Below are positions 1 through 64,000 of a stretch of 64,000 nucleotides of DNA, one piece after another. Origin of the DNA: Escherichia phage JES2013. Numbering within the stretch: position 1 is the stretch's first letter; each line of letters begins with the position of its first letter. The notes beneath the pieces were generated by a model. That model saw nothing but the letters and a program-made list of their open reading frames with translations. It had not been told where the DNA came from and ran no database searches. Both the position numbers and the translations under genes were made by a program. Location of the stretch: the sequence record KC690136; one strand, written 5' to 3'.

Positions 1-279
1 AGCACAATGGAGGGTTCTGTCTCTGTCCTGCTCCAAAAACGCAAGCAATCCAGACGTACGTGTCTTACCATACACTACAGAGCAAGGTGCAGCAGAAGAT
101 CTGAGAAGCTTTTGTCTATCTTGCTGACTTCTGTAAGATTTGTTGCCCTCAAAAATCTTATCCAGAGTTCTGGTGGTAACAGTGTTCAGGCTGTCAGCCA
201 GAGCTGCCTTGGATGCGTTCCAGTCATAACTTGAAGATCTTGCAGAAGCAACGATGTTATCAATCATTGCAATTGGCAT
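1..279 (-). CDS. hypothetical protein, 5' part only (start ATG at 279-277, open to window edge)
   Basis: Reverse-strand reading frame open for 93 codons from ATG at 279 to position 1; overlaps stop of upstream gene as TAATG; lies in tail gene block. Confidence 0.4.
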   Translation of the reverse strand, partial: MPIAMIDNIVASARSSSYDWNASKAALADSLNTVTTRTLDKIFEGNKSYRSQQDRQKLLRSSAAPCSVVYGKTRTSGLLAFLEQDRDRTLHCA

Positions 280-716
280 TAATACCTCCAGACATCAACA
301 ACGATAGAATCTTTCATGTCGAACATAAAGACCCCTTTATCACCTTTCGCCCAAATCTGGTTGTTCCAGAACACACCAGCGGTGAGCCCGTTCAGACCTT
401 CGAAAATGACAATATCTCCACGCTGAACCTGTTTAGGAGTATCCAGCCGAGTCATAAAGAGATCAAAAATAGTAGGCAGGTGTGTAGTTTTGAAACGAAG
501 CATGCACCATCTTTTGCTTTCCAACTCTGTTTTATACGTTCCTTCGAAGTTGGAAAGAAAATCTGTTCCGTATTGGGCATCAACACACTTAGCCGCAAAG
601 GTGCAACAATCGTGGAATCCCCATTCAAAAGGTATGGTGGCCTCTTCGTCAAACACTTTCCACAATCTTTCTTGCCAATCCACTAAACGAGGGTGTGTGC
701 TCATTAAACCTCCCAA
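279..716 (-). CDS. hypothetical tail-region protein
   Basis: 145-aa ORF in co-directional tail gene block, tightly packed with neighbours. Confidence 0.5.
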   Translation of the reverse strand: MGGLMSTHPRLVDWQERLWKVFDEEATIPFEWGFHDCCTFAAKCVDAQYGTDFLSNFEGTYKTELESKRWCMLRFKTTHLPTIFDLFMTRLDTPKQVQRGDIVIFEGLNGLTAGVFWNNQIWAKGDKGVFMFDMKDSIVVDVWRY

Positions 717-1270
717 ATGATCGGGCGGCTCGCCACCTGATCCACATATTTAAAAAATCTGTCATTATCGTTTCTTGAGCTGTGGCTTTCCTCCGTGTAC
801 CGATAAGGAAAACCTCTTAACCAACTATTGAAGATGGAAGAGATGGATATGGACAAAGCACTATTCTCCCCTGTCTGAATAGCCATATCTGTTATAAGGC
901 CGTCAAACAAGCCATTAGTTGTGACAGGCAGACCATTCTCCATAGCGGTAATGTACAACGTGGCACGACAACCGGAATACTCCGTCTTCAGAAGATCACC
1001 CACATACTTAGGATCAAACCCGTTCAATGTCGCTACCACAGATCCGAAGTTGGTGGCATCTTTCTCAGACACAGCAGTTAACGTTGCTGATCCACCTATC
1101 CCTATAAAATGTTGCCCCTCAATTACTACAACACCAGTGCCTGAGCACACCCTGACAGTTCCTGTCGGTAGCTCCAGCTTTGCAGCAATTAAGATCTCAA
1201 CACCATCAAGCTCCAGCTTTTCAAGAAATAAATTATCTAATGGCGCTCTGATCATCTTAGAAATCCTCAA
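704..1270 (-). CDS. hypothetical tail-region protein
   Basis: 188-aa ORF, overlaps neighbours by a few nt in operon-like arrangement. Confidence 0.5.
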   Translation of the reverse strand: MRISKMIRAPLDNLFLEKLELDGVEILIAAKLELPTGTVRVCSGTGVVVIEGQHFIGIGGSATLTAVSEKDATNFGSVVATLNGFDPKYVGDLLKTEYSGCRATLYITAMENGLPVTTNGLFDGLITDMAIQTGENSALSISISSIFNSWLRGFPYRYTEESHSSRNDNDRFFKYVDQVASRPIIWEV

Positions 1271-1847
1271 AGAAGTTGATAACTATATTATCACCTTTTT
1301 GCATAGCATCGACTTTTTGCTTAATTTTATAAATATCTCTGATATGAAACCTACCCTTCGGGGATTGAGTTATTATCTTCATAGTGTCCCCTGCGGCAAT
1401 AGGTTTTCTAAGTCTTGGAGATATGCTTATAACAGCAGACCCAACACCATCGCTACGCACTGGAGCTGTTACCACTTTCAATTCATCATTGACAGATATT
1501 TTATCCCCAGCTCTGGCTATGTCTCTGTTTGGCTCCCACCCTACCGTCTTCAAAAAATCGTCGTTACCAGTAGGCCCAAGGGCGATTGGCTCATTAGCTG
1601 TTACCGAGTGACCGTAAGTTTTAATAAGAAAGATGTTTCCATCTTTATACACCTGATCAACAAAGCTCTTAAGCTCTAGCAACTGTGACTCGCTGATATT
1701 GGAGACCGTCAAAGTGCCTTTCCAGTTAGGTGTGGCATAGGTTACTTTTTGCGTTTTACCTGTAAACGGACTTTTAAACGTAACAATATCTGCCAGCAGC
1801 TCCAATCTAATATCTGGAAGGTATCTAGGCCTTTCCCATAAAAACAT
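1257..1847 (-). CDS. hypothetical tail-region protein
   Basis: 196-aa ORF directly downstream of the long tail fiber gene. Confidence 0.5.
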   Translation of the reverse strand: MFLWERPRYLPDIRLELLADIVTFKSPFTGKTQKVTYATPNWKGTLTVSNISESQLLELKSFVDQVYKDGNIFLIKTYGHSVTANEPIALGPTGNDDFLKTVGWEPNRDIARAGDKISVNDELKVVTAPVRSDGVGSAVISISPRLRKPIAAGDTMKIITQSPKGRFHIRDIYKIKQKVDAMQKGDNIVINFFEDF

Positions 1848-1910
1848 TGTGCCTCCAGGTTAAACAATCATGATAGTTATTTTACCAGATTTTAAGTTAA
1901 TACGCAATAC

Positions 1911-1940
1911 AAACAAAAAGCCCCCGCCGAAGCGAGGGCA
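1911..1940 (-). terminator. putative rho-independent terminator after tail fiber gene
   Basis: GC-rich hairpin (gcccccgcc gaag cgagggc) followed on the minus strand by a U-run (plus-strand A-run 1911-1919). Confidence 0.4.
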
Positions 1941-1946
1941 AAACAG

Positions 1947-4900
1947 TTACTTCAGTTTCTCTTGCAACCCAGTAACAACCTCTGTCAATTTTTTAACCTG
2001 CTCCTCAAGGTCGGTTATTTTATCGTCCTGTTCCCTGCAAACCTGGACAAGCAAGCCTGTTACAGCTGCGTAATCCACGCTGTAGAATCTTTCCTCTGTT
2101 ATCAAAGGAGTTCCATCTTGATCAGGGTTTGGGATTTCCTTTCTTTGCACGAAAGAGCTAACTGCTTCCGGCAGCGCTTCAAGCACTTCTTGTGCTATAA
2201 CACCTGCATAAGGCATACCGTTCTCTTTAAGAGTGTAAGTATAACCCTTCATCTTCCGGATAGCTTCTAACGCATCAGGAATAACAGCTATGTTATCTTT
2301 CAGATCTCTGTCAGAACTCTGATTGACAGATGTGCAATTCACAGCGCCGTTTACAGAAAGATATCTTGATTTATCTGGCAAGGTACCGCAATGCCATACC
2401 CAATTTGATTGAGACTCGTCAAGAACCTTAAACTCTAACACGTTTGGACGATCTCCTGTGCTGCCGTTACCCCAATAATACATATGGGCGGCATTAGCAG
2501 GCATGTTGCCACCGTTATTAGTAACATGACTTCCAGAAATATATACCTTTAACTCTGGGGTTGGTATTTCCCCTTCCGGGGTTGTTCCTCCATACCTGAA
2601 GCTAACACCATTACCACCTGTTTGGGTCCACGGGCCCCAAGTGAAGACCTGTTTCACCATATTCCCATAACGTGTAAATCTATCGCCATGGTAGGTAATA
2701 TATTCTTGAACACACCCATCACCGTTATTGGCGTTATTTTGCAACACAATAAGTGTTCCGGCCTCATTTACGGGATAATGACGATCATATGTTGCATCAT
2801 TATTTGCAGGCTGATGGTAAATACCTTCCCACAATCCGTGATAGGTGTTAAGGTCTGAAGAACCAAGACCTTGACCCCTGTGTTGCATAGCCTTATTCCA
2901 GGGATGGTGATTACCACCTTCTATAGACCTGGTGTATAAGTTACTTTGTCTGCCAGCAATCTGGAAAGCGTAGTTTCCCGAGAATCCTACAGATAACCCG
3001 CCTACAACCATGGTATCTTGTGGGCCGTTAACATTACCAGCTATTATTTTTGACGGGTTGTTAGGCCCAAACTGGTTGTTCCAGTCTGCACCCGTGTGGC
3101 ATACAAAACCGCCCGGAGCTGAGAAAGTGCCATCTTTGTTGAAGTTGTAGAATCTATGAGCTGTGCCTACAACATCACGAACAATAACTTGAGCAGCTTC
3201 TGGAGTAGATCTGAACTCTGCCTGTCCTTGCAGTCTTGCACCATTACCACATTTAGAGGTAAAGGTGTTGTTGATCAGATCCTCTGTTCCTTCCGACGCA
3301 GCCTGGAACCCTGCATTAGAGAACAGTGCTTTTCGAGTGGTCTGACTACCAGGGCAAAGGTAGTCAATACCGTCTGCCCATAGCTCGACTTTAGGCATAT
3401 TCATTTTGCTCATCACAGCATAGCGTTCAGCAGTGCCTATATAGTGCCACTGTGTGCCGCCACCAGTGTAGAACCCTGAAGTACCTTTGAAGTCAACAAT
3501 AGGTCTGGTATTGGTGTTGTTATCTCCAAGAACAGCGAGATTCAAATCTGCTGACTGGAGAGGTGCAACGAACTTAACACCGTCCTGATTGTTTGTTACA
3601 GAGCCGACCTGGTAATCTTGCTCTCTGGTAAACACTTCGACAACATTTCTACTTGCGTATATGCTGACAGGGAAAGCACGAGCCTCTACATAGAAAGCAA
3701 CATACTCTTGTTTACCCCTTGTTGGAGCAACCATCCCAAGAAGTGCTTTTTCATTCTGGTAGAAATTTACTACCCCGTAGAAAGAGTCTCCTCTGTCTGT
3801 CCAACCACCAGTCCTATAGTGACACTGTAAGGTAGCACAGTTCATAGGGTCATTTCCAGATGACGATCTGGTAACTATGGTAATATCAGTACCAGTTGCT
3901 GGAGCATAGTACGGATCTGTTCTAACGATGATCGGGTAGTATTTCCCATCTTCCATCCCTGCGGTTCTTGGCAGTGTTAAGAAGTCTTTCACACCTGCTG
4001 CTATAGGAACTTTGAACAGATTCTGAGCATCTGCTAAAGTTGTAGCCCCAGTACCACCTGCGGCTTGAGGTAAAGGTTCCCACTTGGCCTTCCGGTTGTT
4101 ATAAACACCCCATTCCAGAGTGCCGTTACCGGATTCGTCCATCCCACCATCCCAGACAACCATCTTGGCGGCTTTCTTGGACCCCCAGAAGCCTCTTTCT
4201 GCCCCTGAACTACGGATCCATTCTCCAAGACCCCAGTTTGTCAGCTGACCAGTAAGATCCCCAACCTGCATGTATTTAGGGCAGTCTAACACGCCATCTT
4301 CGCGGAAACCTAAATATCTATGAGTTTCAGATCCTTTTGCACCTTTGTGCAGGTGGATTGTCAACCAAGCCTTATTGTCGTTTCTTACCTCAGAGTAGAT
4401 CCTATATCCATGCTCAAGGACACCGTCAGCGCTGTATTTGTCCCCGTTAACAATACCTGATGCTGACTTAACATCAGCAGAACTTTGAGACAGGTAAAGG
4501 TGCCCAAAGGTAGGGGAGTTTCTAGACCCGAGACCGATGTGCGCTCTAAAGGTATCATCGTTACGAGGTCTGACCATCGGCTGCCATGCAGTCCACTGAT
4601 TTGTGTTGGCCTGATAGGTTCTTAAATACCAAACATCTACGTTAGAGAATGGATAGTATTCCTGACGACAACCTGTACCGCCGTTAGCATTGTTCTGCCA
4701 AACAATCAGGTGACCAGCACCAGAACCTGCAGGGTAACCATTTGCCTCAGTTGCATAAGCAGTCATCGGCTGGTAGTATACACCATCCTGATTACCAGTC
4801 AAGTTATTGATATTGAAATTTGGCTCAAGGGCTGCACGTTGCTTATAGAAAGCACCGATATTGATACGGACTCCAGCGGCATCTCTAGCCCCTGTGCCGC

Positions 4901-5765
4901 CTTGCTCTATAGCAAGAGGTTGCCACGAGGCTGTTTGTTGGTTCCACATACCCCAACGGCCTGTTGCGTCAAGCTGCAAGTACCCTGCCGTGTTTAAATC
5001 ATCTCCAGCACGGATAACTGTTCTTGTTGGGTTGTTTGCCTCCAGGCGTTTAAATTCATCACGAAGTGCTATTCTTTTCGTTGTTGCTACACCGTTGGTT
5101 ACTGCAATGGTGTACATGGCTCCGGTGGTAGCGCCACGGAAAATACCATCAACAGTTGTAGTATCACGACGAGATACCACACCGTTCAGAAATTTTTCAC
5201 CAGCTGCTGCAGAAGGGTAGTTGGTAGTTCTTCCCTCTTCAATAACTGCAGGGCCAACAAAGTTATCAAGGTGAATAACATCGCCTACAGTGTGCACTGT
5301 ACCAAAATCTACACGCTGTGCAAGTGCTTTGGCATCGTTAGCTGTCTGAACAGTAACATCCATTACATCCTGGACAGACTGCCCTTCGGCTGTCATGATC
5401 ATAGATGCGCCAATGGTAGATTCCAGCTCCTCCCTTAAGGACGGGTCTGTATATACCGTCCATGCAGCGTCAGTAATCCCACCATCGGAGTACGGTGAAG
5501 ACAATGCAGGAACAGTGTGCGGAAATTCGCCTTTCCAACGCAGGTAGAGGTCTTCCTCTTCGAAGTAGGCAAAATCCATTGGGCCGTTTAACTTACCACC
5601 TTCCTTAAAGGAGATTACATGAGAAACAGTCCCATCAACATGGACAACATCGCCAATTTTTACACGACGGGTCAGGTCTGGTTGTTGAACAACCAGGTAA
5701 TCATCCTCTGTCACTGCGGTAGTGGCAGGAAGAGATTCAATTCTGACAACTTTAATATCAGCCAT
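1947..5765 (-). CDS. long tail fiber protein with C-terminal intramolecular chaperone (peptidase S74-like) domain
   Basis: 1272-aa ORF; C-terminal ~120 aa (SSDRDLKDNIAV...YAGVIAQE...coiled coil) matches the auto-cleaving chaperone domain of phage fibers and endosialidases; Gly-rich repeats; internal duplicated segment. Confidence 0.75.
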   Translation of the reverse strand: MADIKVVRIESLPATTAVTEDDYLVVQQPDLTRRVKIGDVVHVDGTVSHVISFKEGGKLNGPMDFAYFEEEDLYLRWKGEFPHTVPALSSPYSDGGITDAAWTVYTDPSLREELESTIGASMIMTAEGQSVQDVMDVTVQTANDAKALAQRVDFGTVHTVGDVIHLDNFVGPAVIEEGRTTNYPSAAAGEKFLNGVVSRRDTTTVDGIFRGATTGAMYTIAVTNGVATTKRIALRDEFKRLEANNPTRTVIRAGDDLNTAGYLQLDATGRWGMWNQQTASWQPLAIEQGGTGARDAAGVRINIGAFYKQRAALEPNFNINNLTGNQDGVYYQPMTAYATEANGYPAGSGAGHLIVWQNNANGGTGCRQEYYPFSNVDVWYLRTYQANTNQWTAWQPMVRPRNDDTFRAHIGLGSRNSPTFGHLYLSQSSADVKSASGIVNGDKYSADGVLEHGYRIYSEVRNDNKAWLTIHLHKGAKGSETHRYLGFREDGVLDCPKYMQVGDLTGQLTNWGLGEWIRSSGAERGFWGSKKAAKMVVWDGGMDESGNGTLEWGVYNNRKAKWEPLPQAAGGTGATTLADAQNLFKVPIAAGVKDFLTLPRTAGMEDGKYYPIIVRTDPYYAPATGTDITIVTRSSSGNDPMNCATLQCHYRTGGWTDRGDSFYGVVNFYQNEKALLGMVAPTRGKQEYVAFYVEARAFPVSIYASRNVVEVFTREQDYQVGSVTNNQDGVKFVAPLQSADLNLAVLGDNNTNTRPIVDFKGTSGFYTGGGTQWHYIGTAERYAVMSKMNMPKVELWADGIDYLCPGSQTTRKALFSNAGFQAASEGTEDLINNTFTSKCGNGARLQGQAEFRSTPEAAQVIVRDVVGTAHRFYNFNKDGTFSAPGGFVCHTGADWNNQFGPNNPSKIIAGNVNGPQDTMVVGGLSVGFSGNYAFQIAGRQSNLYTRSIEGGNHHPWNKAMQHRGQGLGSSDLNTYHGLWEGIYHQPANNDATYDRHYPVNEAGTLIVLQNNANNGDGCVQEYITYHGDRFTRYGNMVKQVFTWGPWTQTGGNGVSFRYGGTTPEGEIPTPELKVYISGSHVTNNGGNMPANAAHMYYWGNGSTGDRPNVLEFKVLDESQSNWVWHCGTLPDKSRYLSVNGAVNCTSVNQSSDRDLKDNIAVIPDALEAIRKMKGYTYTLKENGMPYAGVIAQEVLEALPEAVSSFVQRKEIPNPDQDGTPLITEERFYSVDYAAVTGLLVQVCREQDDKITDLEEQVKKLTEVVTGLQEKLK

Positions 5766-5800
5766 TCTTTCTCCTGAAAGGGGGCAAACAGCCCCCTATG

Positions 5801-8398
5801 TTAAAGGTACAATCCACGGTATTGAGCATAGAGGCCCAGACCGCGAAGGATTTCGCCAGAGTGATAGCCCACCGGATCAGAAACTGCCCAGCAGCCGTTT
5901 AAAACATTATCACCATTGATGAAGTGGTGCTTTTGCAGTAGCTTCATACAGGCTTCTACAACAATATCTATTTGAGGTATTGTCTCTGAATACCCGCACA
6001 GACCTAGCCAGCAGCAACCTGCAAGCCATTCACCTACCACCCACATCCTGTCCCCTCTGTCTTGATAAGAATATCCCCCAGAGGTGTTAAAGTCTGTAGG
6101 CAGATTTCCTGAATGAGATGACTGGAATCTGTTGAGGAACCATGCCCATTTCTGGCAGAACAGGAATAATCTTTCATCAACAGGTTCTTTATGTTTCTTG
6201 AGCTCATAGATTGTGCGGCACGCAGCAACAAAAGATCTTGACTGGAGCTTGGAGTTATCTACCATCTCCCACCAACCAGTCAACCCTTCATTACCTCTTT
6301 GCCATACATAACGTGAGGCAACTGGACCCTCTGTCTTAAATGTATTATTATACCAGACTTGAGCGTCATACAGAAAGCCTATTGTATTTGACAATCTATG
6401 GCGATCTATGTTTTCTGCACCCATGCAGTAGACTGCCGGGTATTGCATGCCTGGGTAGGGCCAATTTGGCCTTTCCTCTAAGAGATAGTTTTCCTTATCT
6501 ATCACCTTTCCGGCAGGGAACACACCTGGTGTGTGCCTGTATGCACCTTGCTTGTAGTTTCTGACATAGCAATCGCCAACCTTAGCGGTTGATTCTGTCT
6601 TGCTTGCCATCCATACGCTAAACCAGATTAGATAAGCATCCCTATCTGCAATATAGAATTGCGGCAGCGTGTTGACGCAATATAGATCAAACAAGCCATT
6701 ACCTATCTGCCTGTCGCTTAGGCTGAAATCTACAGAGGTGAGCCCCTTAGGATTAGCAAAGAAAGGTTTAATCTCTTCTTCAGTGTGATGAGGTTGTGTC
6801 GGATCTAGTTTGAAATCTCCTAGAGTAAGAGTTTCTGTTATCCACTGTCCATTAGTGGCATATAGATCAGCATACCATAACCACCTGTCTTTGTCAAGAA
6901 ATTTGACCCTTACCATCTCATCATCTGATCGATAAGTTACTGAGTTTAAAGAAATCTCTCTTCCAAAATTGAAAGTTACTTTACCTCTTGCTATATTACA
7001 ACGGGTGAAGTTGTCAGAGTGGTTGTAAATGTCGGTATCATACTGCATACTAACACTAGCGCCACCACTTACGACAATGTTTTCCTCTTTAGGTAAGAGA
7101 TATGGATTACCGTCTTTACCAACCACCTCTACGAAATCAGTAACCTTGGCAACTATTTCTGTTACCTCTGCCCCTCCAAAAGGAACACCTATCCTGTACT
7201 GTTTTTTGTTATTGTTGCCATCATTAAGGATGAAATGTGGCTGGAACAGAACCCCTTCTCCTCCGAAATTCATAACAATTTCAGCATCTCTGCCTATTTT
7301 GTATGTAGTCCCTTTTTGAATTATTTCGCAAGGCTGGCGTGCGTTCATTCTAAAATTGATATATCCGTCACTGTCCCTGCTCATGACAGGAACTGTTCCT
7401 GCAACAAGACAAGTACCATCTGTAAACGGTGCCTTAATCAACGTGGTCTTCCTAAACAGTTTGTCGTAGGCGTTTATATCACTGAAATTAAGCAACTTGT
7501 TGTAAGACTGTTCAAACGCGGTGTAATACTTTTCCTCACCTGTCAAGGTGTAGAGTTGATAACAAGCGTCACACCACATTTCTTCCCCGTCCAACTCTGG
7601 GGCCTGATTATCTGCAACCACGTTTATGGGATTTACAATTACAGGGGATCCTGCAGGTATCACCGATCCACCCTGCTCTTGAGGTAATCTTACACAATAG
7701 GTCACTTTGTGGTTGCCTGTAACACCCTTATCTTGTAATTGGATTGTGCCAAACTCTACAGACGTATGACCACTATCAGCTATACTACCGTTAGCCCAAT
7801 AGCGATTACCATCCCATGCTATATACCACTCAACCCACCAACTTAATCCGGATGTTGTCCAATCTGGGTTAGCATCTGTGCCACCGTAAACATCAGAGTC
7901 TACAGTGTTTCTTCCTAACACGCCGTTATACGCTTGGAATGCCTTGTCCAGGTATTCCCCCCATGTCGGAGATCCAGCTGGGATTTTTCCTCTACCATTG
8001 GTAAAAGACACCACCACATCTTTAAACCCACCATGTGATGGAACCCCATCTGTGGATAGAGGGTAGTGGGACAATCTTTGCATTTTACTTTCTACTGCAT
8101 ATGCACCCAGAAGATGACTATTGTAAGCTTCCCAAGCATCTTTTGCCCTATCCAGATAGAAATCGCTTTTCGATGCTCTGTATGCTTCAATGTATCCCAG
8201 AATCAACACAGCTTGGGACTCATGCATTGCCCAATCATTATTTATCTTATTACCTGCCCACCCTGCAGCTATAAGACCATCAGGGTTTACTAGCTTATTT
8301 TGTGTAGGGGTGTTGGTAATACCTGTGTTGTTATCGAGGCACTTCCTGTGCCCCTCAATCATCTGAAATACGTTATCAATGTTATGTTGAATACGCAT
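5801..8398 (-). CDS. large tail fiber/tailspike distal protein, possible carbohydrate-active domain
   Basis: 865-aa ORF immediately downstream of the 222-aa anchor-like protein; helix-rich N- and C-terminal regions flanking a beta-rich core; no motif confirmed. Confidence 0.4.
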   Translation of the reverse strand: MRIQHNIDNVFQMIEGHRKCLDNNTGITNTPTQNKLVNPDGLIAAGWAGNKINNDWAMHESQAVLILGYIEAYRASKSDFYLDRAKDAWEAYNSHLLGAYAVESKMQRLSHYPLSTDGVPSHGGFKDVVVSFTNGRGKIPAGSPTWGEYLDKAFQAYNGVLGRNTVDSDVYGGTDANPDWTTSGLSWWVEWYIAWDGNRYWANGSIADSGHTSVEFGTIQLQDKGVTGNHKVTYCVRLPQEQGGSVIPAGSPVIVNPINVVADNQAPELDGEEMWCDACYQLYTLTGEEKYYTAFEQSYNKLLNFSDINAYDKLFRKTTLIKAPFTDGTCLVAGTVPVMSRDSDGYINFRMNARQPCEIIQKGTTYKIGRDAEIVMNFGGEGVLFQPHFILNDGNNNKKQYRIGVPFGGAEVTEIVAKVTDFVEVVGKDGNPYLLPKEENIVVSGGASVSMQYDTDIYNHSDNFTRCNIARGKVTFNFGREISLNSVTYRSDDEMVRVKFLDKDRWLWYADLYATNGQWITETLTLGDFKLDPTQPHHTEEEIKPFFANPKGLTSVDFSLSDRQIGNGLFDLYCVNTLPQFYIADRDAYLIWFSVWMASKTESTAKVGDCYVRNYKQGAYRHTPGVFPAGKVIDKENYLLEERPNWPYPGMQYPAVYCMGAENIDRHRLSNTIGFLYDAQVWYNNTFKTEGPVASRYVWQRGNEGLTGWWEMVDNSKLQSRSFVAACRTIYELKKHKEPVDERLFLFCQKWAWFLNRFQSSHSGNLPTDFNTSGGYSYQDRGDRMWVVGEWLAGCCWLGLCGYSETIPQIDIVVEACMKLLQKHHFINGDNVLNGCWAVSDPVGYHSGEILRGLGLYAQYRGLYL

Positions 8399-8399
8399 C

Positions 8400-9068
8400 T
8401 TAGATAGCTCCTGCGATAATCAGTGCCCCGTACCAAGTTAACCCGTTGTCGTAGGTTTCCAACTTGAAAATGTCTGTTGCACCAGCTGTAAATGTTAGGA
8501 TAGGATCTCTTCCGTAGGACCATTTAACATTACCAGGCCAATAGACTTTGTTGCCGCCAGAGGTCTGAGTAATGCATACGGTTATAGTTCTCGCCACCCC
8601 TTCAAGACCTTCTGTTTGATTTTCAAAAGAGATTGTGGTATTTGAAGTTAGTCGAACTTTAAAGGTATCCGCAACTTCAAGATCCATATCAAGCTGACCA
8701 CCGATAGATCCGTAATCAACTATTCTGCCAGAAGAAGTTGCAGCAAGCTCACCAAAAACAGACCAGGCATTTGCAGACACACCCCCAGCACCCTCTACCG
8801 TGGAGTCTGGGAGGATTATTTTAGGATAATCCCCGTTCCACGTGTAGTAGCGCTTAGTTTCTGGATCATAAGCAAAGTCCTTCTTGCTCTTAAGATAACC
8901 ACCCTCTGTGAAATAGACTATCTTAGTAATGCTAAGATCGTTGACAACATCGTCAATCTTAGCCTTTCTTGTCCCATCAGTCTGGTTGACAACCAAGAAG
9001 TCATCACTCAGGACTGTTTCTGCATCTTCAAGATCTGGAATTGGTATTGTAGGATAAGCTACAGCCAT
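8400..9068 (-). CDS. short tail fiber/adaptor protein sharing the N-terminal anchor domain of the long fiber
   Basis: 222 aa; first ~100 aa align with N-terminus of the 1272-aa fiber (DDFLVVNQTDGTRKAKIDDVV vs DDYLVVQQPDLTRRVKIGDVV; EGGYLKSKKDFAY vs EGGKLNGPMDFAY). Confidence 0.55.
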   Translation of the reverse strand: MAVAYPTIPIPDLEDAETVLSDDFLVVNQTDGTRKAKIDDVVNDLSITKIVYFTEGGYLKSKKDFAYDPETKRYYTWNGDYPKIILPDSTVEGAGGVSANAWSVFGELAATSSGRIVDYGSIGGQLDMDLEVADTFKVRLTSNTTISFENQTEGLEGVARTITVCITQTSGGNKVYWPGNVKWSYGRDPILTFTAGATDIFKLETYDNGLTWYGALIIAGAI

Positions 9069-9077
9069 GATTTCTCC

Positions 9078-9794
9078 TTAGTTAACATCAATAGCACGAC
9101 CAGACTGGTTGGCAATAGCCTCGTCATTAGAGGTAGCAATAACACCAGAGTATTCGCGCTCATCTGGAGCAAGCGTCCAGGTATTGCGGTTAATGGTTTG
9201 TTCTGCCTCAGTCATCAGCAGATCTTTATCCTGAGTCAACAGAGAGCCTACAGGGATCGGGTTTTCCATCTCAGGACCAGCATACTGGTTCCACCATGTG
9301 GCATCTCCGGTTCTAGGCAACCTGAAGTTGATCAGATAGTACAGTTTATTAGCCCACTTAATCCAACCCTCATCATCACAGAGAGAGGTTGTCCCAGAAT
9401 CAGGCTGTGGGTAGGTGAACTGATCAAGACCTACGAAAGCCAGCCTTACAATCTCGTTCTCTTTGGTAACAACCTCAAAGAACGCTTGGTATGTTCTCGA
9501 TCTTCGATCCATGGTAGACTGGAAGTTTATGATGTTTAGCACATCCGGCTCTTGTCTTGCCACTTCCATAATCTTGTTATCAAGAACAGTCTTCATGACC
9601 TTCTTACTGAGAAAGTCCATATAAGGGAAGCCAAACAACTCGTCAAAGTACCAGCTCCCCTTCCACGTATTAAACCTCATCCACAAGCGCTGGCGCAGAC
9701 TTACCTGGTTTGAATCTATCAACTCAAGACCTTTGTCTATCGCCAAATCACCTGTCTGTGGGTCCATCAATATATCACTGTAAAGCGTAGCCAT
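9078..9794 (-). CDS. hypothetical baseplate/tail protein
   Basis: 238-aa ORF in tail module. Confidence 0.45.
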   Translation of the reverse strand: MATLYSDILMDPQTGDLAIDKGLELIDSNQVSLRQRLWMRFNTWKGSWYFDELFGFPYMDFLSKKVMKTVLDNKIMEVARQEPDVLNIINFQSTMDRRSRTYQAFFEVVTKENEIVRLAFVGLDQFTYPQPDSGTTSLCDDEGWIKWANKLYYLINFRLPRTGDATWWNQYAGPEMENPIPVGSLLTQDKDLLMTEAEQTINRNTWTLAPDEREYSGVIATSNDEAIANQSGRAIDVN

Positions 9795-9806
9795 GAAAGC
9801 CCTCTA

Positions 9807-10484
9807 TTAGTGCGGTCCACTTGTCTCGCCATCAGGGCAAGAGTGGGTATGACCTTTATATTCTGCATAGAATGAATCCAAATCCACACCAGCAGCAGTT
9901 ATAATTCTACCAGATGGGTCTATTGTGGCACCATTCATTCTGATATTCCCATCCACAGCAGCTCGCAAATTGGCAGCCCCGTTAGTGAAAGAAAACTCCC
10001 CGCTGCTGTCGCACCGTAATGTCCCACCAGGTGTTTGAAGCTCAAAATCGCCAGAAGGTGTCAGTTTAAAATAAACCCTATCATTCCATAACTCTACGTT
10101 ATCAGGATCGATCTGTAAAGCGTTTGAGTCTGAATGGACAGAGGTGATTGCCCACCCTGGAAACAGGCCGTGAGTTTGTTGATCGTCGTTATTGTTTTCA
10201 TTTCTCTCTGAAAACTGTAATCCTACAACATCTCCAGCCTTAATAGGAAGTGTTAACCTTGCCTTTCCGCTGTTTGCAGACATCACCTGAATTGGAACGT
10301 CATAGATAAGAGGGTATCTCTCCACATCTCCGTCATCAAACGTAGTTTCAGCTATTGGCTGCACGGCTGCAGAAGGTATACTGTAGTCAACACTGACAAC
10401 TCTGGCCCTGATACTGGTGTGGTAGTCCCTCATTATTTTTTCTATAAAGGATCTTACAGCAGCATCTTTCCTATTTATTGCCAT
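9807..10484 (-). CDS. putative baseplate spike/needle-like protein
   Basis: 225-aa ORF; C-terminal His/Cys cluster (YKGHTHSCPDGETSGPH) reminiscent of metal-binding spike tips; position after tape measure. Confidence 0.3.
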   Translation of the reverse strand: MAINRKDAAVRSFIEKIMRDYHTSIRARVVSVDYSIPSAAVQPIAETTFDDGDVERYPLIYDVPIQVMSANSGKARLTLPIKAGDVVGLQFSERNENNNDDQQTHGLFPGWAITSVHSDSNALQIDPDNVELWNDRVYFKLTPSGDFELQTPGGTLRCDSSGEFSFTNGAANLRAAVDGNIRMNGATIDPSGRIITAAGVDLDSFYAEYKGHTHSCPDGETSGPH

Positions 10485-11488
10485 TATACCTCCTCAGTTT
10501 TGTCAACAACTCCACCCACTGTTTCCCCAAGGCCAAGCTCTGTAGTGTAATCACCTCCTTCTATGGTGCCCTTATGATGCACCGTGATCACCTTATAGAA
10601 TCCTGTATATTGCTTGCTTTTAAGATAAATAGTGGACTCTGGGAGGATAGCTCCGTTAAGGCATGTGGTTACAGTAAGGCCAACATCCTCTCTCGGGTTT
10701 TTCTTTTTCTTTTTAGATGTCGAACCACCTTTGGCAGCAGCTTTAGCTTTTCGTTTTTTAGCAGGTTCTGGGTTTTTAGGGGTAGGAGATCCGTGCATCC
10801 CAGACTCTGCACTTATTTCAAACACAGAGTCTTTGAACCTTTTTCCAACCTTGGTCCAATACAAAGCCCCATCCTGAACGCTAAATGTGGAGTTGGTCAG
10901 CCTTGCAAACCTGCGGAGGTTCTCTGCAGTGTTTCCAGAGAAAGCCATAGAGTATTGCAAAGTCTGGTTTCCAAAACCAACAACCCTACCTTTTGGCAAG
11001 TTCATATCCTTCAGTAGGTCATTAAGCACAGAGTTCAGAGGTGTGCCTTTCTGATAAGATCTTGTGCTTTGGCACTTAATGATGTTCTCAGTGCCATCCC
11101 CAAAGATGAACTTAGTTTTTCTGGTCGGACCTTCCCACCTGTCTTCAACAAACTCCACAGTTCCGGAGAATATCAACTGGTTCTCATTATCATAGCCAGC
11201 TTCAAACATAACTGCAAGGGCATCAGCCTGATGCATATCCAGATAGTTAACTGTATCGTCAGACAGGTTGTAAACTGTCACATAACCTTTGTTTGGCTCT
11301 TTGGTATTGTCCTTTTGTATGTCAAACTCTATATTGGCAGCACCAGTGTCCGAGCTAACTTCATAAACTCCGGAATCACTCTCCCCTTTCTTTTCAACAG
11401 ATTTTGGGATATTGGTTTTTGATTTACCGCCATGTTCTACAGGACGACCAAACAATAATCGCCATGTTCTACGTCTGTACTCTGCCAT
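10484..11488 (-). CDS. hypothetical tail protein with lysine-rich linker
   Basis: 334-aa ORF; internal KKRKAKAAAKGGSTSKKKKK stretch. Confidence 0.45.
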   Translation of the reverse strand: MAEYRRRTWRLLFGRPVEHGGKSKTNIPKSVEKKGESDSGVYEVSSDTGAANIEFDIQKDNTKEPNKGYVTVYNLSDDTVNYLDMHQADALAVMFEAGYDNENQLIFSGTVEFVEDRWEGPTRKTKFIFGDGTENIIKCQSTRSYQKGTPLNSVLNDLLKDMNLPKGRVVGFGNQTLQYSMAFSGNTAENLRRFARLTNSTFSVQDGALYWTKVGKRFKDSVFEISAESGMHGSPTPKNPEPAKKRKAKAAAKGGSTSKKKKKNPREDVGLTVTTCLNGAILPESTIYLKSKQYTGFYKVITVHHKGTIEGGDYTTELGLGETVGGVVDKTEEV

Positions 11489-11868
11489 TATTCTAACCCT
11501 TGCTGTTCCTTGTAAAGATCAACCGGGGTGCCGTATACAAGTTGTAGCTCAGATCTCGCCCCAAGGTTATATCTTCCCACCCTGCCCCAATATTGATCGT
11601 CTTTAAACGACAGCGCCATCAGTCTACCTTTCGGTAAATCATCTCTGTAATGCAGTCCGTCTAAAATATCTTGACAAGCTGTTACTTTTCTGGTTACTAA
11701 AGGGCTGTCACCCACTGGACCAAGAGATAACCACCAGGACTCATCCCTCTCATTCCATTGCATACGCATTTCATACGTTTCATTGTCTAAAACAACACGC
11801 ATGGTTTGATCAGGAAAGCCGTCAATGTCCCACACAAAGGTGATTATGCACCAATCTTTAAGCTCCAT
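11488..11868 (-). CDS. hypothetical tail protein
   Basis: 126-aa ORF with start/stop overlap with neighbours. Confidence 0.45.
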   Translation of the reverse strand: MELKDWCIITFVWDIDGFPDQTMRVVLDNETYEMRMQWNERDESWWLSLGPVGDSPLVTRKVTACQDILDGLHYRDDLPKGRLMALSFKDDQYWGRVGRYNLGARSELQLVYGTPVDLYKEQQGLE

Positions 11869-11880
11869 TATACGCTCCCC

Positions 11881-12792
11881 TTATTTCCCGTTAACTTTGT
11901 TGTAGTTTCCCTGCTCAGAGGGGACTATGGTAGAAGGTCTTCCATATTCCTGATAATACCAATCCGCAGCCGATTGGGTAACACCGTTTTCATCTGTCCA
12001 CATCATAGATTTGTATGGCTGCCACTCCTCTGCAGCGTTTGTGGATGCAGTGTCTGCGAATGCTCCTGTGTCCCTCTTGTTACCTACGTTACTACCATTC
12101 TTACAGTCGTTGACAGCACCTTTTTGCTGGGTTTTGCCTACTTTCTTAGGATTGCTGTATACAGTTGCATTAACAACCTTATTCAAGTAGAATGTGCGGA
12201 ACTCTGTAAGTTCTACATCAAACACCATTGCAGCGCCTTCACCAACAGACTTGTTGGCAGAAAGACTGGTTATGATGTAGTTCTCAAGAAGTCTCTCCTC
12301 GGTAACCAAAGAAACCAACTGTCGTTTATTGATAATCTCAGTCAAAGCCTCCAATGCAGCGCCTGGTCGCATAGATGCTGCAGGGTTTTTAGAGTCAGTA
12401 TTCCTATCGATGTAGTTTTGCTCATAGATTATGTGTGGGGACGTATTTACCCTACCAGTAAAAGAAAATACACCATCTTTAATTACAGCGTGGTCTGACA
12501 GGGTAGATTTATCTTCCACCGCAAACCCAGTCTTATCAACAGAATGTTTGAAAGAGTAATTCTCAACCTGATCGAAGATAATGGCAAGATCGTTAGTAAA
12601 GTTTTTACCCTTCATCTCCGTATTGCGACCGCCATAGTTAAGACCGCTGACAAACATAGTGTACTTTACATCGCTTTCAGTTTGCTGCTCTGCCTTTTCA
12701 GCCTTTGGAGATTTAACCTCTTGAGGCTTGTACAGGTCTTTTTCATCAACTATATTGCTTGGCATAACCTCTCCAGGACACTCCGATACCAT
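11881..12792 (-). CDS. hypothetical tail protein (distal tail/baseplate)
   Basis: 303-aa ORF immediately downstream of tape measure gene. Confidence 0.45.
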   Translation of the reverse strand: MVSECPGEVMPSNIVDEKDLYKPQEVKSPKAEKAEQQTESDVKYTMFVSGLNYGGRNTEMKGKNFTNDLAIIFDQVENYSFKHSVDKTGFAVEDKSTLSDHAVIKDGVFSFTGRVNTSPHIIYEQNYIDRNTDSKNPAASMRPGAALEALTEIINKRQLVSLVTEERLLENYIITSLSANKSVGEGAAMVFDVELTEFRTFYLNKVVNATVYSNPKKVGKTQQKGAVNDCKNGSNVGNKRDTGAFADTASTNAAEEWQPYKSMMWTDENGVTQSAADWYYQEYGRPSTIVPSEQGNYNKVNGK

Positions 12793-12830
12793 CTAGATAT
12801 TGTATCATAAAATAGCCGTTTTTACAACAC

Positions 12831-12860
12831 TGATAAAATAAAGGGGGCCAGAGCCCCCCT
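12831..12860 (-). terminator. putative rho-independent terminator after tape measure gene
   Basis: Hairpin agggggc caga gccccct followed on the minus strand by a U-rich run. Confidence 0.4.
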
Positions 12861-12870
12861 GCACAGTTTA

Positions 12871-15207
12871 TTACCAAAGGTCGGTAGACATGAAGTTGAT
12901 ATCTTTATTGTTCTCCCACTCAAGTTTTGCATCAAATATTTTGTTAAACTCACCCTCATCTATTGAAATCGTGATTTTACCATCACTGATCTCTAAAGGC
13001 AGCATTTCCATAGTTCTTAATTGAGAAGCAAAACCAGGGCCACCTGGCAACGGGAGAGTCCCGCCCGGTAAGGTGTCCAAAGGATTGACAAACCCGTTAC
13101 CTCCCGATATGATATCTTTGCGAATCATATCGCTGATAGTATCCAGCTGCTGATTTCTTTCACTCAGTGGGTTGAAACGGTCATTAAATAATTCCCCGGC
13201 GCTTAATATTGTACCAATAATACCCAGCTTACCGAGCAGACCAACTTTGCCACCAGGTGTCTTGAGGCCACCTCCTCCTTTTCCTGCCGGAGCACCACCA
13301 CCAGATCCTTTTGTAGTAGCGGCACCTGCTGCTCCAGCCGCACCCCTCAGAGAGCTAAGGAATTTAAAGGTTTTTACAAGCATGGATGCCATGACAAAAC
13401 CTTTTGTTAGGGCGTTCACTACCAGCATGATGGCAGCAGCAAACCCTGCCCATTTAGCATAGCTAAAGGTGTCATGAAGCTCTTCAGAATATTCCTTCGT
13501 CTTGGCTGTTATGAATCCCCATTTAATTCCCCATTCAAGGAAAAACATGCGGATCTTAACTATAGTGTTGTTTAGTTCACCAACTACCCAGTTAAGACCT
13601 CTCACAAACCCGCTAACAAAATCACCAGAGGCATCCCACACAAATTGTAGAGTCTCACCAGTGCGGATCAGTGTATAATAGAACTCTGTTAGTTCGTCAG
13701 ACCAACGGGTGAACAGTTTCTGACGAGTCAGTTCGATGAAGGTTTTCAGTCTGTTTTCTGCCAGCACGTTAGACTTCTGCATTCTTTCATAACCAGCTGC
13801 AGATGCCTCGTTCATGTACTTAGCCACATACTTCATGATCTTGGCTGTTTTAACCTCACCTTTCTTCATCATGTCCATAAACTGATCCATGGAGAGTTCA
13901 GAAAGACCAAAAGCCTCTTTGGTAGCCTTGATAAAAGGTTCGTATGCACCAGGTAATGCTTCAGCAAGTTGTTGCTTCAGTTCTTCGGACATTACTTGCC
14001 CTTTACCGAGCATCTGTTGGATTGCCATAATACCGCGCTGGTATTTTACCTCATCAGCACCATAAGCAGCAGCATACTGGGAGTATGCAGAAAACAGCTC
14101 ATGCACTTCCTGATTTGTCATCTGGTTTTTGGCGTTTACCGACATCTGGGCGTAACCTTGAAGACCAGATTTGAGATCAAAACCAAGACGCATAGCCTCT
14201 TGCTGGACAAACGCAACCTCACTGTTGGCTTTGTTTGGATCTCCAGTAACAGCAGTAAGAGCAGCACTTGCCCCCTCCATCATGTGACCGGATCTGTTAA
14301 CCGCAGCAAATCCAGAAAAAGCTGTATACGCAGCTGTTGCATTAATAACAGATCTACGTAAGTCTCTCATGGCATCGCCTAGTGTAAGCGTTTGGCTGGT
14401 GGCACTTTTAAATCCAGACTGCAGCGCTGACAGGTGGGCGTTAAAGGTTGACTTTTTCATCTCCCCGCGAGCAAACCTAGACTCTAACTCTGAGTATCCT
14501 GGCAAGCTTCCACGGAATCCGGCCCCATACTTGGCAGAAAGTCTTATCGCGGAGTTGTAGAGGTGGGTTCTCCTTGCCTCACGATCCGACATAAGCCTGT
14601 TATCCATACCAGCTTTACTGTCTCTTCTTAGCTGTCTATGATAACGATTCATAGCGGCTGTCTGAGCTTTCACAAGGTTAGGGTCGGAAGCCACACCACC
14701 CATATTAGGGTTACCGGGGATATATTTGAAAGATTTGGCATTAGCCAAAACTCTTGCCTTAGGTGCCTTATAACCACCGTAAGATACTGGTGCAGATTTG
14801 GCAGCCTTTTTGGCCTCTTTAGCTTGCTGCTGGTAGAACTTACGCATCCTAGCCATTTCTGGATTTTTAGCGGTAAGATTACCTACAGCTTGTTTACGTC
14901 TCGCATTCTCCCTACGTTCTATTGCAGCCCTTACTGCAGCCTCTTTCTTGGCCTGTGCTACGCTCTCTCTGTGCAGTTTAGCATTTGCCTGAGACTGCTG
15001 TCTGGCAACCCTCTGCATTGTCTGCTGGGTTTTAACAGCTACCGCCTGCCATCTACTCATGGGGTTGGCTGAGTTAAAATCCTCGCCCAGTTTCCTGAAC
15101 TCCCTCCCAATACTGCGAATTTTCTCTACAGCTTTTTTGTAGGAGGAGTTCTCTATCTCAAAGCCAATCTTGTTGACTGTTGTGGCAACTATTTTGTTTG
15201 TAGCCAT
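12871..15207 (-). CDS. tail tape measure protein
   Basis: 778 aa; Ala/Gln/Lys-rich helical composition, Gly-rich segment, position directly after chaperone ORF pair. Confidence 0.7.
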   Translation of the reverse strand: MATNKIVATTVNKIGFEIENSSYKKAVEKIRSIGREFRKLGEDFNSANPMSRWQAVAVKTQQTMQRVARQQSQANAKLHRESVAQAKKEAAVRAAIERRENARRKQAVGNLTAKNPEMARMRKFYQQQAKEAKKAAKSAPVSYGGYKAPKARVLANAKSFKYIPGNPNMGGVASDPNLVKAQTAAMNRYHRQLRRDSKAGMDNRLMSDREARRTHLYNSAIRLSAKYGAGFRGSLPGYSELESRFARGEMKKSTFNAHLSALQSGFKSATSQTLTLGDAMRDLRRSVINATAAYTAFSGFAAVNRSGHMMEGASAALTAVTGDPNKANSEVAFVQQEAMRLGFDLKSGLQGYAQMSVNAKNQMTNQEVHELFSAYSQYAAAYGADEVKYQRGIMAIQQMLGKGQVMSEELKQQLAEALPGAYEPFIKATKEAFGLSELSMDQFMDMMKKGEVKTAKIMKYVAKYMNEASAAGYERMQKSNVLAENRLKTFIELTRQKLFTRWSDELTEFYYTLIRTGETLQFVWDASGDFVSGFVRGLNWVVGELNNTIVKIRMFFLEWGIKWGFITAKTKEYSEELHDTFSYAKWAGFAAAIMLVVNALTKGFVMASMLVKTFKFLSSLRGAAGAAGAATTKGSGGGAPAGKGGGGLKTPGGKVGLLGKLGIIGTILSAGELFNDRFNPLSERNQQLDTISDMIRKDIISGGNGFVNPLDTLPGGTLPLPGGPGFASQLRTMEMLPLEISDGKITISIDEGEFNKIFDAKLEWENNKDINFMSTDLW

Positions 15208-15262
15208 GGTTTCCTCATAATAAAAAAGGGCCAGATCCCAGAAAAGGAATCCGGCCCTTAGA

Positions 15263-15628
15263 TTATCCTCTCCTGCGCTTAGCTTTCGCAGCAGCTGCGG
15301 CAGCCTTCTGCTCCCGCTCCATTTCCCTGTTTTGGACGGTATCTAGGAATTCTTCGATATCAAGATACTCACAGAGCTTCAGGAAATACGCCATATCTGC
15401 AAGATTTAGCGATTCAAAATTTTCCCCTTTGAAATTCTTGAGCACCCTGCACCAAAGAAAGTCGAACCAGTTGAGTGAACTATTCTTAGCTGCCCACTCA
15501 CTGGCCCTCACAACAACCTTGCTTATTCCTGCTCTTCCGGAGTCTGATCCAGGTTGTTCACCTGCTGAATCATACCCATCTGCTGTAACATCTCCAGAAG
15601 GCTTCCTAAACCGTCTTGTGTGAAAAAA
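15263..15628 (-). CDS. tail assembly chaperone -1 frameshift extension (T-like part of a G/GT-type pair)
   Basis: -1 frame is open from the slippery site at 15628-15622 through the ORF ending at 15263; standalone ORF 15263..15511 starts with GTG. Confidence 0.45.
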   Translation of the reverse strand, partial: FFHTRRFRKPSGDVTADGYDSAGEQPGSDSGRAGISKVVVRASEWAAKNSSLNWFDFLWCRVLKNFKGENFESLNLADMAYFLKLCEYLDIEEFLDTVQNREMEREQKAAAAAAKAKRRRG

Positions 15629-15996
15629 CAGCCGTAGTTAACCTCCAGAACCTTACCTGCCAGCTTAATCATCTCCAGCAGATGCCCTGCAAACACAACA
15701 TCAGGGTTAAGCTTATCCACACCATCTACGGTAATATCTTCGAACAAGATTTTAAATAACTCTTCAATAGAGCTATCATCGAGTTCTTGGAACAGGTAAG
15801 CCAGAGCAGTAGGAAGGACCTCTGCCATATTCTGACCACCAGAGATAATAGATCCACCGATAGCACCTAGCGGGACAGCCACAATCTTACCGATTTTAGG
15901 CATGTTTTTCATTGCTTTCATCGGTCCCCAGTGGGTGATCACAAAGTTGTGCCCTGCTAAATCAATCTCTGTTGTAGGTCTAAAGTTTATAGCCAT
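15523..15996 (-). CDS. tail assembly chaperone (G-like)
   Basis: 157-aa acidic ORF between putative tail tube gene and tape measure gene; contains slippery heptamer. Confidence 0.55.
   Translation of the reverse strand: MAINFRPTTEIDLAGHNFVITHWGPMKAMKNMPKIGKIVAVPLGAIGGSIISGGQNMAEVLPTALAYLFQELDDSSIEELFKILFEDITVDGVDKLNPDVVFAGHLLEMIKLAGKVLEVNYGCFFTQDGLGSLLEMLQQMGMIQQVNNLDQTPEEQE
15622..15628 (-). promoter_or_regulatory. candidate -1 programmed ribosomal frameshift slippery heptamer U_UUU_UUC
   Basis: Minus-strand TGT TTT TTC in the zero frame of ORF 15523..15996 (encoding CFF); -1 frame has no stop until 15263. Confidence 0.5.
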
Positions 15997-16110
15997 TTTA
16001 TAGCATCCTTATTAGTCATGTTGTGCACCATATTTGTGTATTTTACCATGATTACGGTGCATTGTCAATTTAACCTTTCAAGCAGTTCAAGAACGTGTGT
16101 CAAAACCATA

Positions 16111-16141
16111 AAAGCAAAAAGCCCCACCCGAAGGTGAGGCT
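16111..16141 (-). terminator. putative rho-independent terminator after tail tube gene
   Basis: Hairpin (agcctcacc ttcg ggtggggct on minus strand) followed by U-run. Confidence 0.45.
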
Positions 16142-16158
16142 TATGCTAAAGTGTGCCC

Positions 16159-16632
16159 TTAGATAATACCTGCAAGACCTGCGAGGCCAGTAAGAGCACC
16201 AGTGATGTTATCACGGTTGAGCCATGCATCCAGAATACCGATATCCCAGTCCAGTTGACCTACTTCGGTTCCGTAAGTCAGGTCAGGCTGTTTCTGGATC
16301 CAACCGATTGTAGAAATACCAGGGCCCTGGCTACCTTCCAGCAGAACCGGGAAGAATACCAGGCCAGTAATCGATGCCTGTTTCTGCCAGTCAGAAAGGT
16401 AAGCGTTCCATACAGAAGTGTTCTGCAAAGATACAGTCATAACACCAGATTGGTTACGAGACAGGGCCGCAGACATTTCGCCATCCACACCAACGTGAGG
16501 GTAGATGTTGTCTTCGTTTCTTGAAACAACGATCTTGGTGTCAGCAGCGAAGCCAGTGACACGCTGCTGCATCAGGTACAGTTTGACCTTTTTAGGGTCA
16601 TAAGCATAAGGAGTTAAAATTTGAGTTTCCAT
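16159..16632 (-). CDS. putative tail tube protein
   Basis: 157-aa ORF between 458-aa putative sheath and chaperone genes; terminator downstream. Confidence 0.4.
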   Translation of the reverse strand: METQILTPYAYDPKKVKLYLMQQRVTGFAADTKIVVSRNEDNIYPHVGVDGEMSAALSRNQSGVMTVSLQNTSVWNAYLSDWQKQASITGLVFFPVLLEGSQGPGISTIGWIQKQPDLTYGTEVGQLDWDIGILDAWLNRDNITGALTGLAGLAGII

Positions 16633-16642
16633 CTAGTCTTCC

Positions 16643-18019
16643 TTATTCAGTCATTGCAACAGCATTGGTAGATTTAGAACCAACTTTGTCCAGAAGGACG
16701 TTGATCCGGATACGAACGAAGTGCAGGGCGTTGTTATACACCAGTTCTACTTTCACACCTTCCAGAACACGAGCAGCCAACTGATTGGTTGGAATCTCTG
16801 CACGTTTAGGAACTGTGATGATCGGGTCGTAGAACACATTGTTGTCTTCGTCAAAACCTGTCAGGATCGCGCCATTCTTAATGCCAGTATTGATCGGGTT
16901 GTTCATCAGAACAGACTTGATAACCGGAAGATCATCATCAGACATCTTCATGCTTAAACCCATATTAGAGCGACGATGCATGTACCCAAACATGGATTCT
17001 TCAGATCTGAACTTGATCCAGTGTGCAAAACGAATAGCGTCTGCATACTGACCTGAAGCACACTTGCCTTCCCAGAAAGCGCCAACACCGTTAATCATTC
17101 TGTAGAAGTTAACGTGGTTTTCCCAAATAGCCATACGCTGAGTTAAAGTCAGAGATGGTGCAATCACACCTGACATCTGTTTTAAGTGCAAGCTGTCGCC
17201 GTAAGACGGATCGTTGGATGCCATAGCACCTATGATACCACCCTCCGGGAAGTCCTTATCTGCACGAGGATCGTACATGCCGACACTGTCATATTGTGCA
17301 GCTTTCAGTTTGGTGGCGATGTTATTATCTTTACCAGTCACATCTTCTGCAGTAGAGTAGACATGCAGCTTGTAGTTAGCCTGAGCCCACTTAGCACATG
17401 CTTCAATGTCGGTGTGGTCTTCATGGCACAGGAAGTACCAATTGTCACGCTCAGCATTGATCTTATCAACTACTGTAGAAGGTTTTTCAGCATTGGCGAT
17501 ATTTTTGATTGTATAGTTACCAGTATGGTAACCAACAGTACAGTCACCAGTGATGGTGAGAACACCTTCAGAAGCCTCTACAGTGATATCGTTCAAGCTA
17601 TCATCTGCTTCAATTTTAGTCTTCATTGACTCTGCAATCTGAGTTGCACCTGTTCCACCAGAGATAGGTACTATCAAAGAAGTATTGTAGCTACCTTTTG
17701 CAATAGTCATTACGACATCGGTATCGGCTGCGGCAGCAATACCTTTAAAATCTACAGTGGTCTTTTCTTTGGCCTGTCTGCCGATCATAACGTATTGTGG
17801 AGGGAATACACCACCAAAAGCTTTTGCTGCAAACTCATACGCTGCAGAGCCTTGTGCGAAACCATCTTCCACCATCTGATCCAGCTCTGCATATACGCGA
17901 GCTCGCTCAGTAAAGTTGTTGTGGATAGCGATGAACAGGGGAGTTTCGAAACCTACAGTGTCAATAGGCTGGGTTCCGAGGTTAACTGTAACATCTACCA
18001 CTTTATCTAAATATGGCAT
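16643..18019 (-). CDS. putative tail sheath protein (or major tail protein)
   Basis: 458-aa ORF preceding a small tube-like ORF, chaperones and tape measure; assignment by gene order only. Confidence 0.4.
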   Translation of the reverse strand: MPYLDKVVDVTVNLGTQPIDTVGFETPLFIAIHNNFTERARVYAELDQMVEDGFAQGSAAYEFAAKAFGGVFPPQYVMIGRQAKEKTTVDFKGIAAAADTDVVMTIAKGSYNTSLIVPISGGTGATQIAESMKTKIEADDSLNDITVEASEGVLTITGDCTVGYHTGNYTIKNIANAEKPSTVVDKINAERDNWYFLCHEDHTDIEACAKWAQANYKLHVYSTAEDVTGKDNNIATKLKAAQYDSVGMYDPRADKDFPEGGIIGAMASNDPSYGDSLHLKQMSGVIAPSLTLTQRMAIWENHVNFYRMINGVGAFWEGKCASGQYADAIRFAHWIKFRSEESMFGYMHRRSNMGLSMKMSDDDLPVIKSVLMNNPINTGIKNGAILTGFDEDNNVFYDPIITVPKRAEIPTNQLAARVLEGVKVELVYNNALHFVRIRINVLLDKVGSKSTNAVAMTE

Positions 18020-18091
18020 TTGTTTCCTCTTAATATCTGTGCACGGATATCAAACACGCAGTGTAATCATTACACTACACAATTATAACGA

Positions 18092-18643
18092 TTACTGACC
18101 ACTGTCTGTAACCGCTTTACCAGAATTGGGTGAAGGGAAGTGTGTGGTTATTTCAGCCTTAATTCCCTGAAGATCCTCAAAAGCCCCAATGTCTGTTTCA
18201 ACAAACCTTACGTTAAATGTCAGCATCACAGTGGCTCTATTTTCATACGTCTGCTTATTCAACGGCACTCTTTGAGGTGAGATTGTTGAATTGTTAGAGT
18301 AGGCAAAGCACGATCCCAGAGGGAAATACTTGTCATAAAACATTGGAAGGTTTATTGCTTGCAATACTCTGCTAAGTGCAGCATATGCCCTGCCACGATA
18401 AGCTGTTAACAGATAAGTAACAGTGTAACTGTGGGTGACGTAAGCATTACCCTCCGCATCTTGAAACTCATTATCTTCCCAAGTGGTGGGATTGATCGCC
18501 AAGGTTTGTAAAAGTACAAACTCACCTTCCGGCTTCGGTATGGTAGAGCTTTCTGCCAGAACTACAGTTCTTCCTGTGGCAACCTTGACGAGCTTAGCAA
18601 TGGTTGTTTCAAGATCAGAAAAAACTTTTTCGAAAGCTTCCAT
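18092..18643 (-). CDS. hypothetical neck/tail completion protein
   Basis: 183-aa ORF between capsid and tail genes. Confidence 0.4.
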   Translation of the reverse strand: MEAFEKVFSDLETTIAKLVKVATGRTVVLAESSTIPKPEGEFVLLQTLAINPTTWEDNEFQDAEGNAYVTHSYTVTYLLTAYRGRAYAALSRVLQAINLPMFYDKYFPLGSCFAYSNNSTISPQRVPLNKQTYENRATVMLTFNVRFVETDIGAFEDLQGIKAEITTHFPSPNSGKAVTDSGQ

Positions 18644-19068
18644 CAGTTTTCTCCTTCAGGCTCTTCTACCACAAAAAATCTATATCTCCCACCACCAGAG
18701 GTAACATATGCATCGCATTTTAAAACAGTAAACCATTTCAAGTCACCACGGATGTCAGGCAGCTGAATTTGGTCAGCCATTGCATATGTTCCTTCGTCCG
18801 GACTATACAACTTGGTTGAGGAGTAAACTGTAAAAGCCTCGTACTGTCTGTCACCTTCAGGGTTTATTTGAGAGGAGTAATCTTTAGCTGCCCTTCCTGT
18901 CAACGGCTGCACAACACAATCTAAGACATCAAACTCTTCATACTCAAGTTCTAACCCCTCGTTGGCAAAAGGGCCACCAACTGTTTTGTTATACACTCTG
19001 TGGCGACCTTTGAATGTTTTACGAGGTATTAGTCTGTTCTTTCCTATCAGCTTATAACCTGCTGCCAC
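18643..19068 (-). CDS. hypothetical head-tail joining protein
   Basis: 141-aa ORF, ATGA-type overlap with downstream gene. Confidence 0.4.
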   Translation of the reverse strand: MAAGYKLIGKNRLIPRKTFKGRHRVYNKTVGGPFANEGLELEYEEFDVLDCVVQPLTGRAAKDYSSQINPEGDRQYEAFTVYSSTKLYSPDEGTYAMADQIQLPDIRGDLKWFTVLKCDAYVTSGGGRYRFFVVEEPEGEN

Positions 19069-19084
19069 TCAACCCCCTTATTTT

Positions 19085-19555
19085 TTACTGTCCGATTTTA
19101 AAGGTTGCAGATTCAAGCAGCACATCGTAATGCCGCATAGCCTCGTTGAAGCCTTTCTCTTGTGCCCACTGCTCGCTAACAGTAGGATTACTAAACTGCC
19201 CAGCCTCAATAACAAACTGGATAGCTTTGGCCCCTGTGTCCCCCATCTGCTTAAGAATAGCCTCTGCACTTGATCCCCTAGCCATAGCTCTCAACAATTT
19301 TTCTGTCAAGGTCTGTAGTTGAGTGCTGTGAAATGCAAAAGCTGTCTCCATGAAATTGCGAACAGGCAGCCCGTTCCAACCGAAGTTGTGAATGGCTGCC
19401 AATGTTGCCATATTTAAGCCTGACGGGTGAGGTTCGTCATAAAAGCCGTAGGTTATTGTTTTACTTTCAAGTCTCACAAGTTCTTTGTAGAAGCGATCTA
19501 AACGCTTTAGGTTGAAACTTGTTTGACATTTAACCTTTAGCATTATATTCCTCAC
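19085..19555 (-). CDS. hypothetical head-tail connector region protein
   Basis: 156-aa ORF. Confidence 0.4.
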   Translation of the reverse strand: MRNIMLKVKCQTSFNLKRLDRFYKELVRLESKTITYGFYDEPHPSGLNMATLAAIHNFGWNGLPVRNFMETAFAFHSTQLQTLTEKLLRAMARGSSAEAILKQMGDTGAKAIQFVIEAGQFSNPTVSEQWAQEKGFNEAMRHYDVLLESATFKIGQ

Positions 19556-19596
19556 TAATGTATTTTACCACAAAGATACATCAAAAGCAACAATTT

Positions 19597-20274
19597 TTAA
19601 AAACTGCGTTTGCGTCTTGGGTGGCGAGGAGGTTGATTATTTAGACCACTGATAGGTGTAATCCCCTGAACATCGAACGGTCCGTTACTGTTTTCATTAA
19701 ATTTAACCCGAATTCCTTCGTCTACACGAACACCACCAATGATAATCATTCTGCTATAAGCATCTAGCTCAGAGTCTACATAATCTGGGTGTGCCAGCAG
19801 CCAATCAAGAAAATCTTTCCACTGAGCGTAGGAAGATCCACCACGAATCTCTATGGTCTCATCACCTATTTTTTCCAGACGAGAAGTTATACTTGCATTA
19901 CCACTGGAAACTTCCTGCATCATCAGCCACCGCACAAGCTGCACAAGCACATTGTACTTAAGCAGGGGTAGCTTATCAGGGTCTGCCGGATAATTTAGTT
20001 TCAGCTTCTCCATGTCAAGGAATGTTTTAATTACCCCATCAGGGAGTGTTTCCTCATCAACATTTCCAAGCAATAACCTCATAATATCAATAAGAGGTTG
20101 GTCTGGATCAGGTTCTGGGGGCACAGGATCTTCTTTTGGTGGTTCTTCTGGGGTATCGACTACACCATCATGGTTAGGCGGTGACGGGATAATCTCTTCA
20201 TCTTCATACCATGCCATTTGAAAATACCTCGTAAAAATAAAGCCCCATTCCTGATTTGGAAGGGGCCTTAACAA
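19597..20274 (-). CDS. hypothetical protein with Pro/Glu-rich segment
   Basis: 225-aa ORF. Confidence 0.4.
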   Translation of the reverse strand: MLRPLPNQEWGFIFTRYFQMAWYEDEEIIPSPPNHDGVVDTPEEPPKEDPVPPEPDPDQPLIDIMRLLLGNVDEETLPDGVIKTFLDMEKLKLNYPADPDKLPLLKYNVLVQLVRWLMMQEVSSGNASITSRLEKIGDETIEIRGGSSYAQWKDFLDWLLAHPDYVDSELDAYSRMIIIGGVRVDEGIRVKFNENSNGPFDVQGITPISGLNNQPPRHPRRKRSF

Positions 20275-20276
20275 AA

Positions 20277-21131
20277 TTATGCCAGTGCAGCCTCAAAATC
20301 TTTCATCATATTTTGGAAAGTTTTTGCCTTACTTAAGGTAACACCGTGCTCTTTAGCGAAGGTTTGGAGTGCATCTTTCGAACCACTTTTGTCATCTTCG
20401 TTGTTAAGAGCTGAGGCTTGCTGTAGTATGGCATCAATATCATTACCGGAAGATCTTGATTCTTGTGCCTGTTCAGGATCCTGCTTAGTTCCTTCCGTAC
20501 CATCCGGTGCGGTAGGGCCTGGTGATTCCTCACTGCCACCACCAGGTTCAGTAGGACCTACAGGTGGCTCCGGCTCTGGTTCAGGTTCTGGGGCTACTGT
20601 AGAAGTCAGCCCAAGATTTACAACCTGAGAACGTTTCTTAGGCCACTCAATGGTGAAAGTCTGGGTATCTTCTGCATAAGCAACATCGCATTGCTCATCG
20701 TTTATGGTCACTTTTTTGGGCATCCCTTCAGGGTCCCACAGATGACCTTCTGCTACGGAAACCTTGAAAGCAGCATCTACCTCTTTAAACACCGAAGGAG
20801 TGAGTGTAATATTGACATCACCGCTTTGAAGTGTTAAAGTGCTTTCATCAAGATTTTCTGTGAAGAACAGAAGAATAACACCCATACGGATGGTTGAAAT
20901 GCCTGTATCAATTGGCAGGCCTGTGTGTTTTGCAATCTTCTCGAAGAAGTCTACAATCGTTCTGCATGGATAGTGAACACTTCCAATAACGAACTCTGTT
21001 GGTGGAAGCAGGGCTGATAAACCAACATTGATTTCTGGATTGTATTGTGCTAAAAATTGATAAAAACTTAACTGATTGTTGAAAACTCTTAATAGAGGAT
21101 CATACTCGACTGGATATACGGCTCTCTTCAC
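20277..21131 (-). CDS. hypothetical structural protein with PE-repeat linker
   Basis: 284-aa ORF; PEPEPEPEPP repeat and Gly/Pro-rich linker. Confidence 0.4.
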   Translation of the reverse strand: MKRAVYPVEYDPLLRVFNNQLSFYQFLAQYNPEINVGLSALLPPTEFVIGSVHYPCRTIVDFFEKIAKHTGLPIDTGISTIRMGVILLFFTENLDESTLTLQSGDVNITLTPSVFKEVDAAFKVSVAEGHLWDPEGMPKKVTINDEQCDVAYAEDTQTFTIEWPKKRSQVVNLGLTSTVAPEPEPEPEPPVGPTEPGGGSEESPGPTAPDGTEGTKQDPEQAQESRSSGNDIDAILQQASALNNEDDKSGSKDALQTFAKEHGVTLSKAKTFQNMMKDFEAALA

Positions 21132-21152
21132 GGGACACTCCTGTTAAACCCT

Positions 21153-21188
21153 AATAAATAAAAAAGGGGAGGGGAGAACCCCCTCCCC
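21153..21188 (-). terminator. rho-independent terminator after major capsid gene
   Basis: Strong hairpin ggggaggggg ttct cccctcccc followed on the minus strand by a 7-9 nt U-run. Confidence 0.6.
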
Positions 21189-21212
21189 ATATGGGATGAA
21201 TCACATTAGTGA

Positions 21213-22235
21213 TTATTCACTTTTCAGAGTTACTTTAACAACCAGCTCTGGGCGGGTGTTAACTGCCAGCATGGAAGTTTCAGATTCGATTTTCTGTTCT
21301 CTCAGGTAGGCAGAGTGTTTATACCACATATACAGCTCTTGAGCTGGGGTATTTGCATCTTCCAGAGTGTCAGCCGGAGCAAAGTGCAGCTGGAACATCT
21401 GATCGATACCCATAGGCATCAGACGAGCCTCACCGTCCGGAATGTTGCCAGAGATGTCTTCGATGAAGGTCATACCCTTGTGTTCAAACACACGGTAAAT
21501 GCTCTGTTCACCACCTGCACCCAGACGACGACGCAGCGGTTCCTGAGAAGAGCTGTAGTAGGTGTAAGCCAGCTCTACCAGCGGGTGATGAACCAGTGCT
21601 GAGAAGAATTTCGGAGAGCACAGCGCGATGATGTTATAAGCACCAGCGTTGTCACCAGCCTGCAGAGCAATGTGCAGACGTGCATCTTCGATTACTTCCA
21701 TCGGGTCCTGTGCTGCATTTTTAGGATCGATTTCGATAGATTTCTGGGAAACGCCCCACAGTTTGTAATAGTCATACTGACAGGTGGTGTCGCCAGGGGC
21801 ATATGATTTACCCAGAACTGCAGCAAACAGCGCTTTTTCACGCAGAGTTTCGTGGGTCAGACGGATACGACGAACCACACGGGTAACTACGTCCTGAACA
21901 GTTTTCGGTGCATCAGGGGTGAAGTAGCGACGGAAGTTCTGAACATCCGCAGCGGTGATGCCTTTATCCAGCGGGAAGAACGGGATGTTCAGGTTTTTGA
22001 TCTGAGCACGTTCGCTACCAACGTAGTTACGTTCACCACCACGGCGACGTGCAGCAATATCACCAACCACTTCATCTACACGTTCAATCTGTGCGATTGT
22101 TGAGGTGCCTAGATGAGTTTCAAACAGATCCATACCAGTGATCAGTCGGAATTGGCGCGGAACCAGTTCAAGAGTAGCACCTAAATCAACAATACCAAAA
22201 TCATCTTTACGGGTGTTAGCCATTATTTTCTCCAA
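21213..22235 (-). CDS. major capsid protein (lambda gpE-like family suspected)
   Basis: 340 aa; follows scaffold and decoration-like genes; strong terminator downstream; R-x-R-G-G and YKGM-like motifs recalled from gpE family. Confidence 0.6.
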   Translation of the reverse strand: MEKIMANTRKDDFGIVDLGATLELVPRQFRLITGMDLFETHLGTSTIAQIERVDEVVGDIAARRRGGERNYVGSERAQIKNLNIPFFPLDKGITAADVQNFRRYFTPDAPKTVQDVVTRVVRRIRLTHETLREKALFAAVLGKSYAPGDTTCQYDYYKLWGVSQKSIEIDPKNAAQDPMEVIEDARLHIALQAGDNAGAYNIIALCSPKFFSALVHHPLVELAYTYYSSSQEPLRRRLGAGGEQSIYRVFEHKGMTFIEDISGNIPDGEARLMPMGIDQMFQLHFAPADTLEDANTPAQELYMWYKHSAYLREQKIESETSMLAVNTRPELVVKVTLKSE

Positions 22236-22269
22236 ATAACTTTAAAATTTATTTCCCAAAGATCTAGGA

Positions 22270-22644
22270 TTATTCCTGAACTTTGTTGCCTTTGGCTTCA
22301 AGCGCTGCCAGAACTGCTTCAGCTGCCGCTGTGCCGCCAGCAACTTTCAAATGAGCTTTAGCGAAGGTTACACCGCGAACAGCAACAACCAGCTTGTACT
22401 TCTCGCCAACTTTCAGCGGTTCTGCAAGATTTACACGACCAGCAGAGTCGGGCAGAAGCGCACGGTCAACCAGCACACCAAAGGTGTCTGAACCATCTTG
22501 ATTAGCCAGAGTACCGGTTTTGGTAACTACTGCGCCAGCAACGTGATCAGCAGTGAGAGTGATTTCAATTTCTTTAAAGTTGAAACCTGCATCGCTAGAA
22601 TCAACTTTGCCGAGCACGATATCAGAATATTGAGTGGTGATCAT
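22270..22644 (-). CDS. putative head decoration / capsid-associated protein
   Basis: 124-aa ORF immediately upstream of major capsid gene; assignment by position. Confidence 0.35.
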   Translation of the reverse strand: MITTQYSDIVLGKVDSSDAGFNFKEIEITLTADHVAGAVVTKTGTLANQDGSDTFGVLVDRALLPDSAGRVNLAEPLKVGEKYKLVVAVRGVTFAKAHLKVAGGTAAAEAVLAALEAKGNKVQE

Positions 22645-22665
22645 TATTTTCCCCTATTAAACAAA

Positions 22666-23646
22666 TTATTTATTGGATTCTTTACGTGCGCGAGCCAGAG
22701 CTTTAGCGACGTTTTCAGCAATAATGTCTTCAGCAGATTTAGCAATGTCGTCCACCACGACATCACCATCTTTACCTTGCTCTGTGGTTGCGAACTCTTC
22801 TTTAGCTTTTTCAACTTTAGCTTCCAGTTCAGCAATACGAGCTTGAGCTTTTTCCAGCAATTCAACAACAGGGGCGTTAGCTTTATCCAGCATGAATTCG
22901 ACCAGAGGTGCGTGGTCTTCTTCAGTGGTGAAGCTTAACGCCTGAGCTTTTTCCAGCATTTTAGCTTTTTCAACTTCTACCTGAGCCTTGATGATTTCTT
23001 CAGCTTTTTCATTGGTAGCTTTCAGTTCTTCGAACTGTTTCAGCAGGTCCAGGTACTCTTGAGACTTGGTTACGTCTTCCACCGGATTCTCCTCGGTATT
23101 TGCGGATTTATCAACATTGTCCACAGCGTCTGTAACAACTTCTTCTGTGGTTTCCTGTGCCGCTTTAATAAGTTTCCCTTCTTCATCGAAGAGATCAGCG
23201 GTCATCTGCTCAAAAACTTGTTGGGTTTTCAACAGAGTGTATTGGTCAACAATACTTAAATCTTTACCTTCTTTAGCAGCTTTGTGAATGGTTACGTTAT
23301 CACAACGTTCTTCTAACCACTGCACACAAGCCTCTGCATCAGCCTGTGCCCACTCCCAATCTGGGTGTTCTTTTGCCCAAGCTTCTTCCTCAATCTCGAA
23401 CCCAAGCAGGTGAGCCAGTGCCTTAGCATCGTCATACCACATATCGAAAAAACGACGCAGGTATTCTTCAAAGCTAAGTTCAACAGTAACTTGGCGAAGA
23501 GCCTTAACGATATCCTCTGTTAACTGCTCGGGCTTAAGATCGCTCTTCATTAAAAGAGATACAGGCCTATTGTTAGCGCTATAGCCTTGCGCCTTGTGGC
23601 ACAGGGCAATCCCTTTCTCTTTAATAGTGATTGTTTTTTCAGACAT
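22666..23646 (-). CDS. putative scaffold protein
   Basis: 326 aa, highly acidic, long coiled-coil-like E/K/A-rich C-terminal half; between protease-like and capsid genes. Confidence 0.5.
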   Translation of the reverse strand: MSEKTITIKEKGIALCHKAQGYSANNRPVSLLMKSDLKPEQLTEDIVKALRQVTVELSFEEYLRRFFDMWYDDAKALAHLLGFEIEEEAWAKEHPDWEWAQADAEACVQWLEERCDNVTIHKAAKEGKDLSIVDQYTLLKTQQVFEQMTADLFDEEGKLIKAAQETTEEVVTDAVDNVDKSANTEENPVEDVTKSQEYLDLLKQFEELKATNEKAEEIIKAQVEVEKAKMLEKAQALSFTTEEDHAPLVEFMLDKANAPVVELLEKAQARIAELEAKVEKAKEEFATTEQGKDGDVVVDDIAKSAEDIIAENVAKALARARKESNK

Positions 23647-24077
23647 TACTCATTGCCCTCTTCTACAACACTGATCCCGAAGTTTACGTTGGTGATCTCG
23701 CCAGTTTCTTCATCAACATTGCCAGTTGCCTGAATGCTTAGTCCACCAACAATGCCAGCCTTCTTAGCTTCCCATAATTCAGGATTGTTGTATTTAACTT
23801 TAGCAACCCAAGAGCCAGCCTTGATGACCTGCTCAGTACCAATTACCACAACATCAAACTCTTCTTGAATCCACGTCTTTTCAATAGTGAATGCATCTGT
23901 GGAGGTCAAGTGGAAAAGGTTTTCAGAAACTAGGCCTGCGGCGTATGCTGCGTCCCAATTATCTTTAGCCTTTTTGATGGTGTCTTTACTCATCCACTCA
24001 CCGTGAGCGTCTTTAGTGTCCGGTTCGTAGATGATTTCGTAGGAAATCATTTCTTCCTGTGGCATCTTATTCCCCAT
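23646..24077 (-). CDS. putative prohead protease / XkdF-like protein
   Basis: ORF between portal and scaffold; start trimmed to internal Met (MGNKMPQEE) to avoid overlap with portal; motif match recalled, not verified. Confidence 0.3.
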   Translation of the reverse strand: MGNKMPQEEMISYEIIYEPDTKDAHGEWMSKDTIKKAKDNWDAAYAAGLVSENLFHLTSTDAFTIEKTWIQEEFDVVVIGTEQVIKAGSWVAKVKYNNPELWEAKKAGIVGGLSIQATGNVDEETGEITNVNFGISVVEEGNE

Positions 24078-24132
24078 GTGGATTATTTTATCACGCCAAA
24101 GGAGGTTTTGCAACCCCCTGTGTTGATAATTT

Positions 24133-25689
24133 TTAATTTTCCATGTTGGATATGGAATTATCTCTGGTTGATGACATCTTAGAAGTGCCGTTGCCAGTGG
24201 ATCCTGCAGCCATACCATCACCAGCCCTGCTGATATCCTGGCCCAAGAGCTTCATCAGCTCTTCTTGATCCATGTCTTCGTCAAATCTTTCATCAAACCC
24301 GCCTACTTCAAGAATCTTATTAATTACTGCAGGAGTTTTTGGCAAGTAACCTACAGCACCGATCCTCTGGACAAACTTGGAGAAGCTCTCCATGTCCACT
24401 TCTTCAATCAGACCAGGTTTCAGTTTAGGCATATCATCATCTTCAAGGATGATACCATTCAATGCCAGAAGCTGTGGAATAAGATCCTTATTGAAGGCTT
24501 CAGTGATAATATCTATATCACGCTGAACAAAATGACCATGGATAGACTGTTTTGACTCAGACAGAGAGAAGGATCCAACGTTATCGTTACCGAGGTTAAT
24601 AAAGCCAGCACCGAAACGGTCAAGAATCGCCTTCTTACGGGCATCGATCAAATCTTTAGTGGAATATTGCTTACCCATACCGTCAACCCCCTTCAGGGTC
24701 ATGGAGTAAAGCTCTTTACCAGACTTATCTCTATCAGACGGAAGTATAAAGAAACTTTGCTCACCACTATGGGCGTTTGCTGCGTCAAGCATAAGGTCTG
24801 CAACCATTCTCCCTTCCATTGAATTCGGGTCAATACTGGCCTTGTTCAAAATATTGGAAGGAATTTTCAGCTCAAGCACCCCACCAAGGTCTTTGGAACA
24901 GCCAACAACCTCAAGGTTTTCAATCAGAACTTTCTCACGGAAAGATCTGTAGCAACCTATCATCGGTGACACACCTGCAGGGTTAGATTCTGTTCCTGAC
25001 AGGGTCATGAGCATAAGCTTTTTAGCAGGGATGAAAATTTCAGGCTCATTAAAGCCTTTTGAAGGCATTGCAGCAAGAGGTCCAGCCCAGCGTGCATTCT
25101 GAGTGTTTAGAAATGCATTAGGTGACTGATAAATACCTGTCAGTGTTCTACTATTCTTGTCAAAGACAAACGGCTCTGATCTGGACAAACTGGCCTGAGG
25201 TCGGAATGCAATTTTATCAATAAGAAGCATCCCGGCATATTTACCTTCTTTCTCTCTGCGGTATACTTTCTCAAACAGTGAAAAACCATACTCGTTAAAG
25301 GTAGCTGCGCTTCTTGCAATATCCCGAAGGGTTTGTTGGTTTGCCAAATTACGCAAAGAATACTCTATAAGCTCGGCAGCTTTCTTAGAGTCTTCACTTT
25401 TAACATTATAAAGGATCTTAAAATCATTGAATGCTTTCGTGATGAAAACATATTTTGTATCTAAGGCAGTAGCAACTGTGGAATCACATTTCATAGTCTC
25501 CACTGTGGCAATCAGCTGAGGCCAACGCAATTCCTCAACCATCATAGATTGCGATTCTGCCATAATTTGGGAAAGTGCGCCAGAACCGATCTCACTCATA
25601 CGAACATTATGAGTTGGTGCGCCTGCGTTCCCAGATTTATTCACAGTTTTGGCTGTGGCGTTGTGTTTCCTGCGGTTCTTTTTGGACAC
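24133..25689 (-). CDS. portal protein
   Basis: 518-aa ORF directly downstream of terminase large subunit. Confidence 0.6.
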   Translation of the reverse strand: MSKKNRRKHNATAKTVNKSGNAGAPTHNVRMSEIGSGALSQIMAESQSMMVEELRWPQLIATVETMKCDSTVATALDTKYVFITKAFNDFKILYNVKSEDSKKAAELIEYSLRNLANQQTLRDIARSAATFNEYGFSLFEKVYRREKEGKYAGMLLIDKIAFRPQASLSRSEPFVFDKNSRTLTGIYQSPNAFLNTQNARWAGPLAAMPSKGFNEPEIFIPAKKLMLMTLSGTESNPAGVSPMIGCYRSFREKVLIENLEVVGCSKDLGGVLELKIPSNILNKASIDPNSMEGRMVADLMLDAANAHSGEQSFFILPSDRDKSGKELYSMTLKGVDGMGKQYSTKDLIDARKKAILDRFGAGFINLGNDNVGSFSLSESKQSIHGHFVQRDIDIITEAFNKDLIPQLLALNGIILEDDDMPKLKPGLIEEVDMESFSKFVQRIGAVGYLPKTPAVINKILEVGGFDERFDEDMDQEELMKLLGQDISRAGDGMAAGSTGNGTSKMSSTRDNSISNMEN

Positions 25690-25791
25690 AAGCTTTACCC
25701 CTCAAAACAGTATAACAAAATAGCCCTCGTGTTAGAGGGCTAGTATCTCCGATTACTCTATTCTACCACATCTAATTAAGATTGGCAACAC

Positions 25792-26913
25792 TTAGATAAA
25801 ACGCTTGAACATAGAAGGTGATGAGATTGATGGAATCACACAAGGAAGTGCTACCTCCTCTTTCTCCAGGAAATTAATCGCAGAAGCTACACAGTCGGCC
25901 CAGTCGTCTTTCCTGTTAAATGTTGATCTTTCCCCGTTGAATTTTTCAAGTTCAGTCAGAAATGCTTCCAGAGTATCAGGATGGAAACTGGATTTTACAA
26001 TCCTAACCATTCCTTGTTGGGCAAGATTGGCAAAAGGTGAGAACCTTGTCAGTTTAGATTTGTTGGAAGGCATTGGGTCTTCTTCAACCCTAAACCCTTC
26101 GGCGAGCAAGGATCTGGAGGATGTTAAGAACTCACTCTTACCTGCCTGACCGGGGTCCACAGAGAATACGATTATACAATCATCACCATCAAACTGCGCC
26201 TGTTTCCTGATGATCACATCTCGTTCACCAGCCTTTTTACAGAACTTGCCTTCCAGACCTGTGGAATACCTCCCGTCATCCACGTTCTCAGGACAATAAT
26301 CACCGGACAGGTAATAAAAGCCGTCGCTATCTTTACTTACCTTAACACTGGCGGTAAAGTCAGGAAATTTATTACCGGAAGTTCTCTCGGTTCCTGCCTT
26401 ATCCCATGCCCTGCAAGATACTGATCCAAGGGGTACTCTATCGGCATCACGAAGGAAAGATCTTTGAAAATAGTTTGCACCCTCAGGCTTTGCAAACCAG
26501 TTGCCATGAAGAAGCTGGGCTTTTTCAAGCTCGGGCAGACCTTCAAGAAAAGCAAGGTATTCTGGGTTGTCTCTCAAGCAGACAGGATTATCGAAGATTG
26601 TTGCGCCTATAAACGAGAATGACAACGGTCTTGGCTTGATCTCTACACCAAGTCCGTTAACCGTGGTGTATTTCTCTATCAACTCTTCCTTAGAGTCTCC
26701 CCAAATAAATTCACCGTCGCGTCGGATAAAATATCTTTTCTTACCGCATTTCTCCGGATCTGGATACCCTTCATCGTCCAACCACCATCTAACCAGTTTG
26801 GCAAGCATGTGTTCTGAATCTGGGTTACAGCTGATAACCATTCTTGATGGATACTTTGACTGAGATCGCAGACGAGACATCAGGTAGTCTATCTGTTCCC
26901 ATTCGAATTGTGT
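25792..26913 (-). CDS. terL: terminase large subunit, exon 2 (nuclease domain)
   Basis: C-terminal DDWADCVASAINF motif typical of terminase nuclease domain; in-frame stop only at 26917-26919, so exon can begin at 26913. Confidence 0.65.
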   Translation of the reverse strand, partial: TQFEWEQIDYLMSRLRSQSKYPSRMVISCNPDSEHMLAKLVRWWLDDEGYPDPEKCGKKRYFIRRDGEFIWGDSKEELIEKYTTVNGLGVEIKPRPLSFSFIGATIFDNPVCLRDNPEYLAFLEGLPELEKAQLLHGNWFAKPEGANYFQRSFLRDADRVPLGSVSCRAWDKAGTERTSGNKFPDFTASVKVSKDSDGFYYLSGDYCPENVDDGRYSTGLEGKFCKKAGERDVIIRKQAQFDGDDCIIVFSVDPGQAGKSEFLTSSRSLLAEGFRVEEDPMPSNKSKLTRFSPFANLAQQGMVRIVKSSFHPDTLEAFLTELEKFNGERSTFNRKDDWADCVASAINFLEKEEVALPCVIPSISSPSMFKRFI

Positions 26914-27796
26914 CGTTTATGTTCAGGCAAGGTCGCTAGTCTTGCCCCGCCATTTTCAGGCAGCTGCATGTCTCCATGCAGACCAGACTATATCTTATGA
27001 ATGTGTAAATACTCTGCCGCTCTAAGAATAGTTTCCTCATCTTCTTGGAAGAAACCTAAAGCTCTGTTGCATTTATCACAAAGCAACCCTCTTACAGCAC
27101 CAGTTTTATGGTCATGATCAACACAAAAGAAATCTCTGTACCCTTGCGTCCTATACTCATCGAGAGATATTCTACAAATGGCACACTTATGATCTTGATC
27201 TGAGAGTAGACGATAGTATTCATCTTTTGTTATGTGAAATTTCTTCTCAATCTGATAAAACTTTTCACACATCTTACACCTGTTCGTAACCAGATATACT
27301 TTACCATAGTCACGTTTTGTGTAAAAACTATCAGCGAGCATACTTTCATGACAAGATTTGCATTCAAAAAGTTCACCTTTCTTCAGCAAGTCTTGAATAA
27401 ATAATGCTGCGTCATCTCTCTTAACCATATTTTTGTTTTTACGAGATCCACCCTTCCTGTAGTACATATAGCATTCCTTGCATGTACCTGAGTATCCATC
27501 CTTGCTCTTAGATGATAAAAAGAAATCATCAATAGGTAGAACTCTTTGGCAATCCATACATTTTTTAGTATTACACATTCACCCTCCCGTTTCGAATCGC
27601 TTGATTCTACGTCTTTCGACTAGTCGTTGAACGTTCATCCTCTCGGATGCTTCGCTGCGGATTATCTAAACTAACACACTGTTACCATACCTTCGATCTC
27701 TCTTCGAAGCCTCTATCATGTTACCATGACAGGTTGGTGGTGTCAATAATAAAGATTTCCCCGCAATTAGGGAGGTTTTACGAGAGCTACAAATTA
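26914..27796 (-). mobile_element. group I intron interrupting terL, with embedded HNH homing endonuclease ORF
   Basis: Minus-strand conserved elements P (AATTGCGGGGAAA, ~27768-27756), Q (AATCCGCAGCG, ~27663-27653), R (GTTCAACGACTAGTC, 27632-27618), S (AAGATATAGTCT, ~26996-26985); candidate guide GCTCTC pairs with exon end GAGGGT; exact 3' boundary uncertain. Confidence 0.7.
26988..27578 (-). CDS. HNH homing endonuclease (Endonuclease VII family) encoded within the intron
   Basis: 196 aa; CxxC pairs plus DHDHKTGAVRGLLCDKCNRALG motif (T4 Endo VII-like); strong RBS GGGAGGG; stop codon lies inside the S element. Confidence 0.75.
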   Translation of the reverse strand: MCNTKKCMDCQRVLPIDDFFLSSKSKDGYSGTCKECYMYYRKGGSRKNKNMVKRDDAALFIQDLLKKGELFECKSCHESMLADSFYTKRDYGKVYLVTNRCKMCEKFYQIEKKFHITKDEYYRLLSDQDHKCAICRISLDEYRTQGYRDFFCVDHDHKTGAVRGLLCDKCNRALGFFQEDEETILRAAEYLHIHKI

Positions 27797-28222
27797 ACCC
27801 TCATCGAAGCAAACCATGGTGTACTCAAGCCCTTGATGGTTAAGCTTATCTTGTACATACTCCATGTGGCAGTATTTTACAACAGCTCCCTTTTTGCTTC
27901 TATCCCACTTGCCAGTGTTCGGATCAAACCGTGGAAAAATGAACTTATGATCCTTCTCTCTGAACTTTGGCTTAATGTTTTCAGGCAGATCGCTATAAAT
28001 AGCTACTGCTTTAGGCCATAGTCCACCCTCACCTTCCAACTGTGGGGTTGTTCTTCGGAACATAACCACAGAGCTGTGGGGGTCATCAATAATTTTAAGT
28101 GGCATCAACTGCAAGAGAAACGACTTGCCAGACCCTGCGGCACCGCCGATTACCAAAATATCTGCATCGTTTTCGAGGATCATCTTCTGCTTTTCAGAAC
28201 ACGGTCCGTAAATCTTAGACAT
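27797..28222 (-). CDS. terL: terminase large subunit, exon 1 (ATPase domain)
   Basis: Walker A GGAAGSGKS and Walker B MVCFDE; ORF stops right after Walker B with TAA that would be the first intron nucleotides. Confidence 0.7.
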
Positions 28223-28509
28223 TAACCTCTCTCCTTTGGAAACAGTGTTCTAATATAGTCTTGCAAAATGATCAATTTAGCTCTATCATTGCTACAAGAC
28301 AAATTATTATCCCTCATAATGCCAGAATTTACTGCATCTGGAGCACCTTTCTTCAAAGGCATAGCTTTAGCAGGTGGTTTCATGGCACCTTCCGGGGGTT
28401 TAACAATCAACCTTCCTACATCTGGAGGGTCAATCTTGTATTCTCTCTCAACGCTGGTTGCACACCCACATAATAAAAAGCACACAATAAACAGTGCAGC
28501 AACTCTCAT
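28222..28509 (-). CDS. putative o-spanin (Rz1-like outer-membrane lipoprotein)
   Basis: 95 aa; signal peptide with lipobox-like LLCGC, Pro-rich mature part; overlaps i-spanin by 4 nt. Confidence 0.45.
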   Translation of the reverse strand: MRVAALFIVCFLLCGCATSVEREYKIDPPDVGRLIVKPPEGAMKPPAKAMPLKKGAPDAVNSGIMRDNNLSCSNDRAKLIILQDYIRTLFPKERG

Positions 28510-28904
28510 CGATCCTCCTGATTGATACTCTCATTATAAATATCTATAAGCTGATCAGGGAGTGTTGACTTCTTACCTTCAGGTGATTGGAGGTAGATAA
28601 TCTGCTTTTCTCTACCTGCCCTCTCAGCTATATTTAATTTATCCTGCAGATCAGAAAGAGATTTTTCAAGGTTTTTAACCTCCTCTGCGTGGCCCATTTT
28701 AATCTTGTCGGCCTGCTTTTGTTGCTGATCAAGGATCCGTTCCCACTTTAACTCTGTTGCTGACACACCCTCCTGGTAGGCATCATTAAGCTTGGAGTTA
28801 AACCAATACACGGCCCCAAGATAAGCTGTACCTATCGCAGCTGCAAAAACTAAACCTTTTATGATCCCTTTATACCTACTCAGCCATGTTAAAACTGAAA
28901 TCAT
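28506..28904 (-). CDS. putative i-spanin (Rz-like)
   Basis: 132 aa; N-terminal transmembrane segment then charged coiled-coil-like region. Confidence 0.45.
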   Translation of the reverse strand: MISVLTWLSRYKGIIKGLVFAAAIGTAYLGAVYWFNSKLNDAYQEGVSATELKWERILDQQQKQADKIKMGHAEEVKNLEKSLSDLQDKLNIAERAGREKQIIYLQSPEGKKSTLPDQLIDIYNESINQEDR

Positions 28905-29009
28905 TTTAAGGCTCCAGAAACGAAAAAACCCCGCAGCTATGCAGCTAACGGGGCGGGTTAAAATTGAGTAACCTAAATAGATCGAAACTAACTAAAAGGA
29001 GACTAATAC

Positions 29010-29279
29010 TTATCGAGGCACTCGGTGGATGATTCTAACAGTAACTGCATTTTCATTCATCAAGTATGCATCTACATCTCTGTAAATATAAAACTTCTGC
29101 TCACTATCAACAACACAAGCTACTGCCCCTTCAGAGTTGTCTTCAAAAAAGACCACCACTGCATCGCAGCTGAGTTCATGATATGACTCTCGAAGATTTA
29201 CAGCCAGAGGATTGAAATCGTCACGAAAATCTACGGTATGGGTTGGATTTACACGCTCTACAATTTTAAGTGTATACAT
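29010..29279 (-). CDS. hypothetical protein
   Basis: Track ORF 29010..29369 trimmed to internal Met (MYTLKIV) because the upstream part overlaps tRNA-Pro. Confidence 0.4.
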   Translation of the reverse strand: MYTLKIVERVNPTHTVDFRDDFNPLAVNLRESYHELSCDAVVVFFEDNSEGAVACVVDSEQKFYIYRDVDAYLMNENAVTVRIIHRVPR

Positions 29280-29325
29280 TTTAAAGGTTCCTTTTGTTTG
29301 TATATGTTTAAAGTATAACTGAAAG

Positions 29326-29402
29326 TGGTCTCCACGGAGTGATTCGAACACTCGACCTCCTGATCCCAAATCAGGCGCTCTACCAAGCTGAGCTACGCGG
29401 AG
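29326..29402 (-). tRNA. tRNA-Pro (anticodon UGG)
   Basis: Manual cloverleaf: acceptor CTCCGCG/CGTGGAG, D-arm GCTC/GAGC, anticodon loop TTTGGGA, T-arm GAGTG TTCGAAT CACTC, encoded CCA. Confidence 0.7.
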
Positions 29403-29413
29403 TATTCATTATT

Positions 29414-29488
29414 TGGTGGCCCTGGGTGGAATTGAACCACCGTCTGGCGATTATGAGTCGCTTGCTTGAACCTTCCAGCTACAGGGCC
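29414..29488 (-). tRNA. tRNA-Met (anticodon CAU; could be initiator, elongator or Ile2)
   Basis: Manual fold: acceptor GGCCCTG/CAGGGCC, anticodon loop CTCATAA, T-arm GGTGG TTCAATT CCACC, encoded CCA. Confidence 0.65.
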
Positions 29489-29489
29489 A

Positions 29490-29565
29490 TGGTGCTGATG
29501 GCAGGACTTGAACCTGCAACCTATTGATTACAAATCAATTGCACTACCAATTGTGCTACATCAGC
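29490..29565 (-). tRNA. tRNA-Thr (anticodon UGU)
   Basis: Manual fold: acceptor GCTGATG/CATCAGC, D-arm GCAC/GTGC, anticodon loop TTTGTAA, T-arm GCAGG TTCAAGT CCTGC, encoded CCA. Confidence 0.65.
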
Positions 29566-29570
29566 AAAAA

Positions 29571-29661
29571 GGTGCTAGGTGATGGAGTCGAACCACCCGA
29601 ATCGCAATGATAACAGATTTACAGTCTGCCCCGCTACCCCTACGGAATTAACTCACCTAAA
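29571..29661 (-). tRNA. tRNA-Tyr-like (anticodon GUA), atypical 5' half; 5' boundary uncertain
   Basis: Anticodon arm GCAGA CTGTAAA TCTGT identical in core to bacterial tRNA-Tyr; canonical T-arm GGTGG TTCGACT CCATC; long variable region; acceptor/D-arm pairing not resolved by hand. Confidence 0.45.
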
Positions 29662-29787
29662 TACTAATATTTAAATTCTTTTTAAAATAGCTAGTGTTCT
29701 CACCACTAACTATGAGGTATCGGTAAAGTGGTTACCGCCACTTGCCGAAGATTTACTCTGCTAAAGTAAGCTACATTAAAAAGAACT

Positions 29788-29862
29788 TGGCACCCCGTAC
29801 TGGACTCGAACCAGTGTCAACGGCTTAGAAGGCCGCTGCTTTATCCACTAAGCTAACAGGGC
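29788..29862 (-). tRNA. tRNA-Arg (anticodon UCU)
   Basis: Manual fold: acceptor GCCCTGT/ACGGGGT with G-U pairs, anticodon loop CTTCTAA, T-arm ACTGG TTCGAGT CCAGT, encoded CCA. Confidence 0.65.
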
Positions 29863-29920
29863 ACTGGGTGGCTTTCTTTTACACCTTAGCCGCCAGAAAA
29901 GGTGGGAGACCATGTTTACA

Positions 29921-29949
29921 ATATTACACTGTTAAGCAAAGTTTGTCAA
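29921..29949 (-). promoter_or_regulatory. sigma70-like promoter for tRNA cluster
   Basis: Minus-strand TTGACA (29949-29944), 17-nt spacer, TAATAT (29926-29921), ~55 nt upstream of tRNA-Arg 5' end. Confidence 0.55.
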
Positions 29950-29958
29950 GAAAATATT

Positions 29959-30297
29959 TTAGCTATTGCTAACAGGCTGTATTTCTGTGGTAAACGGCAT
30001 AAAAGGTGCTGGTTTTTCAGCCTCTTCTACTACCACCTCTTCCTCTTCACCAAACATCTCATCATATTCTTCCTGCATTCGGTCTGCCTTATCAAGAACA
30101 TACTCTGCAATGCTTTGACGAATATTTTGTTTGGTTTTCGGGTCCAACATCAGCTCTCTTAAAACTTTGTGAGCTTCTGGAACCATCGCTATAAAAGATT
30201 CCTTCATATCAAGGATGTTCTTCTCTAGCTGAATGGCGTTGGACTCCTCTTTCAGAGGTCTGCCTCTACGGCGACGCTTTTTAGTTGTATCCGCCAT
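29959..30297 (-). CDS. hypothetical basic/acidic protein with AT-hook-like motif
   Basis: Track ORF trimmed to Met with GGAGG RBS (MADTTKKRRRRGRPLKEE...); RGRP motif; acidic C-terminus. Confidence 0.5.
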   Translation of the reverse strand: MADTTKKRRRRGRPLKEESNAIQLEKNILDMKESFIAMVPEAHKVLRELMLDPKTKQNIRQSIAEYVLDKADRMQEEYDEMFGEEEEVVVEEAEKPAPFMPFTTEIQPVSNS

Positions 30298-30645
30298 GTT
30301 TCCTCCATTATCACGTGATAGGTGGATTTTATCACAGCAAATACTGATTGTCAAGTTCGCCGCAGGGTGGTGTTCCCTGCGACTTGTCCAGCGTCCTGGA
30401 CCAGCAAGACCCAACAAGTGGGTTTTCCAGCTATACCCATTACCGCGCTCAGGCTCGACCTTATTACAGGTTGGCTGGGGTCACATCGTCATGTGCTGGC
30501 TGCCCCTACCATTTTAAGTGTGGTGCACTATCAAGCCCTCTAAGGGGAACTCAGTCTTCTCCGAACCCTGTTTCAAAGCATCCGGAGATAAAGCCATCAA
30601 ATTCATCTTTAAATTGGATATTCATCATGATACACGAAAACAACC

Positions 30646-30888
30646 TCATTGTAAAGCGCAAATAAATAAAACATACTTAATTTGTTTGTTATCAGGCTCA
30701 GGGTAGAAGTAGAAGATCTTGCTATCACCGATCTGAACACCACCATCCCAACAGCATAGCCCATAACCTGTATTCATACAAGCTAAGTCGTTGGCAAAAT
30801 CTATTGCATCATCCAGTGCACGAAATTCACCTTCATCTTCTAAATAATCCTCATTCATGGAACGAAAAACGAGCTTAACCTTAAACAT
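30646..30888 (-). CDS. hypothetical protein
   Basis: 80-aa ORF. Confidence 0.35.
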   Translation of the reverse strand: MFKVKLVFRSMNEDYLEDEGEFRALDDAIDFANDLACMNTGYGLCCWDGGVQIGDSKIFYFYPEPDNKQIKYVLFICALQ

Positions 30889-30964
30889 AGCATTACCTGT
30901 AGACCTCGTAAGTTAAAATTGTAGCACATCATATTGCAGATCTTATCAGGTAACACTGTTTTTG

Positions 30965-31174
30965 TCAACAGATTCCGGCCTTATCTCGCCTGTCTGCGTA
31001 TTCTTTAATCGCAACCTCATCTGCATTAGTGACCAGGTCTTCAAAGTAACTCTCAAGCTCCTCGTCAATGTCAGGAGACCAGCTCTTTTTCCTGTCAGTG
31101 TGAATTGCAGACTTGTTGAACTTATTACAGTTCTTTGCTACCGGGTTATTCATTAAGCGCTCCTCAGCGTTCAT
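30965..31174 (-). CDS. hypothetical protein
   Basis: 69-aa ORF overlapping upstream gene end. Confidence 0.35.
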   Translation of the reverse strand: MNAEERLMNNPVAKNCNKFNKSAIHTDRKKSWSPDIDEELESYFEDLVTNADEVAIKEYADRRDKAGIC

Positions 31175-31742
31175 AGTAAATTTTATTTAACATTACCTCA
31201 TCCTTTGCAGAAAGAATACCGAGATATGCATCACCGAATCTACCTGCAACAACCTCTGCATGATACATTACTTCGTTAATATCGTCAAGAGTGATAACTG
31301 GATGACCGTATCTCTCTGAGTATTGTCTCAGAGTGCGATGTAGAGAGTCATCATCATAGGCAGACTTTTTAATATCACAAACACGACGAATAGCCTTGAT
31401 GTCGAAAAACCCTGTACGATACCAACCAAGAAAAAGGTTTCGTGCAGTGTCAACATCTACATCAATACCATCAAGAACCTTATCTACAAGATAGCTATCA
31501 TCCTTTGGACTCGCTTCCTTAGTGCGGATATAGTTGCCATCTTTTCCAGGTGACAGCTCCTTCTCATCACCAGCCTTCATGTCATCATTTGGCGGGGTTA
31601 GCCACTTATCCGGATGCTTACGATCACGAGCGTTAGAATGATTACGCTGGAAACCTGGCTGCCACTTGAAAGTTTTCTCCATCTGTTCTTCATTCTGATA
31701 ACGTTTTGCAATCTTTTCACGGTCATCTTTGCGTGAACTCAT
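31164..31742 (-). CDS. hypothetical protein
   Basis: 192-aa ORF with GAGGAGG RBS upstream of ATG. Confidence 0.5.
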   Translation of the reverse strand: MSSRKDDREKIAKRYQNEEQMEKTFKWQPGFQRNHSNARDRKHPDKWLTPPNDDMKAGDEKELSPGKDGNYIRTKEASPKDDSYLVDKVLDGIDVDVDTARNLFLGWYRTGFFDIKAIRRVCDIKKSAYDDDSLHRTLRQYSERYGHPVITLDDINEVMYHAEVVAGRFGDAYLGILSAKDEVMLNKIYYER

Positions 31743-32246
31743 AGCTGCCTCCTCTTCAAGTTATAGAAAAACTCACTGTATCGCTTTGTAACGAGCTTTT
31801 CTATCAAACTGGTGCGATTGCATTACTTGGTATGGTTTATATAGCTGTGGAGCGATTTAGGGTCCTTCTTGTCCGTTTCCACACATAAACTTTATCCAAA
31901 CTCGCGCGGGAGGCTCTCAACCGACTCCTTACGGCGCTGGCAAGCTTTCGTCGGTGGCCCACATTAGTGCTCGGCCTTTGGCCTGCGCTATCGCTTCGCT
32001 CCCACACATGTTAACAGACCTGCATGTATGCACTTCTGTTATTGTGTGCACTATGGAGGCCCGGCATCTCGCCCCTCGTAGGCGAGTGCCAATGAAGGGC
32101 CGACACTACCCATAGTAAGTAATAAATTTAAAACATGGTACTTAGGATCTAATATATTCTACATAAGTTAAGTATATGTACTTTAGTACCATAAGTACTA
32201 GATCTTTTATTTTTTATTATTCAGTTATTTTAGTTATATTCTTTAT

Positions 32247-32311
32247 GTGTCCGTATCACGGACAGTTAGTGTCCGTATTACGGGCAGTAGTGTCCGTATC
32301 ACGGACAGTTA
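32247..32311. repeat. three tandem copies of a palindromic ~16-bp site (GTCCGTATCACGGAC) at 22-bp spacing; iteron/operator-like array
   Basis: Copies at ~32249-32265, 32271-32287 (variant GTCCGTATTACGGGC), 32293-32309; preceded by AT-rich tract 32111-32245. Confidence 0.6.
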
Positions 32312-32382
32312 GTGGACTCTGTTCCAGAGCGAACATAAAACATACGAATCCTTATAGTACAGATATTTAAGTTTTTACTGGT

Positions 32383-32733
32383 CTAACCAGTTGTTGACAT
32401 CCGAATAACCTCTTCTGGTGGCAAAACTTTGGAAAATGTGCATCTTTTACCTCTCCCTTGTGTGGATGTTTCAACCACCCCCGCACACTCTAAAGTTTTA
32501 ACGCACGCTGCTGCTTTTGTTTTCTTTATCCCAACATCTGCTGCAATTTTCCTTGTGCTTGGTGTGAAGCGTGAATTTCCTCCAAGCTTATACCAGTTGT
32601 GCAGGTAGCAGTATACAATCTTGTCATACAAGTCAAGAACAACAACCTCTCCAGTTGTGTCATTCAAAACTTTTGACATAGACAGTATTTCAAGGGGGAC
32701 TTTAAGATATAGCAGCTTATCCCCATCTTTCAT
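32383..32733 (-). CDS. putative helix-turn-helix DNA-binding protein
   Basis: 116 aa; segment STRKIAADVGIKKTKAAACVKTLECAGVVE resembles an HTH/winged-helix; adjacent to the palindromic repeat array. Confidence 0.4.
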   Translation of the reverse strand: MKDGDKLLYLKVPLEILSMSKVLNDTTGEVVVLDLYDKIVYCYLHNWYKLGGNSRFTPSTRKIAADVGIKKTKAAACVKTLECAGVVETSTQGRGKRCTFSKVLPPEEVIRMSTTG

Positions 32734-32780
32734 ATCTCCTGATTCTCCTTGTGTGGCAATTTTCTTTAAAATAGCAGGGA

Positions 32781-33335
32781 TTACTCCCCGCTGTCAATAG
32801 CAAAACTCATTGCAATACGGTATGCTTCTTCTAATGGTAAGAGTCTCCCCCACACATCCCAACCGACATCAAGCTGCCTGCCAAACAACTGTTGTGTGGT
32901 TCCGTGAGCATGACCGAACAGTTGGACTGATCCATGAGGCTTTCTGTTCCACTTTGCAAACTGGTAATGGCTCATACAGATCAAATTCTTGTTGTGGCGA
33001 AGCTCGTAATAATCTACAACCTCGTGATAGAACTCTTTCATAATTCTGACAGTCGTCCTTGTGTCATGGTTGCCACGAACAAGAATAATATGTCCGTTCA
33101 ACATATTTAGAATATCCGGGAGTAAGTTGTTGATATTCTTATCATTAGTGCACGCAATATCTCCCAAGTGGAACACAGTGTCTGCAGGTGACACAACAGA
33201 GTTCCACTCGGCGATGATTCCTGCATTCATACTGTCAAGATTGTGATCATACTGAGATCTGTGTTTTTGACATGAATCAAACTCCATGACCCGCTGGTGG
33301 AGAAAGTGTGTGTCGCTTGTTACAAAGTATTTCAT
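32781..33335 (-). CDS. metallophosphoesterase (calcineurin-like phosphatase)
   Basis: Motifs DxH (VTSDTHF), GDxxD-like (HLGDIA), GNHD (RGNHD), GHxH (FGHAHG); start trimmed to Met preceded by GAGGA RBS. Confidence 0.65.
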   Translation of the reverse strand: MKYFVTSDTHFLHQRVMEFDSCQKHRSQYDHNLDSMNAGIIAEWNSVVSPADTVFHLGDIACTNDKNINNLLPDILNMLNGHIILVRGNHDTRTTVRIMKEFYHEVVDYYELRHNKNLICMSHYQFAKWNRKPHGSVQLFGHAHGTTQQLFGRQLDVGWDVWGRLLPLEEAYRIAMSFAIDSGE

Positions 33336-33342
33336 ACATTCC

Positions 33343-33753
33343 TCATTTAAGTTTAATGCAGTTTTTAAGCTGGCGTTCCATACGATCCACAACCCTGTCT
33401 GGAACATCATGAATGCTTTTATTACCGTGGCGGTTTTCAACCACGATCACGGTATAACTATACCCATGACTGATTGCCATGTCAACATATTCCTGCACAT
33501 GTTTTTCTTTTGTAAACGTATTACTTACCACGATACGGTCGTATCCCATACGCATCATATCTTCTACGTTATCTTTGCACCATTTTGCTGCGAGTGTTAC
33601 TTTACTTGCATCCCAGTTGTAATTGCCGTCATCGTCATACCAGAACATGTCGTTCTCAAAATGTGGATACAGACCTTCTAAAGATAGCGCATTTGCCAGT
33701 GTTGATTTGCCAGACCCTGGCAGACCACGCACGATATATAGCATTTTAGACAT
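33343..33753 (-). CDS. P-loop kinase, polynucleotide kinase-like
   Basis: Walker A GLPGSGKST at N-terminus similar to T4 Pnk kinase domain (GCPGSGKST); start at Met after GGAGG RBS. Confidence 0.55.
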   Translation of the reverse strand: MSKMLYIVRGLPGSGKSTLANALSLEGLYPHFENDMFWYDDDGNYNWDASKVTLAAKWCKDNVEDMMRMGYDRIVVSNTFTKEKHVQEYVDMAISHGYSYTVIVVENRHGNKSIHDVPDRVVDRMERQLKNCIKLK

Positions 33754-33871
33754 AGCAATCCTCCGTTTTAATTTTAATGATAGTATACCTAACTGTTTTG
33801 TTAATTTCAAGTGTTGACACTAGGTTATTTGTGTGGCAGGATAGACTGACAAAATGACAAATGAGGAACGT

Positions 33872-34789
33872 ATGATGAAGTATTTTAATGCAGACGATCT
33901 AGTTGACAAAGGTCTTGTAACCAGCAGATATTACCCAGATCTTGGATTAAAGATTTATAAATATGCCAGAAAAGTATTTTACAACAATTTATGGCATTTG
34001 TCCCCTCGTTTGCTGGAGTGCCGAGGCATTGTTGTCGGTAATGAAGGAAATGTTGTGGCATGGCCCTTCACAAAAGTGTTTAACTTGGGAGAAAATCACA
34101 CCAACCTGCCTGACAATAAGCTTGTGACGGCGGTAGAGAAAAAGAACGGATTCCTCGGTGTGGTGTCATCTCATAAAGGTGAACTATTGTTCTCAACAAC
34201 CGGATCTCTTGATTCCCCATATTGTAACCTCGCAAAGGAAACCATCCGGGAGCAATGTGGTAATTTAGATCTTATCAAGAAGGTTATGGGCAATGAAAAC
34301 ATGACATTCATGTTTGAAATTTGTCACCCTTCAGATCCGCATATTGTTCAGGAAGATCATGGCGCATATTTGATAGGTTGCAGATATAATGATTCTGGAA
34401 TAATGCTACCAGAAGCAGCTTTAGATGGGATTGCCAAATACCTTGGCGCAAAACGTCCTCACACTGTGCGTGAAATTCCGTTCAGCTATGCAAAAGAATT
34501 GGCTGCAGAAACAAGAGGTGAAGGGTATATGATTCGTAAGCCTTACTACCCTTATGATCTGCAGCTGAAGATCAAGTCTCCATACTATCTGGCACGGAAG
34601 GCCGTAATGAGGGGTAAAGCTTGGAAGATTTGGGATGATGATATCTTTAAACGTGTTGACGAAGAGTTTTACGGCATGGTAAACTTCATTCGTAGCAATT
34701 ACACAGAAGATGTGTGGAACTGCCTACTGGAGCAGGAACGCAGGGAGATACTCGACCACTATTTCCACAACGAGGACTATATGCAATGA
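33872..34789 (+). CDS. putative RNA ligase (Rnl1/tRNA-ligase-like nucleotidyltransferase)
   Basis: Candidate ligase motifs: I KKNG (VEKKNGFLG), IV EGYMIRK, V LQLKIK; start chosen at ATG with GAGGA RBS (track ORF begins at 33854). Confidence 0.5.
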   Translation: MMKYFNADDLVDKGLVTSRYYPDLGLKIYKYARKVFYNNLWHLSPRLLECRGIVVGNEGNVVAWPFTKVFNLGENHTNLPDNKLVTAVEKKNGFLGVVSSHKGELLFSTTGSLDSPYCNLAKETIREQCGNLDLIKKVMGNENMTFMFEICHPSDPHIVQEDHGAYLIGCRYNDSGIMLPEAALDGIAKYLGAKRPHTVREIPFSYAKELAAETRGEGYMIRKPYYPYDLQLKIKSPYYLARKAVMRGKAWKIWDDDIFKRVDEEFYGMVNFIRSNYTEDVWNCLLEQERREILDHYFHNEDYMQ

Positions 34790-35136
34790 AGAAGTTGATT
34801 GTGTGGCTGGATGATTTGAGAGATCCGTCAAATTATGGACTCCCAGACGCTGTTTGGCTGAAGAATTCCTCCGAGTTTATGGATTTTATTAACGATAAGG
34901 GAAAGCTCTACAGACGCGTTTCTGAGTGGCATATGGACAACGACCTAGGAGAAGTATTCGAAGGATATGATTGCCTATCCATGTTGGAGGAAAAATTTGT
35001 ATTCGGTAAGCCTCCCGTGGTTGACAACGTGAAGATTTTCGTACATACTTCTAATCCATCAGCGGCTCGTAAATTCATGCTTGCAGCTGACTCGTTTAAA
35101 AAGTTTGGAATAGAGATTAAACAAAACATCTACTGA
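34786..35136 (+). CDS. hypothetical small alpha/beta protein (possible receiver-like fold), partner of Sir2 gene
   Basis: 116 aa; ATGA overlap with upstream ligase gene; LIVWLDD and VHTSNP segments; no confident family assignment. Confidence 0.35.
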   Translation: MKKLIVWLDDLRDPSNYGLPDAVWLKNSSEFMDFINDKGKLYRRVSEWHMDNDLGEVFEGYDCLSMLEEKFVFGKPPVVDNVKIFVHTSNPSAARKFMLAADSFKKFGIEIKQNIY

Positions 35137-35144
35137 GGACACTT

Positions 35145-35906
35145 ATGCGACGACTGATTATTATCTCCGGTGCTGGTTTGAGCGCTGAATCTGGTATTCC
35201 CACTTTCCGATCTGGTAGCACTGCAATGTGGGAGAATTTCAGCATCGATGAGGTGTGCAACATCCACACCTTTGCCAAGAACTACTATAAGGTGCATGAC
35301 TTTTACAATGCACGTCGCGTAGCTCTGGGCAGTGTTGATCCTAACCTTGCACATCTTCGGATCGCTGAGTGGTATTCCCGCTGGTCTGGTCGTGTGATCA
35401 ACCTTACCACCAATGTAGATGATTTGCTGGAGCGTGCTGGTGTAAAACATGAAGATATTTTACATGTCCACGGGTATTTGCCTGAAATCACCTACGAAGA
35501 TGCTGAAGGTAATGATGTAATTAAAAATATCGGATACACGGAGGTAGATACAGGCAAGTATACCTGGGTTAAGCCCAATGTAGTGTTCTTCGGTGAGGTT
35601 GCTCCTAAGTATACAGACATGTATGACCTGTTGACATCTCTCACAAGCAATGATATGGTGATCCTGGTAGGTTGTTCTAACACAGTTATTAATTTTAACT
35701 GGGAATTGTTTCCTGCTACTTGTAAAGGCACAAAACTGCTGATTGTAAACAAGTATGATTCGCAGAGTGCAGATGGAAGTGGCATTTCACGTAGCGACCT
35801 TTATCAATATGAGGATCGCGGGATCCCTGTATGGTTTAACGGTGCTGTTGACGCTTTCTCTGATAAAGTATTTATTGAAACTGTAGAAAACTTTATGGAA
35901 CTTTAA
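35145..35906 (+). CDS. Sir2-family (sirtuin-like) NAD-binding protein lacking zinc ribbon
   Basis: Motifs GAGLSAESGIPTFR, catalytic-His region HVHGYL, FFGE; no Cys4 zinc-ribbon between them. Confidence 0.7.
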   Translation: MRRLIIISGAGLSAESGIPTFRSGSTAMWENFSIDEVCNIHTFAKNYYKVHDFYNARRVALGSVDPNLAHLRIAEWYSRWSGRVINLTTNVDDLLERAGVKHEDILHVHGYLPEITYEDAEGNDVIKNIGYTEVDTGKYTWVKPNVVFFGEVAPKYTDMYDLLTSLTSNDMVILVGCSNTVINFNWELFPATCKGTKLLIVNKYDSQSADGSGISRSDLYQYEDRGIPVWFNGAVDAFSDKVFIETVENFMEL

Positions 35907-35919
35907 AAGGAGACCTTTA

Positions 35920-36633
35920 ATGCTGAATACTAAACTGATCGACAACCTGGAAAAACTGTCTCAGCCTGAAAACTACCTTTGGTCTGCCAACTGGGTGGAA
36001 AACTGGAACCGTGTGGCAGCTAAGGTGAAAAAATCATACACACCATTCGAATTACAGCTTAGCTTCATTGAGGAAGAGTTCAATGAAGTTTTGGAAGAGC
36101 TGGAGAAAGGTGATGGTGGAGATCACTTGCTAAAAGAGGCCTGCGATCTTCATGTTGTCACAAGTTATGCCGCTTATCTTGTTAATGACAATCACGAAAA
36201 GTGGTCAAACCTGTTTGATAATCCACGAGGTATTAAGTTCAAGATTGGTGAGTTCTATGATACACTGATCGCTGCGAAAAACACCTCTAAGCAAAGAGCG
36301 TCTGCTTACCGCTTAGCAGAGTTGTCAACAGCTTTGCTGTTCCAGCTTCGCGGCGATGTGTGCGGGATGATGCGTAAGGTTCTCAAATCGAATGACAGCA
36401 AGTTTGCACGGGTCAACCATCTACGGTATTCACACGGTGCCAGTGCAGATATGCCTGCTGAACAACTCATCGAGTTGGAGATTAAAGATCTTGAGCGACG
36501 CTTTGATGGTCGATATGAAGGTTTTGTTGCTAAGGAAGAATTCTACAACGGTAATAAAGTTATCATATTCCTTGACAGTAAAGGTAAGATCATGAAGCCT
36601 TCAAGCTTCAAGGATGTAACAGAGTATATTTAA
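35920..36633 (+). CDS. putative MazG-like nucleotide pyrophosphohydrolase domain protein
   Basis: 237 aa; acidic helix pattern FIEEEFNEVLEELEKGDGGDHLLKEACDL resembling all-alpha NTP pyrophosphatase metal-binding motif; AAAGGAGA RBS. Confidence 0.4.
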   Translation: MLNTKLIDNLEKLSQPENYLWSANWVENWNRVAAKVKKSYTPFELQLSFIEEEFNEVLEELEKGDGGDHLLKEACDLHVVTSYAAYLVNDNHEKWSNLFDNPRGIKFKIGEFYDTLIAAKNTSKQRASAYRLAELSTALLFQLRGDVCGMMRKVLKSNDSKFARVNHLRYSHGASADMPAEQLIELEIKDLERRFDGRYEGFVAKEEFYNGNKVIIFLDSKGKIMKPSSFKDVTEYI

Positions 36634-36666
36634 CAACATAGCCGGGATCACCCGGCTTTACTTGTT

Positions 36667-37005
36667 GTGGAAAGTATGCAAGTGAGGCAGATAGTTATGT
36701 ACAAGCACTCTAGAGATCTTGAAAACGATGCTGTGTTTGGGGATCAGATGAAAGAGTTGGTTAAACTCATAGGCAGGATAGAGGATAAGTTTGACACTAA
36801 GATCTACATCGACAGCAAAGTATTCAACCACAAAATATGGACAAATCTGTGTGTTGGACTACATGGAGATAAAGATGTTGTAAATTTAGTTGTAATTAGG
36901 TTCATAGTGTGGCAGAATAAAACTATAAATTATTACGATCCACACCTGCTTGTTTACCCGATAAAAGACCTATTAGATAAGGAGGACTGCAATGCCGTTA
37001 TTTAA
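36667..37005 (+). CDS. hypothetical protein
   Basis: 112-aa ORF. Confidence 0.4.
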   Translation: MESMQVRQIVMYKHSRDLENDAVFGDQMKELVKLIGRIEDKFDTKIYIDSKVFNHKIWTNLCVGLHGDKDVVNLVVIRFIVWQNKTINYYDPHLLVYPIKDLLDKEDCNAVI

Positions 37006-37261
37006 TCTTGCTAAACCTGTAGAAGCACACCAGTTTGACGGAAGCTCTTCATCAGTATCTGATCTGCAACGGTGGATTGATACAGGTGTGTTTACATCGT
37101 CACCTGTTCGGACCAGAGATCTTCGTCGTATGTGTGAGCTTGTAGAGCCGTTTGGTAACCTAGTCTTGTACCAGGGTGATTGGCTTGTTGATTTTATGGG
37201 GGACTGGTTGGTAATGAGTAAAGAAGAGATGTTTAAAATTTTTAAGGAAGAGGTAGAGTAA
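36992..37261 (+). CDS. hypothetical protein
   Basis: 89-aa ORF overlapping neighbours. Confidence 0.4.
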   Translation: MPLFNLAKPVEAHQFDGSSSSVSDLQRWIDTGVFTSSPVRTRDLRRMCELVEPFGNLVLYQGDWLVDFMGDWLVMSKEEMFKIFKEEVE

Positions 37262-38544
37262 TGCATCAAATCAAAACAACACTGTACGCACTGAACAAAG
37301 ATGGCAGCTACCAACAGTGGAAAGTATTCACGGATGGTGATAAGGTTATCGTAGAGTTTGGCAAGCTTGATGGTAAACTGCAATACAAAGAGACGATCTG
37401 CACACCTAAGAACGTAGGTCGTGCCAACGAGACTACAGCTGAGCAACAGGCCGAGCTTGAGGCTATCAGTAAGTGGGAAAAACAAGTCCGTCTGGGGTAT
37501 GTTGAAAACATGGAAGATTGCGAGCAGGGTGTTGACCTTTTACCCATGCTGGTGCATGACTATCTGAAGCGTGGCAAGGCACTTAAATTACCTTGCTGGA
37601 TCTTGCGTAAGTTAGATGGCCTTCGTCTGCTTGTTGTTTTCCAAAATGGTGAGCCTAAATTTATTTCCCGTGGTAATAAGTCCTACCCTATTCAAGGAAA
37701 GCTTTTAGAGCAACTTCGTTCTTTCCATTCTACCACTGGGATTAAACAACTTGATGGGGAACTATACATTCATGGTCTTCCTTTGCAGAAAATAGTGTCT
37801 CTTGCTAAACGGTGGCGCACACAGGAAGAGATTCAGGCCGAGATCGATAAAGACTATGAGGCAGATAAAAAACGCCGTCATGCCGCAATTAAGGCAGGCT
37901 TATCAACATACAAAAACTTCAACAAGGTAGATATTCCTGTCGATGTTGATCCTGTTCGTGATGATTTGCGTTACGGTGGGTACTGTAGCTACGATCTGGA
38001 GTATCACATTTTTGATATTCCTAGCGACAAGGTGTGGTGGGATCCAGAAACAGAGTCTGGACGCTGCAAGGATCTTATGGATGCAGAGGATACCGTTACC
38101 ACTCTGATGCTTGACCATATCAAGGTTGTTGACGCAGAGCTTGCGTACACAGTTGATCATTGCGAAGAATCTGTTGGTATATTCATGTCCGAAGGATATG
38201 AAGGTACCATTATGCGTAACTTCTGTGGTAAATATGAGTACGGTCAGCGAACATCTGAAGCATTGAAATGGAAAAAGTTCAACGACGCAGAGGTGAAAGT
38301 TATTGACGTTGAGAAAGATAAGAATGATGAAGGTGTTCTTATCTGTGTTGACAAGGAAGGTATTGTTGTTAAAATGAAGATGAAAGGTACGCACGAGGAG
38401 CGTAGCTATGACAGAATGCAGGAAATGATCGGCAAGTTTGTCACCTTCAAATATCAAGCAAGGACAGAAGACAACAACTACCAATTCCCTGTCGGTATCT
38501 GCGTCCGAAATGTTAACCCAGACACTTGGGAGGTGCTGGAATAA
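37261..38544 (+). CDS. ATP-dependent DNA ligase
   Basis: Motif I RKLDGLR (KxDGxR), motif III LDGELYIHG, motif IV EGTIMR, motif V LKWKKF, C-terminal OB-like region; extra N-terminal ~80-aa domain. Confidence 0.7.
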   Translation: MHQIKTTLYALNKDGSYQQWKVFTDGDKVIVEFGKLDGKLQYKETICTPKNVGRANETTAEQQAELEAISKWEKQVRLGYVENMEDCEQGVDLLPMLVHDYLKRGKALKLPCWILRKLDGLRLLVVFQNGEPKFISRGNKSYPIQGKLLEQLRSFHSTTGIKQLDGELYIHGLPLQKIVSLAKRWRTQEEIQAEIDKDYEADKKRRHAAIKAGLSTYKNFNKVDIPVDVDPVRDDLRYGGYCSYDLEYHIFDIPSDKVWWDPETESGRCKDLMDAEDTVTTLMLDHIKVVDAELAYTVDHCEESVGIFMSEGYEGTIMRNFCGKYEYGQRTSEALKWKKFNDAEVKVIDVEKDKNDEGVLICVDKEGIVVKMKMKGTHEERSYDRMQEMIGKFVTFKYQARTEDNNYQFPVGICVRNVNPDTWEVLE

Positions 38545-38686
38545 TTTAGGTATGTTTAGTAGCCAATTGAATAAGTGTTTTCAATTTGCACCTACATATG
38601 CCCTGATGTATGAACTGTGCAACCTAGCCACACCACACAGTGGTGCTGATCGGGGCTCGTTATGAGTGAACTGGAGAGTATGAAAA

Positions 38687-39157
38687 ATGAAACTTGATAA
38701 AAATGTTCAACGAAAGGCTTTCTTGGATATGATCGCATATTCGGAAGGCACAGATAATGGTAGACAACCTACCAAGGATCGGGGATACGATGTCATAGTC
38801 GGAGGCAAGCTGTTCAGCGATTACAGCAAGCATCCCGGTGTTTACGTTAAGCTAAATGCTAAACTTACCTCCTCCGCTGCTGGGCGTTACCAGGTTTTGG
38901 AGAAGTTTGCTAAACACTACATGGAACAGTTAGGATTGCCAGATTTTGGCCCTGCCAGTCAGGACAAGATTGCGTTGCAACTGATCCGTGAGTGCAAGGC
39001 TCTCGCCGACATTGACGAAGGGCGTATCCACGAGGCTATCCATAAATGCCGTTCCCGCTGGGCTTCGTTACCTGGTGCTGGATATGGTCAGCATGAACAG
39101 AAGATCGAGAAGTTGATCGAGGTGTTTAAAAAGGCAGGCGGTGTTGTCCTTGATTGA
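38687..39157 (+). CDS. endolysin, lambda R-like lytic transglycosylase
   Basis: Near-colinear similarity to lambda R: QRKAFLDMIAYSEGTDNGRQ...GYDVIVGG...SAAGRYQ...WASLPGAGYGQHEQK. Confidence 0.85.
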   Translation: MKLDKNVQRKAFLDMIAYSEGTDNGRQPTKDRGYDVIVGGKLFSDYSKHPGVYVKLNAKLTSSAAGRYQVLEKFAKHYMEQLGLPDFGPASQDKIALQLIRECKALADIDEGRIHEAIHKCRSRWASLPGAGYGQHEQKIEKLIEVFKKAGGVVLD

Positions 39158-39160
39158 TCA

Positions 39161-39189
39161 TTGACATAACCACACGGACGTGGTATTGT
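39161..39189 (+). promoter_or_regulatory. sigma70-like promoter with dyad element in spacer
   Basis: TTGACA (39161-39166), 17-nt spacer containing CCACACGGACGTGG, TATTGT (39184-39189); 32 nt upstream of 39221 ORF. Confidence 0.4.
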
Positions 39190-39220
39190 TACCTCATAAA
39201 ATGTTTAGGAGGGTTTAACC

Positions 39221-39427
39221 ATGAAAGATTTTCTGTTGGCAATTTTGTTCATGGCCGCATGTCTGGCCTGTGGTGTCGTGTTTGCAGGTGAAACAGCGTA
39301 TCTTGTCGATGTATACCGGGACAATGGTAAACGTATTTGCCTTTATGAGACAAGCCAAGGTGAGCTCTACGAGCTTGTGAAACAAGGTGAGGCAGGTTCC
39401 TGCCCTCGCACCCATTTCTTTGAATGA
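39221..39427 (+). CDS. small secreted/lipoprotein-like protein
   Basis: 68 aa; hydrophobic N-terminus LAILFMAACLACGVVFA with lipobox-like Cys; GGAGGG RBS. Confidence 0.45.
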   Translation: MKDFLLAILFMAACLACGVVFAGETAYLVDVYRDNGKRICLYETSQGELYELVKQGEAGSCPRTHFFE

Positions 39428-39434
39428 GGGAGAA

Positions 39435-39902
39435 CACGTGGAAGACGGACGTTTAATGAAGTCTGAACGCAGGCTTATTGTGCAACTGATCCCAGAAACA
39501 GCTTGGTATAATAACCTCCGAAACGCTGTGAAGAAGGGTGAGTGGGATAAGATCCGCAAGAAGTGCTATAGAGAAGCCAACTACACCTGTGAGGTGTGCG
39601 GCGGTAAAGGCAGCAAACACCCAGTGGAGTGTCATGAACTTTACACTTTCGAAGAGGGAGTGATCCGGCTTGTCGGACTGATAGCGTTGTGCCCAGATTG
39701 TCACACATCGGTGCATCCTGGGTTAGCAAATATCCGTGGAAAGTATGCTCAGGCAGTTAATCAGTTGGCTAAGGTGAATAAGATCACCAAAGGTATGGCA
39801 GAGGCGTATTACCGAGACTGCTTTGCAGAGTGGCGTGAGCTTAGTAAAGTTCCAGAATGGAAGACTGACTTTTCGTGGATAGAGGGTTACCTTGATGGCT
39901 AA
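39435..39902 (+). CDS. HNH endonuclease (free-standing)
   Basis: CEVCGGKGS...HPVECHELY...CPDCHTSVH zinc-finger/His-Me pattern; start at GTG 39435 with AGGGAG RBS (alternative ATG 39456). Confidence 0.6.
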   Translation, partial: HVEDGRLMKSERRLIVQLIPETAWYNNLRNAVKKGEWDKIRKKCYREANYTCEVCGGKGSKHPVECHELYTFEEGVIRLVGLIALCPDCHTSVHPGLANIRGKYAQAVNQLAKVNKITKGMAEAYYRDCFAEWRELSKVPEWKTDFSWIEGYLDG

Positions 39903-40185
39903 GAGACCTGTAAAAGAGAAATTTGATAAGACAGCTTTTGTATTCGATACACCTTTGGACGATATCATCAGAGGTATGCAAGCTTTGTATCGGAAGGCTG
40001 AATCGGAGCAGCTGTCAGAATCAGAGCTTTACTGGTTGGGTTGGTGGGAGCTTAATCTACCTAAAGCTGAAAGATCTGATCTAAAAACCGTTAAAACGTG
40101 TGCCCAAGAAAATGCTGCACTTGGAATTTACCACAAAAGAAAAAGATCAACAAAAAGCTCTCCAAGAAAGACTAAAAAGTCTTGA
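39892..40185 (+). CDS. hypothetical protein with basic C-terminus
   Basis: 97-aa ORF. Confidence 0.4.
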   Translation: MMAKRPVKEKFDKTAFVFDTPLDDIIRGMQALYRKAESEQLSESELYWLGWWELNLPKAERSDLKTVKTCAQENAALGIYHKRKRSTKSSPRKTKKS

Positions 40186-40211
40186 CAAATGAGTCTCTGA
40201 TCTGATATTAT
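40182..40211 (+). promoter_or_regulatory. sigma70-like promoter
   Basis: TTGACA (40182-40187), 18-nt spacer, TATTAT (40206-40211); upstream of 40245 ORF. Confidence 0.45.
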
Positions 40212-40244
40212 CAGTTAACTATTTATTAACTAGGAGAACTAGGT

Positions 40245-40553
40245 ATGCTTAAAATTTTCATTGTTGAAGATAAAGATATCGTCCAGTTGTATGCAAATGA
40301 GAATCACAAAGGTATGATTCTGAAGAAGGCAAAAAACCTTCATGAAAACACAATTCAACCGGGCGATGTAATTAAGATCTGTGGTTATATGATACCAGAC
40401 TCCTTGATGAAAATAACCTACCACTGGGGGTCTAATCCGTTCCTTTTTGAAAAGTATTGGGATGTTGAGTCACTTATTGCAGAGAGTGATGATGCATTCC
40501 ATTACAGCATCCAACCATCTTGCAGAATAACTAACAGGAGGGTCTTTGAGTAG
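40245..40553 (+). CDS. hypothetical protein
   Basis: 102-aa ORF with AGGAGAA RBS. Confidence 0.45.
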   Translation: MLKIFIVEDKDIVQLYANENHKGMILKKAKNLHENTIQPGDVIKICGYMIPDSLMKITYHWGSNPFLFEKYWDVESLIAESDDAFHYSIQPSCRITNRRVFE

Positions 40554-41685
40554 AGAATATCCACTTATTGAGTCCATAGATTGTCTGGCTGATCTTCTTG
40601 AACCTGACGCTATAGTTTATTATGACTTCGATCAGGTTGCATATCAAGCTGCAGCAAGTTGTGAAAAAAGGACAATTGAGGTAACACACAAAGCCTCCGG
40701 ACGTAAGAAGATGTTTAAAACACGAACAGAGTTCTGGGGGCGGCAGAAGAACACCGTTGGTGGTTGGTTAAAAGCTGAGAATACCAACCGTGAAGCTGCA
40801 TGTAAAAAGGCTGGCAAGGAGTTTATTCCGTGGACACGGGAAGATTTCGATGTCTTGGATATCCAAACCCCTGATCCTGTAGAGAACTGCTTGCACACAA
40901 TTAAGTGTAAAGCTAATGCAGTCCTTAATTATCTCGGTATTCCGGAAGATCGGTGCGTGGGGGTACTTGGAGGCACAGGTAATTTCAGACTAGATCTTCC
41001 CATGCCGGAAAGATATAAAGCCAACCGTAACAATACTCTTCGACCACTGCTGCTTGGAGATGCAAGACAGTATCTCCAAAAGCAGTATAATGCTCAAGTG
41101 ATCAACGGTATCGAGGCTGATGACTGGTTAGCTATCCAGCAATTTGAAGGTTGGAACCACTACCAAAAAACAGGTAAGTTCAACAAGTTTATTATCTCTA
41201 TTGATAAGGACCAAAGAACACTACCGGGGCTTGTGTTCGATCCCATGCGAAACGATAAGGGAGATTTTGTAAGGGAAACCCCTATGCTGATCGATAACGG
41301 TATGGGTAACATCTTCATGAAGCCTAATGGAGAGGTTGGTGGTTACGGAATGCTGTTCTTCGGATACCAAATGCTGTGTGGTGACTCTGCTGACAACATC
41401 AAGCCGTATCAAGGACTTATCGGTAAGGGTAAGTTCGGGGATGCCTCAGCATTCTACCTGCTGTCTCAGTGCAGCACTCCAAAGGAGATGTGGGTGGCTA
41501 TTATTGATCAGTACAAGAAGTGGTTCCCGAAAGGTGTTGTTAAGTATACTGATTTCAATGGTATTGATCGTAGAATTTCCGTAGGTCAGTGGATGAGTAT
41601 AATTTTTGACTGTTTGTATATGAAGCGAACATTCAATGATCAAACAAAACTTGTTAACGTTCTTAGAAATGTTGGAGCAATTTGA
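40546..41685 (+). CDS. 5'-3' exonuclease / flap endonuclease (FEN family)
   Basis: Motifs GIEADDWLA and GDSADNI typical of T5 D15/Pol I 5'-nuclease family; TTG start after AGGAGGG RBS. Confidence 0.65.
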   Translation: MSREYPLIESIDCLADLLEPDAIVYYDFDQVAYQAAASCEKRTIEVTHKASGRKKMFKTRTEFWGRQKNTVGGWLKAENTNREAACKKAGKEFIPWTREDFDVLDIQTPDPVENCLHTIKCKANAVLNYLGIPEDRCVGVLGGTGNFRLDLPMPERYKANRNNTLRPLLLGDARQYLQKQYNAQVINGIEADDWLAIQQFEGWNHYQKTGKFNKFIISIDKDQRTLPGLVFDPMRNDKGDFVRETPMLIDNGMGNIFMKPNGEVGGYGMLFFGYQMLCGDSADNIKPYQGLIGKGKFGDASAFYLLSQCSTPKEMWVAIIDQYKKWFPKGVVKYTDFNGIDRRISVGQWMSIIFDCLYMKRTFNDQTKLVNVLRNVGAI

Positions 41686-42017
41686 TGACTAAAAACTCTG
41701 TAGATAGTGCAATTATGGAAGCTGTTTTTGAGGATGATCATACAACAGGGGCCCTTAAAACAAAAAATACATTCGTTGTTGCCACAGGTATGTGGCGGTT
41801 GTATGAAGATGACACCATTTCATACATCCTGTACACAGATGATTACGCAGATGACCGTGTATGGTCTGCTGTTTTAAAAGAGGATTGTGAGTTGATTGAG
41901 GGCGAGCGGTTATGCATGTTCACCAGTGTGGAAACAGATGTTAAGCTTTGCTCTCTCGTCTTGTTCAAAGATAAGGCTTATGCTCCTGATGAAGGAGAGG
42001 AGGATGAGGAAGCATGA
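41682..42017 (+). CDS. hypothetical acidic protein
   Basis: 111-aa ORF, C-terminal EEDEEA. Confidence 0.4.
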   Translation: MMTKNSVDSAIMEAVFEDDHTTGALKTKNTFVVATGMWRLYEDDTISYILYTDDYADDRVWSAVLKEDCELIEGERLCMFTSVETDVKLCSLVLFKDKAYAPDEGEEDEEA

Positions 42018-42643
42018 GAGAGCGTCTATTATCCATAGACCAGTCGTTGACACACACAGCTTGCGTTGTATGGGACGATGGAAAGCCTGTTCACAAGGTT
42101 GTGTTACGAACTCAAAGCTCATCTGCAAAAGAGAAGAAACCAGGGACGGTTTCTTTTGCAACAGCTGCTGAGCGTATTGACTGGATCTGCAAACAGGTCA
42201 GATATTATATCCACACGCACGGCGTTGACACCGTGGTTATGGAAGGGCTTTCCTTTGGATCACGCGGGGATGCCACACGTGAACTGGCTGGGTTGTTTTA
42301 CGGTCTTGAAGTTATGCTTTGGGATGCTTTGGCTGATTGTGAAAATGACGGCCTGTTTAAGGTCCACACAGTGACACCAACAACTGCCAAAAAGTTTGCT
42401 CGTAGTCATCTTCCTGAGGAACTTGCTTTTGAGGAGAAGAAAAAGCTTGACAAAAAGACAGGTAAAGAGCATACTGTGAAGAAACCTGTTACGATGGATA
42501 AAAAGTTGATGGTTAAGGCCTGCGAAGTATCTGAACCTGGGTTCCTAGACGGGATCAATTTGGTACAAGGTAAGGCCGATCTCGCAGATGCTTATTGGAT
42601 AGGCAGGGCGCATCTGGAGGGATTATCGCAAAGCGTAAAATAA
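42014..42643 (+). CDS. RuvC-like Holliday junction resolvase
   Basis: N-terminal LSIDQSLTHTACVVW (catalytic Asp) and C-terminal ADLADAYWIGRAHL resemble RuvC-fold resolvases. Confidence 0.55.
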   Translation: MRERLLSIDQSLTHTACVVWDDGKPVHKVVLRTQSSSAKEKKPGTVSFATAAERIDWICKQVRYYIHTHGVDTVVMEGLSFGSRGDATRELAGLFYGLEVMLWDALADCENDGLFKVHTVTPTTAKKFARSHLPEELAFEEKKKLDKKTGKEHTVKKPVTMDKKLMVKACEVSEPGFLDGINLVQGKADLADAYWIGRAHLEGLSQSVK

Positions 42644-43200
42644 GAAAGAAAGCTGTCAAAGCACCCGTTCATAACGGGTGGCTAAAAGATTCTAAGGACA
42701 TAGCCAACTTTCGAAAAGAATTGTCAGAGGAGCAGGATGGTCTTGATCCGATCTTGTGCGAGCCACTTCGTAAGCCTTGTTTAGATCATGATCATCTGAC
42801 TGGTCGTTGCAGGGGTGTTTTGTCTCAGTGCACTAATACCTTTGAGGGGTATGTGCTTAAATACTGGATGAAATACTGTAACGAGTATACAGATTGCAGT
42901 TTATCAGAGGCGTTGCGCCGGATGGCTGACTATTTGGAGAAAGACTACAGCGACTTCCCGCTCCACAAAAACTACAGAGATGATATGACAAAGTTCTTGA
43001 GGAGATGCTCTAAAGCTACGATCATTGCACGAGCAGAATCAGATCTCAATCTTGTCATTAATCCAGAGTGCACCAAGCATGAGGCTATTGAGCTCTACAT
43101 GCAGGAGTTTATAAAGAAAACTGAGGAGAGAGATTTCTATGGGGATGAAAAAGGTATTCAATCCTTGCGACTCAGTCCTGATCAGGATGAAATACCGTAA
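42595..43200 (+). CDS. Endonuclease VII-family protein (T4 gp49-like)
   Basis: Motif CLDHDHLTGRCRGVLSQCTNTFEG matching the Endo VII H-N-H core; overlaps RuvC-like gene 3' end, so true start may be internal. Confidence 0.55.
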   Translation: MDRQGASGGIIAKRKIRKKAVKAPVHNGWLKDSKDIANFRKELSEEQDGLDPILCEPLRKPCLDHDHLTGRCRGVLSQCTNTFEGYVLKYWMKYCNEYTDCSLSEALRRMADYLEKDYSDFPLHKNYRDDMTKFLRRCSKATIIARAESDLNLVINPECTKHEAIELYMQEFIKKTEERDFYGDEKGIQSLRLSPDQDEIP

Positions 43201-43360
43201 CTGGAAAGGTGTTGTTGCAGATCGCTGCGTTACTGAGCCCAATTTATGGTTTGGCTCTACAGAGTATCATAAAGAAGAGCAGTGGTTGATGCGTGCCTTC
43301 GATGTAGACAAGGGCGAATATCGTGACTTCGCTTTAAAAGACATTCTTCAGTTTTACTAA
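43139..43360 (+). CDS. hypothetical small protein
   Basis: 73-aa ORF overlapping the upstream gene; true start may be internal Met at 43187. Confidence 0.3.
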   Translation: MGMKKVFNPCDSVLIRMKYRNWKGVVADRCVTEPNLWFGSTEYHKEEQWLMRAFDVDKGEYRDFALKDILQFY

Positions 43361-43372
43361 GGAATCTTAACG

Positions 43373-44356
43373 ATGATGACAAAGTTAACTCTTGAGCAAA
43401 TTTTAACACTAAAGCAACAAGGATACACTAATAGACAAATTGCTCGTGAATTTTTAGGCCGTGAGTCACGTGAGAGCTGGATCCGACTACAGCTTAAACG
43501 TGCACAAGAGAATATGTCAGAGATTGTAGGAGAAGCAACGGAGCGCTTCCTTGAAGAGCACAAAGGTGCTAAAGTTTGGGTGTATGATACAGAGACATCC
43601 CCAACAAACGGCTGGTTCTTTGGGCACTATAAGACCAACATTCAAACCTGTGGTATTGAAGTTATGCCCTATATGCTAACTTTCGCAGGTAAGTGGTTAG
43701 ACAGCCCTAGTGTGGTTGACTGCGCTCTTCCAGATTACAAAATGTGGGATGAGGATATTCACAATGATCTCGAATTGATTCAGGATTTGTGGTATTATCT
43801 GGATAAATGCGATGTCGCAGTAGCCCACAATTCAGGTTTTGACTGCGGGTGGGCCAACCAACGATTTGCATTTCACGGGTTGCCTCCAACAAGCCCCTAC
43901 AAAGATGTTGACACCCTTAAAATGATCAAAAAGGCATTCCGTTTGAATGCAAACACTTTGGAGTATGCATGCAAATACTTCCAACTGGCCCGACAGAAAC
44001 TTATTGATCACACATTTGAAATGTGGATCAAGTGTGTCCATGGTGATCTTGAGGCATTTAAACAGATGCGGGAGTATAATGTTGGTGATATCCTGTCTCT
44101 GGAAGGACTGTATTTGCTGGCTCGCCCGTTTGCTAAGCAGCACCCAAACATGTCATTGTACTACCAGGACGAGGAGCCAAAGGTTCGTTGCCCACGCTGT
44201 GGTGGAGAACACCTTCACGAGGAAGAAGCTTTGGCATATACTCAGCTGAGTGCATTTAAAACATACCGCTGTGAAGGTTGTGGATCTGTTGTTCGTGATC
44301 GTAACAACATCCGTACCCGAGAAGAGATGAAAAACACCCTGATTCAGATAATCTAA
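43373..44356 (+). CDS. DEDD-family 3'-5' exonuclease with N-terminal HTH and C-terminal zinc ribbon
   Basis: Exo motifs VYDTETSP, HNSGFD, YNVGD; HTH-like LTLKQQGYTNRQIAREF; CPRCGG...CEGCGS. Confidence 0.55.
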   Translation: MMTKLTLEQILTLKQQGYTNRQIAREFLGRESRESWIRLQLKRAQENMSEIVGEATERFLEEHKGAKVWVYDTETSPTNGWFFGHYKTNIQTCGIEVMPYMLTFAGKWLDSPSVVDCALPDYKMWDEDIHNDLELIQDLWYYLDKCDVAVAHNSGFDCGWANQRFAFHGLPPTSPYKDVDTLKMIKKAFRLNANTLEYACKYFQLARQKLIDHTFEMWIKCVHGDLEAFKQMREYNVGDILSLEGLYLLARPFAKQHPNMSLYYQDEEPKVRCPRCGGEHLHEEEALAYTQLSAFKTYRCEGCGSVVRDRNNIRTREEMKNTLIQII

Positions 44357-44364
44357 CAAGTATA

Positions 44365-44392
44365 GGGAGGCGCAAGCCTCCCTTTTCCTTTT
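44365..44392 (+). terminator. rho-independent terminator
   Basis: Hairpin GGGAGGC GCAA GCCTCCC followed by TTTTCCTTTT. Confidence 0.65.
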
Positions 44393-44401
44393 GGAGGCAC
44401 T

Positions 44402-45220
44402 TTGAGTAAGAAAGAGTCCAACGACAAATATTACACAAACCCTGAGTATGCAGAATATCTTGTTGGTAAAGTAAAAGATAAGTATGGGAATTGTGCATAC
44501 GTTGAGCCTTCTGCTGGAAGAGGTTCTTTTTCAAAACTATTTTCAGAGATACTGTCGTACGATTTAGTACCAGATCCTGAATTTGAAGGACCAACACCGT
44601 GCATTCAGGCAAACTTCTTGGAGGTGCACCCCAAGGCAGATGTCTTCATAGGTAACCCACCGTTTGGTAAGAATTCATCTTTAGCTTGCAAATTCTTTAA
44701 CCATTGTGCATCATTGCTAGAGCTTGGCGGGGCTATAGCCTTCATCTTGCCACGGACATTTGAAAAAATATTTTTTTCAAACAAACTGGACATGTCTATG
44801 CACCTTGTCTACAGCGAAAGGTGCCCTAAGAACTCGTTTTTACTTAATGGCAAACCTTATGACGTGCCATGTGTTTTCCAAATTTGGGAGAAAAAGGCGT
44901 GCAATAGGGATCCTGTAGATATTGGAGAGAATAAGTTATTTTCTTTTAGCACACCGGATGACTACGACTTCTGTGTAAGACGTGTTGGGTATAACGCTGG
45001 AAAAGTATTGGGTGATGATGATCCAAAATCTGAAGAATCTACATATTTCATAAAATCTTTAGTTGACGGTGTTGACAGAGTGTTTGCTGAATGCTATTCT
45101 TCTTTTCAAGAAGAAGCAGGTAAGACTGCTGGAATGAAGAGTATAGGCAAGAAAGAACTACAATACATTTTGGAGACCCGGTATGATCAAAAGCATAGAC
45201 TTGACCAAAGAACTTACTGA
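44402..45220 (+). CDS. DNA N6-adenine methyltransferase (orphan)
   Basis: Motif I-like VEPSAGRGSF and motif IV NPPF; TTG start after GGAGG RBS; no obvious restriction partner. Confidence 0.6.
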   Translation: MSKKESNDKYYTNPEYAEYLVGKVKDKYGNCAYVEPSAGRGSFSKLFSEILSYDLVPDPEFEGPTPCIQANFLEVHPKADVFIGNPPFGKNSSLACKFFNHCASLLELGGAIAFILPRTFEKIFFSNKLDMSMHLVYSERCPKNSFLLNGKPYDVPCVFQIWEKKACNRDPVDIGENKLFSFSTPDDYDFCVRRVGYNAGKVLGDDDPKSEESTYFIKSLVDGVDRVFAECYSSFQEEAGKTAGMKSIGKKELQYILETRYDQKHRLDQRTY

Positions 45221-45641
45221 TGCAAAAGCTTTTGGTGAGACAGCGGTACAAAGAGGCCAGGCTATGGGACTGGCACTACCTTTCGTCTTAAAAGAGCACT
45301 TTACAGATTTTCAACTTATCAAGGGTGATAAGGGAATTCTTATCCTGGAGCATAAGTTGAGTAAGAAACGCTATAAAGTTGTTTTTAATTCTAAAGCTCC
45401 AACAAAACTGGGATTCAGAACTTACAATCTTAACCCATCCTACACTAAGGGTGTAGGAAGAGTAGAACAACAGCATTTCAGTGCTAGAGCTTCTTTAGCT
45501 CCCTTGATGCTAAATTTTTCAGGGGTGGCTTTAGGATACCTTGACAAGAAAAGAGTTCTTCATGTCCGTTTCACAGACTTTGTAACGCTTTTAGCTAACA
45601 ATGAGGTAGATGAAAAGGGACGTGTAAAAACAAACTTCTAA
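45183..45641 (+). CDS. hypothetical protein
   Basis: 152-aa ORF overlapping methyltransferase 3' end. Confidence 0.4.
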   Translation: MIKSIDLTKELTDAKAFGETAVQRGQAMGLALPFVLKEHFTDFQLIKGDKGILILEHKLSKKRYKVVFNSKAPTKLGFRTYNLNPSYTKGVGRVEQQHFSARASLAPLMLNFSGVALGYLDKKRVLHVRFTDFVTLLANNEVDEKGRVKTNF

Positions 45642-45656
45642 TAACGCATAGTATGA

Positions 45657-45860
45657 TTGGAGACCGCAATGACACTAAAGTTAACAGTTCCAGACAGCTT
45701 TTCAGAAAACTTTATCCCAGAAATGATGGATAAGATGCGATCATTGCTTGATCAGATTGAAGAGGCTGTTTGGGAAGACGATGCTGTAGTGGCTAACGAG
45801 CTGGTAGATAAGTGTAAAAGTATTATTGATGCAGTTGAAGAATACCACGGAGGTTTTTGA
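45657..45860 (+). CDS. hypothetical small acidic protein
   Basis: 67-aa ORF. Confidence 0.4.
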   Translation: METAMTLKLTVPDSFSENFIPEMMDKMRSLLDQIEEAVWEDDAVVANELVDKCKSIIDAVEEYHGGF

Positions 45861-46474
45861 TGGATATTATTGTTCTTAACGCCCCACCTAGTAGTGGTAA
45901 GGATCACATTGCAGATCTCTTGTTGGAAGCTATTCCTAACTCACACCATCGTGAGGTTAAGGAGATGCTCTTCAGCGTGGCAATTAAGGCAGCTGGTGTA
46001 ACTCCTCAACTCTGGAATGCACTTTATGACCGCCACTACAAAGAAGAGCCTTGCCCTTTCTTAATGATAGACGGTAAGCATGTTTCTCCGCGAGAGTGGA
46101 TGATCCATTGTAGTGAAAATCTGATTAAACCTATCTTTGGTGAAGATGCTTTCGGTAAGGCCGCAGTCACATCCTTGAAGAAAGATTTCCCTAAAGGTAA
46201 AGGGGTTGTTGTTTACTCCGATGGTGGATTCAAAGAGGAGCTGGCATGCCTTAGTGAGTACGCATACAGCACAGGTGGAGATCTGTTGTTGTTCCGTATT
46301 CACCGTGTTGGATATGACTGGGGAAATGATTCCAGAACCTATCTAAGTCTGGAAAAGAACGGAATAAAAGGGATTGAGTTCGATGTTGTAAATCCTGAAG
46401 GTGCACCTTGGGAATGTGCATCGGAGATTGTGTGCAAGTATATTGATGCTAAAGAGGCCCAAGAAGAATGTTAA
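45860..46474 (+). CDS. putative P-loop nucleotide kinase (dNMP kinase-like)
   Basis: N-terminal VLNAPPSSGKDHIA resembles T4 gp1 dNMP kinase P-loop; start taken at ATG 45860 overlapping upstream stop. Confidence 0.35.
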   Translation: MDIIVLNAPPSSGKDHIADLLLEAIPNSHHREVKEMLFSVAIKAAGVTPQLWNALYDRHYKEEPCPFLMIDGKHVSPREWMIHCSENLIKPIFGEDAFGKAAVTSLKKDFPKGKGVVVYSDGGFKEELACLSEYAYSTGGDLLLFRIHRVGYDWGNDSRTYLSLEKNGIKGIEFDVVNPEGAPWECASEIVCKYIDAKEAQEEC

Positions 46475-47062
46475 TCGGAATTGATGTAGATTTGACACTG
46501 GTAGATTCAGGAACAGCATGGTGGGAGTGGTTGGAGCGTTTGTATGGTCCAGCCAGTAAGACAGTCGTTAAACCTTCTAATGGGCTGATGTATTACGATC
46601 TGTCAAAGTATTGGCCTGATCGCCCCAAAGAAAACATCATAGGACCTTTTGATTTCTGGAGTGATCCGTTCCTCTACGACTTTCTTAAGCCTGAAGAGGG
46701 GGGCTATTGAGGTTATGAAAGATTTGGTGGCTCGCGGTCACAAGCTCGCATTTATCTCGGTATGCAAGAAAGGTCACCTTGCATCTAAATCAAGGTTCTT
46801 AAAGCGTTGGACCAGTGATTTTATGGATCTGGATGATCACACCCAGGGTCACGGCTTCTACGCCACACATTTTAAAGGAAATGTGGCTGTAGATGTTATA
46901 ATTGACGACAGGCATGAATACCTGAACCAATTCGCTTCACGACCTGAAGTTATTAAAATCCTAAAAGATACGCCTTATGAGCAATTTGAGGAGTTAAAGG
47001 TCAGTGTTGACTATACCGCTGATAGCTGGTATAAAATAGGAAAGTTTTTAGAAGGTATTTGA
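46468..47062 (+). pseudogene. HAD-family 5'(3')-deoxyribonucleotidase-like gene split by +1 frame change at a G6 run
   Basis: ORF 46468..46710 carries HAD motif I (IGIDVDLTLVDS); ORF 46649..47062 in +1 frame carries motif IV (VIIDDR); frames meet at GGGGGG 46698-46703. Confidence 0.5.
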
Positions 47063-47063
47063 A

Positions 47064-47264
47064 ATGGGCAGATGTTCTAAAGGTGGCGATCCTGTAGTCA
47101 GATACGGTGACTGGCTAGAGGTGTATGATCTGGGAGGTAAGCTAGTGTATGCCTCCAGGATCACCCAAGATATGTGCTCTGACATGTTTAACAGATACCT
47201 TGCATTTAAGGCCAACATAAACCCAGACGAAATTTCCAAAATTAAAACAAGGAGAGCTAAATAA
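47064..47264 (+). CDS. hypothetical protein
   Basis: 66-aa ORF. Confidence 0.4.
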   Translation: MGRCSKGGDPVVRYGDWLEVYDLGGKLVYASRITQDMCSDMFNRYLAFKANINPDEISKIKTRRAK

Positions 47265-48247
47265 TGCTAAAACTGTGCACTGCAAAGATTATTGCTGACA
47301 GCATTTCCGAGAAAGGTAAGCGTATCACCACTTTTGAACTAGAGTATCCTCGAATTATTCACTCAGAGCTTATGACGCACCGAGTGTTCAGCCGAAACGC
47401 CATGTCTTCCCGTGCAGTGCCTGTCGGCAAGATGCTGCAACAGATTGTGGAGAATCCGGCAATGCCAGTTCGCTTCGGTGTAAATAAGCGAGGGATGGAA
47501 GATGGTGGGGAACACGATCAAAAGATCCGTGTAGAGTACACTGACATGGAGTTAACTCCTGAAGAGTTTTGGAAAGAAGCTGCAAAAAACGCCGCTTGGC
47601 ATGCAGAGAAGTTCGCCCTTGCTGGTTACCATAAGCAAGTATGTAACCGTTTAGTGGAGCCGTTTCAGCGCATGAAAACAGTTGTAACAAGCACAGAGTG
47701 GAATAATTTCTTCCATCTCCGTTGCTGGCACGATGCTGACCCTACTATTCAGATGTTAGCGAATTGCATGTGGGAGGCTCTTATGAATAGCACTCCTGAA
47801 ATCCTTAAACCTGGTCAATGGCACACACCATATGTAGAGCACGTTTATTTGGACGGCGAGTTTAACTATGCTGTACGTGACACAGAAGGAAAGCTTTGCA
47901 TTCTCGATACTGGAGAAGCTCTGTCTATTAGTGCTAGTTGCTGTGCACAAGTATCTTATCGAAATATTGACAGCACGTTTGAAAAGGCAGACAGTGTGGC
48001 TAAAAAACTAATTGGTGGGGATCGTATTCATGCAAGCCCTTACGAGCACCAGGCAACACCTATGGATCATGATAACGCAATGGAACGTTTAAACTACTAC
48101 CTGTCTTCATGTGAAATCACACAAGACATTAGTACTTGGCAGGAAGGTGTAACCCATCAAGACCGTGATGGTAAATTCTGGTCTGCCAACTTTTGTGGGT
48201 GGGTTCAGCACAGACAGCTGCTTAATAACCACTTCGTGAAAGGTTAA
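47264..48247 (+). CDS. thyX: putative flavin-dependent thymidylate synthase
   Basis: ThyX-like signature HR-x7-S (ELMTHRVFSRNAMSSR); nucleotide-metabolism context. Confidence 0.5.
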   Translation: MLKLCTAKIIADSISEKGKRITTFELEYPRIIHSELMTHRVFSRNAMSSRAVPVGKMLQQIVENPAMPVRFGVNKRGMEDGGEHDQKIRVEYTDMELTPEEFWKEAAKNAAWHAEKFALAGYHKQVCNRLVEPFQRMKTVVTSTEWNNFFHLRCWHDADPTIQMLANCMWEALMNSTPEILKPGQWHTPYVEHVYLDGEFNYAVRDTEGKLCILDTGEALSISASCCAQVSYRNIDSTFEKADSVAKKLIGGDRIHASPYEHQATPMDHDNAMERLNYYLSSCEITQDISTWQEGVTHQDRDGKFWSANFCGWVQHRQLLNNHFVKG

Positions 48248-48276
48248 TCCTATCACAGCGATAGGTAACTTTTGTG

Positions 48277-48305
48277 TTGACTAATAGTATCAGATAATCT
48301 ATAAT
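48277..48305 (+). promoter_or_regulatory. sigma70 consensus-like promoter
   Basis: TTGACT (48277-48282), 17-nt spacer, TATAAT (48300-48305). Confidence 0.55.
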
Positions 48306-48345
48306 AATGGCTCACTTTGTTAGTGAGCCAGAAATGGAGACAGAT

Positions 48346-48807
48346 ATGAGTAATGTTATGATTCCTAAAAAGACATTTATTTCAGTTACTTTGGATTTCC
48401 TATCTACCGTTCCCGGGTTTAACGTTCGCACACGAAACGGTCTCCGAGCTGCACTCTTTGCCGTAGGGTTTGATTTAAAAAGTATTGATGTTCTTCGTGG
48501 AAAAAACGTTCGATGCAAAAATAAGCCAACACATTATCGAAAGGCAGATGTATTTGCTGGTGTCATGCGTGCAGACTTTAGATACCCGCAAATGTATAAC
48601 GGTGTAGATATTTTAGATGTAGATAAAGCACCCGGTGAGGCAATGCTTGTTCAAGATCTTCCGTATGATATCCCTGTGGAGGATCGTGTTAATGTAAGAA
48701 AGTATACAAAACAATCTGAAAAGGCTGAAGATATTCATATTGTTGATGAACCTTTCAATTTTGAAGATCTGCATCGCCTGGAAAAATTATTCGGTATTGA
48801 AAGCTAA
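48346..48807 (+). CDS. hypothetical protein
   Basis: Track ORF 48307..48807 trimmed: first ATG lies 2 nt after the -10 box, so start moved to Met at 48346 with GGAG RBS. Confidence 0.4.
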   Translation: MSNVMIPKKTFISVTLDFLSTVPGFNVRTRNGLRAALFAVGFDLKSIDVLRGKNVRCKNKPTHYRKADVFAGVMRADFRYPQMYNGVDILDVDKAPGEAMLVQDLPYDIPVEDRVNVRKYTKQSEKAEDIHIVDEPFNFEDLHRLEKLFGIES

Positions 48808-48817
48808 GGTGGTGAAG

Positions 48818-49048
48818 ATGAGTCATAACTCCAAGTGGAAGGATCTTGGTTTTGCAAGTCGGGCAGAGTATGTTGGTTGGCTTTGGTTCAATGGCCTGAC
48901 AAACGATATTAAAATGTATGATGATGTCTATTATGACGAGTATACAGGTAAAATTATAAATATCTCTGTAGAAGAGGATACTTTTATCCAGCAAGATACT
49001 GATACCTGCCTTGATAAATACGTTAGTGAAGTGGAGGAAGCAAATTGA
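48818..49048 (+). CDS. hypothetical protein
   Basis: Start at ATG 48818 with AAGGTGG RBS; 76 aa. Confidence 0.45.
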   Translation: MSHNSKWKDLGFASRAEYVGWLWFNGLTNDIKMYDDVYYDEYTGKIINISVEEDTFIQQDTDTCLDKYVSEVEEAN

Positions 49049-51360
49049 TCACCAAGGTAATTAAAAGCAACGGATGTGAAGTGGCATTCGATCCAGAACG
49101 TTTAAATAAGGCAGCTATTTTCGGTGACGACGGTAACGGCAATTGGTCACACATTGCACTGGATGCATACAAACGACTGTATGATGGATGTACAACCAAA
49201 GAAGTTAACCAAGCTATCATAGACTCCTGTGTTAGCCGTAAAGACGAAGCACATTCCCGTATGGCTGGTCGTGTTCTTATTGGTCAGATTTATAAAGAGG
49301 CTTTTGGAGGGTTTACAAAGATCCCTTCCTTACCATCATTTTACAATACCATGGTTGAGAAAGGGTATTGGGAGGATATGGGATATAGCTTTACCGAGCT
49401 AAACACTTTAGACGCTGTTATTGACCACAGTAAAGATCTCGGTTATGGCTATGCAGTCCTTAAACAGTTTCGCGACAAATACGGGATCAAGGATACTCTT
49501 AAAGACACCTTGTTTGAATCTCCCCAGATGATGTTTATGGGGATAGCAATGGCTGTCATGAAGAATATGCCGAAAGAACGTCGTATCAACGATGTTGTAA
49601 AATTATACACTTATCTGTCCGACTTAAAGATCAATGCCCCAACACCGTACTTAAACGGGCTGCGCACAGGTAAGACAGGGTATGCATCTTGTTGTGTAAT
49701 AAAAGCTGACGATACAGCAAAATCTATTGGTGTGGCACGTGAAGTTGCGTACACAATGACGGTTAACCAAGCAGGTATCGGCTACTATTTATCATCAAGA
49801 TCTGCAGGCGATGGTGTTCGTGGTAACACTATTAAACACATGGGTAAGATTCCATATTATCGAGGTATTGATGCTGGGGTTAAGGAGAACAGACAACAAT
49901 CACGTGGCGGTTCTGCAACAGTATCATTCCTTGCACTAGACCCACAGATTGATGAGCTAATCCGTTTGAGAAACCCTATGACTGTTGCTTCAAAAAGAAT
50001 CAACACCATGGACTACTCTATAGGTATTAACAGGTCGTTTATCAACCGTGTGGCTAAGAATTTAGATTGGATGCTTGTTTCTTATAAGCACGCGCCTCAA
50101 CTGCATGAAGGTATCTTCACCATGTCTATGGAGGAGTTTGATGCAGAGGTTGATCGTATCGCTAAAGATGACAGTATTCCTAAAACATGGATCCGAGCTA
50201 GAGATCTTGCTGTTGAGCTGATCACGCAGCGTACCGAAGTGGGAAGGCTGTACGTATACTGGACAGATGAGATGAATAGACATACACCTTTTAAAGATGT
50301 GATCTATTCAAGTAACCTGTGTGCAGAAATAGCCCTCCCGACAAAAGGCTATTCAGATATGCGTAATATCTTCAAGTACGATGTTGATGATGGTGAGGTT
50401 GCATTGTGCTTCCTGTCATCTCTTGTAGCTGGAAGGGTTACCCCAGAGGAGTATGAGGATGTTGCATACTATACGGTGCTTATGATTGACAATGTTATGG
50501 AAATCATGACATATCCATATGAAAATATGGAGAGCACTGTTAAAAAACGCAGATCCATCGGGGTTGGCCTTACCAATGTTGCACATTTTATTGCCAGCCA
50601 CAAGGTTACTTACGGATCTCCTGAAAGTAAACAGCTTGTTCACGATCTTGCAGAACTTCACAGCTACAGCTTGCATAAGGCAAGTTTACGGTTGGCAAAA
50701 GAGCGTGGTGTCTGCGAGTGGATGCATAAAACAAAATATCCAGAAGGTTGGTTACCAATCGACACCTATAACAAAGAGGTAGATAGCGTGGTGAAAGATC
50801 CTTCTCTTAAACAGGATTGGGAAGGGTTACGTAAAGAAATCATTGAAAATGGTGGGCTACGTAATAGCGTTCTTGAAGCATATATGCCTAATGAAAGCTC
50901 TTCGCTGGCAACAAACACCACTAATGGGGTTTATCCTGTCCGTGAGCACATCATCTTTAAAAAATCGCCACAAGGGCAGGTGCTGTTTATCGTTCCTGAC
51001 TATGATGAGTTGAAAGAGTATTACACCTCGGCTTGGGACGTTGATACTAACGACATGATCGATATGTATGCTGTGATTCAAAAATTCACAGGTCAGGCAA
51101 TCAGCGCGGATTTATACATAGACTACACCAAGTTGAAAGATGGTAAAATTTCAATGAAGGAGCAGCTAGGGTACCTTATCCGTGCCACTAAATTTGGGAT
51201 GAAGACATGGTATTATTTAAACTCTAGGGTTGGTGCTGGTGACTCCTTGGCAGAGGAACTTCATGCCAAGAAACAGGCTGAAGATGAAACCAGAAAGAAC
51301 TACCCTTTGATTGCAGATAGTTCAGTTGAAGATCCGTATTGCGAAAGCTGTGCACTATAA
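49045..51360 (+). CDS. nrdA: ribonucleotide reductase class I large subunit
   Basis: 771 aa; N-terminal ATP-cone (VIKSNGCEVAFDPERLNKA), active-site NLCAEIALP, C-terminal Cys pair. Confidence 0.85.
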   Translation: MITKVIKSNGCEVAFDPERLNKAAIFGDDGNGNWSHIALDAYKRLYDGCTTKEVNQAIIDSCVSRKDEAHSRMAGRVLIGQIYKEAFGGFTKIPSLPSFYNTMVEKGYWEDMGYSFTELNTLDAVIDHSKDLGYGYAVLKQFRDKYGIKDTLKDTLFESPQMMFMGIAMAVMKNMPKERRINDVVKLYTYLSDLKINAPTPYLNGLRTGKTGYASCCVIKADDTAKSIGVAREVAYTMTVNQAGIGYYLSSRSAGDGVRGNTIKHMGKIPYYRGIDAGVKENRQQSRGGSATVSFLALDPQIDELIRLRNPMTVASKRINTMDYSIGINRSFINRVAKNLDWMLVSYKHAPQLHEGIFTMSMEEFDAEVDRIAKDDSIPKTWIRARDLAVELITQRTEVGRLYVYWTDEMNRHTPFKDVIYSSNLCAEIALPTKGYSDMRNIFKYDVDDGEVALCFLSSLVAGRVTPEEYEDVAYYTVLMIDNVMEIMTYPYENMESTVKKRRSIGVGLTNVAHFIASHKVTYGSPESKQLVHDLAELHSYSLHKASLRLAKERGVCEWMHKTKYPEGWLPIDTYNKEVDSVVKDPSLKQDWEGLRKEIIENGGLRNSVLEAYMPNESSSLATNTTNGVYPVREHIIFKKSPQGQVLFIVPDYDELKEYYTSAWDVDTNDMIDMYAVIQKFTGQAISADLYIDYTKLKDGKISMKEQLGYLIRATKFGMKTWYYLNSRVGAGDSLAEELHAKKQAEDETRKNYPLIADSSVEDPYCESCAL

Positions 51361-51364
51361 TTTT

Positions 51365-51386
51365 AAAGGGGCTTCGGCCCCATTTT
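51365..51386 (+). terminator. rho-independent terminator/attenuator after nrdA
   Basis: Hairpin GGGGC TTCG GCCCC followed by ATTTT. Confidence 0.5.
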
Positions 51387-51398
51387 AGAGGTAGAATA

Positions 51399-52487
51399 AT
51401 GGCTGTATTTAATGCTGAGAACACCGCTCATAAAACTGGTGACTATCCGCTGTTTCTGGGACAGCAAATGGGTATGTACGACTCTATCAACAAAAAATAT
51501 CCACAACTGTTCGAACTGTACAAAAAACAAAAAGAACAAGACTGGGCAGAGGATGAAGTGGATTTGTCGCAATCTATTTCAGATTTTGTAACATGCTCCA
51601 AGTCAACTTATGATGTGATGGTGCAGACCTTGATGTGGCAATGGGAGGCTGATAGCGTTGCGGCAAGATCGATCATCTGCCTCTTTTCACCATTCATCAC
51701 TAATAGTGAGCTTTTCACTCTATTGATGAAACAGTCAGAGATTGAAGTTCTTCACGCACTAACTTACTCAGAGATTGTTAGACAATGCCTCCCCAATGCC
51801 CGTGAGATTATAGAAGAGATTCAGGAAAACCAAAACGTTCTGAGCAGATCTGGCGTTATTGTCAAATACATGCAAGAGCTTGAGGTTATTGGTGCAAAAT
51901 ACCGACTGGATCCTTCTAGTGTTGAAGAAGATATTGTGCGGAAATGCATTCTTAGAGCGCTTTTTGCACTTTTAGCCCTGGAAAGTATTGAGTTTATTGC
52001 AAGTTTTGCATGCACTTTCGCAGTAGCTGAACAGGGTATTTTTGTTCAGGTGGCGCAGCTTGTTCAAAAAATCATGCTTGACGAAATGCTACATTCGAAA
52101 GGTGATTTTGCCATCATTGATATCCTGCTTAATGATCCGGCATGGGAGAAAAGCTTCCTTGAGATAAAAGGGGAGTTAAAAGAGATTCTTGATGAAGTAC
52201 GAACCAAAGAGTACGGTTGGAGTGACTATATTTTCAGCGAAGGAAGAGCGATTATAGGTCTTAACTCACCGTTGCTTAAAGAATGGGTTGACTATAACTG
52301 CTCACCGATTTATGATTACTACGGCATCGACAAAGACTTTGTGCCGCCAACAAAGGACCCTCTACCGTTTATGCAGGTGTGGATGAAACCTTCATTGCAA
52401 CAGACGGCGAACCAAGAAATGTCGAACACTGACTACCGCGTCAACACAACTGTTAATGACGCTGAAGAAGAAATTTGGGAGTTTTAA
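51399..52487 (+). CDS. nrdB: ribonucleotide reductase class I small subunit
   Basis: Directly downstream of nrdA; helical ferritin-like sequence; start trimmed to MAVFNAENT after terminator hairpin. Confidence 0.75.
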   Translation: MAVFNAENTAHKTGDYPLFLGQQMGMYDSINKKYPQLFELYKKQKEQDWAEDEVDLSQSISDFVTCSKSTYDVMVQTLMWQWEADSVAARSIICLFSPFITNSELFTLLMKQSEIEVLHALTYSEIVRQCLPNAREIIEEIQENQNVLSRSGVIVKYMQELEVIGAKYRLDPSSVEEDIVRKCILRALFALLALESIEFIASFACTFAVAEQGIFVQVAQLVQKIMLDEMLHSKGDFAIIDILLNDPAWEKSFLEIKGELKEILDEVRTKEYGWSDYIFSEGRAIIGLNSPLLKEWVDYNCSPIYDYYGIDKDFVPPTKDPLPFMQVWMKPSLQQTANQEMSNTDYRVNTTVNDAEEEIWEF

Positions 52488-52490
52488 TAC

Positions 52491-52769
52491 ATGAGCTGTG
52501 AAAAATCTTTTTTCTTTATTATTTACGGTAAAGATAACTGCCCACATTGTGTAAGAGCAAAAGAATTTGCAGTCAGTAAAGGTCTGCCTTTTGTATATAA
52601 GACACTTGGCGAGGGTTACACAAAAGAAGAGCTTATCGAGAAGTGCAGTCCAATCGTACCCAGAACGTTGCCGCAGATCTTCTTAGAAAGCAATCTTGAA
52701 AGTGTCCATATAGGCGGTGCCGACGATTTCATCTCTTTTGTTAAGAATGGTTTTGGAGAGAAAAAGTGA
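52491..52769 (+). CDS. glutaredoxin-like protein
   Basis: 92 aa with CPHC redox motif near N-terminus; sits between nrdB and nrdD. Confidence 0.65.
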   Translation: MSCEKSFFFIIYGKDNCPHCVRAKEFAVSKGLPFVYKTLGEGYTKEELIEKCSPIVPRTLPQIFLESNLESVHIGGADDFISFVKNGFGEKK

Positions 52770-54889
52770 AAGTTGTAAAACGGGACGGTAGAGAAGAGGT
52801 CTATAACGGAATTAAGGTGATCAAGGCGGCAGAGTCCGCCTTACTTGAGTCTGGACATACTGAAGAAGAAGCTTACCGGATCGCCTGCGCGGTTAATGAA
52901 GTTGTTGCTAACAATCTACCAACCGACCAGTGCACGATCTCTGTAAAAAATATCCATATCCTTGTTGAAGACGCTCTTATGGATATGGGTTTAAAATGTG
53001 CAGCCAGAGAATACATCCAGTATAGGCAGACAAGAGATAATAACAGAGAGGCAGGTGGAAAACTGCTTGCAGATATTAGTGGCTTCTTGGATCGCACTTG
53101 TGATGAATTTACAAAAGAAAACGCAAATAAGCCTACCAATCATGTACACACTCATCGTGACCTGCTTGCAGGCATCCTTAGCAAACACCTTGCATCAACA
53201 CAGATCCTGCCAGACCGTGTCTCAGAAGAGCACAATAAAGGCTTCATCCATGTGCATGATCTTGACTACTTGATCAGTCCGTTAACAAACTGTTGTTTGG
53301 TAAATTATCCAGATATGTTGGAAAACGGATTCAACATTGGCAACGCCCATGTCAGTAAGCCGAAGTCAATAGGGGTTGCAACAACAATCCTTAGCCAAAT
53401 CTCTAGTGCAGTAGCTAGTGCTCAATATGGAGGTCAGACTATGAGCCATATTGATCATTATCTGGCACAGTATGCTGAGGCGACCTATGAGAAGAATCTT
53501 AAATTTTGCCAGGAACACTGGTTGCCAGATGCTGAGACTGTTGCAATGCAAATGACAGATAAAGACGTATTTGACAGCATGCAGACTTTGCTCTATCAAA
53601 TCAATACGTTAACCTCTGTCAACGGGCAAACTCCATTCATCACATTAAGTTTAGGACTGGATACCTCGGTCTTTGGTAGAATGATTACCAAAAACTACTT
53701 GAAAGTCCACAAAATGGGTCTTGGTGAAGAACGTATCACACCTGTGTTCCCTAAAGTGCTGTTCTTCCTAGAAGAGGGTGTCAACATGAGCCCTGGAGAT
53801 CCCAACTATGATTTGAAACGATTAGCTCTGGAATGCTCTGCAGAGCGGATTTATCCTGACTTTGTTTCTGTTCCACTAAATCGTAAAGTGACAGGCTCGA
53901 CAGATGGCAAAGTAACGAGCATGGGTTGCCGGAGTTTTCTTAGCAAATACAATGACTTGGAAACAGGCGAGGAGAAATACCTTGGTAGATTTAACTTAGG
54001 CGTTGTTAGCCTTAACCTGCCAATGATTGCGGCAAAAGCTAAAACGGAAGGTGTTGATTTCTTTGCAGTTCTTGACGAATACCTGGATCTTGCATACGAG
54101 GCTCACCTTGTAAGGGTTAACCGTCTAAAAGGAACAAAGGCAGGGCAGAACCCTATCATGTGGTGTGAAGGCGCTCTTGCTCGCCTGGATCCTGAAGAGA
54201 GTATTGATAAACTCTTCTATGACGGGTACGCTTCCATCAGTATTGGGTATATTGGTGTGTATGAAACCTGTCAGATTTTGGGCAGGGAGGGTGACAAGGC
54301 TTTAGCTCTTGGAATACTCCAGCACATGAGAGATGCTTGTGAGCGATACAAGAAGGAAAGTAGACTAGCGTTTAGCTTGTACGGCACCCCTTCTGAGAGT
54401 CTATGCTATAAAGCTGCAACCTGTCTGGATCGTGAATATCCTGAAGTGTTGAAGCATGAGCATGAATACCTCACCAACAGTTTCCATCAGCCAGTATGGA
54501 TAAATAGCTCTCCTTTTGATAAGTGGGAATACGAGGAAGGTTTTGCTATGATCTCCTCTGGTGGCAACATCGGATACGTAGAGACACCAAATCTGAAAAA
54601 CAACTTAGATGCTTTAGAGGCTCTTGTTGACTTCGGGTATAAACACATTATGTATTTTGGTATCAACCAGCCTGTGGATAAATGTCTTAAGTGTGGTTTC
54701 TCTGGTGAGTTCAGTGCAACAGCTAAGGGATTCGTATGCCCGGAGTGTGGAAACCATGAAGAGGGAACGATCAGTGTGATCAGACGTGTATCCGGGTACC
54801 TGTCTAGTCCAAACTCCCGTCCTTACAATAAAGGTAAGCAAGCGGAAGTTATAGAACGGGTTAAGCACTACGGAAGTTGTGGTTGCTGA
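52766..54889 (+). CDS. nrdD: anaerobic ribonucleoside-triphosphate reductase
   Basis: 707 aa; N-terminal ATP-cone; C-terminal zinc ribbon CLKCG...CPECG and glycyl-radical motif RRVSGYL; GTG start overlapping glutaredoxin stop. Confidence 0.85.
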   Translation: MKVVKRDGREEVYNGIKVIKAAESALLESGHTEEEAYRIACAVNEVVANNLPTDQCTISVKNIHILVEDALMDMGLKCAAREYIQYRQTRDNNREAGGKLLADISGFLDRTCDEFTKENANKPTNHVHTHRDLLAGILSKHLASTQILPDRVSEEHNKGFIHVHDLDYLISPLTNCCLVNYPDMLENGFNIGNAHVSKPKSIGVATTILSQISSAVASAQYGGQTMSHIDHYLAQYAEATYEKNLKFCQEHWLPDAETVAMQMTDKDVFDSMQTLLYQINTLTSVNGQTPFITLSLGLDTSVFGRMITKNYLKVHKMGLGEERITPVFPKVLFFLEEGVNMSPGDPNYDLKRLALECSAERIYPDFVSVPLNRKVTGSTDGKVTSMGCRSFLSKYNDLETGEEKYLGRFNLGVVSLNLPMIAAKAKTEGVDFFAVLDEYLDLAYEAHLVRVNRLKGTKAGQNPIMWCEGALARLDPEESIDKLFYDGYASISIGYIGVYETCQILGREGDKALALGILQHMRDACERYKKESRLAFSLYGTPSESLCYKAATCLDREYPEVLKHEHEYLTNSFHQPVWINSSPFDKWEYEEGFAMISSGGNIGYVETPNLKNNLDALEALVDFGYKHIMYFGINQPVDKCLKCGFSGEFSATAKGFVCPECGNHEEGTISVIRRVSGYLSSPNSRPYNKGKQAEVIERVKHYGSCGC

Positions 54890-54891
54890 TA

Positions 54892-54920
54892 CTTGACAAA
54901 AGCCACAAGGATGTGGCATA
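54892..54920 (+). promoter_or_regulatory. putative promoter with palindromic spacer element
   Basis: TTGACA (54892-54897) followed by dyad GCCACA AGGA TGTGGC and CATATT; upstream of 54953 ORF. Confidence 0.35.
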
Positions 54921-54952
54921 TTATTGACACACAGTGAGCTAGGAGGTACAGT

Positions 54953-55069
54953 ATGTCTACAGGTATTTATAAAATTTGCAAGTGTGGTTGTCGTTGCAAT
55001 CTTCGTTGGTGCAAGGCACTGGACGATTTTATTTGGCATTGCCCTAAATGTGATGCGGAGTATCTATGA
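54953..55069 (+). CDS. small Cys-rich (zinc-ribbon-like) protein, 38 aa
   Basis: MSTGIYKICKCGCRCNLRWCKALDDFIWHCPKCDAEYL; AGGAGG RBS; stop overlaps nrdG ATG (ATGA); below the ORF-track size cutoff. Confidence 0.5.
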   Translation: MSTGIYKICKCGCRCNLRWCKALDDFIWHCPKCDAEYL

Positions 55070-55539
55070 ATATTGCCGGATACACAGAAATATCTTACAC
55101 CGAAGGGCCAGGTATTAGAACTGCCTTATGGGTATCTGGGTGCCCACACGCTTGCCCTGGTTGCTTTAATCAGGCATTTTGGTCAAAAGATAAGGGGAGA
55201 GAGTTTACTGAAGAAGACTTGCAAAAAATCTTGTCAGATTTAGATAACCCGTCTGTGTGCGGTATCTCTCTGCTGGGTGGAGAACCCTTAGCATACTATA
55301 ATGAGCCAGATATTATTAGCCTGATGGAGAAAATTAAGGAAAAATTTGGTGACAAGAAAACTATTCTTGTATATACTGGGTTCACATTTGACCATATCTC
55401 TAGTGATGTTCTTAAACTGGCTGATATCATCATTGACGGTAAGTATGTAAAAGATTTACCAACCAAGAAACCGTTCCGAGGCAGTGATAACCAAAGAATG
55501 TTTAAAAAAGTATCAGGCGGTTGGGTCCAGGTAGACTAG
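55066..55539 (+). CDS. nrdG: anaerobic ribonucleotide reductase activating protein (radical SAM)
   Basis: CPHACPGC (CxxxCxxC) radical-SAM cluster motif; directly downstream of nrdD. Confidence 0.8.
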   Translation: MNIAGYTEISYTEGPGIRTALWVSGCPHACPGCFNQAFWSKDKGREFTEEDLQKILSDLDNPSVCGISLLGGEPLAYYNEPDIISLMEKIKEKFGDKKTILVYTGFTFDHISSDVLKLADIIIDGKYVKDLPTKKPFRGSDNQRMFKKVSGGWVQVD

Positions 55540-55542
55540 CTG

Positions 55543-55572
55543 TTGACAAAGCTTTGTTTAGATAGGTATAAT
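55543..55572 (+). promoter_or_regulatory. strong sigma70 consensus promoter
   Basis: TTGACA (55543-55548), 18-nt spacer, TATAAT (55567-55572). Confidence 0.6.
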
Positions 55573-55603
55573 TATCGTAAAATGAAAGCAGAGGAGGTGC
55601 CAA

Positions 55604-55717
55604 ATGGCTAAAAAAGCCTTGAAGAAGGCGTACAAAAAAGAAATTGCGCTTGAGCTCAAGAAAAAACACAAGCGTGAAAAGAAACATCATGAGGATGAAG
55701 AGGGGGTGCAACAGTGA
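55604..55717 (+). CDS. small highly basic protein, 37 aa
   Basis: MAKKALKKAYKKEIALELKKKHKREKKHHEDEEGVQQ; GAGGAGG RBS; stop overlaps next gene start (GTGA). Confidence 0.45.
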   Translation: MAKKALKKAYKKEIALELKKKHKREKKHHEDEEGVQQ

Positions 55718-56064
55718 CACAAGAACGTATCGATTTGGCTAATAAGTTTGTAGATCTCATTTTGCCACGGTTAGTTACTCAACATGCAGACGCTATTTCT
55801 ACTAATCTTGATGGCTTACGCCTAATGCTGAATCGCACAGATGACCCTCGTATTCGGGCTGATTTAGAAGCCTCTGCCAACAAACTGGAAAAGTTCTTGC
55901 AAGTAGACACGCAAGAAGCCTTACACAAGATTATGGTGGAAGGTTTCTCTAAAGAATTTACCATTAAAGAGCTTAAGGAGCTGATCCACCAAGAAGAGAT
56001 GAATATCCGAGTTCAGGCTGTTGCAAGCAGCATGGAAGCGGCTATTGAAAAACTGTTGCAGTAA
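55714..56064 (+). CDS. hypothetical helical protein
   Basis: 116-aa ORF, GTG start. Confidence 0.45.
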   Translation: MTQERIDLANKFVDLILPRLVTQHADAISTNLDGLRLMLNRTDDPRIRADLEASANKLEKFLQVDTQEALHKIMVEGFSKEFTIKELKELIHQEEMNIRVQAVASSMEAAIEKLLQ

Positions 56065-56102
56065 AAGTACTTGGCACATCTCAATCTGAAAGGAGTCCCA
56101 AC

Positions 56103-56891
56103 ATGGGTCGAGCTAAAGAAACAAAACGCATGCGTGATGAAGCTAGAGAGGCTCGCAAATCTGATCGCCTGCGTAAGGCTGCTGAGAAATTTGCTGACGA
56201 AAGAGAGCACACCGCTCCAGCTCTCCGACCAATGAATAAGAAGCAGCAAAAGTATCTTGATTATCTAGGGTCACGTAAGATTATCATTGTAAACGGTGTG
56301 TTTGGATCTGGTAAGACATTCATGGCATCTGCCTATGCAGGTGATCTTCTGCGTAAGAACGAGATTGATAAGATCATTGTTGCACGTCCTTACGTTCAGA
56401 CAGGAAAGACTTCAGGATTTAAACCTGGAAATGCAATGCAGAAACTGTGGCCCTATCTTCGAAGCATGATGGACACGATTTGTCGTCGTGTTGGCAAAGG
56501 TGCTTTTGCCGCAATGCTGGGAGACGGTCAGAACAGCCGTATCGAGATTTGTGAGGTTGAAAGCATTCGTGGTCGTAGTTTCGATGAGCGATGCTTTGTC
56601 CTGATTGACGAGGCACAGCAAACTAACCCTGAAGAAATGTTGTCAATTATCACAAGGATCTCTGATCAGGCCACCCTTGTAATTATGGGCGATAATAGCC
56701 AACGTGACATCCCTGGTAAATCTGGCCTTGCATGGGTGACGGATTTCTTTACTCGTCATCCAGATCCTGAGGTTGGAATGATCAGCTTTGATAGTCCAGA
56801 CGATGTTGTTCGTTCCGGGTTGGGTCGTCAGATTGCACTCAATCTTATTGAGGATCGTGCAAATCATATTTGGACCCCTGTTTCCGAGTAA
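56103..56891 (+). CDS. phoH: PhoH-like ATPase
   Basis: Walker A GVFGSGKTF and PhoH-family layout. Confidence 0.75.
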   Translation: MGRAKETKRMRDEAREARKSDRLRKAAEKFADEREHTAPALRPMNKKQQKYLDYLGSRKIIIVNGVFGSGKTFMASAYAGDLLRKNEIDKIIVARPYVQTGKTSGFKPGNAMQKLWPYLRSMMDTICRRVGKGAFAAMLGDGQNSRIEICEVESIRGRSFDERCFVLIDEAQQTNPEEMLSIITRISDQATLVIMGDNSQRDIPGKSGLAWVTDFFTRHPDPEVGMISFDSPDDVVRSGLGRQIALNLIEDRANHIWTPVSE

Positions 56892-56935
56892 TACAGAAGG
56901 GTGGTTATTCCACCCTTAGATATCTAAAACAGTTG

Positions 56936-56964
56936 TTGACAAACAGGTAAGATTTAGATATTAT
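56936..56964 (+). promoter_or_regulatory. sigma70-like promoter
   Basis: TTGACA (56936-56941), 17-nt spacer, TATTAT (56959-56964); preceded by hairpin GGGTGG TTAT TCCACCC. Confidence 0.5.
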
Positions 56965-56994
56965 TACCGGACAAGACAAGGAGAAGGAGATAGT

Positions 56995-57306
56995 ATGGCT
57001 ACAATACAAGAGAGACTGAATAAAATATACTGCCTGTTTGTCTATAACGGCGAGACAATTTTGGCAAATAAAGGATCCAAGAATGTGTGGATCAAGGACA
57101 GGGGTGGTAATATAATCAACTTAGCGTTGCTACGTGAGCGCCGACACAGATTCTTTATCGAGTCTCGGATTATTGAAAGCAGCACCTGCTACAGAACAGG
57201 CGATAAAGTAATTGTTGACAATGATACGTGGTATGTGGTAGACTGGCAATCATTGAGCTGTGATGCTTCTGACAATCGTAAGTATTCCCTAGTGATTGCT
57301 AAATAA
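56995..57306 (+). CDS. hypothetical protein
   Basis: 103-aa ORF with GGAGAAGGAG RBS. Confidence 0.45.
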   Translation: MATIQERLNKIYCLFVYNGETILANKGSKNVWIKDRGGNIINLALLRERRHRFFIESRIIESSTCYRTGDKVIVDNDTWYVVDWQSLSCDASDNRKYSLVIAK

Positions 57307-57366
57307 AGGTAAATGTGAATCAGGTTTAAATAAATAGCTTTCAACTTCCAATATTAAGGATTTCTC

Positions 57367-58416
57367 ATGAATTTAACACCTCGCAGCACCATGGTACACG
57401 GCATGAAAGAAAAACAGAACGGTTTCGAACCTATGAGTAATAAAATGTTTGGTATGCCGGGTGGTATTATGGAAACATACAGCTACCCAACACCTGTTGT
57501 TGACCACGTTCTTTATATCGACGATTTGGAAGACTTACAAGATCATATGTCTCGTCTGCAGACGATCCGTATGGCTCAGCCGGAAGAAAGCATTCGGGTG
57601 ATCATCAATAGCCCTGGGGGTTGCGTGCACATTGCAATGGCTTATCTGCAGGCATTCCGCGAGTCTCAGGCAAGCGTTGTTGCACATGCTGAAGGGATGT
57701 GCTGCTCTGCTGGAACAATCTTATGGCTTGGTTGTAAAGAACGTACTGTGGCTCCGGACACAGAGTTTATGTTCCACTACTATCAAGGTGGCACTTATGG
57801 TAACGGTGTGAACATGAATACTCAGGTCAGCTACTGGAAAAAACGTTTTGAACGCCTGATCGAAAAATACTACGGTGGGGTGCTGACAGAAGATGAGATC
57901 GCATCCATCACAGCTGGTGGCGAAGTGTGGTTGGACGGAGAAGAGCTGGCAGCACGCACTGGAGCTATTATTCTGGATGAAGGCAACATACAACGCATCC
58001 AGAACGGACAAAAACCGAAAAAGCTTCTGGCAAAAGGTGATGAAGAAGGCGTGTTAGGTGAAGCAGGTCTTCCGGAGATTCACCAGTGCACATCTTTAGA
58101 TGAGTTAGTTCATGCTGTTGAATCTGCAAAAGCGGGTGGTTCGAAAGGTGATGTTCACACTGTGTTCCTGAATCTGCAGATGGAAAGTGGCGAGACCGTC
58201 AGAATTGCCCTGGGTGAGATTACTTCAGAAGATCTGCAGAGATTCTCTGTCGTTGAACTTCAGGATATTCTGTCTCAATTGAAGACTACTCTGAACGGCG
58301 GTGAAGAGGTTAAGGTGAAAGATAAGACGCGCAAGCGTCTGGTGGACAATATTATTAAAACAGCAAAAGAGCTCAATGAAAAAATCCTGGGTGCAGGAAT
58401 TGTCGAAGAAGCTTAA
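57367..58416 (+). CDS. ClpP-like serine protease with ~150-aa C-terminal extension
   Basis: ClpP signature INSPGG, Ser in MCCSAG, His in FMFHYYQGG; located in early region far from head genes. Confidence 0.55.
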   Translation: MNLTPRSTMVHGMKEKQNGFEPMSNKMFGMPGGIMETYSYPTPVVDHVLYIDDLEDLQDHMSRLQTIRMAQPEESIRVIINSPGGCVHIAMAYLQAFRESQASVVAHAEGMCCSAGTILWLGCKERTVAPDTEFMFHYYQGGTYGNGVNMNTQVSYWKKRFERLIEKYYGGVLTEDEIASITAGGEVWLDGEELAARTGAIILDEGNIQRIQNGQKPKKLLAKGDEEGVLGEAGLPEIHQCTSLDELVHAVESAKAGGSKGDVHTVFLNLQMESGETVRIALGEITSEDLQRFSVVELQDILSQLKTTLNGGEEVKVKDKTRKRLVDNIIKTAKELNEKILGAGIVEEA

Positions 58417-58428
58417 ACATTAATTCTA

Positions 58429-58451
58429 AAGCCCTCTTCGGAGGGCTTTTA
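58429..58451 (+). terminator. rho-independent terminator
   Basis: Hairpin AAGCCCTC TTCG GAGGGCTT followed by TTTAT. Confidence 0.6.
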
Positions 58452-58467
58452 TGATCTGGAGATTTGC

Positions 58468-59001
58468 ATGACTTGTGCTAGAAAACCTGATGAACAACGT
58501 AACGCCTACGATGAGTATGTGACACCGGAGTGGTGTGCAGAAGGGCTGTATGACCTTATTCCGTTCCCAGAAGACTGGACCTACTTAGAGCCTTGCAGGA
58601 ATAGTGCCTCAGGTGTGTTCTACTCCCGTATGCCGTTAGGATCTGCATGGGGAGAAATCCAAGAAGGTGTTGACTATCTGAATACAGAATACAACCATGT
58701 TGACTGTATTATCACCAACCCGCCGTACAGCCTGGCTCGTGAGTTTGTGGACAAGGCGTTGAAAGATGCCGACGTAGTTATTATGCTTTTGCGTCTTAAT
58801 TTTCTGGAAAGCAAGGCCAGATTTGAATGGTGGCTTGATAATGCACCTACCACTGTGATCACAATATCTAAGCGCCCGTCATTCCAATCCAATGGTAGAA
58901 CGGATGGGCAGGCATATGCATATTTTGTATGGGACAAGAAAAACCGTCTAGACTTGCCGCCATTTATGTGGTTGGCACCACCAGAGGCAGATTTGAAATG
59001 A
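58468..59001 (+). CDS. DNA N6-adenine methyltransferase (small, phage Dam-like)
   Basis: Motif IV NPPY (ITNPPYS) in a 177-aa protein. Confidence 0.55.
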   Translation: MTCARKPDEQRNAYDEYVTPEWCAEGLYDLIPFPEDWTYLEPCRNSASGVFYSRMPLGSAWGEIQEGVDYLNTEYNHVDCIITNPPYSLAREFVDKALKDADVVIMLLRLNFLESKARFEWWLDNAPTTVITISKRPSFQSNGRTDGQAYAYFVWDKKNRLDLPPFMWLAPPEADLK

Positions 59002-59282
59002 AAATGAGTGCTAAGGACAAGTTGCACCAGTTAGCGCTAAAACGTCCTGTAACGCTCCCTGACGAGCTTAACTCCATTTATGATGCGATTGTAGGGGAGA
59101 TACAAAATAAAGCGTTAGCAGGCTTTCTGGGATGCGGATTTTCGATAAATCTACCCTCACATCTCTCAGATTACTTCCCGCATATTGTTGGGGATTTGAG
59201 GGCAGGAGGTCTGCAGGTAGATGTTGTTGGCATCTCTCCAGAGAAAAATAACACGGTTGCCTACTTGACAGTAACCTGGTAG
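58998..59282 (+). CDS. hypothetical protein
   Basis: Start at ATG 58998 overlapping upstream stop (ATGA); 94 aa. Confidence 0.4.
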   Translation: MKMSAKDKLHQLALKRPVTLPDELNSIYDAIVGEIQNKALAGFLGCGFSINLPSHLSDYFPHIVGDLRAGGLQVDVVGISPEKNNTVAYLTVTW

Positions 59283-59317
59283 TTATGTATTGTTGTTCTC
59301 AACAAGGGGGGTCATTT

Positions 59318-59557
59318 ATGTACAAGTCATTTTCAATTTACTCAAGACAGGCGAAACACTACACAGAGATCCTGATTACTCAGAAAAAATCTGTAGAAGG
59401 TGAGTGGGAATATCACCATAAAATGTTGCGTCCAGATTGGGTTTTTGATAGACTTATTGCTATGATCCCTCTTGGAGAAGTATACCCTCTGACAGGTCAT
59501 AGGGATGCTTGGGATTTAATTGATTACATAGATTCATTTAAGGAGCCCAGTGTATGA
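59318..59557 (+). CDS. hypothetical protein
   Basis: Track ORF trimmed to Met at 59318 preceded by AAGGGGGG RBS. Confidence 0.4.
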   Translation: MYKSFSIYSRQAKHYTEILITQKKSVEGEWEYHHKMLRPDWVFDRLIAMIPLGEVYPLTGHRDAWDLIDYIDSFKEPSV

Positions 59558-59952
59558 AGATTGAGATCACTAAAGAAGGTAAGAAAGTGTCTGGAGACTA
59601 TGCAACAGTAATTCGAGATTTAATGTTTGAAACCACCAAGTTCGGCACATCTAAAGTTGGTCAAACGGTGAGTGTGCAAGGTAATATCACCTCAGGAGAG
59701 AAGATAATCATCGTGATCAAAGGACAAGATCCTGTGGAAGGAACAGTGGGCCGAGGAGGCTACCTGTGCATTTCTGAAGAACCGCGCATGCTGGTTGCTG
59801 ATGACTCCACAGGTAAAAAGCGGGTATGTAACACTGACGAGGTGATGATTATCTATCCAGTCAACCCAGATGATCCTGCAACATGGATTGTGGGGAATGA
59901 AATCTTCTCTTTAGAAGAGTTATCATTCCCAGCTCCGCGCTCTGTTCAGTAA
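59554..59952 (+). CDS. hypothetical protein
   Basis: 132-aa ORF with ATGA overlap. Confidence 0.45.
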   Translation: MKIEITKEGKKVSGDYATVIRDLMFETTKFGTSKVGQTVSVQGNITSGEKIIIVIKGQDPVEGTVGRGGYLCISEEPRMLVADDSTGKKRVCNTDEVMIIYPVNPDDPATWIVGNEIFSLEELSFPAPRSVQ

Positions 59953-59991
59953 TAATTTATCTTACCAGGGACGGTAGAAGTAGGAGGTAGC

Positions 59992-60225
59992 ATGAAAGTT
60001 AAATTTCTTACAGATTTAGGGTACCCTTCCTTGGTTGACTGCGTTGGTAAAATTGTGGAAGCAAAACGACTATCTGCAAACGATAATGTTGTCATGGTTA
60101 AGGGAAAAGATTTACTATCTGCAGGTGCAGAGTCTGGCAGGATCTCTCCTGACTATACGTATTACCTGTCTTTAAGTAATCTACCAGAACGAGGCGGCAA
60201 AGGCCTTGAAGTTGTGGAGGAGTGA
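59992..60225 (+). CDS. hypothetical protein, member of small paralog family (MKVK-LD)
   Basis: 77 aa; similar to 63616..63843 and 63833..end (MKVKFL.D...KGKDLLSAGAESG vs KGADLIAAGASQD). Confidence 0.45.
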   Translation: MKVKFLTDLGYPSLVDCVGKIVEAKRLSANDNVVMVKGKDLLSAGAESGRISPDYTYYLSLSNLPERGGKGLEVVEE

Positions 60226-60749
60226 CAGGTATGCTACTGGTTGATTGGAAAGATTTTTATGGCGATAAAGACCCGAAAGCATTTATATATAAGCCTTGGA
60301 GATACTCAGAGAGTCAAATTGCTGCAATAAACCTTACAGCAAAGCGCCGAAAAATTATTGAAAGTAAATATAGATACGCCCAGCTAGTGGCTGGTGTTTC
60401 TCCACAGGTAGAGGGTTTTGTACTTAAACTGTACGAAAAGTTTATGAATTACGATTTGTCATTCGTGAAGGTGGGCGAGGATTTATCCCCTGGTAACAAC
60501 GTAACTCGTTGGAAAGTTTCGTGTGACAAAAAACTCCCGATCAGTATTGAGGTGTGTCGATACTGGGGGTATCATGATTGTGGATTGTATGACTACCATG
60601 ATGTGGAAATAAAGCCACGCAATCATCTAAGCGACACAGAAAAAGATTACTTGAAGCATGTGATTCTTTCCATGTTTGGAGGGTATATCACAGAGAAAAA
60701 TAGCGAAGACAGAGTATCCTTTCTTAACAGTTTGAACCAGGAGATGTAA
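60222..60749 (+). CDS. hypothetical protein
   Basis: 175-aa ORF. Confidence 0.45.
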   Translation: MTGMLLVDWKDFYGDKDPKAFIYKPWRYSESQIAAINLTAKRRKIIESKYRYAQLVAGVSPQVEGFVLKLYEKFMNYDLSFVKVGEDLSPGNNVTRWKVSCDKKLPISIEVCRYWGYHDCGLYDYHDVEIKPRNHLSDTEKDYLKHVILSMFGGYITEKNSEDRVSFLNSLNQEM

Positions 60750-60750
60750 T

Positions 60751-60987
60751 ATGGCCATAGATACTGTGTTGGTTTGGTATTGCGCATTGACCTTTCTGAC
60801 AATGGTTGTTTTAGCAACTCTTTGCATCATATCTTGTAGAAAAATTAAGTTTGACGACTTTATAACTATAATCACTGCCGCACCTTTTTGGCCTGTCGTT
60901 CTCTTCATTGTTGTTATGTGCTTGGTAGATCACTGTAAAACCGTCAGAAAAATGAAGGAGGCAGATAAGAATGGTAACAGTGACTGA
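60751..60987 (+). CDS. small membrane protein (2 predicted TM segments)
   Basis: 78 aa; hydrophobic stretches VLVWYCALTFLTMVVLATLCIISC and AAPFWPVVLFIVVMCLV. Confidence 0.45.
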   Translation: MAIDTVLVWYCALTFLTMVVLATLCIISCRKIKFDDFITIITAAPFWPVVLFIVVMCLVDHCKTVRKMKEADKNGNSD

Positions 60988-61101
60988 AACTGTTTATACT
61001 GTTCTTAGGGAGATTGCATTCTATACAGACCTTAGTTCAGTATCTTCATGGGAAAAGAGTGTGTATTTAAAATGGTGCGTGAAATTAGAGGGGACCTTCT
61101 A

Positions 61102-61221
61102 ATGTTTCAAGCCATGTTTATTGAAATGCTCTCCGGAGTATTACTGCTGGTAGCCATTTTGGGTGGTGCGGCACTAATGTATAATTATCTTGAAAAAGGA
61201 GACAGCAATGGTAAAAAATAA
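61102..61221 (+). CDS. small single-TM peptide, 39 aa
   Basis: MFQAMFIEMLSGVLLLVAILGGAALMYNYLEKGDSNGKK; AGAGGGGA RBS; below ORF-track cutoff. Confidence 0.35.
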   Translation: MFQAMFIEMLSGVLLLVAILGGAALMYNYLEKGDSNGKK

Positions 61222-61393
61222 ATCTTTAGAGCAGGCTGAAAACCTTCTCCACGAGCTGGTAAAGGAGTGGAAAGTTGAATACTCAGATTTTAATGCACGA
61301 GAGGGTGAAGATTATTGGCCTACGGAGCGCTCAGAGGGTGAATGGTATCAAGATTTTATAGAGTGGTTATATCAGACGTGCGATGAGGGGTGA
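61208..61393 (+). CDS. hypothetical protein
   Basis: Track ORF 61190..61393 trimmed to Met with AAAGGAGA RBS. Confidence 0.4.
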   Translation: MVKNKSLEQAENLLHELVKEWKVEYSDFNAREGEDYWPTERSEGEWYQDFIEWLYQTCDEG

Positions 61394-61851
61394 CGATGTT
61401 TGTTAAATATGTAAAAACGTGCCTCAACAGCCTTGGCAGAGAGCATTGGTACACCTTGCTTGAAAAAGGAGAGATTTTAACAAAATCTGGAAAGATAACT
61501 TTGATACCTCTTGACAGTAAAGACCCGTCACTACTTGTTATAGATGATTACGTTACAGGTGTGACGTTCGAGGTCTCTGTGGAGAGGTTAATACGCAGAG
61601 CTGGCGGCCCTTGTGATCAAAGAGAGTATGTTTTCGATTCCGTTACAGAGAGGGATCATCCGTCTTTAATGTTCAGGATGGTAATCAGAGATATGAGGTC
61701 ATCTATAGATAGGATCGTAAAGGACATTAAGGAACCTTTTAGAGTAAAAGTTAAGAAGTTTTTTGATTCTAAGATTAACATACTTGCCGTTGTGCTAGGC
61801 GTAATTCAACTTCTGTTAATTTTGCACTATTTTGAACTGTTGTCTAAGTAG
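61390..61851 (+). CDS. hypothetical protein with C-terminal TM anchor
   Basis: 153 aa; C-terminal ILAVVLGVIQLLLILHYF. Confidence 0.45.
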   Translation: MTMFVKYVKTCLNSLGREHWYTLLEKGEILTKSGKITLIPLDSKDPSLLVIDDYVTGVTFEVSVERLIRRAGGPCDQREYVFDSVTERDHPSLMFRMVIRDMRSSIDRIVKDIKEPFRVKVKKFFDSKINILAVVLGVIQLLLILHYFELLSK

Positions 61852-61911
61852 TGTGCAACAAGGCACAAAGGATGTGCCATAATTAAACAAATTAAGAAAG
61901 AGGTAGAGAGA

Positions 61912-62259
61912 ATGTCAAAGATTAAATCGATATTAATGTGGGTAGCTGTTGTGGCTTTTATAGGGTACTGGGTTTGGGAAACTGAATTAAAAGATATCGG
62001 ATATACCAGTCTTGAGAGCAAGGCGTGCATTGGCATAACCGATGCGTTCAGGCAAAACGCTATGGATCACGAATGTGTTGATGCAGATATAGATGAGAAA
62101 CTGTCTAAGGACAAAGATTTTTACCATGGGCATGCTTTGCTTGATAGTGGTGACACTGTAGAGTTCTGGTCGTGGTTCCGTGAAGATGGAACAATAAAAA
62201 CAGCAGTAAAGATCTCTAACAAAGAGTTAATGCTGTTGCAGCAGAAGGAGGCTCAATGA
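61912..62259 (+). CDS. hypothetical protein with N-terminal TM/signal segment
   Basis: 115 aa; ILMWVAVVAFIGYWVW near N-terminus; preceded by conserved dyad element and AGAGGTAGAGAG RBS. Confidence 0.45.
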   Translation: MSKIKSILMWVAVVAFIGYWVWETELKDIGYTSLESKACIGITDAFRQNAMDHECVDADIDEKLSKDKDFYHGHALLDSGDTVEFWSWFREDGTIKTAVKISNKELMLLQQKEAQ

Positions 62260-62543
62260 TCTGGATATCCTATACTGATGGCACCATGCTGTATACTGCA
62301 GGTACCCGATATGAGGTTCAGGAGGACGATAAAAAATTTATCGTAAAAACATTTGACAAGGACGACAACCTTTTGCTAGAATTGACTTACAAGGTTGGAG
62401 AGGTATCCGATATCCAATTGGATTGTGGTCATAAAGATAATCCACTCAAAAAACCTGGAATAGGCAAGGCTTCAGAAGAACGTTTGTCTCGTATTGCAGA
62501 AAGCGTTTCTCCCCAAAAATCTAAGAAGAGGAGTAGAAAATGA
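62256..62543 (+). CDS. hypothetical protein
   Basis: 95-aa ORF, ATGA overlap. Confidence 0.4.
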   Translation: MIWISYTDGTMLYTAGTRYEVQEDDKKFIVKTFDKDDNLLLELTYKVGEVSDIQLDCGHKDNPLKKPGIGKASEERLSRIAESVSPQKSKKRSRK

Positions 62544-62740
62544 GTGACAAAATTCTTAAATTTAATACCTACTATGAGAATGATTTGAACGATCTGTATT
62601 ATATAGTGCGTAGCGAAAACCCGAATGTAGTACTGTTTTGCCGAGAACCTTTCAAAGGAGAGGAGATTGAATCTACCATGAATGTGGATCAGATTTCACA
62701 CCTGCTGCTCCTTGGATCATTAAAAGAGGCTGTATTCTAA
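62540..62740 (+). CDS. hypothetical protein
   Basis: 66-aa ORF, ATGA overlap. Confidence 0.4.
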   Translation: MSDKILKFNTYYENDLNDLYYIVRSENPNVVLFCREPFKGEEIESTMNVDQISHLLLLGSLKEAVF

Positions 62741-62759
62741 ACCAGGGTGGAGGGTTTTT

Positions 62760-62945
62760 ATGAAGCACTATTGTCTGTCTGGTAGAATGGGTGCAGATTG
62801 TGATTGGGTTTTCTTAAAACTTGTCAGTATTCGAGAGTTCATTCCAGAGGAAGAGCAAGAAAGTGAGCTGATGTCATGGATCAACCATTACGGTAACACT
62901 TTTCGGCATGTTAAGGTGGAAGAGTTGCCAAGCGAGGCTGATTGA
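62760..62945 (+). CDS. hypothetical protein
   Basis: 61-aa ORF. Confidence 0.35.
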   Translation: MKHYCLSGRMGADCDWVFLKLVSIREFIPEEEQESELMSWINHYGNTFRHVKVEELPSEAD

Positions 62946-62947
62946 CT

Positions 62948-63037
62948 ATGATTGCATCAATATTAACGTTTATGGGTGGCGTGGCATTCGGATTCATTGT
63001 TTGCCTGTTTATAGTGATTATGTCTATGCGAGGCTGA
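62948..63037 (+). CDS. small hydrophobic peptide, 29 aa
   Basis: MIASILTFMGGVAFGFIVCLFIVIMSMRG; sits between two tightly spaced genes; below cutoff. Confidence 0.3.
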   Translation: MIASILTFMGGVAFGFIVCLFIVIMSMRG

Positions 63038-63040
63038 ATT

Positions 63041-63334
63041 ATGAAACTTTTTGAGTGGTTTAAAAAGTTTAAATATAAAGCTGTAGCCATCGTGCCGTGG
63101 TCCATTCAGTGGGTGGACGATGAGGGATTACCAATTCCAGGTGATAAAGACACGGGATACTGGATCATGCTTGAGAACGGGTTCGGTAAACGGAAATATT
63201 CCTGCACGGATACCTCAGGAGCATCTTTTAGGAGAATTCCTGGGTATAAATGTATGATTGTGTGGAAGATGTCTGGTGTACCTCCGGCCAATGCACAATA
63301 TCTTACTACCAATCCAACCACAGAAGAGGACTAA
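63041..63334 (+). CDS. hypothetical protein
   Basis: 97-aa ORF. Confidence 0.4.
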   Translation: MKLFEWFKKFKYKAVAIVPWSIQWVDDEGLPIPGDKDTGYWIMLENGFGKRKYSCTDTSGASFRRIPGYKCMIVWKMSGVPPANAQYLTTNPTTEED

Positions 63335-63337
63335 GTA

Positions 63338-63619
63338 ATGAAAAAGATTTGCGATACAGATGTGGAGTTCAAGGTGTGTAGTAAGGAGACCTATTGGGAA
63401 GTGAGACAAAAGGTATATTTGTTTGGACTTATCCCATATTGGTCTAAATTCTACTGGGGAGCAGATGAATTAGGGAGATATGCCACCAAAGCTATGGCGC
63501 TTATAGGTATAGCTGAATATATTGCTGCTAGGGACAGGGCTGGAAAAACCTGCTACTACACTGCTGACGAGATTCGTAACAGTGTTTACGTCCCCCAACC
63601 ACCTGAAGGAGACCGTTGA
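63338..63619 (+). CDS. hypothetical protein
   Basis: 93-aa ORF. Confidence 0.4.
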   Translation: MKKICDTDVEFKVCSKETYWEVRQKVYLFGLIPYWSKFYWGADELGRYATKAMALIGIAEYIAARDRAGKTCYYTADEIRNSVYVPQPPEGDR

Positions 63620-63843
63620 TGAAAGTTAAAGTTTTAGATTCAAGCTTCTATATTGGTCAGGAGCCTTTAGTGGGTAAAGTGTTTACCGCTGTCCCTAACG
63701 AAGATTATCCTGATCTTTTAAAAATAAAGGGCGCAGATCTTATTGCCGCTGGTGCATCTCAGGACTGCTTTGACAGCCAGTGGACCTACAACTTTGCCCT
63801 AGGTGAGGATGTAGAGATAGTGGAGGATGATCATGAAGGTTAA
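63616..63843 (+). CDS. hypothetical protein, member of small paralog family (MKVK-LD)
   Basis: 75 aa; MMKVKVLDSSFYIGQ...KGADLIAAGASQD; paralog of 59992..60225. Confidence 0.45.
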   Translation: MMKVKVLDSSFYIGQEPLVGKVFTAVPNEDYPDLLKIKGADLIAAGASQDCFDSQWTYNFALGEDVEIVEDDHEG

Positions 63844-64000
63844 AATTCTTGACTCTAACGTCTACTTGGGGCAATCCTTCCTGAAAGGAAAGGTCATCCC
63901 TGCGGTATACTTTGAAGGGTTGCCGTGGGATGATCCTGTGCGGCAACATCACAGTTATGTAGGCCACAACGTGGTGTTTATCTTAGGATCAGACCTGATC
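63833..64000 (+). CDS. hypothetical protein, third MKVK-LD paralog, 3' end beyond window
   Basis: ATG 63833 overlapping upstream stop; MKVKILDSNVYLGQSFLKGKVIPAV...; open to window end. Confidence 0.4.
   Translation, partial: MKVKILDSNVYLGQSFLKGKVIPAVYFEGLPWDDPVRQHHSYVGHNVVFILGSDLI

Follow-up and report, generated by a model that had tools for sequence, protein, structure and literature searches.

Is the 865-amino-acid protein encoded in the tail module of Escherichia phage JES2013 (KC690136) an enzyme that degrades bacterial polysaccharide and, if so, how is it carried on the virion? The initial annotation of this 64,000-nucleotide stretch of DNA (hereafter the window) had suggested a polysaccharide-degrading tailspike. 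The ORF listing and its translation confirmed that the gene, ORF42, runs from ATG to stop over 865 codons on the minus strand (positions 5801-8398). Over 2598 nt its DNA matches that of E. coli O157 typing phage 4 (KP869102) at 100% identity, and that of rV5, in which the gene is ORF42, at 98%; altogether, 118 phage records contain it at 90% identity or higher. Comparison with four relatives of 90-98% nucleotide identity gave dN/dS ratios of 0.016-0.038, which imply that ORF42 is expressed and constrained, and together with the 118 records these ratios establish ORF42 as a real gene under selection. In rV5, mass spectrometry of virions detected both gp42, the orthologue of ORF42, and gp43, the product of the neighbouring gene (PMC3606486). 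The profile of PHROG 2871 ('tail protein'), of which ORF42 is a member, matched it over the full length (residues 1-863; E = 0, 1186 bits), and PHROG 23426 matched residues 482-580 within it. The phage is a Vequintavirus (rV5-like) myophage of E. coli, and ORF42, an orthologue of rV5 gp42 and phi92 gp141, is one of its structural tail proteins. An exhaustive profile search returned 364 family representatives, counted at 50% identity, and the annotated carriers of the family include Vequintavirinae, phi92-like phages, Autographiviridae, Rosemountvirus, Grimontviridae, Ounavirinae and P2-like prophages.

The genes of this region are transcribed in the order tape measure, tube initiator, hub (10484-11488), spike (9807-10484), sheath-initiator-like gene (9078-9794), a 222-aa gene (ORF43; 8400..9068, minus strand), ORF42 and a 1272-aa fibre gene (1947..5765, minus strand), so that the hub and spike genes of the tail module lie 5' of ORF42. 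The fibre is an orthologue of rV5 gp41, a lateral tail fibre, and ends in a Peptidase_S74 chaperone domain; it shares the scaffold with the 865-aa protein as a neighbour but is no part of the enzyme. ORF42 had been described as lying between two fibre genes, and this held on the downstream side, whereas the upstream gene, annotated as a tail fibre protein, encodes a 222-aa adapter, the orthologue of rV5 gp43. A single base separates the adapter stop codon from the ORF42 start codon (TAAgATG), and an AGGAG is located within the 3' end of the adapter gene.

An AlphaFold2 model of the 865-aa protein (pLDDT 89.8, pTM 0.86) agreed with the initial annotation that the N- and C-terminal regions are helix-rich and the middle is β-rich, and revealed a third helical hairpin (residues 269-311), which the annotation had missed. 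In the model, the helical ends and the middle hairpin join into one (α/α)6 barrel whose sequence is broken into three pieces, with its helices at residues 7-23, 59-96, 269-305 and 663-864. The barrel is closed, as in the six-hairpin glycosidase superfamily. All of its segments are encoded on the minus strand. The first piece (residues 1-99; 8102..8398) contains the N-terminal helix and the first helical hairpin, with a conserved TTEGQ-type motif; the middle hairpin (residues 258-315; 7454..7627) carries the family motif NAxDAExWF; and the C-terminal half of the barrel (residues 641-865; 5804..6478) includes the helix that had been quoted as lying near the C terminus, DRGDRMWVVGEWLAGCCWLGLCGYSETIPQ, at about residues 780-809. 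Two β insertions, roughly 160 and 325 residues long and also on the minus strand, separate these pieces. The β-rich insertion A (residues 100-257; 7628..8101) is conserved as strongly as the barrel, and insertion B (residues 316-640; 6479..7453) is a CBM/jelly-roll-like β-sandwich and the most variable part of the family. Both insertions appear, in the model, to sit in long loops that enter the inner helices, which is the usual active-site face. The implied picture of a β-rich core as the enzymatic body, flanked by helices, is therefore not supported by the model, in which the helical ends are the barrel and the β parts are insertions. No tandem repeats were found in ORF42.

When we compared the model with the whole PDB using Foldseek, no full-length solved relative was found (global TM 0.18 or lower), and the global matches are meaningless because the barrel is discontinuous in sequence. 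Local matches for the β regions were CBM/jelly-roll-like only. The best structural matches of the barrel were mostly hydrolases, with sequence identities of 8-13%, and the predicted structure supports assignment to the six-hairpin (α/α)6 superfamily, a type common among glycoside hydrolases. The (α/α)6 fold is also seen in proteins that are not hydrolases, including epimerases, terpene cyclases, LanC and VP4, a tail protein of the archaeal virus SSV19.

Consistent with the earlier remarks that the protein has no anchor domain and no tie to a known glycoside hydrolase signature, database searches with ORF42 returned 0 Pfam families at E values up to 1, no NCBIfam match and no match in a single-sequence search of the PDB, and none of the CAZy families GH8, GH76, GH88, GH105 and GH48 was reached at the curated sequence thresholds. 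Profile-to-PDB searches gave weak, sub-threshold matches to GH76, cellobiose 2-epimerase, a six-hairpin glycosidase, YteR and LanC-like proteins. Restricting the profile to the barrel gave better E values (1e-7 for GH76 and 2e-3 for YteR), but the alignments, like those of the other weak matches, consisted of repeated hairpin motifs out of register, and we therefore assigned no CAZy family. The motif NAxDAExWF resembles the GH8 signature but fails its pattern, and the resemblance serves as a lead only. Compared with the six-hairpin glycoside hydrolases of GH8, GH48, GH76 and GH88/GH105, the barrel of the 865-aa protein is interrupted by two large β insertions, and the protein is an adapter-mounted component of the virion, whereas those enzymes are free or secreted.

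Conservation across the family would fit a functional site. In an alignment of 54 members with a mean identity of 22%, ten positions were at least 90% conserved (E60, Q62, D270, R341, Y489, D502, Q680, W699, R721 and E849); D270 is present in 93% of members and Q680 is invariant. E272 is part of the NAxDAExWF motif. Catalytic residues of six-hairpin enzymes are placed at the starts of barrel helices, and the secondary structure of the model (DSSP) places E60 and D270 at such starts. E60, D270/E272 and E849 are candidate catalytic residues, and their placement on an active-site face is predicted from secondary structure. Strongly conserved positions occur at about 10-11 per 100 residues in each barrel half and in insertion A, and at 4 per 100 in insertion B, in which R341, Y489 and D502 are nearly invariant despite the variability of the insertion overall. 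The 865-aa protein is probably a virion-borne glycan-active enzyme, with an activity that is predicted, and a sugar-degrading role, which has already been suggested in the literature, is plausible.

The main caution on the predicted activity of the JES2013-type protein comes from aromatic replacements in its own clade. The rV5 clade deviates from the family consensus at 16 of the 67 conserved positions, and 9 of these 16 are aromatic (Fisher p = 3e-4), the replacements including W274M, Y622H, F629A, W643R, Y651M and W715N. These changes could reflect an altered substrate or a binding cleft that has been lost or degraded. One alternative is that the barrel has a structural or lectin-like role and that, in the rV5 clade at least, it keeps the fold of an enzyme but has ceased to cleave; the protein would then be a building block of the baseplate or fibre or a sugar-binding receptor-binding protein. 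The loss of several family-conserved aromatics, the unmatched glycoside hydrolase signature, the fusion of the domain to the baseplate wedge protein gpI in P2-like prophages and the use of a related fold as a tail protein in SSV19 would all fit such a role. However, the rV5 clade retains all of the conserved acids, and E60, Q62, D270, E272, Q680, R721 and E849 are all present; selection is strongly purifying; and conservation is equal in insertion A and the two barrel halves, a pattern that suits a functional site better than a scaffold. We consider a non-catalytic barrel possible but rather unlikely.

A different reaction on the same fold, catalysed by a polysaccharide lyase or by an enzyme that modifies surface glycans as epimerases and isomerases do, is improbable, as the top structural matches are mostly hydrolases. 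AGE-type epimerases use conserved histidines, and no histidine is conserved in 80% or more of the family members, which argues against an epimerase-type enzyme. The β-rich middle and the location in a tail-fibre gene cluster would suit a classical trimeric β-helix tailspike depolymerase with the β-rich core as its catalytic body, but the helical ends form the barrel, the β regions are insertions and the predicted model has no right-handed parallel β-helix body, which effectively refutes this reading. What survived of the tailspike depolymerase proposal is an enzyme-type barrel in a virion protein; the classical β-helix tailspike did not survive.

The anchoring function of the 865-aa protein appears, from sequence comparisons, to be supplied in trans by the upstream adapter. 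The N-terminal docking module of the adapter (residues 1-111; 8736..9068, minus strand) contains Pfam Tail_spike_N at residues 51-105 (E 2e-10) and is homologous to the N terminus of the 1272-aa fibre (38% identity, E 2e-18), which has the same docking domain. The C-terminal half (residues 112-222; 8403..8735, minus strand) is a conserved all-β connector for which Pfam and NCBIfam contain no model. Structure prediction of the adapter was confident for this connector only, so for the fold of the N-terminal module we claim the Pfam match alone.

The connector accompanies the large protein almost one to one. A small gene immediately precedes the ORF42 homologue in the Autographiviridae podophage Atoyac10, in BP63 (Rosemountvirus), in Salmonella phage 7-11, in Roscha1 (Ounavirinae) and in phi92, where gp140 directly precedes gp141; Grimontviridae are among the taxa with the pair. 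The small upstream proteins share a C-terminal domain of ~100 aa and differ in their N termini. An HMM of this domain was applied to the 80 loci that extend far enough upstream, and in 74 of them a connector-bearing ORF stops where the large gene starts. Counts in the phage collection are nearly equal, at 522 records for the connector and 523 for the large protein, and their genus counts match. The docking end varies by lineage: the Atoyac10 adapter begins with Phage_T7_tail, and in one prophage clade the adapter begins with a major-tail-protein-like domain. In the T7-like Atoyac10, the adapter and the homologue together take the position of the gp17 fibre.

The loci with no adapter, six in all, belong to a single group. 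In L077, the one studied most closely, a fusion gene between Baseplate_J and an H-type fibre joins the large protein to gpI, a P2 baseplate protein (Tail_P2_I, E 6e-52); the other five also have no connector match. The P0034 locus, which likewise has no adapter, encodes a protein that bears its own N-terminal extension of 277 aa. The connector was never found inside a family protein. The co-occurrence of the connector with the large protein, the varied N termini and the adapter-replacing fusions indicate that the adapter and the large protein form a two-part module, predicted to be obligate, in which the docking end can be exchanged and the connector stays constant. We infer from the co-occurrence and the adapter-replacing fusions that the connector would bind the large protein.

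This arrangement differs from that of a classical tailspike depolymerase, which has its anchor in the same polypeptide, whereas here Tail_spike_N is on a separate upstream protein; ORF42 is like such tailspikes in being virion-associated (by its genomic context and rV5 mass spectrometry) and encoded in the tail module. As in the adapter- or branch-mounted systems of CBA120 (TSP1-4), G7C (gp63.1/gp66) and K1-5/SP6-type phages, a separate adapter with a recognised docking domain is encoded next to its cargo. The cargo here, however, is an α-barrel protein and not a β-helix trimer, and the connector is distinct in having no curated model and in being dedicated to one cargo family.

The closest described counterparts, orthologues in the 'Swiss army knife' tail of Vequintavirinae, are rV5 gp42 with gp43 and phi92 gp141 with gp140. 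The phi92 gp141 is a direct homologue of the 865-aa protein (35% identity, E 1e-178), gp140 matches the adapter in the connector domain (42% identity), and the gene order past the sheath initiator is the same in phi92, rV5 and JES2013. The rV5-clade protein differs from that of phi92 and from the other family members at several conserved aromatics and is missing a loop of about 13 residues. The literature already lists phi92 gp141 among predicted glycosidases, and 'lateral tail fiber protein with glycosidase domains' is the wording of the BASEL annotation. In a 2026 cryo-EM paper on phi92, gp141 goes unmentioned and fibre II has no assignment. For S144 ORF17, which we take to be a putative family homologue from its synteny with BP63, an HHpred hydrolase match has been noted, yet the protein was classed as neither spike nor fibre. 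In the literature we found only such HHpred-type remarks, on phi92 gp141 and S144 ORF17, and no biochemical or structural characterisation of any family member. The idea of a glycosidase is thus already in the literature for orthologues and is not new; what the present analysis usefully adds to that prediction is the split-barrel architecture, the dedicated adapter, the adapter-replacing fusions and a link to N4 gp65-type proteins, which carry the 'non-contractile tail sheath' (NCTSP) module.

This link comes from fusion and adjacency. In two family proteins, the family region (residues 13-947 of P0017 and 278-1190 of P0034) is followed in the same polypeptide by NCTSP_N and TIM-barrel_NCTSP. 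The same two domains are found in phi92 gp142 (E 1e-81), which is encoded right after gp141, and a family gene lies next to an NCTSP gene in phi92 plus three related contigs; the other collected loci have no NCTSP gene within the sequence covered. ORF42 itself contains neither NCTSP_N nor TIM-barrel_NCTSP, and in rV5-type genomes the gene for gp34, the corresponding gp65-type protein, lies about 12 kb away, beyond the window. The fusions are a hint, of the Rosetta-stone type, that the family protein and the NCTSP module may act jointly. Recognition of the NGR polysaccharide by these myophages has been reported for gp142, and NGR has been proposed to contain ManNAc. Because the family region is fused to gp65-type domains, the NGR exopolysaccharide is suggested as one candidate substrate.

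The fusions have a possible parallel in bacteria. PgaB and PelA represent deacetylase-plus-hydrolase pairs of exopolysaccharide systems and are bacterial periplasmic enzymes. By analogy, P0017 and P0034 may likewise combine a deacetylase-like and a glycosidase-like module in one polypeptide for one polymer, although the folds and families differ and PgaB and PelA are periplasmic, whereas the family described here is virion-borne and its activity is predicted.

Taken as a whole, the observations are best explained, with a probability that we put at roughly 55%, by a six-hairpin-barrel tail protein that is mounted on the particle by an adapter and cleaves an envelope polysaccharide. In this model, ORF42, which lacks a particle-binding domain, would be mounted on the periphery of the baseplate or fibre by the adapter, whose gene lies upstream and is translationally coupled to ORF42. 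The adapter would dock through its lineage-specific N-terminal module, here Tail_spike_N as on the neighbouring 1272-aa fibre, and its C-terminal β-sandwich connector would hold the large protein. The mounted barrel would then bind and cleave a conserved envelope polysaccharide of Gram-negative hosts en route to the cell surface, and insertion B may be an accessory module for sugar binding or specificity.

A more far-reaching proposal, which we regard as doubtful, is that the proteins would make up a new family of six-hairpin glycanases that is widespread, borne on virions and served by a connector adapter of its own; that in NGR-dependent phages (Vequintavirus and phi92-like) they would cooperate with a gp65-type, deacetylase-like fibre in binding and cutting ManNAc-containing NGR; and that gp140-gp141 would account for the unassigned density of fibre II or of the fibre I arm in the phi92 baseplate. 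The rV5-like and phi92-like phages are among the coliphages with the broadest host ranges and are candidates for therapy. For one conserved tail component of these phages, the analysis provides a testable picture, which combines a split barrel and named candidate catalytic residues with an adapter of its own and a link, through gene fusion and adjacency, to the NGR fibre. If the predicted activity is true, a class that is not built on a β-helix would join the known virion depolymerases; if it is not, ORF42 would simply be a structural component of the tail, conserved and with a fold derived from an enzyme. The portable pair of connector and cargo may be of use in engineering.

Promoter and terminator scans around these genes gave results at chance level only. 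A GC-rich hairpin that the terminator scan did not flag (GGGGGC-tgttt-GCCCCC followed by ttt; 5777..5796, minus strand) lies between the ORF42 stop codon and the ribosome-binding site of ORF41, the 1272-aa fibre gene.

In phage phi92, gp140, which matches the C-terminal connector of the adapter ORF43 (222 aa; 8400–9068, minus strand), and gp141, the orthologue of the 865-aa predicted barrel protein ORF42, are encoded at 4239–7588 of the collected phi92 locus. A 2026 cryo-EM study of phi92 screened for fibre-shaped candidates for fibre II, which it left unassigned, and listed gp140 among them, with no mention of gp141. We consider gp141 the likely partner of gp140. Relative to gp141, ORF42 of the rV5 clade lacks a loop of approximately 13 residues near residue 100. 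Aromatic residues conserved across the family are also substituted in this clade (at ORF42 positions 274, 622, 629, 643, 651 and 715), and the conserved acidic residues of the family are retained. The conserved connector of ORF43 had no model in Pfam or NCBIfam. The BASEL label of the ORF43 orthologue, 'sialidase domain protein', was unsupported by Pfam, in which Tail_spike_N was the sole match.

Variant architectures were found among the relatives. In one clade of prophages or viral contigs, represented by locus L024, the adapter is 563 aa long (2313–4004 of that locus) and its N terminus resembles a major tail protein (phrog_158). A second phrog_158-like gene lies downstream of the large ORF42-family gene, at 6847–7353. 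Together, these two features suggest that the barrel protein decorates the tail tube in this clade. In one family representative, P0014 (1,250 aa), RCC1/WD40_RLD repeats at residues 424–648 precede the family region's C-terminal half.

Between the stop codon of ORF42 and the ribosome-binding site of the lateral tail fibre gene ORF41 lies a hairpin on the minus strand (GGGGGC-tgttt-GCCCCC followed by ttt; 5777–5796), which was absent from the calls of a consensus terminator scan and could lower the read-through that reaches ORF41. At the start of the window, three small genes on the minus strand encode a Dit-like protein (phrog_1302; 1257–1847), a tail protein (phrog_2048; 704–1270) and a DUF6950 protein (279–716); the next gene, beyond the window start, corresponds to rV5 ORF37 (1,279 aa). 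These four genes resemble a siphovirus-type, PY54-like tail-tip module, here located inside a myovirus fibre cluster.

Across the ORF42 gene (5801–8398, minus strand), 18–23 GenBank records (MG0656xx) that are titled 'Campylobacter phage' and give C. jejuni as host are 98–99% identical to E. coli Vequintavirus, and these host labels look doubtful. The GC skew of the window changes sign at approximately 34 kb, from negative (1–34 kb) to positive (34–64 kb), and the direction of transcription probably switches between the genome arms there.

Follow-up and report, generated by a model that had tools for sequence, protein, structure and literature searches.

The principle of branching several receptor-binding proteins from one tail is already known from phages CBA120, G7C, K1-5/SP6 and the T5-like phages. 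In the Kuttervirus CBA120 (TSP1-4) and in ViI-like phages, several enzymatic receptor-binding proteins are mounted on one baseplate and joined via N-terminal modules, the docking domains belonging to the large tailspikes themselves. The adaptor of the podophages K1E, K1-5 and SP6, like the G7C pair gp66 and gp63.1, follows a different plan in which a tail-attached protein, small or bearing an anchor, carries an enzymatic protein that lacks an anchor. In the T5-like phages DT57C and DT571/2 (LtfA/LtfB), a modular N-terminal region allows two receptor-binding proteins to attach at a single point; the branched-fibre paper on these phages is among the works referred to by the authors who described phage LL12.

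A further case is phage phi92, for which a cryo-EM study of 2026 placed fibre I on the wedge protein gp145, took its distal part to be the endosialidase gp143, and likened this L-shaped fibre to the scaffold plus endosialidase arrangement of K1E/K1-5 (PMC13450770). Fibre II branches from the base of fibre I and could not be identified in that study (PMC13450770). Here we describe a locus in which a 222-aa protein, gp43, is probably a modular adaptor that docks the enzyme-like gp42 to the tail on an anchor paralogous to that of the long fibre gp41; both the contact and the docking site belong to the predicted part of this arrangement.

The lateral fibre locus

The window (the whole stretch of DNA analyzed, 64,000 nt of Escherichia phage JES2013, sequence record KC690136) is 97.9% identical between positions 1900 and 9100 to Escherichia phage V5 (rV5) over the whole 7.2 kb, and 96-97% identical to many further Vequintavirus genomes. 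The annotated loci of rV5 and of BASEL phages have the same gene order, with rV5 gp49 to gp39 collinear. Near-identical DNA and gene order make this the lateral fibre locus of a Vequintavirus (rV5-like phage), and its gp43 is 100% identical to that of rV5. A preliminary description of this DNA, made from the letters alone, gave correct lengths for the three reading frames of 222, 865 and 1272 aa and correct coordinates for the first and the last; all three are on the minus strand (Table 1). The 2-nt gap that it reported between the first two is in fact 1 nt, a G between TAA and ATG. Since the Shine-Dalgarno AGGAG for gp42 sits within the 3′ end of the gp43 gene, the sequence of the junction has a layout typical of translational coupling.

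Table 1. Features of the lateral fibre locus, in window coordinates.
Feature	Position	Strand	Basis
Tape measure	12871-15207	-	Pfam/PHROG annotation
Tube initiator-like protein, plug, hub, central spike	between tape measure and gp44	-	
gp45	9807-10484		PF18352
gp44	9078-9794	-	
gp43 homologue, 222 aa, probable adaptor	8400..9068 (including stop codon)	-	ORF; PHROG 7760 'tail fiber protein', E 8e-120
gp43 residues 1-45, motif, putative virion-attachment peptide	8934..9068	-	Alignment and profile search
gp43 residues 46-105, Tail_spike_N (PF18668) module	8754..8933	-	Pfam, 41 bits (cut-off 25)
gp43 residues 114-222, C-terminal beta-sandwich, putative gp42-docking domain	8403..8729	-	AF2, alignment, gene context
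gp43/gp42 junction	8396..8412	-	Shine-Dalgarno AGGAG 8412-8408, TAA 8402-8400, spacer 8399, ATG 8398-8396
gp42 homologue, 865 aa, (alpha/alpha)6 glycosidase-like, beta-rich insertions, without anchor	5801..8398	-	
Hairpin GGGGGC-TGTTT-GCCCCC followed by TTTC, in the gp42-gp41 gap	5780..5796	-	Sequence reading
gp41 homologue, 1272 aa, lateral tail fibre, built-in anchor	1947..5765	-	PHROG 6578, PF18668, PF13884
gp41 residues 1-105, paralogue of the gp43 N-terminus (motif and Tail_spike_N)	5451..5765	-	
gp41 residues 1151-1202, Peptidase_S74 (endosialidase chaperone)	2160..2315	-	Pfam, 52.1 bits (cut-off 22)
Intrinsic-terminator-like hairpin and T-run, 3′ of gp41	1920..1939	-	Terminator scan

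The 35-nt gap between gp42 and gp41 holds a perfect 6-bp GC hairpin that the terminator scan did not call, its T-run being too short; judged by its sequence, it might act as a weak terminator or stabilize the transcript, and so determine how strongly the two fibre systems are expressed relative to each other. Directly 3′ of gp41, at 704-1847 on the minus strand and continuing beyond the window start, lies a siphophage-style module in what is a myophage. It corresponds to rV5 gp37-gp40 (locus L003, 18693-24100), for which RefSeq gives 'distal tail protein' (gp40), 'tail protein' (gp39) and hypothetical (gp38), the BASEL homologue of gp38 being named 'cell wall hydrolase'; gp37 (1279 aa) has lambda J-type domains (Phage_Tail_Tip, Ig_J_second). 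This Dit/J-like set may form one lateral fibre of the contractile-tail phage.

Elsewhere in the window, four tRNA genes are clustered at 29326-29862 on the minus strand (Pro-TGG, Met-CAT, Thr-TGT, Arg-TCT), and the sign of the GC skew flips at ~34 kb, marking the switch from minus- to plus-strand transcription. About 20 GenBank records (MG065644-MG065682) labelled 'Campylobacter phage', with Campylobacter jejuni as host, match rV5-like E. coli phages at this locus with 97-100% identity; the probable explanation is a wrong label or contamination with E. coli phages.

A shared N-terminus on gp43 and gp41

Residues 8-105 of gp43 and 7-105 of gp41 are 38% identical over 99 residues (BLASTP, E 2e-18). 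When the two N-termini (112 aa each) were used as phmmer queries against the 624 six-frame ORFs (50 aa or longer) that the window and the other rV5 fibre genes contain, each retrieved solely the other (E 3e-17 and 2e-18), the next match having an E of at least 0.09. Because only the partner is retrieved and nothing else below that value, the similarity exceeds chance by a wide margin and the anchor is detectable in exactly two copies; no third paralogue of it was found in the window or among gp27-gp40, which complete the rV5 fibre locus. The N-terminal alignment proposed in the preliminary description is thus well above background, and all three peptide pairs quoted in its support occur in the translations of the two proteins. 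We found no paper describing this paralogy, and Kropinski et al. had noted by HHpred that the gp43 N-terminus resembles that of the P22 tailspike (PMC3606486).

The common region consists of two elements. Both proteins exceed the gathering threshold of Tail_spike_N, the TSP1/Gp66 N-terminal domain (PF18668, 25 bits), gp43 with 41.0 bits (51-105) and gp41 with 40.6 bits (46-103). The gp43 module (46-105) matches in sequence the N-terminal regions of the tailspike structures 9occ, 8x8m, 5w6f, 5w6h, 4oj5 and 4qnl, and matches to the module in gp43 and gp41 include the N-terminal regions of CBA120 TSP1, TSP3 and TSP4. By tblastn, PF18668 lies within tailspikes of many unrelated phages (K1F gp17, Jersey-like, Kuttervirus), often downstream of the tailspike start. 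From its sequence distribution, the segment 46-105 is a widespread neck module and not an anchor peculiar to one lineage.

Ahead of this module, residues 1-45 contain the motif MA..t(I/V).(I/V).dL......DF.VV.Q.d.TRK, which in the alignment (also including LL12 gp41) is common to gp43, gp41, gp049 and gp047 of the Seunavirus 4MG, and the 157-aa adaptor of the Phapecoctavirus Schickermooser (gp258); the last of these has the motif and lacks the PF18668 module, and 4MG gp047, which with gp049 makes up the corresponding pair, degrades colanic acid. A 48-aa profile of the motif matched gp43 and gp41 only in the window and rV5 fibre locus; run over 45 kb of phi92, it picked out two proteins and no others, gp140 (E 5e-23) and gp143 (E 2e-10), the latter being the endosialidase. 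We infer that this motif is the actual attachment element.

At least six further lineages, phi92 among these, have an adaptor that shares its anchor with a resident fibre, and the anchor is a different one in each. In 4MG, the adaptor N-terminus matches another fibre gene of the locus (E 3e-28), in Erwinia phage SunLIRen a resident fibre gene (E 5e-17), and in Vibrio phage D533 (E 2e-8), podophage 7-11 (E 6e-9) and the metagenomic phage L004 (E 8e-11 and 9e-7) resident fibre or tail genes, with a borderline match to a resident gene in Roseobacter phage CRP-9 (E 2e-3).

gp42 and its genomic pairing with the gp43 C-terminal domain

Neither Pfam nor phmmer searches with the gp43 and gp41 N-termini detect an anchor in gp42, in agreement with the preliminary description. 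Its fold is an (alpha/alpha)6 toroid, as in glycoside hydrolases of the GH8, GH48, GH88, GH105 and GH76 type. By sequence it matches neither a Pfam family (E <= 0.01) nor a PDB entry (E <= 1), and it belongs to no named GH family. Eight residues (E60, Q62, D270, E272, D678, Q680, W699 and R721) are conserved in 87-100% of 58 full-length homologues, and several conserved residues, acidic ones included, lie at N-terminal ends of predicted barrel helices; this pattern would fit an active site, E60, D270, E272 and D678 being suggestive, and gp42 may be catalytically active. The preliminary description had held that its reading would fail if the 865-aa protein were a non-structural enzyme. The fold is indeed that of an enzyme, yet gp42 is found, together with gp41 and gp43, in rV5 virions by mass spectrometry (Kropinski et al., PMC3606486). 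The LL12 paper makes gp42 the counterpart of phi92 gp141 (PMC7229145), and gp141 is listed as a glycosidase in a review (PMC5380687).

The window and phage LL12 are 99% identical in gp42 and 98% in gp43. gp41 is 90% identical to LL12 gp41 over residues 1-1049 and then continues into an unrelated tip; a self-cleaving chaperone domain, Peptidase_S74 (PF13884), lies near its C-terminus (1151-1202 of 1272). In the BASEL collection, variation is likewise confined to the largest fibre genes (PMC8594841). Since the gp41 tip is variable and gp42 and gp43 are near-constant, the comparison suggests that the target of gp42 is a conserved glycan. Taken together, gp42 is probably a virion-borne, (alpha/alpha)6 glycosidase-like enzyme that cuts or binds a conserved surface glycan.

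Relatives of gp42 are rare: a word-indexed search gave 6, and when 1.84 billion proteins were scanned exhaustively they formed 92 representative clusters, nearly all of which begin to match at their own residues 5-15. Among phage records 523 have one, and these are spread over the genera in the way that relatives of gp43 are. A beta-domain of ~100 aa is inserted in gp42 relatives (gp42 480-580; motif GFIIGFW...YRAD...W.WW). A domain of this type is also C-terminal in the 502-aa fibre gp92 of the Kolesnikvirus SunLIRen (locus L009, 4129-5634), which is adjacent to the adaptor, and it may be a carbohydrate-binding module common to the two proteins; P0119 from the exhaustive scan and PHROG 23426 also point to it.

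The C-terminal part of gp43 (114-222) is modelled by AlphaFold2 as a beta-sandwich with a pLDDT of about 85; the N-terminal half has a pLDDT below 50, which counts against the proposed role as adaptor. The alignment motif of the domain is Q-G-tGaN-kV-WP-nvKW-G-PvLsY-D-T-D-G-TW-G. A word-indexed homologue search with gp43 returned 4 close relatives only, and the diversity was gathered by tblastn and an alignment query: relatives are present in 534 records among 50,697 phage genomes (tblastn), mostly matching in the C-terminal domain alone, and in a collection of 5.8 billion proteins the homologues of this domain are all small proteins (107-212 aa). Several PHROG 'tail fiber' families match this domain at their C-terminal ends. 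The fold of the domain has weak similarity to the N-terminal region of CBA120 TSP4 and to the Pa223 capsid spike. Towards the CBA120 docking domains the similarity is likewise weak (Foldseek probability 0.41, low TM-scores), which counts against the adaptor role, and kinship with the 'XD' docking domains of the T4 gp10-like / CBA120 type is at most a possibility.

This C-terminal domain and gp42 travel together. In three distant contexts reached via gp42 relatives, the gene immediately upstream of that for the enzyme (153, 244 or 473 aa) directly adjoins it or overlaps with it and has the gp43 C-terminal domain at its end (E 1e-20, 3e-20 and 2e-12), while its N-terminal part differs each time. 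Among ten diverse phages and prophages with a protein of this kind, nine have a gp42 relative directly downstream of it (E 1e-36 to 1e-168): a Seunavirus, a Phapecoctavirus, a Kolesnikvirus, a Rosemountvirus, a Vibrio myophage, a jumbo Seoulvirus, podophage 7-11, a metagenomic phage and a Burkholderia prophage. We also drew, independently, on 71 IMG/VR loci retrieved with a gp42 alignment; 67 of them were viral contigs with enough upstream sequence, and the pair is present in 65 of these. The GenBank annotation of 7-11 notes both genes of the pair as resembling rV5 and phiEa21-4 proteins. The sole exception among the ten is CRP-9 (locus L013, 5461-8244), where the domain-bearing protein is followed by a 649-aa protein with no similarity to the gp42-family profile. 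Because this partner is unrelated, the gp43 C-terminal domain is not strictly tied to gp42 relatives, and it may accept other partners.

The adaptors of the 77 loci (153-568 aa) fall into 14 unrelated groups by N-terminal sequence, which include PF18668, the P2-type tail-collar fibre (PF12571), SPRY and coiled coils; some of these N-termini are, by sequence, known virion anchors or fibre parts. The adaptor domain with its enzyme is thus a conserved cassette with interchangeable anchors, present in about 1% of sequenced phages, and we found no paper describing it. The layout set out in the preliminary description, one fibre with a built-in anchor (gp41) and a two-gene unit of anchor-bearing gp43 and anchor-less gp42, holds in the window, and the cassette is conserved in both samples.

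Three of the 92 representative gp42 relatives (P0065, P0076, P0071) have an N-terminal extension of ~280 aa. In P0071, residues 157-249 match nearly the full adaptor domain when a 50-sequence profile is searched against 2,908 sequences (full-sequence E 6e-8; next non-family match E 0.9). This domain directly precedes the gp42-like part, and there is no separate adaptor gene upstream. A smaller first adaptor profile had given 12.6 bits only on the three extensions, and hhalign of the extensions against the adaptor domain was not significant, which also counts against the adaptor role. P0065 and P0076 are weakly alignable to P0071 and were rejected as fused adaptors since the 50-sequence profile backs P0071 only, so that an adaptor-enzyme fusion is supported by the sequence of one bacterial protein. 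A fused ancestor with Tail_spike_N on the enzyme was found neither in the 6 word-indexed relatives nor in the 92 exhaustive representatives. The two-gene form is the widespread common state and not a recent split, and adaptor-domain fusion is rare. Of the 'split' second fibre in the preliminary description, the two-gene layout therefore stands and the split as an evolutionary event does not.

P0071 itself (1512 aa) is encoded on a bacterial chromosome (GCA_024764835.1, JALIGE010000076.1; locus L016, 6001-10539) with no obvious prophage, and has IS elements on its flanks. On one side of it is a cellulose synthase (bcs) operon and on the other a PGA (pga) operon, a neighbourhood that hints that the gp42 enzyme family acts on exopolysaccharides.

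The arrangement that we favour can be outlined as follows. gp43 would use its N-terminal motif to attach where gp41 does, or at a site of like kind, on the baseplate or the fibre network, and would be a trimer like other PF18668 proteins. Its C-terminal beta-sandwich (110 aa), as a dedicated partner of gp42, would hold the anchor-less enzyme, and coupled translation, with the gp42 start 1 nt downstream, would supply the two proteins in matched amounts. The phage would then carry a single-chain fibre with a variable tip (gp41) and a two-protein enzymatic appendage (gp43 and gp42) on paralogous anchors, and the cassette of adaptor domain and enzyme would move between phages with only the N-terminal part of the adaptor being replaced for each tail. 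The strongest argument for gp43 as adaptor is that the part fitted to the host tail varies and copies the resident fibre, while the C-terminal domain and the gp42 N-terminus are constant across myophages, a podophage and prophages.

That last contrast also weighs on the idea that gp43 is an independent short fibre or spike with its C-terminal domain as the receptor-binding tip, gp42 attaching separately and the two genes being neighbours via a common glycan. The 'tail fiber' matches of the domain, its resemblance to the Pa223 capsid spike and the missing gp42 relative in CRP-9 would all suit such a spike. However, a directly docking gp42 should have a lineage-variable N-terminus, and what changes among phages and prophages with unrelated tails is the adaptor N-terminus only; adjacency in 74 of the 77 loci, with coupled starts, and the natural fusion in P0071 argue in the same direction, and we regard an independent spike as unlikely. 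It is less likely still that the main task of gp43 is to help gp42 assemble or fold, in the manner of tail fibre assembly proteins, and not to serve as a stable structural linker. Tight gene coupling, a strict family-to-family partnership and conserved adjacency are also expected of fibre chaperones, and detection in the particle is no structural proof, since gp32, annotated as a tail fibre assembly protein, is likewise in the rV5 proteome (PMC3606486). A chaperone would nevertheless have no need of PF18668 or of a motif common to gp41 and the phi92 endosialidase, and adaptor N-termini elsewhere are known virion anchors, e.g., the P2 tail-collar fibre N-terminus. Production of gp43 and gp42 as one polypeptide by programmed frameshifting at the 1-nt junction might be imagined from the proximity of the genes in different frames and from the fused relative P0071. 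With a good Shine-Dalgarno and ATG for gp42, a junction without slippery sequence, and junctions elsewhere that range from a 35-nt overlap (7-11) to a 12-nt gap in differing frames, we give it hardly any credence.

Comparison with known multi-receptor systems

With gp43 as the adaptor of gp42, the locus can be set beside that of phi92 (gp140-gp143, gp150 and gp151), in which the homologue gp140 is gp43 minus the PF18668 module and gp141 is the homologue of gp42 (PMC7229145). The phi92 gp143 resembles gp41 in the 45-aa motif and in the type of S74 chaperone domain, and differs in being an endosialidase where rV5-type phages have gp41. By homology, gp41 would correspond to fibre I, and gp43 with gp42 would be a candidate for fibre II. 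The cryo-EM study did not have gp141 among the candidates fitted to the map, and predicted gp140 alone was not a good fit to the fibre II density, which counts against the adaptor role (PMC13450770). We therefore put forward only tentatively, as a possibility on the doubtful side, the fuller proposal that the gp43 C-terminal domain and gp42 are a portable, structurally undescribed plug-in unit, an (alpha/alpha)6 enzyme on a short adaptor with an exchangeable N-terminus, and that gp140 with gp141, or gp43 with gp42, form fibre II. In the wiring so proposed, gp41 (phi92 gp143) and the adaptor gp43 (gp140) would use one attachment motif, and gp42 (gp141) would ride on the adaptor.

What is new here is a widespread portable cassette of adaptor domain and enzyme, an unusual enzyme fold and a testable assignment for fibre II of phi92. 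Phages of the rV5-like and phi92-like groups are valued in therapy for their broad host range, and the cassette could be a template for engineering in which a new enzyme is fitted to a phage by exchanging only the adaptor N-terminus.

The T5-like DT57C and DT571/2 are siphophages whose protein families differ from gp41-gp43, and they are not known to place a conserved docking domain on a small adaptor of its own. The likeness to CBA120 is closer at the level of sequence, as gp41 and gp43 have PF18668 as in TSP1 and match the N-terminal regions of TSP3 and TSP4. Unlike in CBA120, the putative docking domain is on a separate protein, the 222-aa gp43, and the distal partner is an (alpha/alpha)6 enzyme and not a beta-helix spike. 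In the division of labour between an anchor-bearing and an anchor-less protein, gp43 and gp42 are like the adaptor systems of K1E/K1-5/SP6 and G7C, none of whose adaptors is among the sequence or fold matches of the gp43 C-terminal domain. The branched-fibre paper on DT57C and DT571/2 mentioned at the outset is cited in PMC7229145. Unlike the podophage adaptors, the gp43/gp42 cassette combines a single conserved, putative docking domain with many anchors, and its carriers are myophages, a podophage and prophages.

Follow-up and report, generated by a model that had tools for sequence, protein, structure and literature searches.

Tail assembly chaperone genes of bacteriophages lambda and P2 are read through into the −1 frame at the slippery heptamers G_GGA_AAG and T_TTT_TTG, respectively, and the lambda site is said to need no strong RNA structure downstream. 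The lambda tail assembly chaperones gpG and gpGT have been described by Levin et al. (1993) and by Xu, Hendrix and Duda (2004, 2013, 2014), as reviewed in PMC5009743. For P2, a phage with a contractile tail, the proteins gpE and gpE+E′ are listed there, which derive from a −1 frameshift in a chaperone gene flanked by the tube and tape measure genes (Christie et al. 2002); the frameshift efficiency given is two- to three-fold above that of lambda. A conserved −1 frameshift at GTTTTT has been reported, according to sections of PMC12846349 (December 2025), in the chaperone genes of Vandenendeviridae (Pakpunavirus Adele) and Andersonviridae; in these sections, the virion modules of both families are also related to those of Vequintavirinae. 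In addition, the record of the Felix O1-like phage Moogle (Ounavirinae) contains a joined CDS of 212 aa, deposited at the heptamer T_TTT_TTC that is also present in the locus described here.

The locus investigated is located in a window of 64,000 nt, i.e. the whole stretch of phage DNA that was analysed. The 5.3-kb region with the chaperone locus showed 100% identity to Escherichia coli O157 typing phage 4, which is an rV5-like Vequintavirus, and more than 100 rV5-like Vequintavirus phages matched this region at about 98% identity. Judged from the sequence, a single gene of the rV5-like phage almost certainly gives rise to both a short and a long chaperone, through a −1 slip at UUUUUUC.

As with lambda G and GT, two overlapping ORFs are found between the major tail or tube gene and the tape measure gene. 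Unlike lambda, however, the phage uses U_UUU_UUC in place of G_GGA_AAG, belongs by its chaperone to a different Pfam family (PF21822) with no detectable sequence similarity to G/GT, and has a contractile tail; the binding partners assigned to the lambda proteins can be proposed here by analogy. P2 also has a contractile tail and a T-rich heptamer, of which the last base differs. The Moogle protein is homologous, with approximately 20-26% identity to the fusion predicted in the window, as for other Ounavirinae, and has the same fold by Foldseek. Moogle shares T_TTT_TTC at the motif ...N-F/Y-G-x-F-F, a GGAGG 13 nt upstream and the gene order; it differs in belonging to another subfamily, in a shorter zero-frame tail (a short form of 133 aa), in being without the Gly/Ser-rich linker and, on the basis of the related TP1 and Panisse loci, in having no terminator before the tape measure gene. 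The Adele case, as far as the sections cited describe it, resembles the present one in that an ORF annotated as 'hypothetical protein' forms the C-terminus of the long form, that an invariant poly-T is found at the 3′ end of the short form and that all genomes have an open −1 frame; the window sequence ctGTTTTTTC contains the Adele-type motif GTTTTT. In those sections, Vandenendeviridae and Andersonviridae were analysed and not rV5-like phages, and in both cases the evidence is bioinformatic.

The tail genes of the region are all encoded on the minus strand, in the order sheath, tube, chaperone, 82-aa ORF and tape measure (Table 1). Homologues of the tail tube gene in relatives carry the annotation 'tail tube protein'. 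The short form matched the family Phage_TAC_15 over residues 15-129 with 83 bits (cutoff 22, E = 3.3e-23) and its PHROG with E = 6.5e-69, and PF21822 was present in 73 of 73 database homologs of the chaperone. The gene order obtained with Pfam and PHROG thus bore out the sequence-only reading, which had placed the two chaperone ORFs between the tail tube and tape measure genes and whose coordinates were all correct.

Table 1. Features of the chaperone locus and neighbouring tail genes (positions in the window)
Feature	Position	Strand	Assignment or basis
Tail sheath gene	16643-18019	-	phrog_205
Tail tube gene, 157 aa, directly upstream of the chaperone gene	16159-16632	-	PF11681 KPP10_Orf10 (DUF3277), E = 7e-9; phrog_280
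Zero-frame chaperone gene (short form, TAC-N), 157 aa, 17.2 kDa	15523-15996, ATG at 15996	-	PF21822, phrog_3840
SD-like GGAGG, in coding sequence, 13 nt 5′ of the heptamer	15642-15646	-	sequence
Slippery heptamer T_TTT_TTC (U_UUU_UUC in mRNA)	15622-15628	-	read from sequence, phase checked by script
Predicted −1-frame extension, 119 codons + TAA	15263-15622	-	translation
82-aa GTG ORF, usually annotated 'hypothetical protein'	15263-15511	-	phrog_10409, function unknown
Intrinsic-terminator-like hairpin + T6	15220-15259	-	stem 15259-15226, 14 pairs (8 GC), 6-nt loop
Tape measure gene, 778 aa	12871-15207, ATG at 15207	-	PF20155 TMP_3, E = 1.5e-18; phrog_5255, E = 0

The minus strand reads GGC TGT TTT TTC ACA at the proposed slip site. 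The codon TGT (15630-15628) is in phase with the ATG at 15996, (15996-15630)/3 being 122, and T_TTT_TTC therefore has the form X_XXY_YYZ in the zero frame of ORF 15523..15996, as had been claimed from the sequence; it consists of codons 124 and 125 (Phe-Phe) and the wobble T of Cys123. In the −1 frame, a TAA at 15640-15638 is followed by an open stretch that begins at 15637 and ends with the TAA at 15265-15263; the two frames overlap at 15637-15523. An open −1 frame of about 120 codons, leading through an ORF 15263..15511 that begins with GTG, had likewise been predicted; after the slip there are 119 codons and a stop, and the GTG is present at 15511. The stretch 3′ of the heptamer is CGGTTTAGG. 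Codons 1-125 and the 119 codons of the −1 frame would together encode a long form (TAC-NC) of 244 aa and 27.1 kDa, and the peptide across the predicted fusion junction would be ...VNYGCFFHTR (VLEVNYGCFFHTR / GCFFHTR).

Tandem −1 slippage of tRNA-Phe on U_UUU_UUC is the explanation to which the sequence points with high probability, with a minor 244-aa form produced beside a major 157-aa form in the manner of lambda gpG/gpGT. Most ribosomes would read 15996-15523 in the zero frame and yield the 157-aa chaperone. A minority would slip with tRNA-Phe in the P site (on UUU) and in the A site (on UUC); both tRNAs would re-pair one base 5′, on UUU and UUU, and reading would restart at C15622 in the −1 frame and stop at the TAA at 15265-15263. 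A −1 frameshift that fuses the two ORFs, which was the central claim of the sequence-only reading, was supported by every computational test run, i.e. by conservation of the site, absence of a conserved downstream start, coding in the −1 frame and the open frame itself.

In-frame X_XXY_YYZ heptamers are frequent, and 57 were found in the 74 ORFs of a crude gene set for the 64-kb window. Only the one at 15628-15622 opens a long −1 extension, of 119 aa as against 37 aa for the runner-up, and this extension runs 260 nt beyond the zero-frame stop. The heptamer alone means little; its combination with a long −1 frame is unique in the 64 kb. When the zero-frame overlap was recoded synonymously, the −1 frame remained open in 0.7-22% of trials, depending on the lineage; these values apply to each lineage separately and their product is not a probability, since the lineages are not independent. 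The direction of the recoding result is clear, indicating that the −1 frame has been kept open under selection.

Tblastn analysis with the predicted fusion yielded matches in 489 phage records, 352 of which covered at least 80% of the fusion, and all full-length matches listed consisted of two pieces in different frames. Sixteen relatives were inspected, comprising 13 diverged loci and three loci of Ounavirinae; three of the relatives are without a genus assignment. The Vequintavirinae were represented by Avunavirus, Seunavirus, Henunavirus, Mydovirus, Certrevirus and the unassigned phage A5-4, the Stephanstirmvirinae by Phapecoctavirus and Justusliebigvirus, and the Ounavirinae by Felixounavirus TP1, Kolesnikvirus Panisse and Mooglevirus Moogle; one unclassified Klebsiella phage was also included. 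T_TTT_TTC was present in the same phase and at the motif ...N-Y/F-G-x-F-F in all 16 relatives, down to approximately 20% protein identity. The −1 frame was likewise open in all 16, from just 5′ of the heptamer to just before the tape measure gene, with predicted fusions of 212-252 aa. The residue before Phe-Phe varied (Cys TGT, Pro CCT or Ser AGT), its third base being T in every case, and the two Phe codons were always TTT TTC, so that the T-run had a length of exactly six in the window and in the 16 relatives. Part of this conservation of the T-run is due to the Phe-Phe dipeptide, which is itself conserved. The zero-frame tail 3′ of the heptamer was itself conserved and ended at a stop in all lineages. 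Loss of the heptamer in relatives that have a separate start for the downstream ORF had been named as contrary evidence; the opposite was found, the heptamer being kept in 16/16 and the GTG not being conserved.

A downstream stem-loop or pseudoknot near 15622, which had been suggested as a stimulator, was looked for by folding and was not found. The 62 nt after the heptamer gave −9.5 kcal/mol (z = +0.6 relative to shuffled sequences), and the 92 nt after it gave −24.1 kcal/mol (z = −1.65, 11 of 200 shuffles being as good) with a stem beginning 20 nt downstream. Folds of 65 nt from seven relatives had z values of −0.01 to +1.65 and showed no common hairpin. In the window and these seven relatives, no stable conserved RNA structure started at about 5-9 nt 3′ of the heptamer. 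A fold of the whole region (161 nt) only paired the heptamer with downstream bases, which is meaningless for a ribosome that occupies the site, and the single Rfam match, to GcvB, was below threshold (E = 0.11) and was regarded as a chance match. A missing downstream structure is normal for phage chaperone frameshifts. Because of it, the efficiency of the shift would probably be a few per cent.

The SD-like GGAGG upstream of the heptamer also encodes a conserved Leu-Glu, and its spacing of 13 nt is within the range that stimulates the −1 shift in dnaX. GGAGG was found at the same spacing in five relatives (Av-05, the Phapecoctavirus relatives, Felixounavirus TP1 and Moogle), was degraded in the Seunavirus and Mydovirus relatives and was absent in the Certrevirus relatives and in Panisse. 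As a universal stimulator the motif was rejected, as it is not kept in the Certrevirus, Seunavirus, Mydovirus and Kolesnikvirus relatives; it is possibly a lineage-specific enhancer of the frameshift. The heptamer U_UU.U_UU.C itself belongs to the class H_HH.U_UU.Y, which is efficient in E. coli, shifts at more than 0.1% without a stimulator and is used by IS elements (Sharma et al. 2014, PMC4066793).

The same long protein could also arise during transcription, if RNA polymerase added an extra U in the T6 run and thereby produced a minority of mRNAs in which the long form is a zero-frame ORF. Ribosomal and RNA polymerase slippage would give identical proteins, and sequence data cannot separate the two. 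A T homopolymer of exactly six in every lineage and the failure to find a ribosomal stimulatory structure are in agreement with transcriptional slippage, as is Felixounavirus CL1, in which a T7 run makes the 213-aa long form a single ORF and which shows that the version with one additional nucleotide is readable and yields the same protein. Efficient slippage of E. coli RNA polymerase, however, usually needs about eight to nine or more A or T, and six T are short by this measure. A run of seven could be obtained by the synonymous change TTC to TTT, yet it is used by no lineage. The X_XXY_YYZ phase and the wobble T retained across Cys, Pro and Ser fit tandem re-pairing of tRNAs, although this T lengthens the run as well, and the CL1 run may be a homopolymer sequencing error. 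Transcriptional slippage is thus considered very unlikely. With GE_vB_BS (single-piece, 64% identity) left out, the 213-aa protein of CL1 was matched in a single frame by CL1 itself and by no other of the 37 full-length Felix O1-like entries listed by identity, out of 301 matching records; as a natural single-ORF 'Rosetta stone', CL1 was judged to be weak, being one record among 301 and probably the result of a homopolymer error. Errors of this type could also be invoked in the other direction, with a single long gene split by one miscalled base, or heptamer and open frame could have come together by chance. The 57 in-frame heptamers in the window, the error-prone nature of homopolymers and the T6/T7 difference of CL1 would fit such an origin. 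It is hardly credible, however, as T6 and the two-frame layout recur in hundreds of independently sequenced genomes, as all but one of the listed full-length Felix O1-like matches besides CL1 are in two pieces, and as the zero-frame tail 3′ of the heptamer is itself conserved and ends at a stop in all lineages.

Existing annotation favours a further explanation, namely two independent genes, with the 82-aa ORF translated from the GTG at 15511 via AAGG and the heptamer merely representing two Phe codons. Curated records mark an RBS and two separate CDSs, as in the Mangalyan and Murica records, in which the 82-aa ORF is annotated as a CDS of its own, and phrog_10409 models exactly this ORF. An AAGG with a 5-nt spacer does precede the GTG, and it has been marked as RBS by other annotators. 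The statement of the sequence-only reading that the ORF has no good independent start is in this respect a judgement and not a fact, since a weak AAGG-N5-GTG exists; what stood was that the start is not conserved. The GTG was replaced by non-start codons in 11 of 11 aligned relatives, the column being occupied by CTG, CTC, CAA, GAA, GAG or AAA, and in five of these (Henunavirus, Mydovirus and three Certrevirus) the −1 frame contained none of ATG, GTG and TTG ahead of the conserved domain core. Where the ORF had been called in relatives, its start had been placed within the conserved domain (alignment columns 57-79); in the remaining relatives it had been left uncalled. On the aligned sequences, non-conservation of the GTG is a stronger argument than the absence of a good start. 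Residues of the −1 frame are conserved 5′ of the GTG, in a stretch that would in part be intergenic if there were two genes, i.e. Arg-Phe-Arg and then ISKVV and its equivalents. Ten positions (R4, F5, R6, A40, L50, W52, L81, K82, E85 and Y86) were invariant in an alignment of 12 extensions; the Arg-Phe-Arg is located directly 3′ of the slip site, upstream of any annotated start. Phe130 was invariant in 13 aligned fusions, those of Ounavirinae included. The window keeps the Arg of this motif through a double change, CGC to AGG, which alters Phe-Ala to Leu-Gly in the zero frame. These alignments show that the −1 frame is under selection at the protein level in a part that precedes any start codon. 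Moreover, no lineage has a stop in the −1 frame anywhere in the overlap, contrary to what synonymous recoding would lead one to expect. Two independent genes are therefore highly improbable, and the 82-aa ORF is read, on comparison of the sequences, as the 3′ part of the frameshift product and not as an independent gene.

The AlphaFold2 model of the short form, made with an alignment of 25 sequences, was confident over residues 1-123 and lost confidence at Phe-Phe. This indicates that the ribosomal slip would occur at the end of the chaperone core and would exchange one C-terminal tail for another. The −1 extension begins with Arg-Phe-Arg, continues with a linker of variable length rich in Gly, Ser, Asp and Pro, and ends in a helical C-terminal 'T-like' domain, in which Trp, Leu-Lys and Glu-Tyr-Leu positions are conserved; phrog_10409 covers the last 82 aa of the extension. 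A single-sequence AlphaFold2 model of the extension was of low confidence (pLDDT 53), with residues 1-35 disordered, and the first helix in this low-confidence model (residues 28-46) spans the annotated GTG at residue 38. Comparison of the fusion sequence with solved structures gave no match at E ≤ 1.

The 244-aa product predicted for ribosomal frameshifting would thus consist of the chaperone core (residues 1-125), the RFR motif with a flexible Gly/Ser-rich linker, and a helical domain of about 80 aa. The chaperones presumably have the tape measure protein as their client, and from the lambda system the tail tube protein is presumed to be the partner of the −1-frame domain. If the proteins act like gpG and gpGT, the tape measure protein would be coated by the N-terminal portion common to both forms; the tube protein would be brought in by the −1-frame domain, present in the rare long form, and tail polymerisation would thereby start. 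By the same analogy, both the short and the long form would be expected to be absent from the virion.

A hairpin with a U-run had also been noticed between the chaperone and tape measure genes (15208-15262), and a stem followed by T6 was indeed found there. This intrinsic-terminator-like element is situated 3′ of the stop of the −1 ORF and 5′ of the ATG of the tape measure gene, and the intergenic stretch folded at −26.4 kcal/mol in RNAfold. An equivalent hairpin followed by a T-run, with a stem of different sequence, was present in nine of nine other Vequintavirinae loci analysed, and the homologous site in the record of phage Murica is annotated 'terminator'. In the Stephanstirmvirinae and Ounavirinae loci analysed, an equivalent hairpin was absent.

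The level of frameshifting might also be set in a more general way. The PF21822 family may have kept one U_UUU_UUC across at least five virus groups (Vequintavirinae, Stephanstirmvirinae, Ounavirinae/Andersonviridae and possibly Vandenendeviridae) without an RNA structure, the level being determined by the protein-coding context. This context would comprise GGAGG, where present, and the invariant CGG-UUU-CG/Arg-Phe-Arg, which would act through the mRNA or through the nascent peptide. Such a general arrangement is rather unlikely as matters stand; if true, the site would be an unusually old and minimal frameshift signal, and the lineages would provide a natural series for the tuning of −1 slippage by SD-like sequences.

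A joined CDS was present in none of approximately 20 records of rV5-like and related phages inspected. Exact look-up in about 15 billion proteins retrieved none of seven predicted fusions (window/Vequintavirus, Av-05, EspYZU08, CR3, ZCKP1, PD06 and TP1), and all 73 homologs obtained from a search of 5.8 billion clusters had lengths of 149-159 aa, with no long form among them. The words frameshift, chaperone and tape measure do not occur in the rV5 genomics and proteomics paper, and a literature search for rV5 and Vequintavirinae yielded no statement on a chaperone frameshift apart from that for Adele in the sections of PMC12846349 cited above. The kind of frameshift described here is well known in phages; it is newly recognised for the rV5-like group, where it has hitherto been unannotated.

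Knowledge of frameshifting or of tail assembly itself is left unchanged by these results. What they provide is a correction to the annotation of Vequintavirinae and Stephanstirmvirinae, in which a single frameshifted chaperone gene replaces a chaperone gene and a 'hypothetical protein'. The long form is missing from the records examined, and its 3′ part appears there as a 'hypothetical protein' with arbitrary starts or is unannotated; joining of the ORFs would remove the spurious family phrog_10409 and would give the correct product. The phages affected include therapy and typing phages of E. coli O157. The recently reported poly-T frameshift of chaperone genes is thereby extended to two more subfamilies, which supports a common ancestry of these myovirus tail modules.

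The T-run of the slippery heptamer, T6 in other Felix O1-like phages, is T7 in Escherichia phage CL1 (OK040806; locus L020, 1230-1236), and the long chaperone form is therefore a single 213-aa ORF in this phage, annotated in the record as 'tape measure chaperone'. With GE_vB_BS set aside, a single-frame match to the CL1 213-aa protein was obtained only for CL1 itself among the best 37 full-length Felix O1-like rows by identity, from 301 matching records. Either the homopolymer was misread in sequencing, or the T7 run represents a slippage variant. GE_vB_BS was one other single-piece row among the Felix O1-like matches listed (64% identity).

The E. coli rV5-like query was also matched by 18 'Campylobacter phage' records (MG0656xx; C7, A112b, A135 and others) with C. 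jejuni as host. The seven that were among the matches listed showed about 98% identity across the full 5.3-kb query. These MG0656xx records carry no annotation, and their name or host looks doubtful, e.g. as a result of contamination or mislabelling.

A terminator-like hairpin between the stop of the −1 ORF and the tape measure start was present in all analysed Vequintavirinae loci (relatives L004-L012), where the stem sequences varied while pairing was kept (GGGCCGGATTCC..., GCCAGGTTCC..., GGGCTGGAGTC...). No such hairpin was found in the Stephanstirmvirinae loci analysed, with an intergenic gap of 12-20 nt, or in the Ounavirinae loci analysed, in which the −1 ORF and the tape measure gene overlap or lie 3 nt apart. 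The hairpin may attenuate transcription of the tape measure gene relative to the chaperones.

The intergenic region between the tube and chaperone genes is 162 nt long in the window, versus 71-81 nt in other Vequintavirinae loci. Here, a promoter-like sequence comes after a hairpin and lies close 5′ of the chaperone ATG.

Terminator- and promoter-like features around the chaperone pair and the tape measure gene
Feature	Position	Strand	Remark
Tube-to-chaperone stretch with hairpin, then promoter-like sequence	16040-16142	minus	sequence
Terminator-like hairpin, 10 bp + T-run	16142-16119	minus	within tube-to-chaperone intergenic region
Near-consensus sigma-70 promoter TTGACA-17-TAAAAT, extended −10 TG	16068-16040	minus	11/12 matches
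Terminator-like hairpin before tape measure gene	15259-15226	minus	
Further terminator-like hairpin, AGGGGGGCTCTGGCCCCCTT + T-rich tail	12841-12860	minus	directly 3′ of tape measure stop

With terminator-like hairpins on both sides, the chaperone pair looks like a separate transcription unit. If so, read-through would be the sole route to transcription of the tape measure gene.

Follow-up and report, generated by a model that had tools for sequence, protein, structure and literature searches.

A group I intron with an Endo VII-type endonuclease gene in the large terminase gene of Escherichia phage JES2013

We analysed a window of 64,000 nucleotides (64 kb) from Escherichia phage JES2013, in which the gene for the large terminase subunit (terL) is interrupted; all positions are those of the window. 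The 2.6 kb around the interruption were 100% identical to KP869102.1 (Escherichia coli O157 typing phage 4), an rV5-like phage classified in Vequintavirus, species Vequintavirus JES2013, and 96-99% identical to about 118 further rV5-like phage records. The gene order on the minus strand is four tRNAs (29862-29326), i-spanin, o-spanin, terL and portal, with terL divided between two ORFs of that strand. Exon 1 (27797..28222, codons 1-142, from the ORF list) matches Pfam Terminase_6N positions 2-104 and holds, by motif position, Walker A GAAGSGKS (TerL residues 27-34) and Walker B MVCFDE (residues 136-141), followed by Gly142 (GGT). Exon 2 (25792..26913, codons 143-515 plus stop) matches Terminase_6N positions 111-211 and Terminase_6C, its product being the remaining ATPase domain and the RNase H-like nuclease domain by Pfam. 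Because the Terminase_6N profile is divided between them, the two ORFs are halves of one ATPase domain; joined, they give a T4-like large terminase by Pfam and motifs, with Terminase_6N and Terminase_6C, Walker A and B and the RNase H-like nuclease in one polypeptide. Between them, on the same strand, lies an 883-nt group I intron of IA-like subgroup (26914..27796), identified by a match to the Rfam model RF00028 and corresponding exactly to the segment absent from intron-less alleles, and within the intron lies an endonuclease gene of 196 aa (591-nt ORF, 26988..27578, minus strand) with PF02945, PHROG and PDB matches.

A sequence-only reading of the window had proposed that a group I intron with an Endo VII-type HNH endonuclease splits terL right after Walker B, and RF00028, the intron-less alleles and PF02945 all supported this. 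As it had described, the exon-1 ORF (28222..27797) closes on the minus strand with ...MVCFDEG and the stop codon TAA (27796-27794) follows directly. The boundaries were fixed by comparison with the loci of two intron-less relatives, phiWec189 and EmilHeitz (97-99% DNA identity), whose BLAST alignments flank a gap, 27796..26914, of exactly 883 nt. In the intron-less phages terL is a single ORF of 1548 nt, the length to which the two exons here add up (426 + 1122 = 1548 nt), and the joined 515-aa translation was 100% identical to phiWec189 TerL and one residue off EmilHeitz TerL. Comparison of the joined exons with intron-less terminases, a check that the reading had suggested, thus restored an intact 515-aa TerL, and its predicted junction ...MVCFDEG|TQFEWEQ..., with a terminal intron G at 26914, was corroborated by the 883-nt gap and by the identical uninterrupted protein. 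The intron begins UAAUUUG... and ends ...AUAAACG, the last G being 26914.

An intein or a group II intron was rejected as the nature of the insert, in view of the stop codons that it places in the frame of terL and of its match to the group I model. Another account would be a terminase that is truly split, the 142-aa exon-1 product assembling with the product of a 362-aa ORF (ATG 26880), with a free-standing endonuclease gene between them and no splicing. KP869102.1 and several relatives do annotate three separate CDS, exon 1 does close with a stop codon, and the downstream frame does offer an ATG at 26880; against this, the break cuts one Pfam ATPase domain in two (profile positions 104/111), and a start at ATG 26880 would lose 11 conserved residues (TQFEWEQIDYL) found in the uninterrupted homologues, with no Shine-Dalgarno-like sequence ahead of that ATG on reading the sequence. 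The spacer, moreover, is a full-length RF00028 match, and its removal gives exactly the intron-less gene. We therefore regard a split terminase as highly improbable and an intron within a single terL gene as the appropriate description of the locus.

The alleles alone leave a slide of one nucleotide, GAGGGT|...ACG|ACA versus GAGGG|T...AAC|GACA, with the same protein in both cases; the slide arises because the junction base varies between alleles. It is settled only by the rules for group I introns, which call for U ahead of the 5' splice site and G as last intron base and give the boundaries of the sequence-only reading. In the intron-less phage (phiWec189 or EmilHeitz) the terL junction reads ...GATGAGGGA/C ACGCAG.... 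Among 14 alleles compared (four with intron and endonuclease gene, four with an ORF-less intron and six without intron), the last exon-1 base was T in all eight intron-bearing alleles and A or C in all six intron-less ones, the codon always specifying glycine. The T of the intron-bearing alleles fits the requirement for U in the U·G pair at the splice site. No clear co-conversion tract was found in the exon flanks of the 14 alleles, where the splice-site T is the only base to track the intron; nearby synonymous differences (ACA/ACG, CAA/CAG) were mixed relative to intron presence.

The structure of the intron RNA was then read from the minus strand by combining the cmscan alignment, a search for the conserved elements and minimum-energy folds. 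P1 is formed by the strand GAGGGU|UA (27795..27802), supported by the cmscan alignment, the fold and the T found only in intron-bearing alleles, and by the internal guide sequence, or P1 3' strand, UAGCUCUC (27782..27789; cmscan alignment, element search and fold). The 5' splice site lies after U27797, which is the U·G wobble partner, in agreement with the proposed pairing of a guide GCUCUC (27787-27782) with the exon end GAGGGU, including U·G at the splice site. By eye, the UGU just 5' of the guide (27792-27790) is complementary to ACA, the start of exon 2, and could form P10 with it. No P2 was present in the cmscan alignment of the intron.

Further along, P3 is made of CCUCCC (27770..27775) and GGGAGG (27583..27588), both found by cmscan alignment, element search and fold, the latter strand serving also as the Shine-Dalgarno sequence of the endonuclease gene. 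The four conserved elements were located by cmscan and element search, S also from the ORF list: P, AATTGCGGGGAAA (27756..27768), includes the P4 5' strand UGCGGG (27765-27760); Q, AATCCGCAGCG (27653..27663), includes the P4 3' strand UCCGCA (27661-27656); R, GTTCAACGACTAGTC (27618..27632), includes the P7 5' strand GACUA (27625-27621); and S, AAGATATAGTCT (26985..26996), includes the P7 3' strand UAGUC (26990-26986). The sequence-only reading had placed these elements in canonical order with P complementary to Q and R to S, and both statements held, each element occurring once in the region and the pairs giving P4 UGCGGG/UCCGCA and P7 GACUA/UAGUC; the P7 pairing was judged by eye, being a pseudoknot outside both the RF00028 model and the minimum-energy fold. 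An extended, branched P5 domain (27664..27755) appears as a large cmscan insertion relative to the Rfam consensus and as a branched stem in the minimum-energy fold, and P6a is a hairpin, CAUCC-GAGA-GGAUG (27636..27649; element search and fold).

Between P7 and the P3 3' strand, the cmscan alignment has a 29-nt insertion that can form two hairpins, P7.1 (GUC-GAAA-GAC, 27620-27611), of which the fold shows the inner GUC/GAC stem, and P7.2 (GAAUC-AAGC-GAUUC, 27607-27594), which the minimum-energy fold contains. In that fold the P7.1 stem is lengthened by outer pairs that compete with P7, itself a pseudoknot partner that the program cannot draw. The P7.1/P7.2 pair is typical of subgroup IA, and on this modelled structure the intron is assigned to IA as a whole. 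The P8 5' strand (27567..27582) holds the endonuclease AUG (27578-27576) and pairs, in the fold of the whole 889-nt RNA, with 26997..27013, the P8 3' strand, which consists of the last endonuclease codons; the energy of this duplex is -17.6 kcal/mol. The 3' part of the intron folds into P9, a hairpin with a GAGA loop (26981-26964; cmscan alignment and minimum-energy folds), P9.1 (26963-26947) and P9.2 (26946-26926), both of the latter from minimum-energy folds. Of the core helices, the cmscan alignment and the minimum-energy folds contain P3, P4, P6 and P8 and inspection by eye gives P7, with P, Q, R and S in order.

Run in E-value mode on a 1-kb region, cmscan matched 27806..26964 to the full RF00028 model (positions 1-253) with an E-value of 1.8e-10 (1.1e-8 on the whole 64-kb stretch) and a score of 46.5 bits, which is 3.5 bits below the curated gathering cut-off of 50 bits. 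The shortfall is due to the 591-nt ORF, which adds about 570 nt to P8. Consistently with this, ORF-less 319-nt copies of the intron scored 84.9 (rV5), 84.0 (naswa) and 79.4 bits (LL12), with E-values around 1e-20, so that the covariance-model search suggested by the sequence-only reading gave a full-length match at the locus and matches of 79-85 bits, above the cut-off, in the ORF-less relatives. A default Rfam scan of the whole 64 kb at the gathering threshold reported the four tRNAs only and missed the intron; taking this miss as a refutation was considered and dropped in view of the full-length match in E-value mode. No further introns were found in the 64-kb stretch in an E-value scan (<=0.01), which gave this one RF00028 match only. 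The default threshold of Rfam thus misses group I introns that carry an ORF, and comparison with ORF-less or empty alleles recovers them easily.

The folds agreed with the covariance model. The minimum-energy fold of the ORF-less intron recovered P1, P3, P4-P5-P6, P7.2, P8, P9, P9.1 and P9.2, with a z-score of -5.5 and none of 100 shuffled sequences folding as well. The fold of the ORF-bearing 889-nt RNA still contained P3, pairing 27775-27770 with 27588-27583, and closed a long P8 across the 570-nt ORF by pairing 27582-27567 with 26997-27013, a helix different from the P8 of the ORF-less form. The intron copies are 97-100% identical to one another and base-pair covariation among them is almost nil, the replacement of P8 being the sole exception. 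The loss of the original P8 hairpin and the fall in score from about 85 to 46.5 bits might be taken to mean that the ribozyme is real but impaired by the endonuclease gene, with inefficient or factor-dependent splicing, or else that the endonuclease is an inactive remnant; decayed intron endonucleases do occur, T4 I-TevIII being annotated as defective in some records (H102). The drop in score, however, is the cost of a 570-nt insertion, the core strands are all intact and a new 16-bp P8 helix is present; although TerL is essential, the ORF-bearing form is found in 28 viable phages from independent isolations; and all 28 records have an unbroken endonuclease ORF, of at least 98% identity and with every catalytic residue kept. 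Impairment of either component is accordingly very unlikely in our estimate, if marginally less so than a split terminase. On the basis of what is directly observed, namely a match in sequence and in structure, exact boundaries, a reading frame restored by joining the exons, and polymorphism for the presence or absence of the intron, 27796..26914 is in all likelihood a functional self-splicing group I intron that interrupts terL after Gly142.

The ORF within the intron was described by the sequence-only reading as an HNH gene of Endo VII type between R and S with its stop codon inside S, and this was confirmed, the P7 3' strand opening with the stop codon TAG (26990-26988). The product matches Pfam Endonuclease_7 (PF02945) with an E-value of 2e-21 and 76.1 bits (cut-off 23.6), several PHROG families named 'endonuclease VII' and, among PDB structures, Hpy99I and T4 Endo VII. 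It has the catalytic residues D154, H155, H157, R163 and N171 of a DHHRN His-Me endonuclease and the zinc-binding CxxC pairs C132/C135 and C167/C170, and its N-terminal 110 residues contain four more CxxC motifs (at 7, 33, 73 and 101), presumably forming a DNA-binding module. An ungapped HMMER alignment with T4 Endo VII sets the DHDH of the T4 protein opposite DFFC; we judged this offset an artefact because DHDH occurs five residues further on and the Pfam match covers the whole domain. The endonuclease was at least 98% identical in 28 phage records, with an intact ORF and always in the terL intron, and the next best full-length relative, from Listeria phage LPML1, had just 41% identity. The protein is probably an active homing enzyme, though with less confidence than attaches to the intron itself.

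Comparison of the ORF-bearing with the ORF-less intron showed that 27580..26999 (582 nt) is swapped for 18 nt that form a short P8 hairpin, which argues that the endonuclease gene came or left as a unit, its own ends replacing P8. Among introns and phages that are otherwise identical, the whole gene is either there or missing, as expected for a mobile endonuclease gene. Its reading frame is interlocked with the ribozyme: the GGAGG ribosome-binding site lies in the P3 3' strand, the AUG in P8, and the last codons form P8, J8/7 and P7, an arrangement which suggests that the folded ribozyme may block translation of the endonuclease. As P3, P8 and P7 contain its ribosome-binding site, start codon and stop codon respectively, the gene can probably not be translated while the ribozyme is folded, nor the ribozyme fold while the gene is translated. 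In T4, likewise, the ribosome-binding site of the endonuclease is sequestered in RNA structure.

Within the phage collection, the 883-nt intron with the endonuclease gene was present in 28 records and the 319-nt ORF-less intron in 23, and about 65 further Vequintavirus records had an uninterrupted terL. A second terL insertion, about 979 nt long and containing another HNH gene, was found in rV5 and HdK5 at a site matching 26596/26595; it is absent from the JES2013 stretch and gave no RF00028 match at the gathering threshold.

The element is already known: the terL intron is on record, through annotation or publication, in rV5, LL12 and the BASEL phages, and the endonuclease of the same phage species has been listed as intron-encoded, so that the sequence-only account stands in its anatomy and junction and not in the novelty that it implied. 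The description of rV5 has a section entitled 'Introns in terminase' and credits the definition of the intron, with thanks, to D. Shub (Kropinski et al. 2013, PMC3606486). The rV5 record (DQ832317) gives terL as a join of three exons. Intron 1 of rV5 terL and the introns of LL12, naswa and slur16 share the gene and the insertion site with JES2013, and their ribozymes are about 98% identical to it outside P8; these copies are 319 nt long with a short P8 hairpin and no ORF, whereas in the JES2013 copy 582 nt that include the Endo VII gene stand where these have 18 nt. The LL12 record joins terL from two pieces as an 'intron-containing gene', and in the naswa and slur16 records each exon is still a CDS of its own. 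BASEL phages Bas50 DrSchubert, HeinrichReichert, WalterGehring and MaxBurger have the 883-nt intron of JES2013, endonuclease gene included, at 98.9-99.1% DNA identity. BASEL phages (e.g. Bas50) are annotated with a terminase CDS in two pieces, between which lies a 'putative homing endonuclease' (Maffei et al. 2021, PMC8594841), and apart from this joined annotation, lacking in KP869102.1, nothing of substance sets them apart from that record.

The protein, too, has been placed in a family before. The DHHRN homing endonucleases have F-CphI of cyanophage S-PM2 as type member, and an Endo VII-motif protein of 'Escherichia phage 2 JES-2013', a phage that matches species Vequintavirus JES2013 by name, is given as intron-encoded in the same study (Fang et al. 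2018, PMC6083498). F-CphI and the JES2013 endonuclease have in common the D, H, H, R and N residues and the two zinc CxxC pairs; F-CphI, however, is free-standing beside the psbA intron, while the JES2013 endonuclease lies inside P8 of its intron and has a different N-terminal region with four CxxC motifs. Group I introns in terL are also described from other phage groups: that of Pectobacterium phage CB7 (of the related Certrevirus) contains an HNH gene and its splicing was shown by RT-PCR (PMC7344957), and Lactobacillus phage LL-H is cited as having one in its large terminase gene (Mikkonen and Alatossava 1995, as cited in PMC3606486). Both are likened to the JES2013 intron by host gene.

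What is new here is the corrected annotation of KP869102.1, and the importance of the finding is mainly one of annotation. That record enters exon 1, the endonuclease and a shortened exon 2 as three unrelated CDS and, like many sister records, names them as two 'terminase-like' fragments and a 'recombination endonuclease VII'. The corrected gene model has one spliced TerL of 515 aa, join(28222..27797, 26913..25792) on the minus strand, with a homing endonuclease encoded in its intron. No new biological principle is involved, since group I introns with His-Me endonucleases at catalytic motifs of essential phage genes are a classic pattern.

From the sequence and the predicted structure we infer the splicing chemistry, the activity and target of the endonuclease and the translational coupling. 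The exon end GAGGGU would pair with the guide GCUCUC to form P1 with its U·G wobble, and the P3-P9 core would fold; guanosine would attack after U27797, and the freed exon would then attack after the terminal G at 26914, joining ...MVCFDEG to TQFEWEQ... in an mRNA for the normal 515-aa terminase. The P8 arm has been replaced by the gene of the 196-aa Endo VII-type (DHHRN) His-Me endonuclease, which most likely cuts intron-less terL in mixed infection, with repair then copying the intron, or the endonuclease gene alone (homing).

A broader interpretation, which we offer tentatively and consider less probable than not, is that every stage of the homing cycle survives among rV5-like phages in a single essential gene, at more than 97% identity: the unoccupied site, the ribozyme lacking an ORF, the ribozyme that contains the Endo VII gene and, optionally, a further intron. 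On its entry the endonuclease gene would have replaced the entire P8, with its ribosome-binding site, start and stop built into P3, P8 and P7. This overlap might couple translation of the endonuclease to misfolding of the ribozyme, or the Endo VII-type enzyme might move without the ribozyme, with ORF-less introns among its targets besides empty sites. If the coupling or the independent movement were true, the colonisation of introns by endonuclease genes could conveniently be studied in these phages as a natural system.

The ribozyme core also has local DNA similarity outside the rV5-like phages. It resembles sequences of phiKZ-like jumbo phages (about 72% over 200 nt) and the nrd intron of Certrevirus phiTE; the latter was rejected as a terL intron, as it sits in a ribonucleotide reductase gene beside an HNH gene. 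The T4 td and nrdB introns, which are also group I introns of a phage and have their endonuclease ORF in a peripheral loop, differ from that of JES2013 in host gene and in the families of their endonucleases I-TevI and I-TevIII (GIY-YIG and HNH), and their cores are similar in DNA to the JES2013 core at 82% over 77 nt (td) and 72% over 109 nt (nrdB).

We analysed the large terminase gene (terL), its group I intron and the endonuclease gene that the intron carries, together with the corresponding loci in related phages. The correct minus-strand gene model for terL, join(28222..27797, 26913..25792), differs from the record of E. coli O157 typing phage 4 (KP869102.1), in which the equivalent region (85355-87785, corresponding to window 25792-28222) is annotated as three separate CDS, for exon 1, the endonuclease and exon 2, the last being 5'-truncated and beginning at an internal ATG (26880).

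Both ends of the endonuclease gene overlap helices of the ribozyme (window 27588-27567 and 27013-26986). On the minus strand, its ribosome-binding site GGAGG (27587-27583) is the 3' strand of P3 and its AUG (27578) lies in the 5' strand of P8, while its last codons and stop (27013-26986) constitute the 3' strand of P8, J8/7 and P7. Translation of the endonuclease and folding of the ribozyme are thus probably mutually exclusive. Upstream of the gene, the P5 extension of the intron contains a sequence resembling a sigma-70 promoter (TTGACA-17-TAACAT with an upstream TG; 27746-27718, minus strand) matching the consensus at 10 of 12 positions, whose first hexamer lies in sequence common to the ORF-less introns. 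Judged by its motif, this candidate promoter could allow the endonuclease to be transcribed independently of terL.

On its upstream side, terL is adjoined by the genes for i-spanin (28904-28506) and o-spanin (28509-28222), both on the minus strand and not placed in a lysis cassette, with the o-spanin stop overlapping the terL start codon; this gene arrangement has also been described for CB7, rV5 and PVP-SE1 (PMC7344957). Upstream of this spanin-terL block are four clustered tRNA genes on the minus strand (29326-29862), for Arg-TCT, Thr-TGT, Met-CAT and Pro-TGG. Just 3' of the terL stop, a hairpin and T run resembling a terminator (25742-25721, minus strand) lie in the terL-portal gap, where a terminator is annotated in rV5 and Murica.

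In rV5 and HdK5, terL carries a second, ~979-nt insertion (positions 1741-2720 and 2305-3284 of the comparison loci L003 and L004, respectively), which locus comparison showed to be absent from the window terL. Its site corresponds to window 26595-26597 (minus strand), at TerL codon ~248 (...SFIGATIFDNP...). The HNH gene within it, ORF65 in rV5, differs from the endonuclease of the window, and RF00028 at its gathering threshold gave no match to this insertion.

A 52-nt match (94%) to intron nt 133-184 (window ~27664-27613) was found outside terL in two phages with an intron-less terL (MW883061.1, 40261-40311; OK272482.1, 56541-56591). [quoted passage not shown]

Eighteen records within GenBank MG065644-MG065690 are named "Campylobacter phage" (host C. 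jejuni). Over terL (window 25700-28300), they share 97-99% identity with rV5-like phages of E. coli, and together they include all three intron states (intron with endonuclease gene, ORF-less intron and uninterrupted terL). Probably, either these names are wrong or the samples were contaminated.
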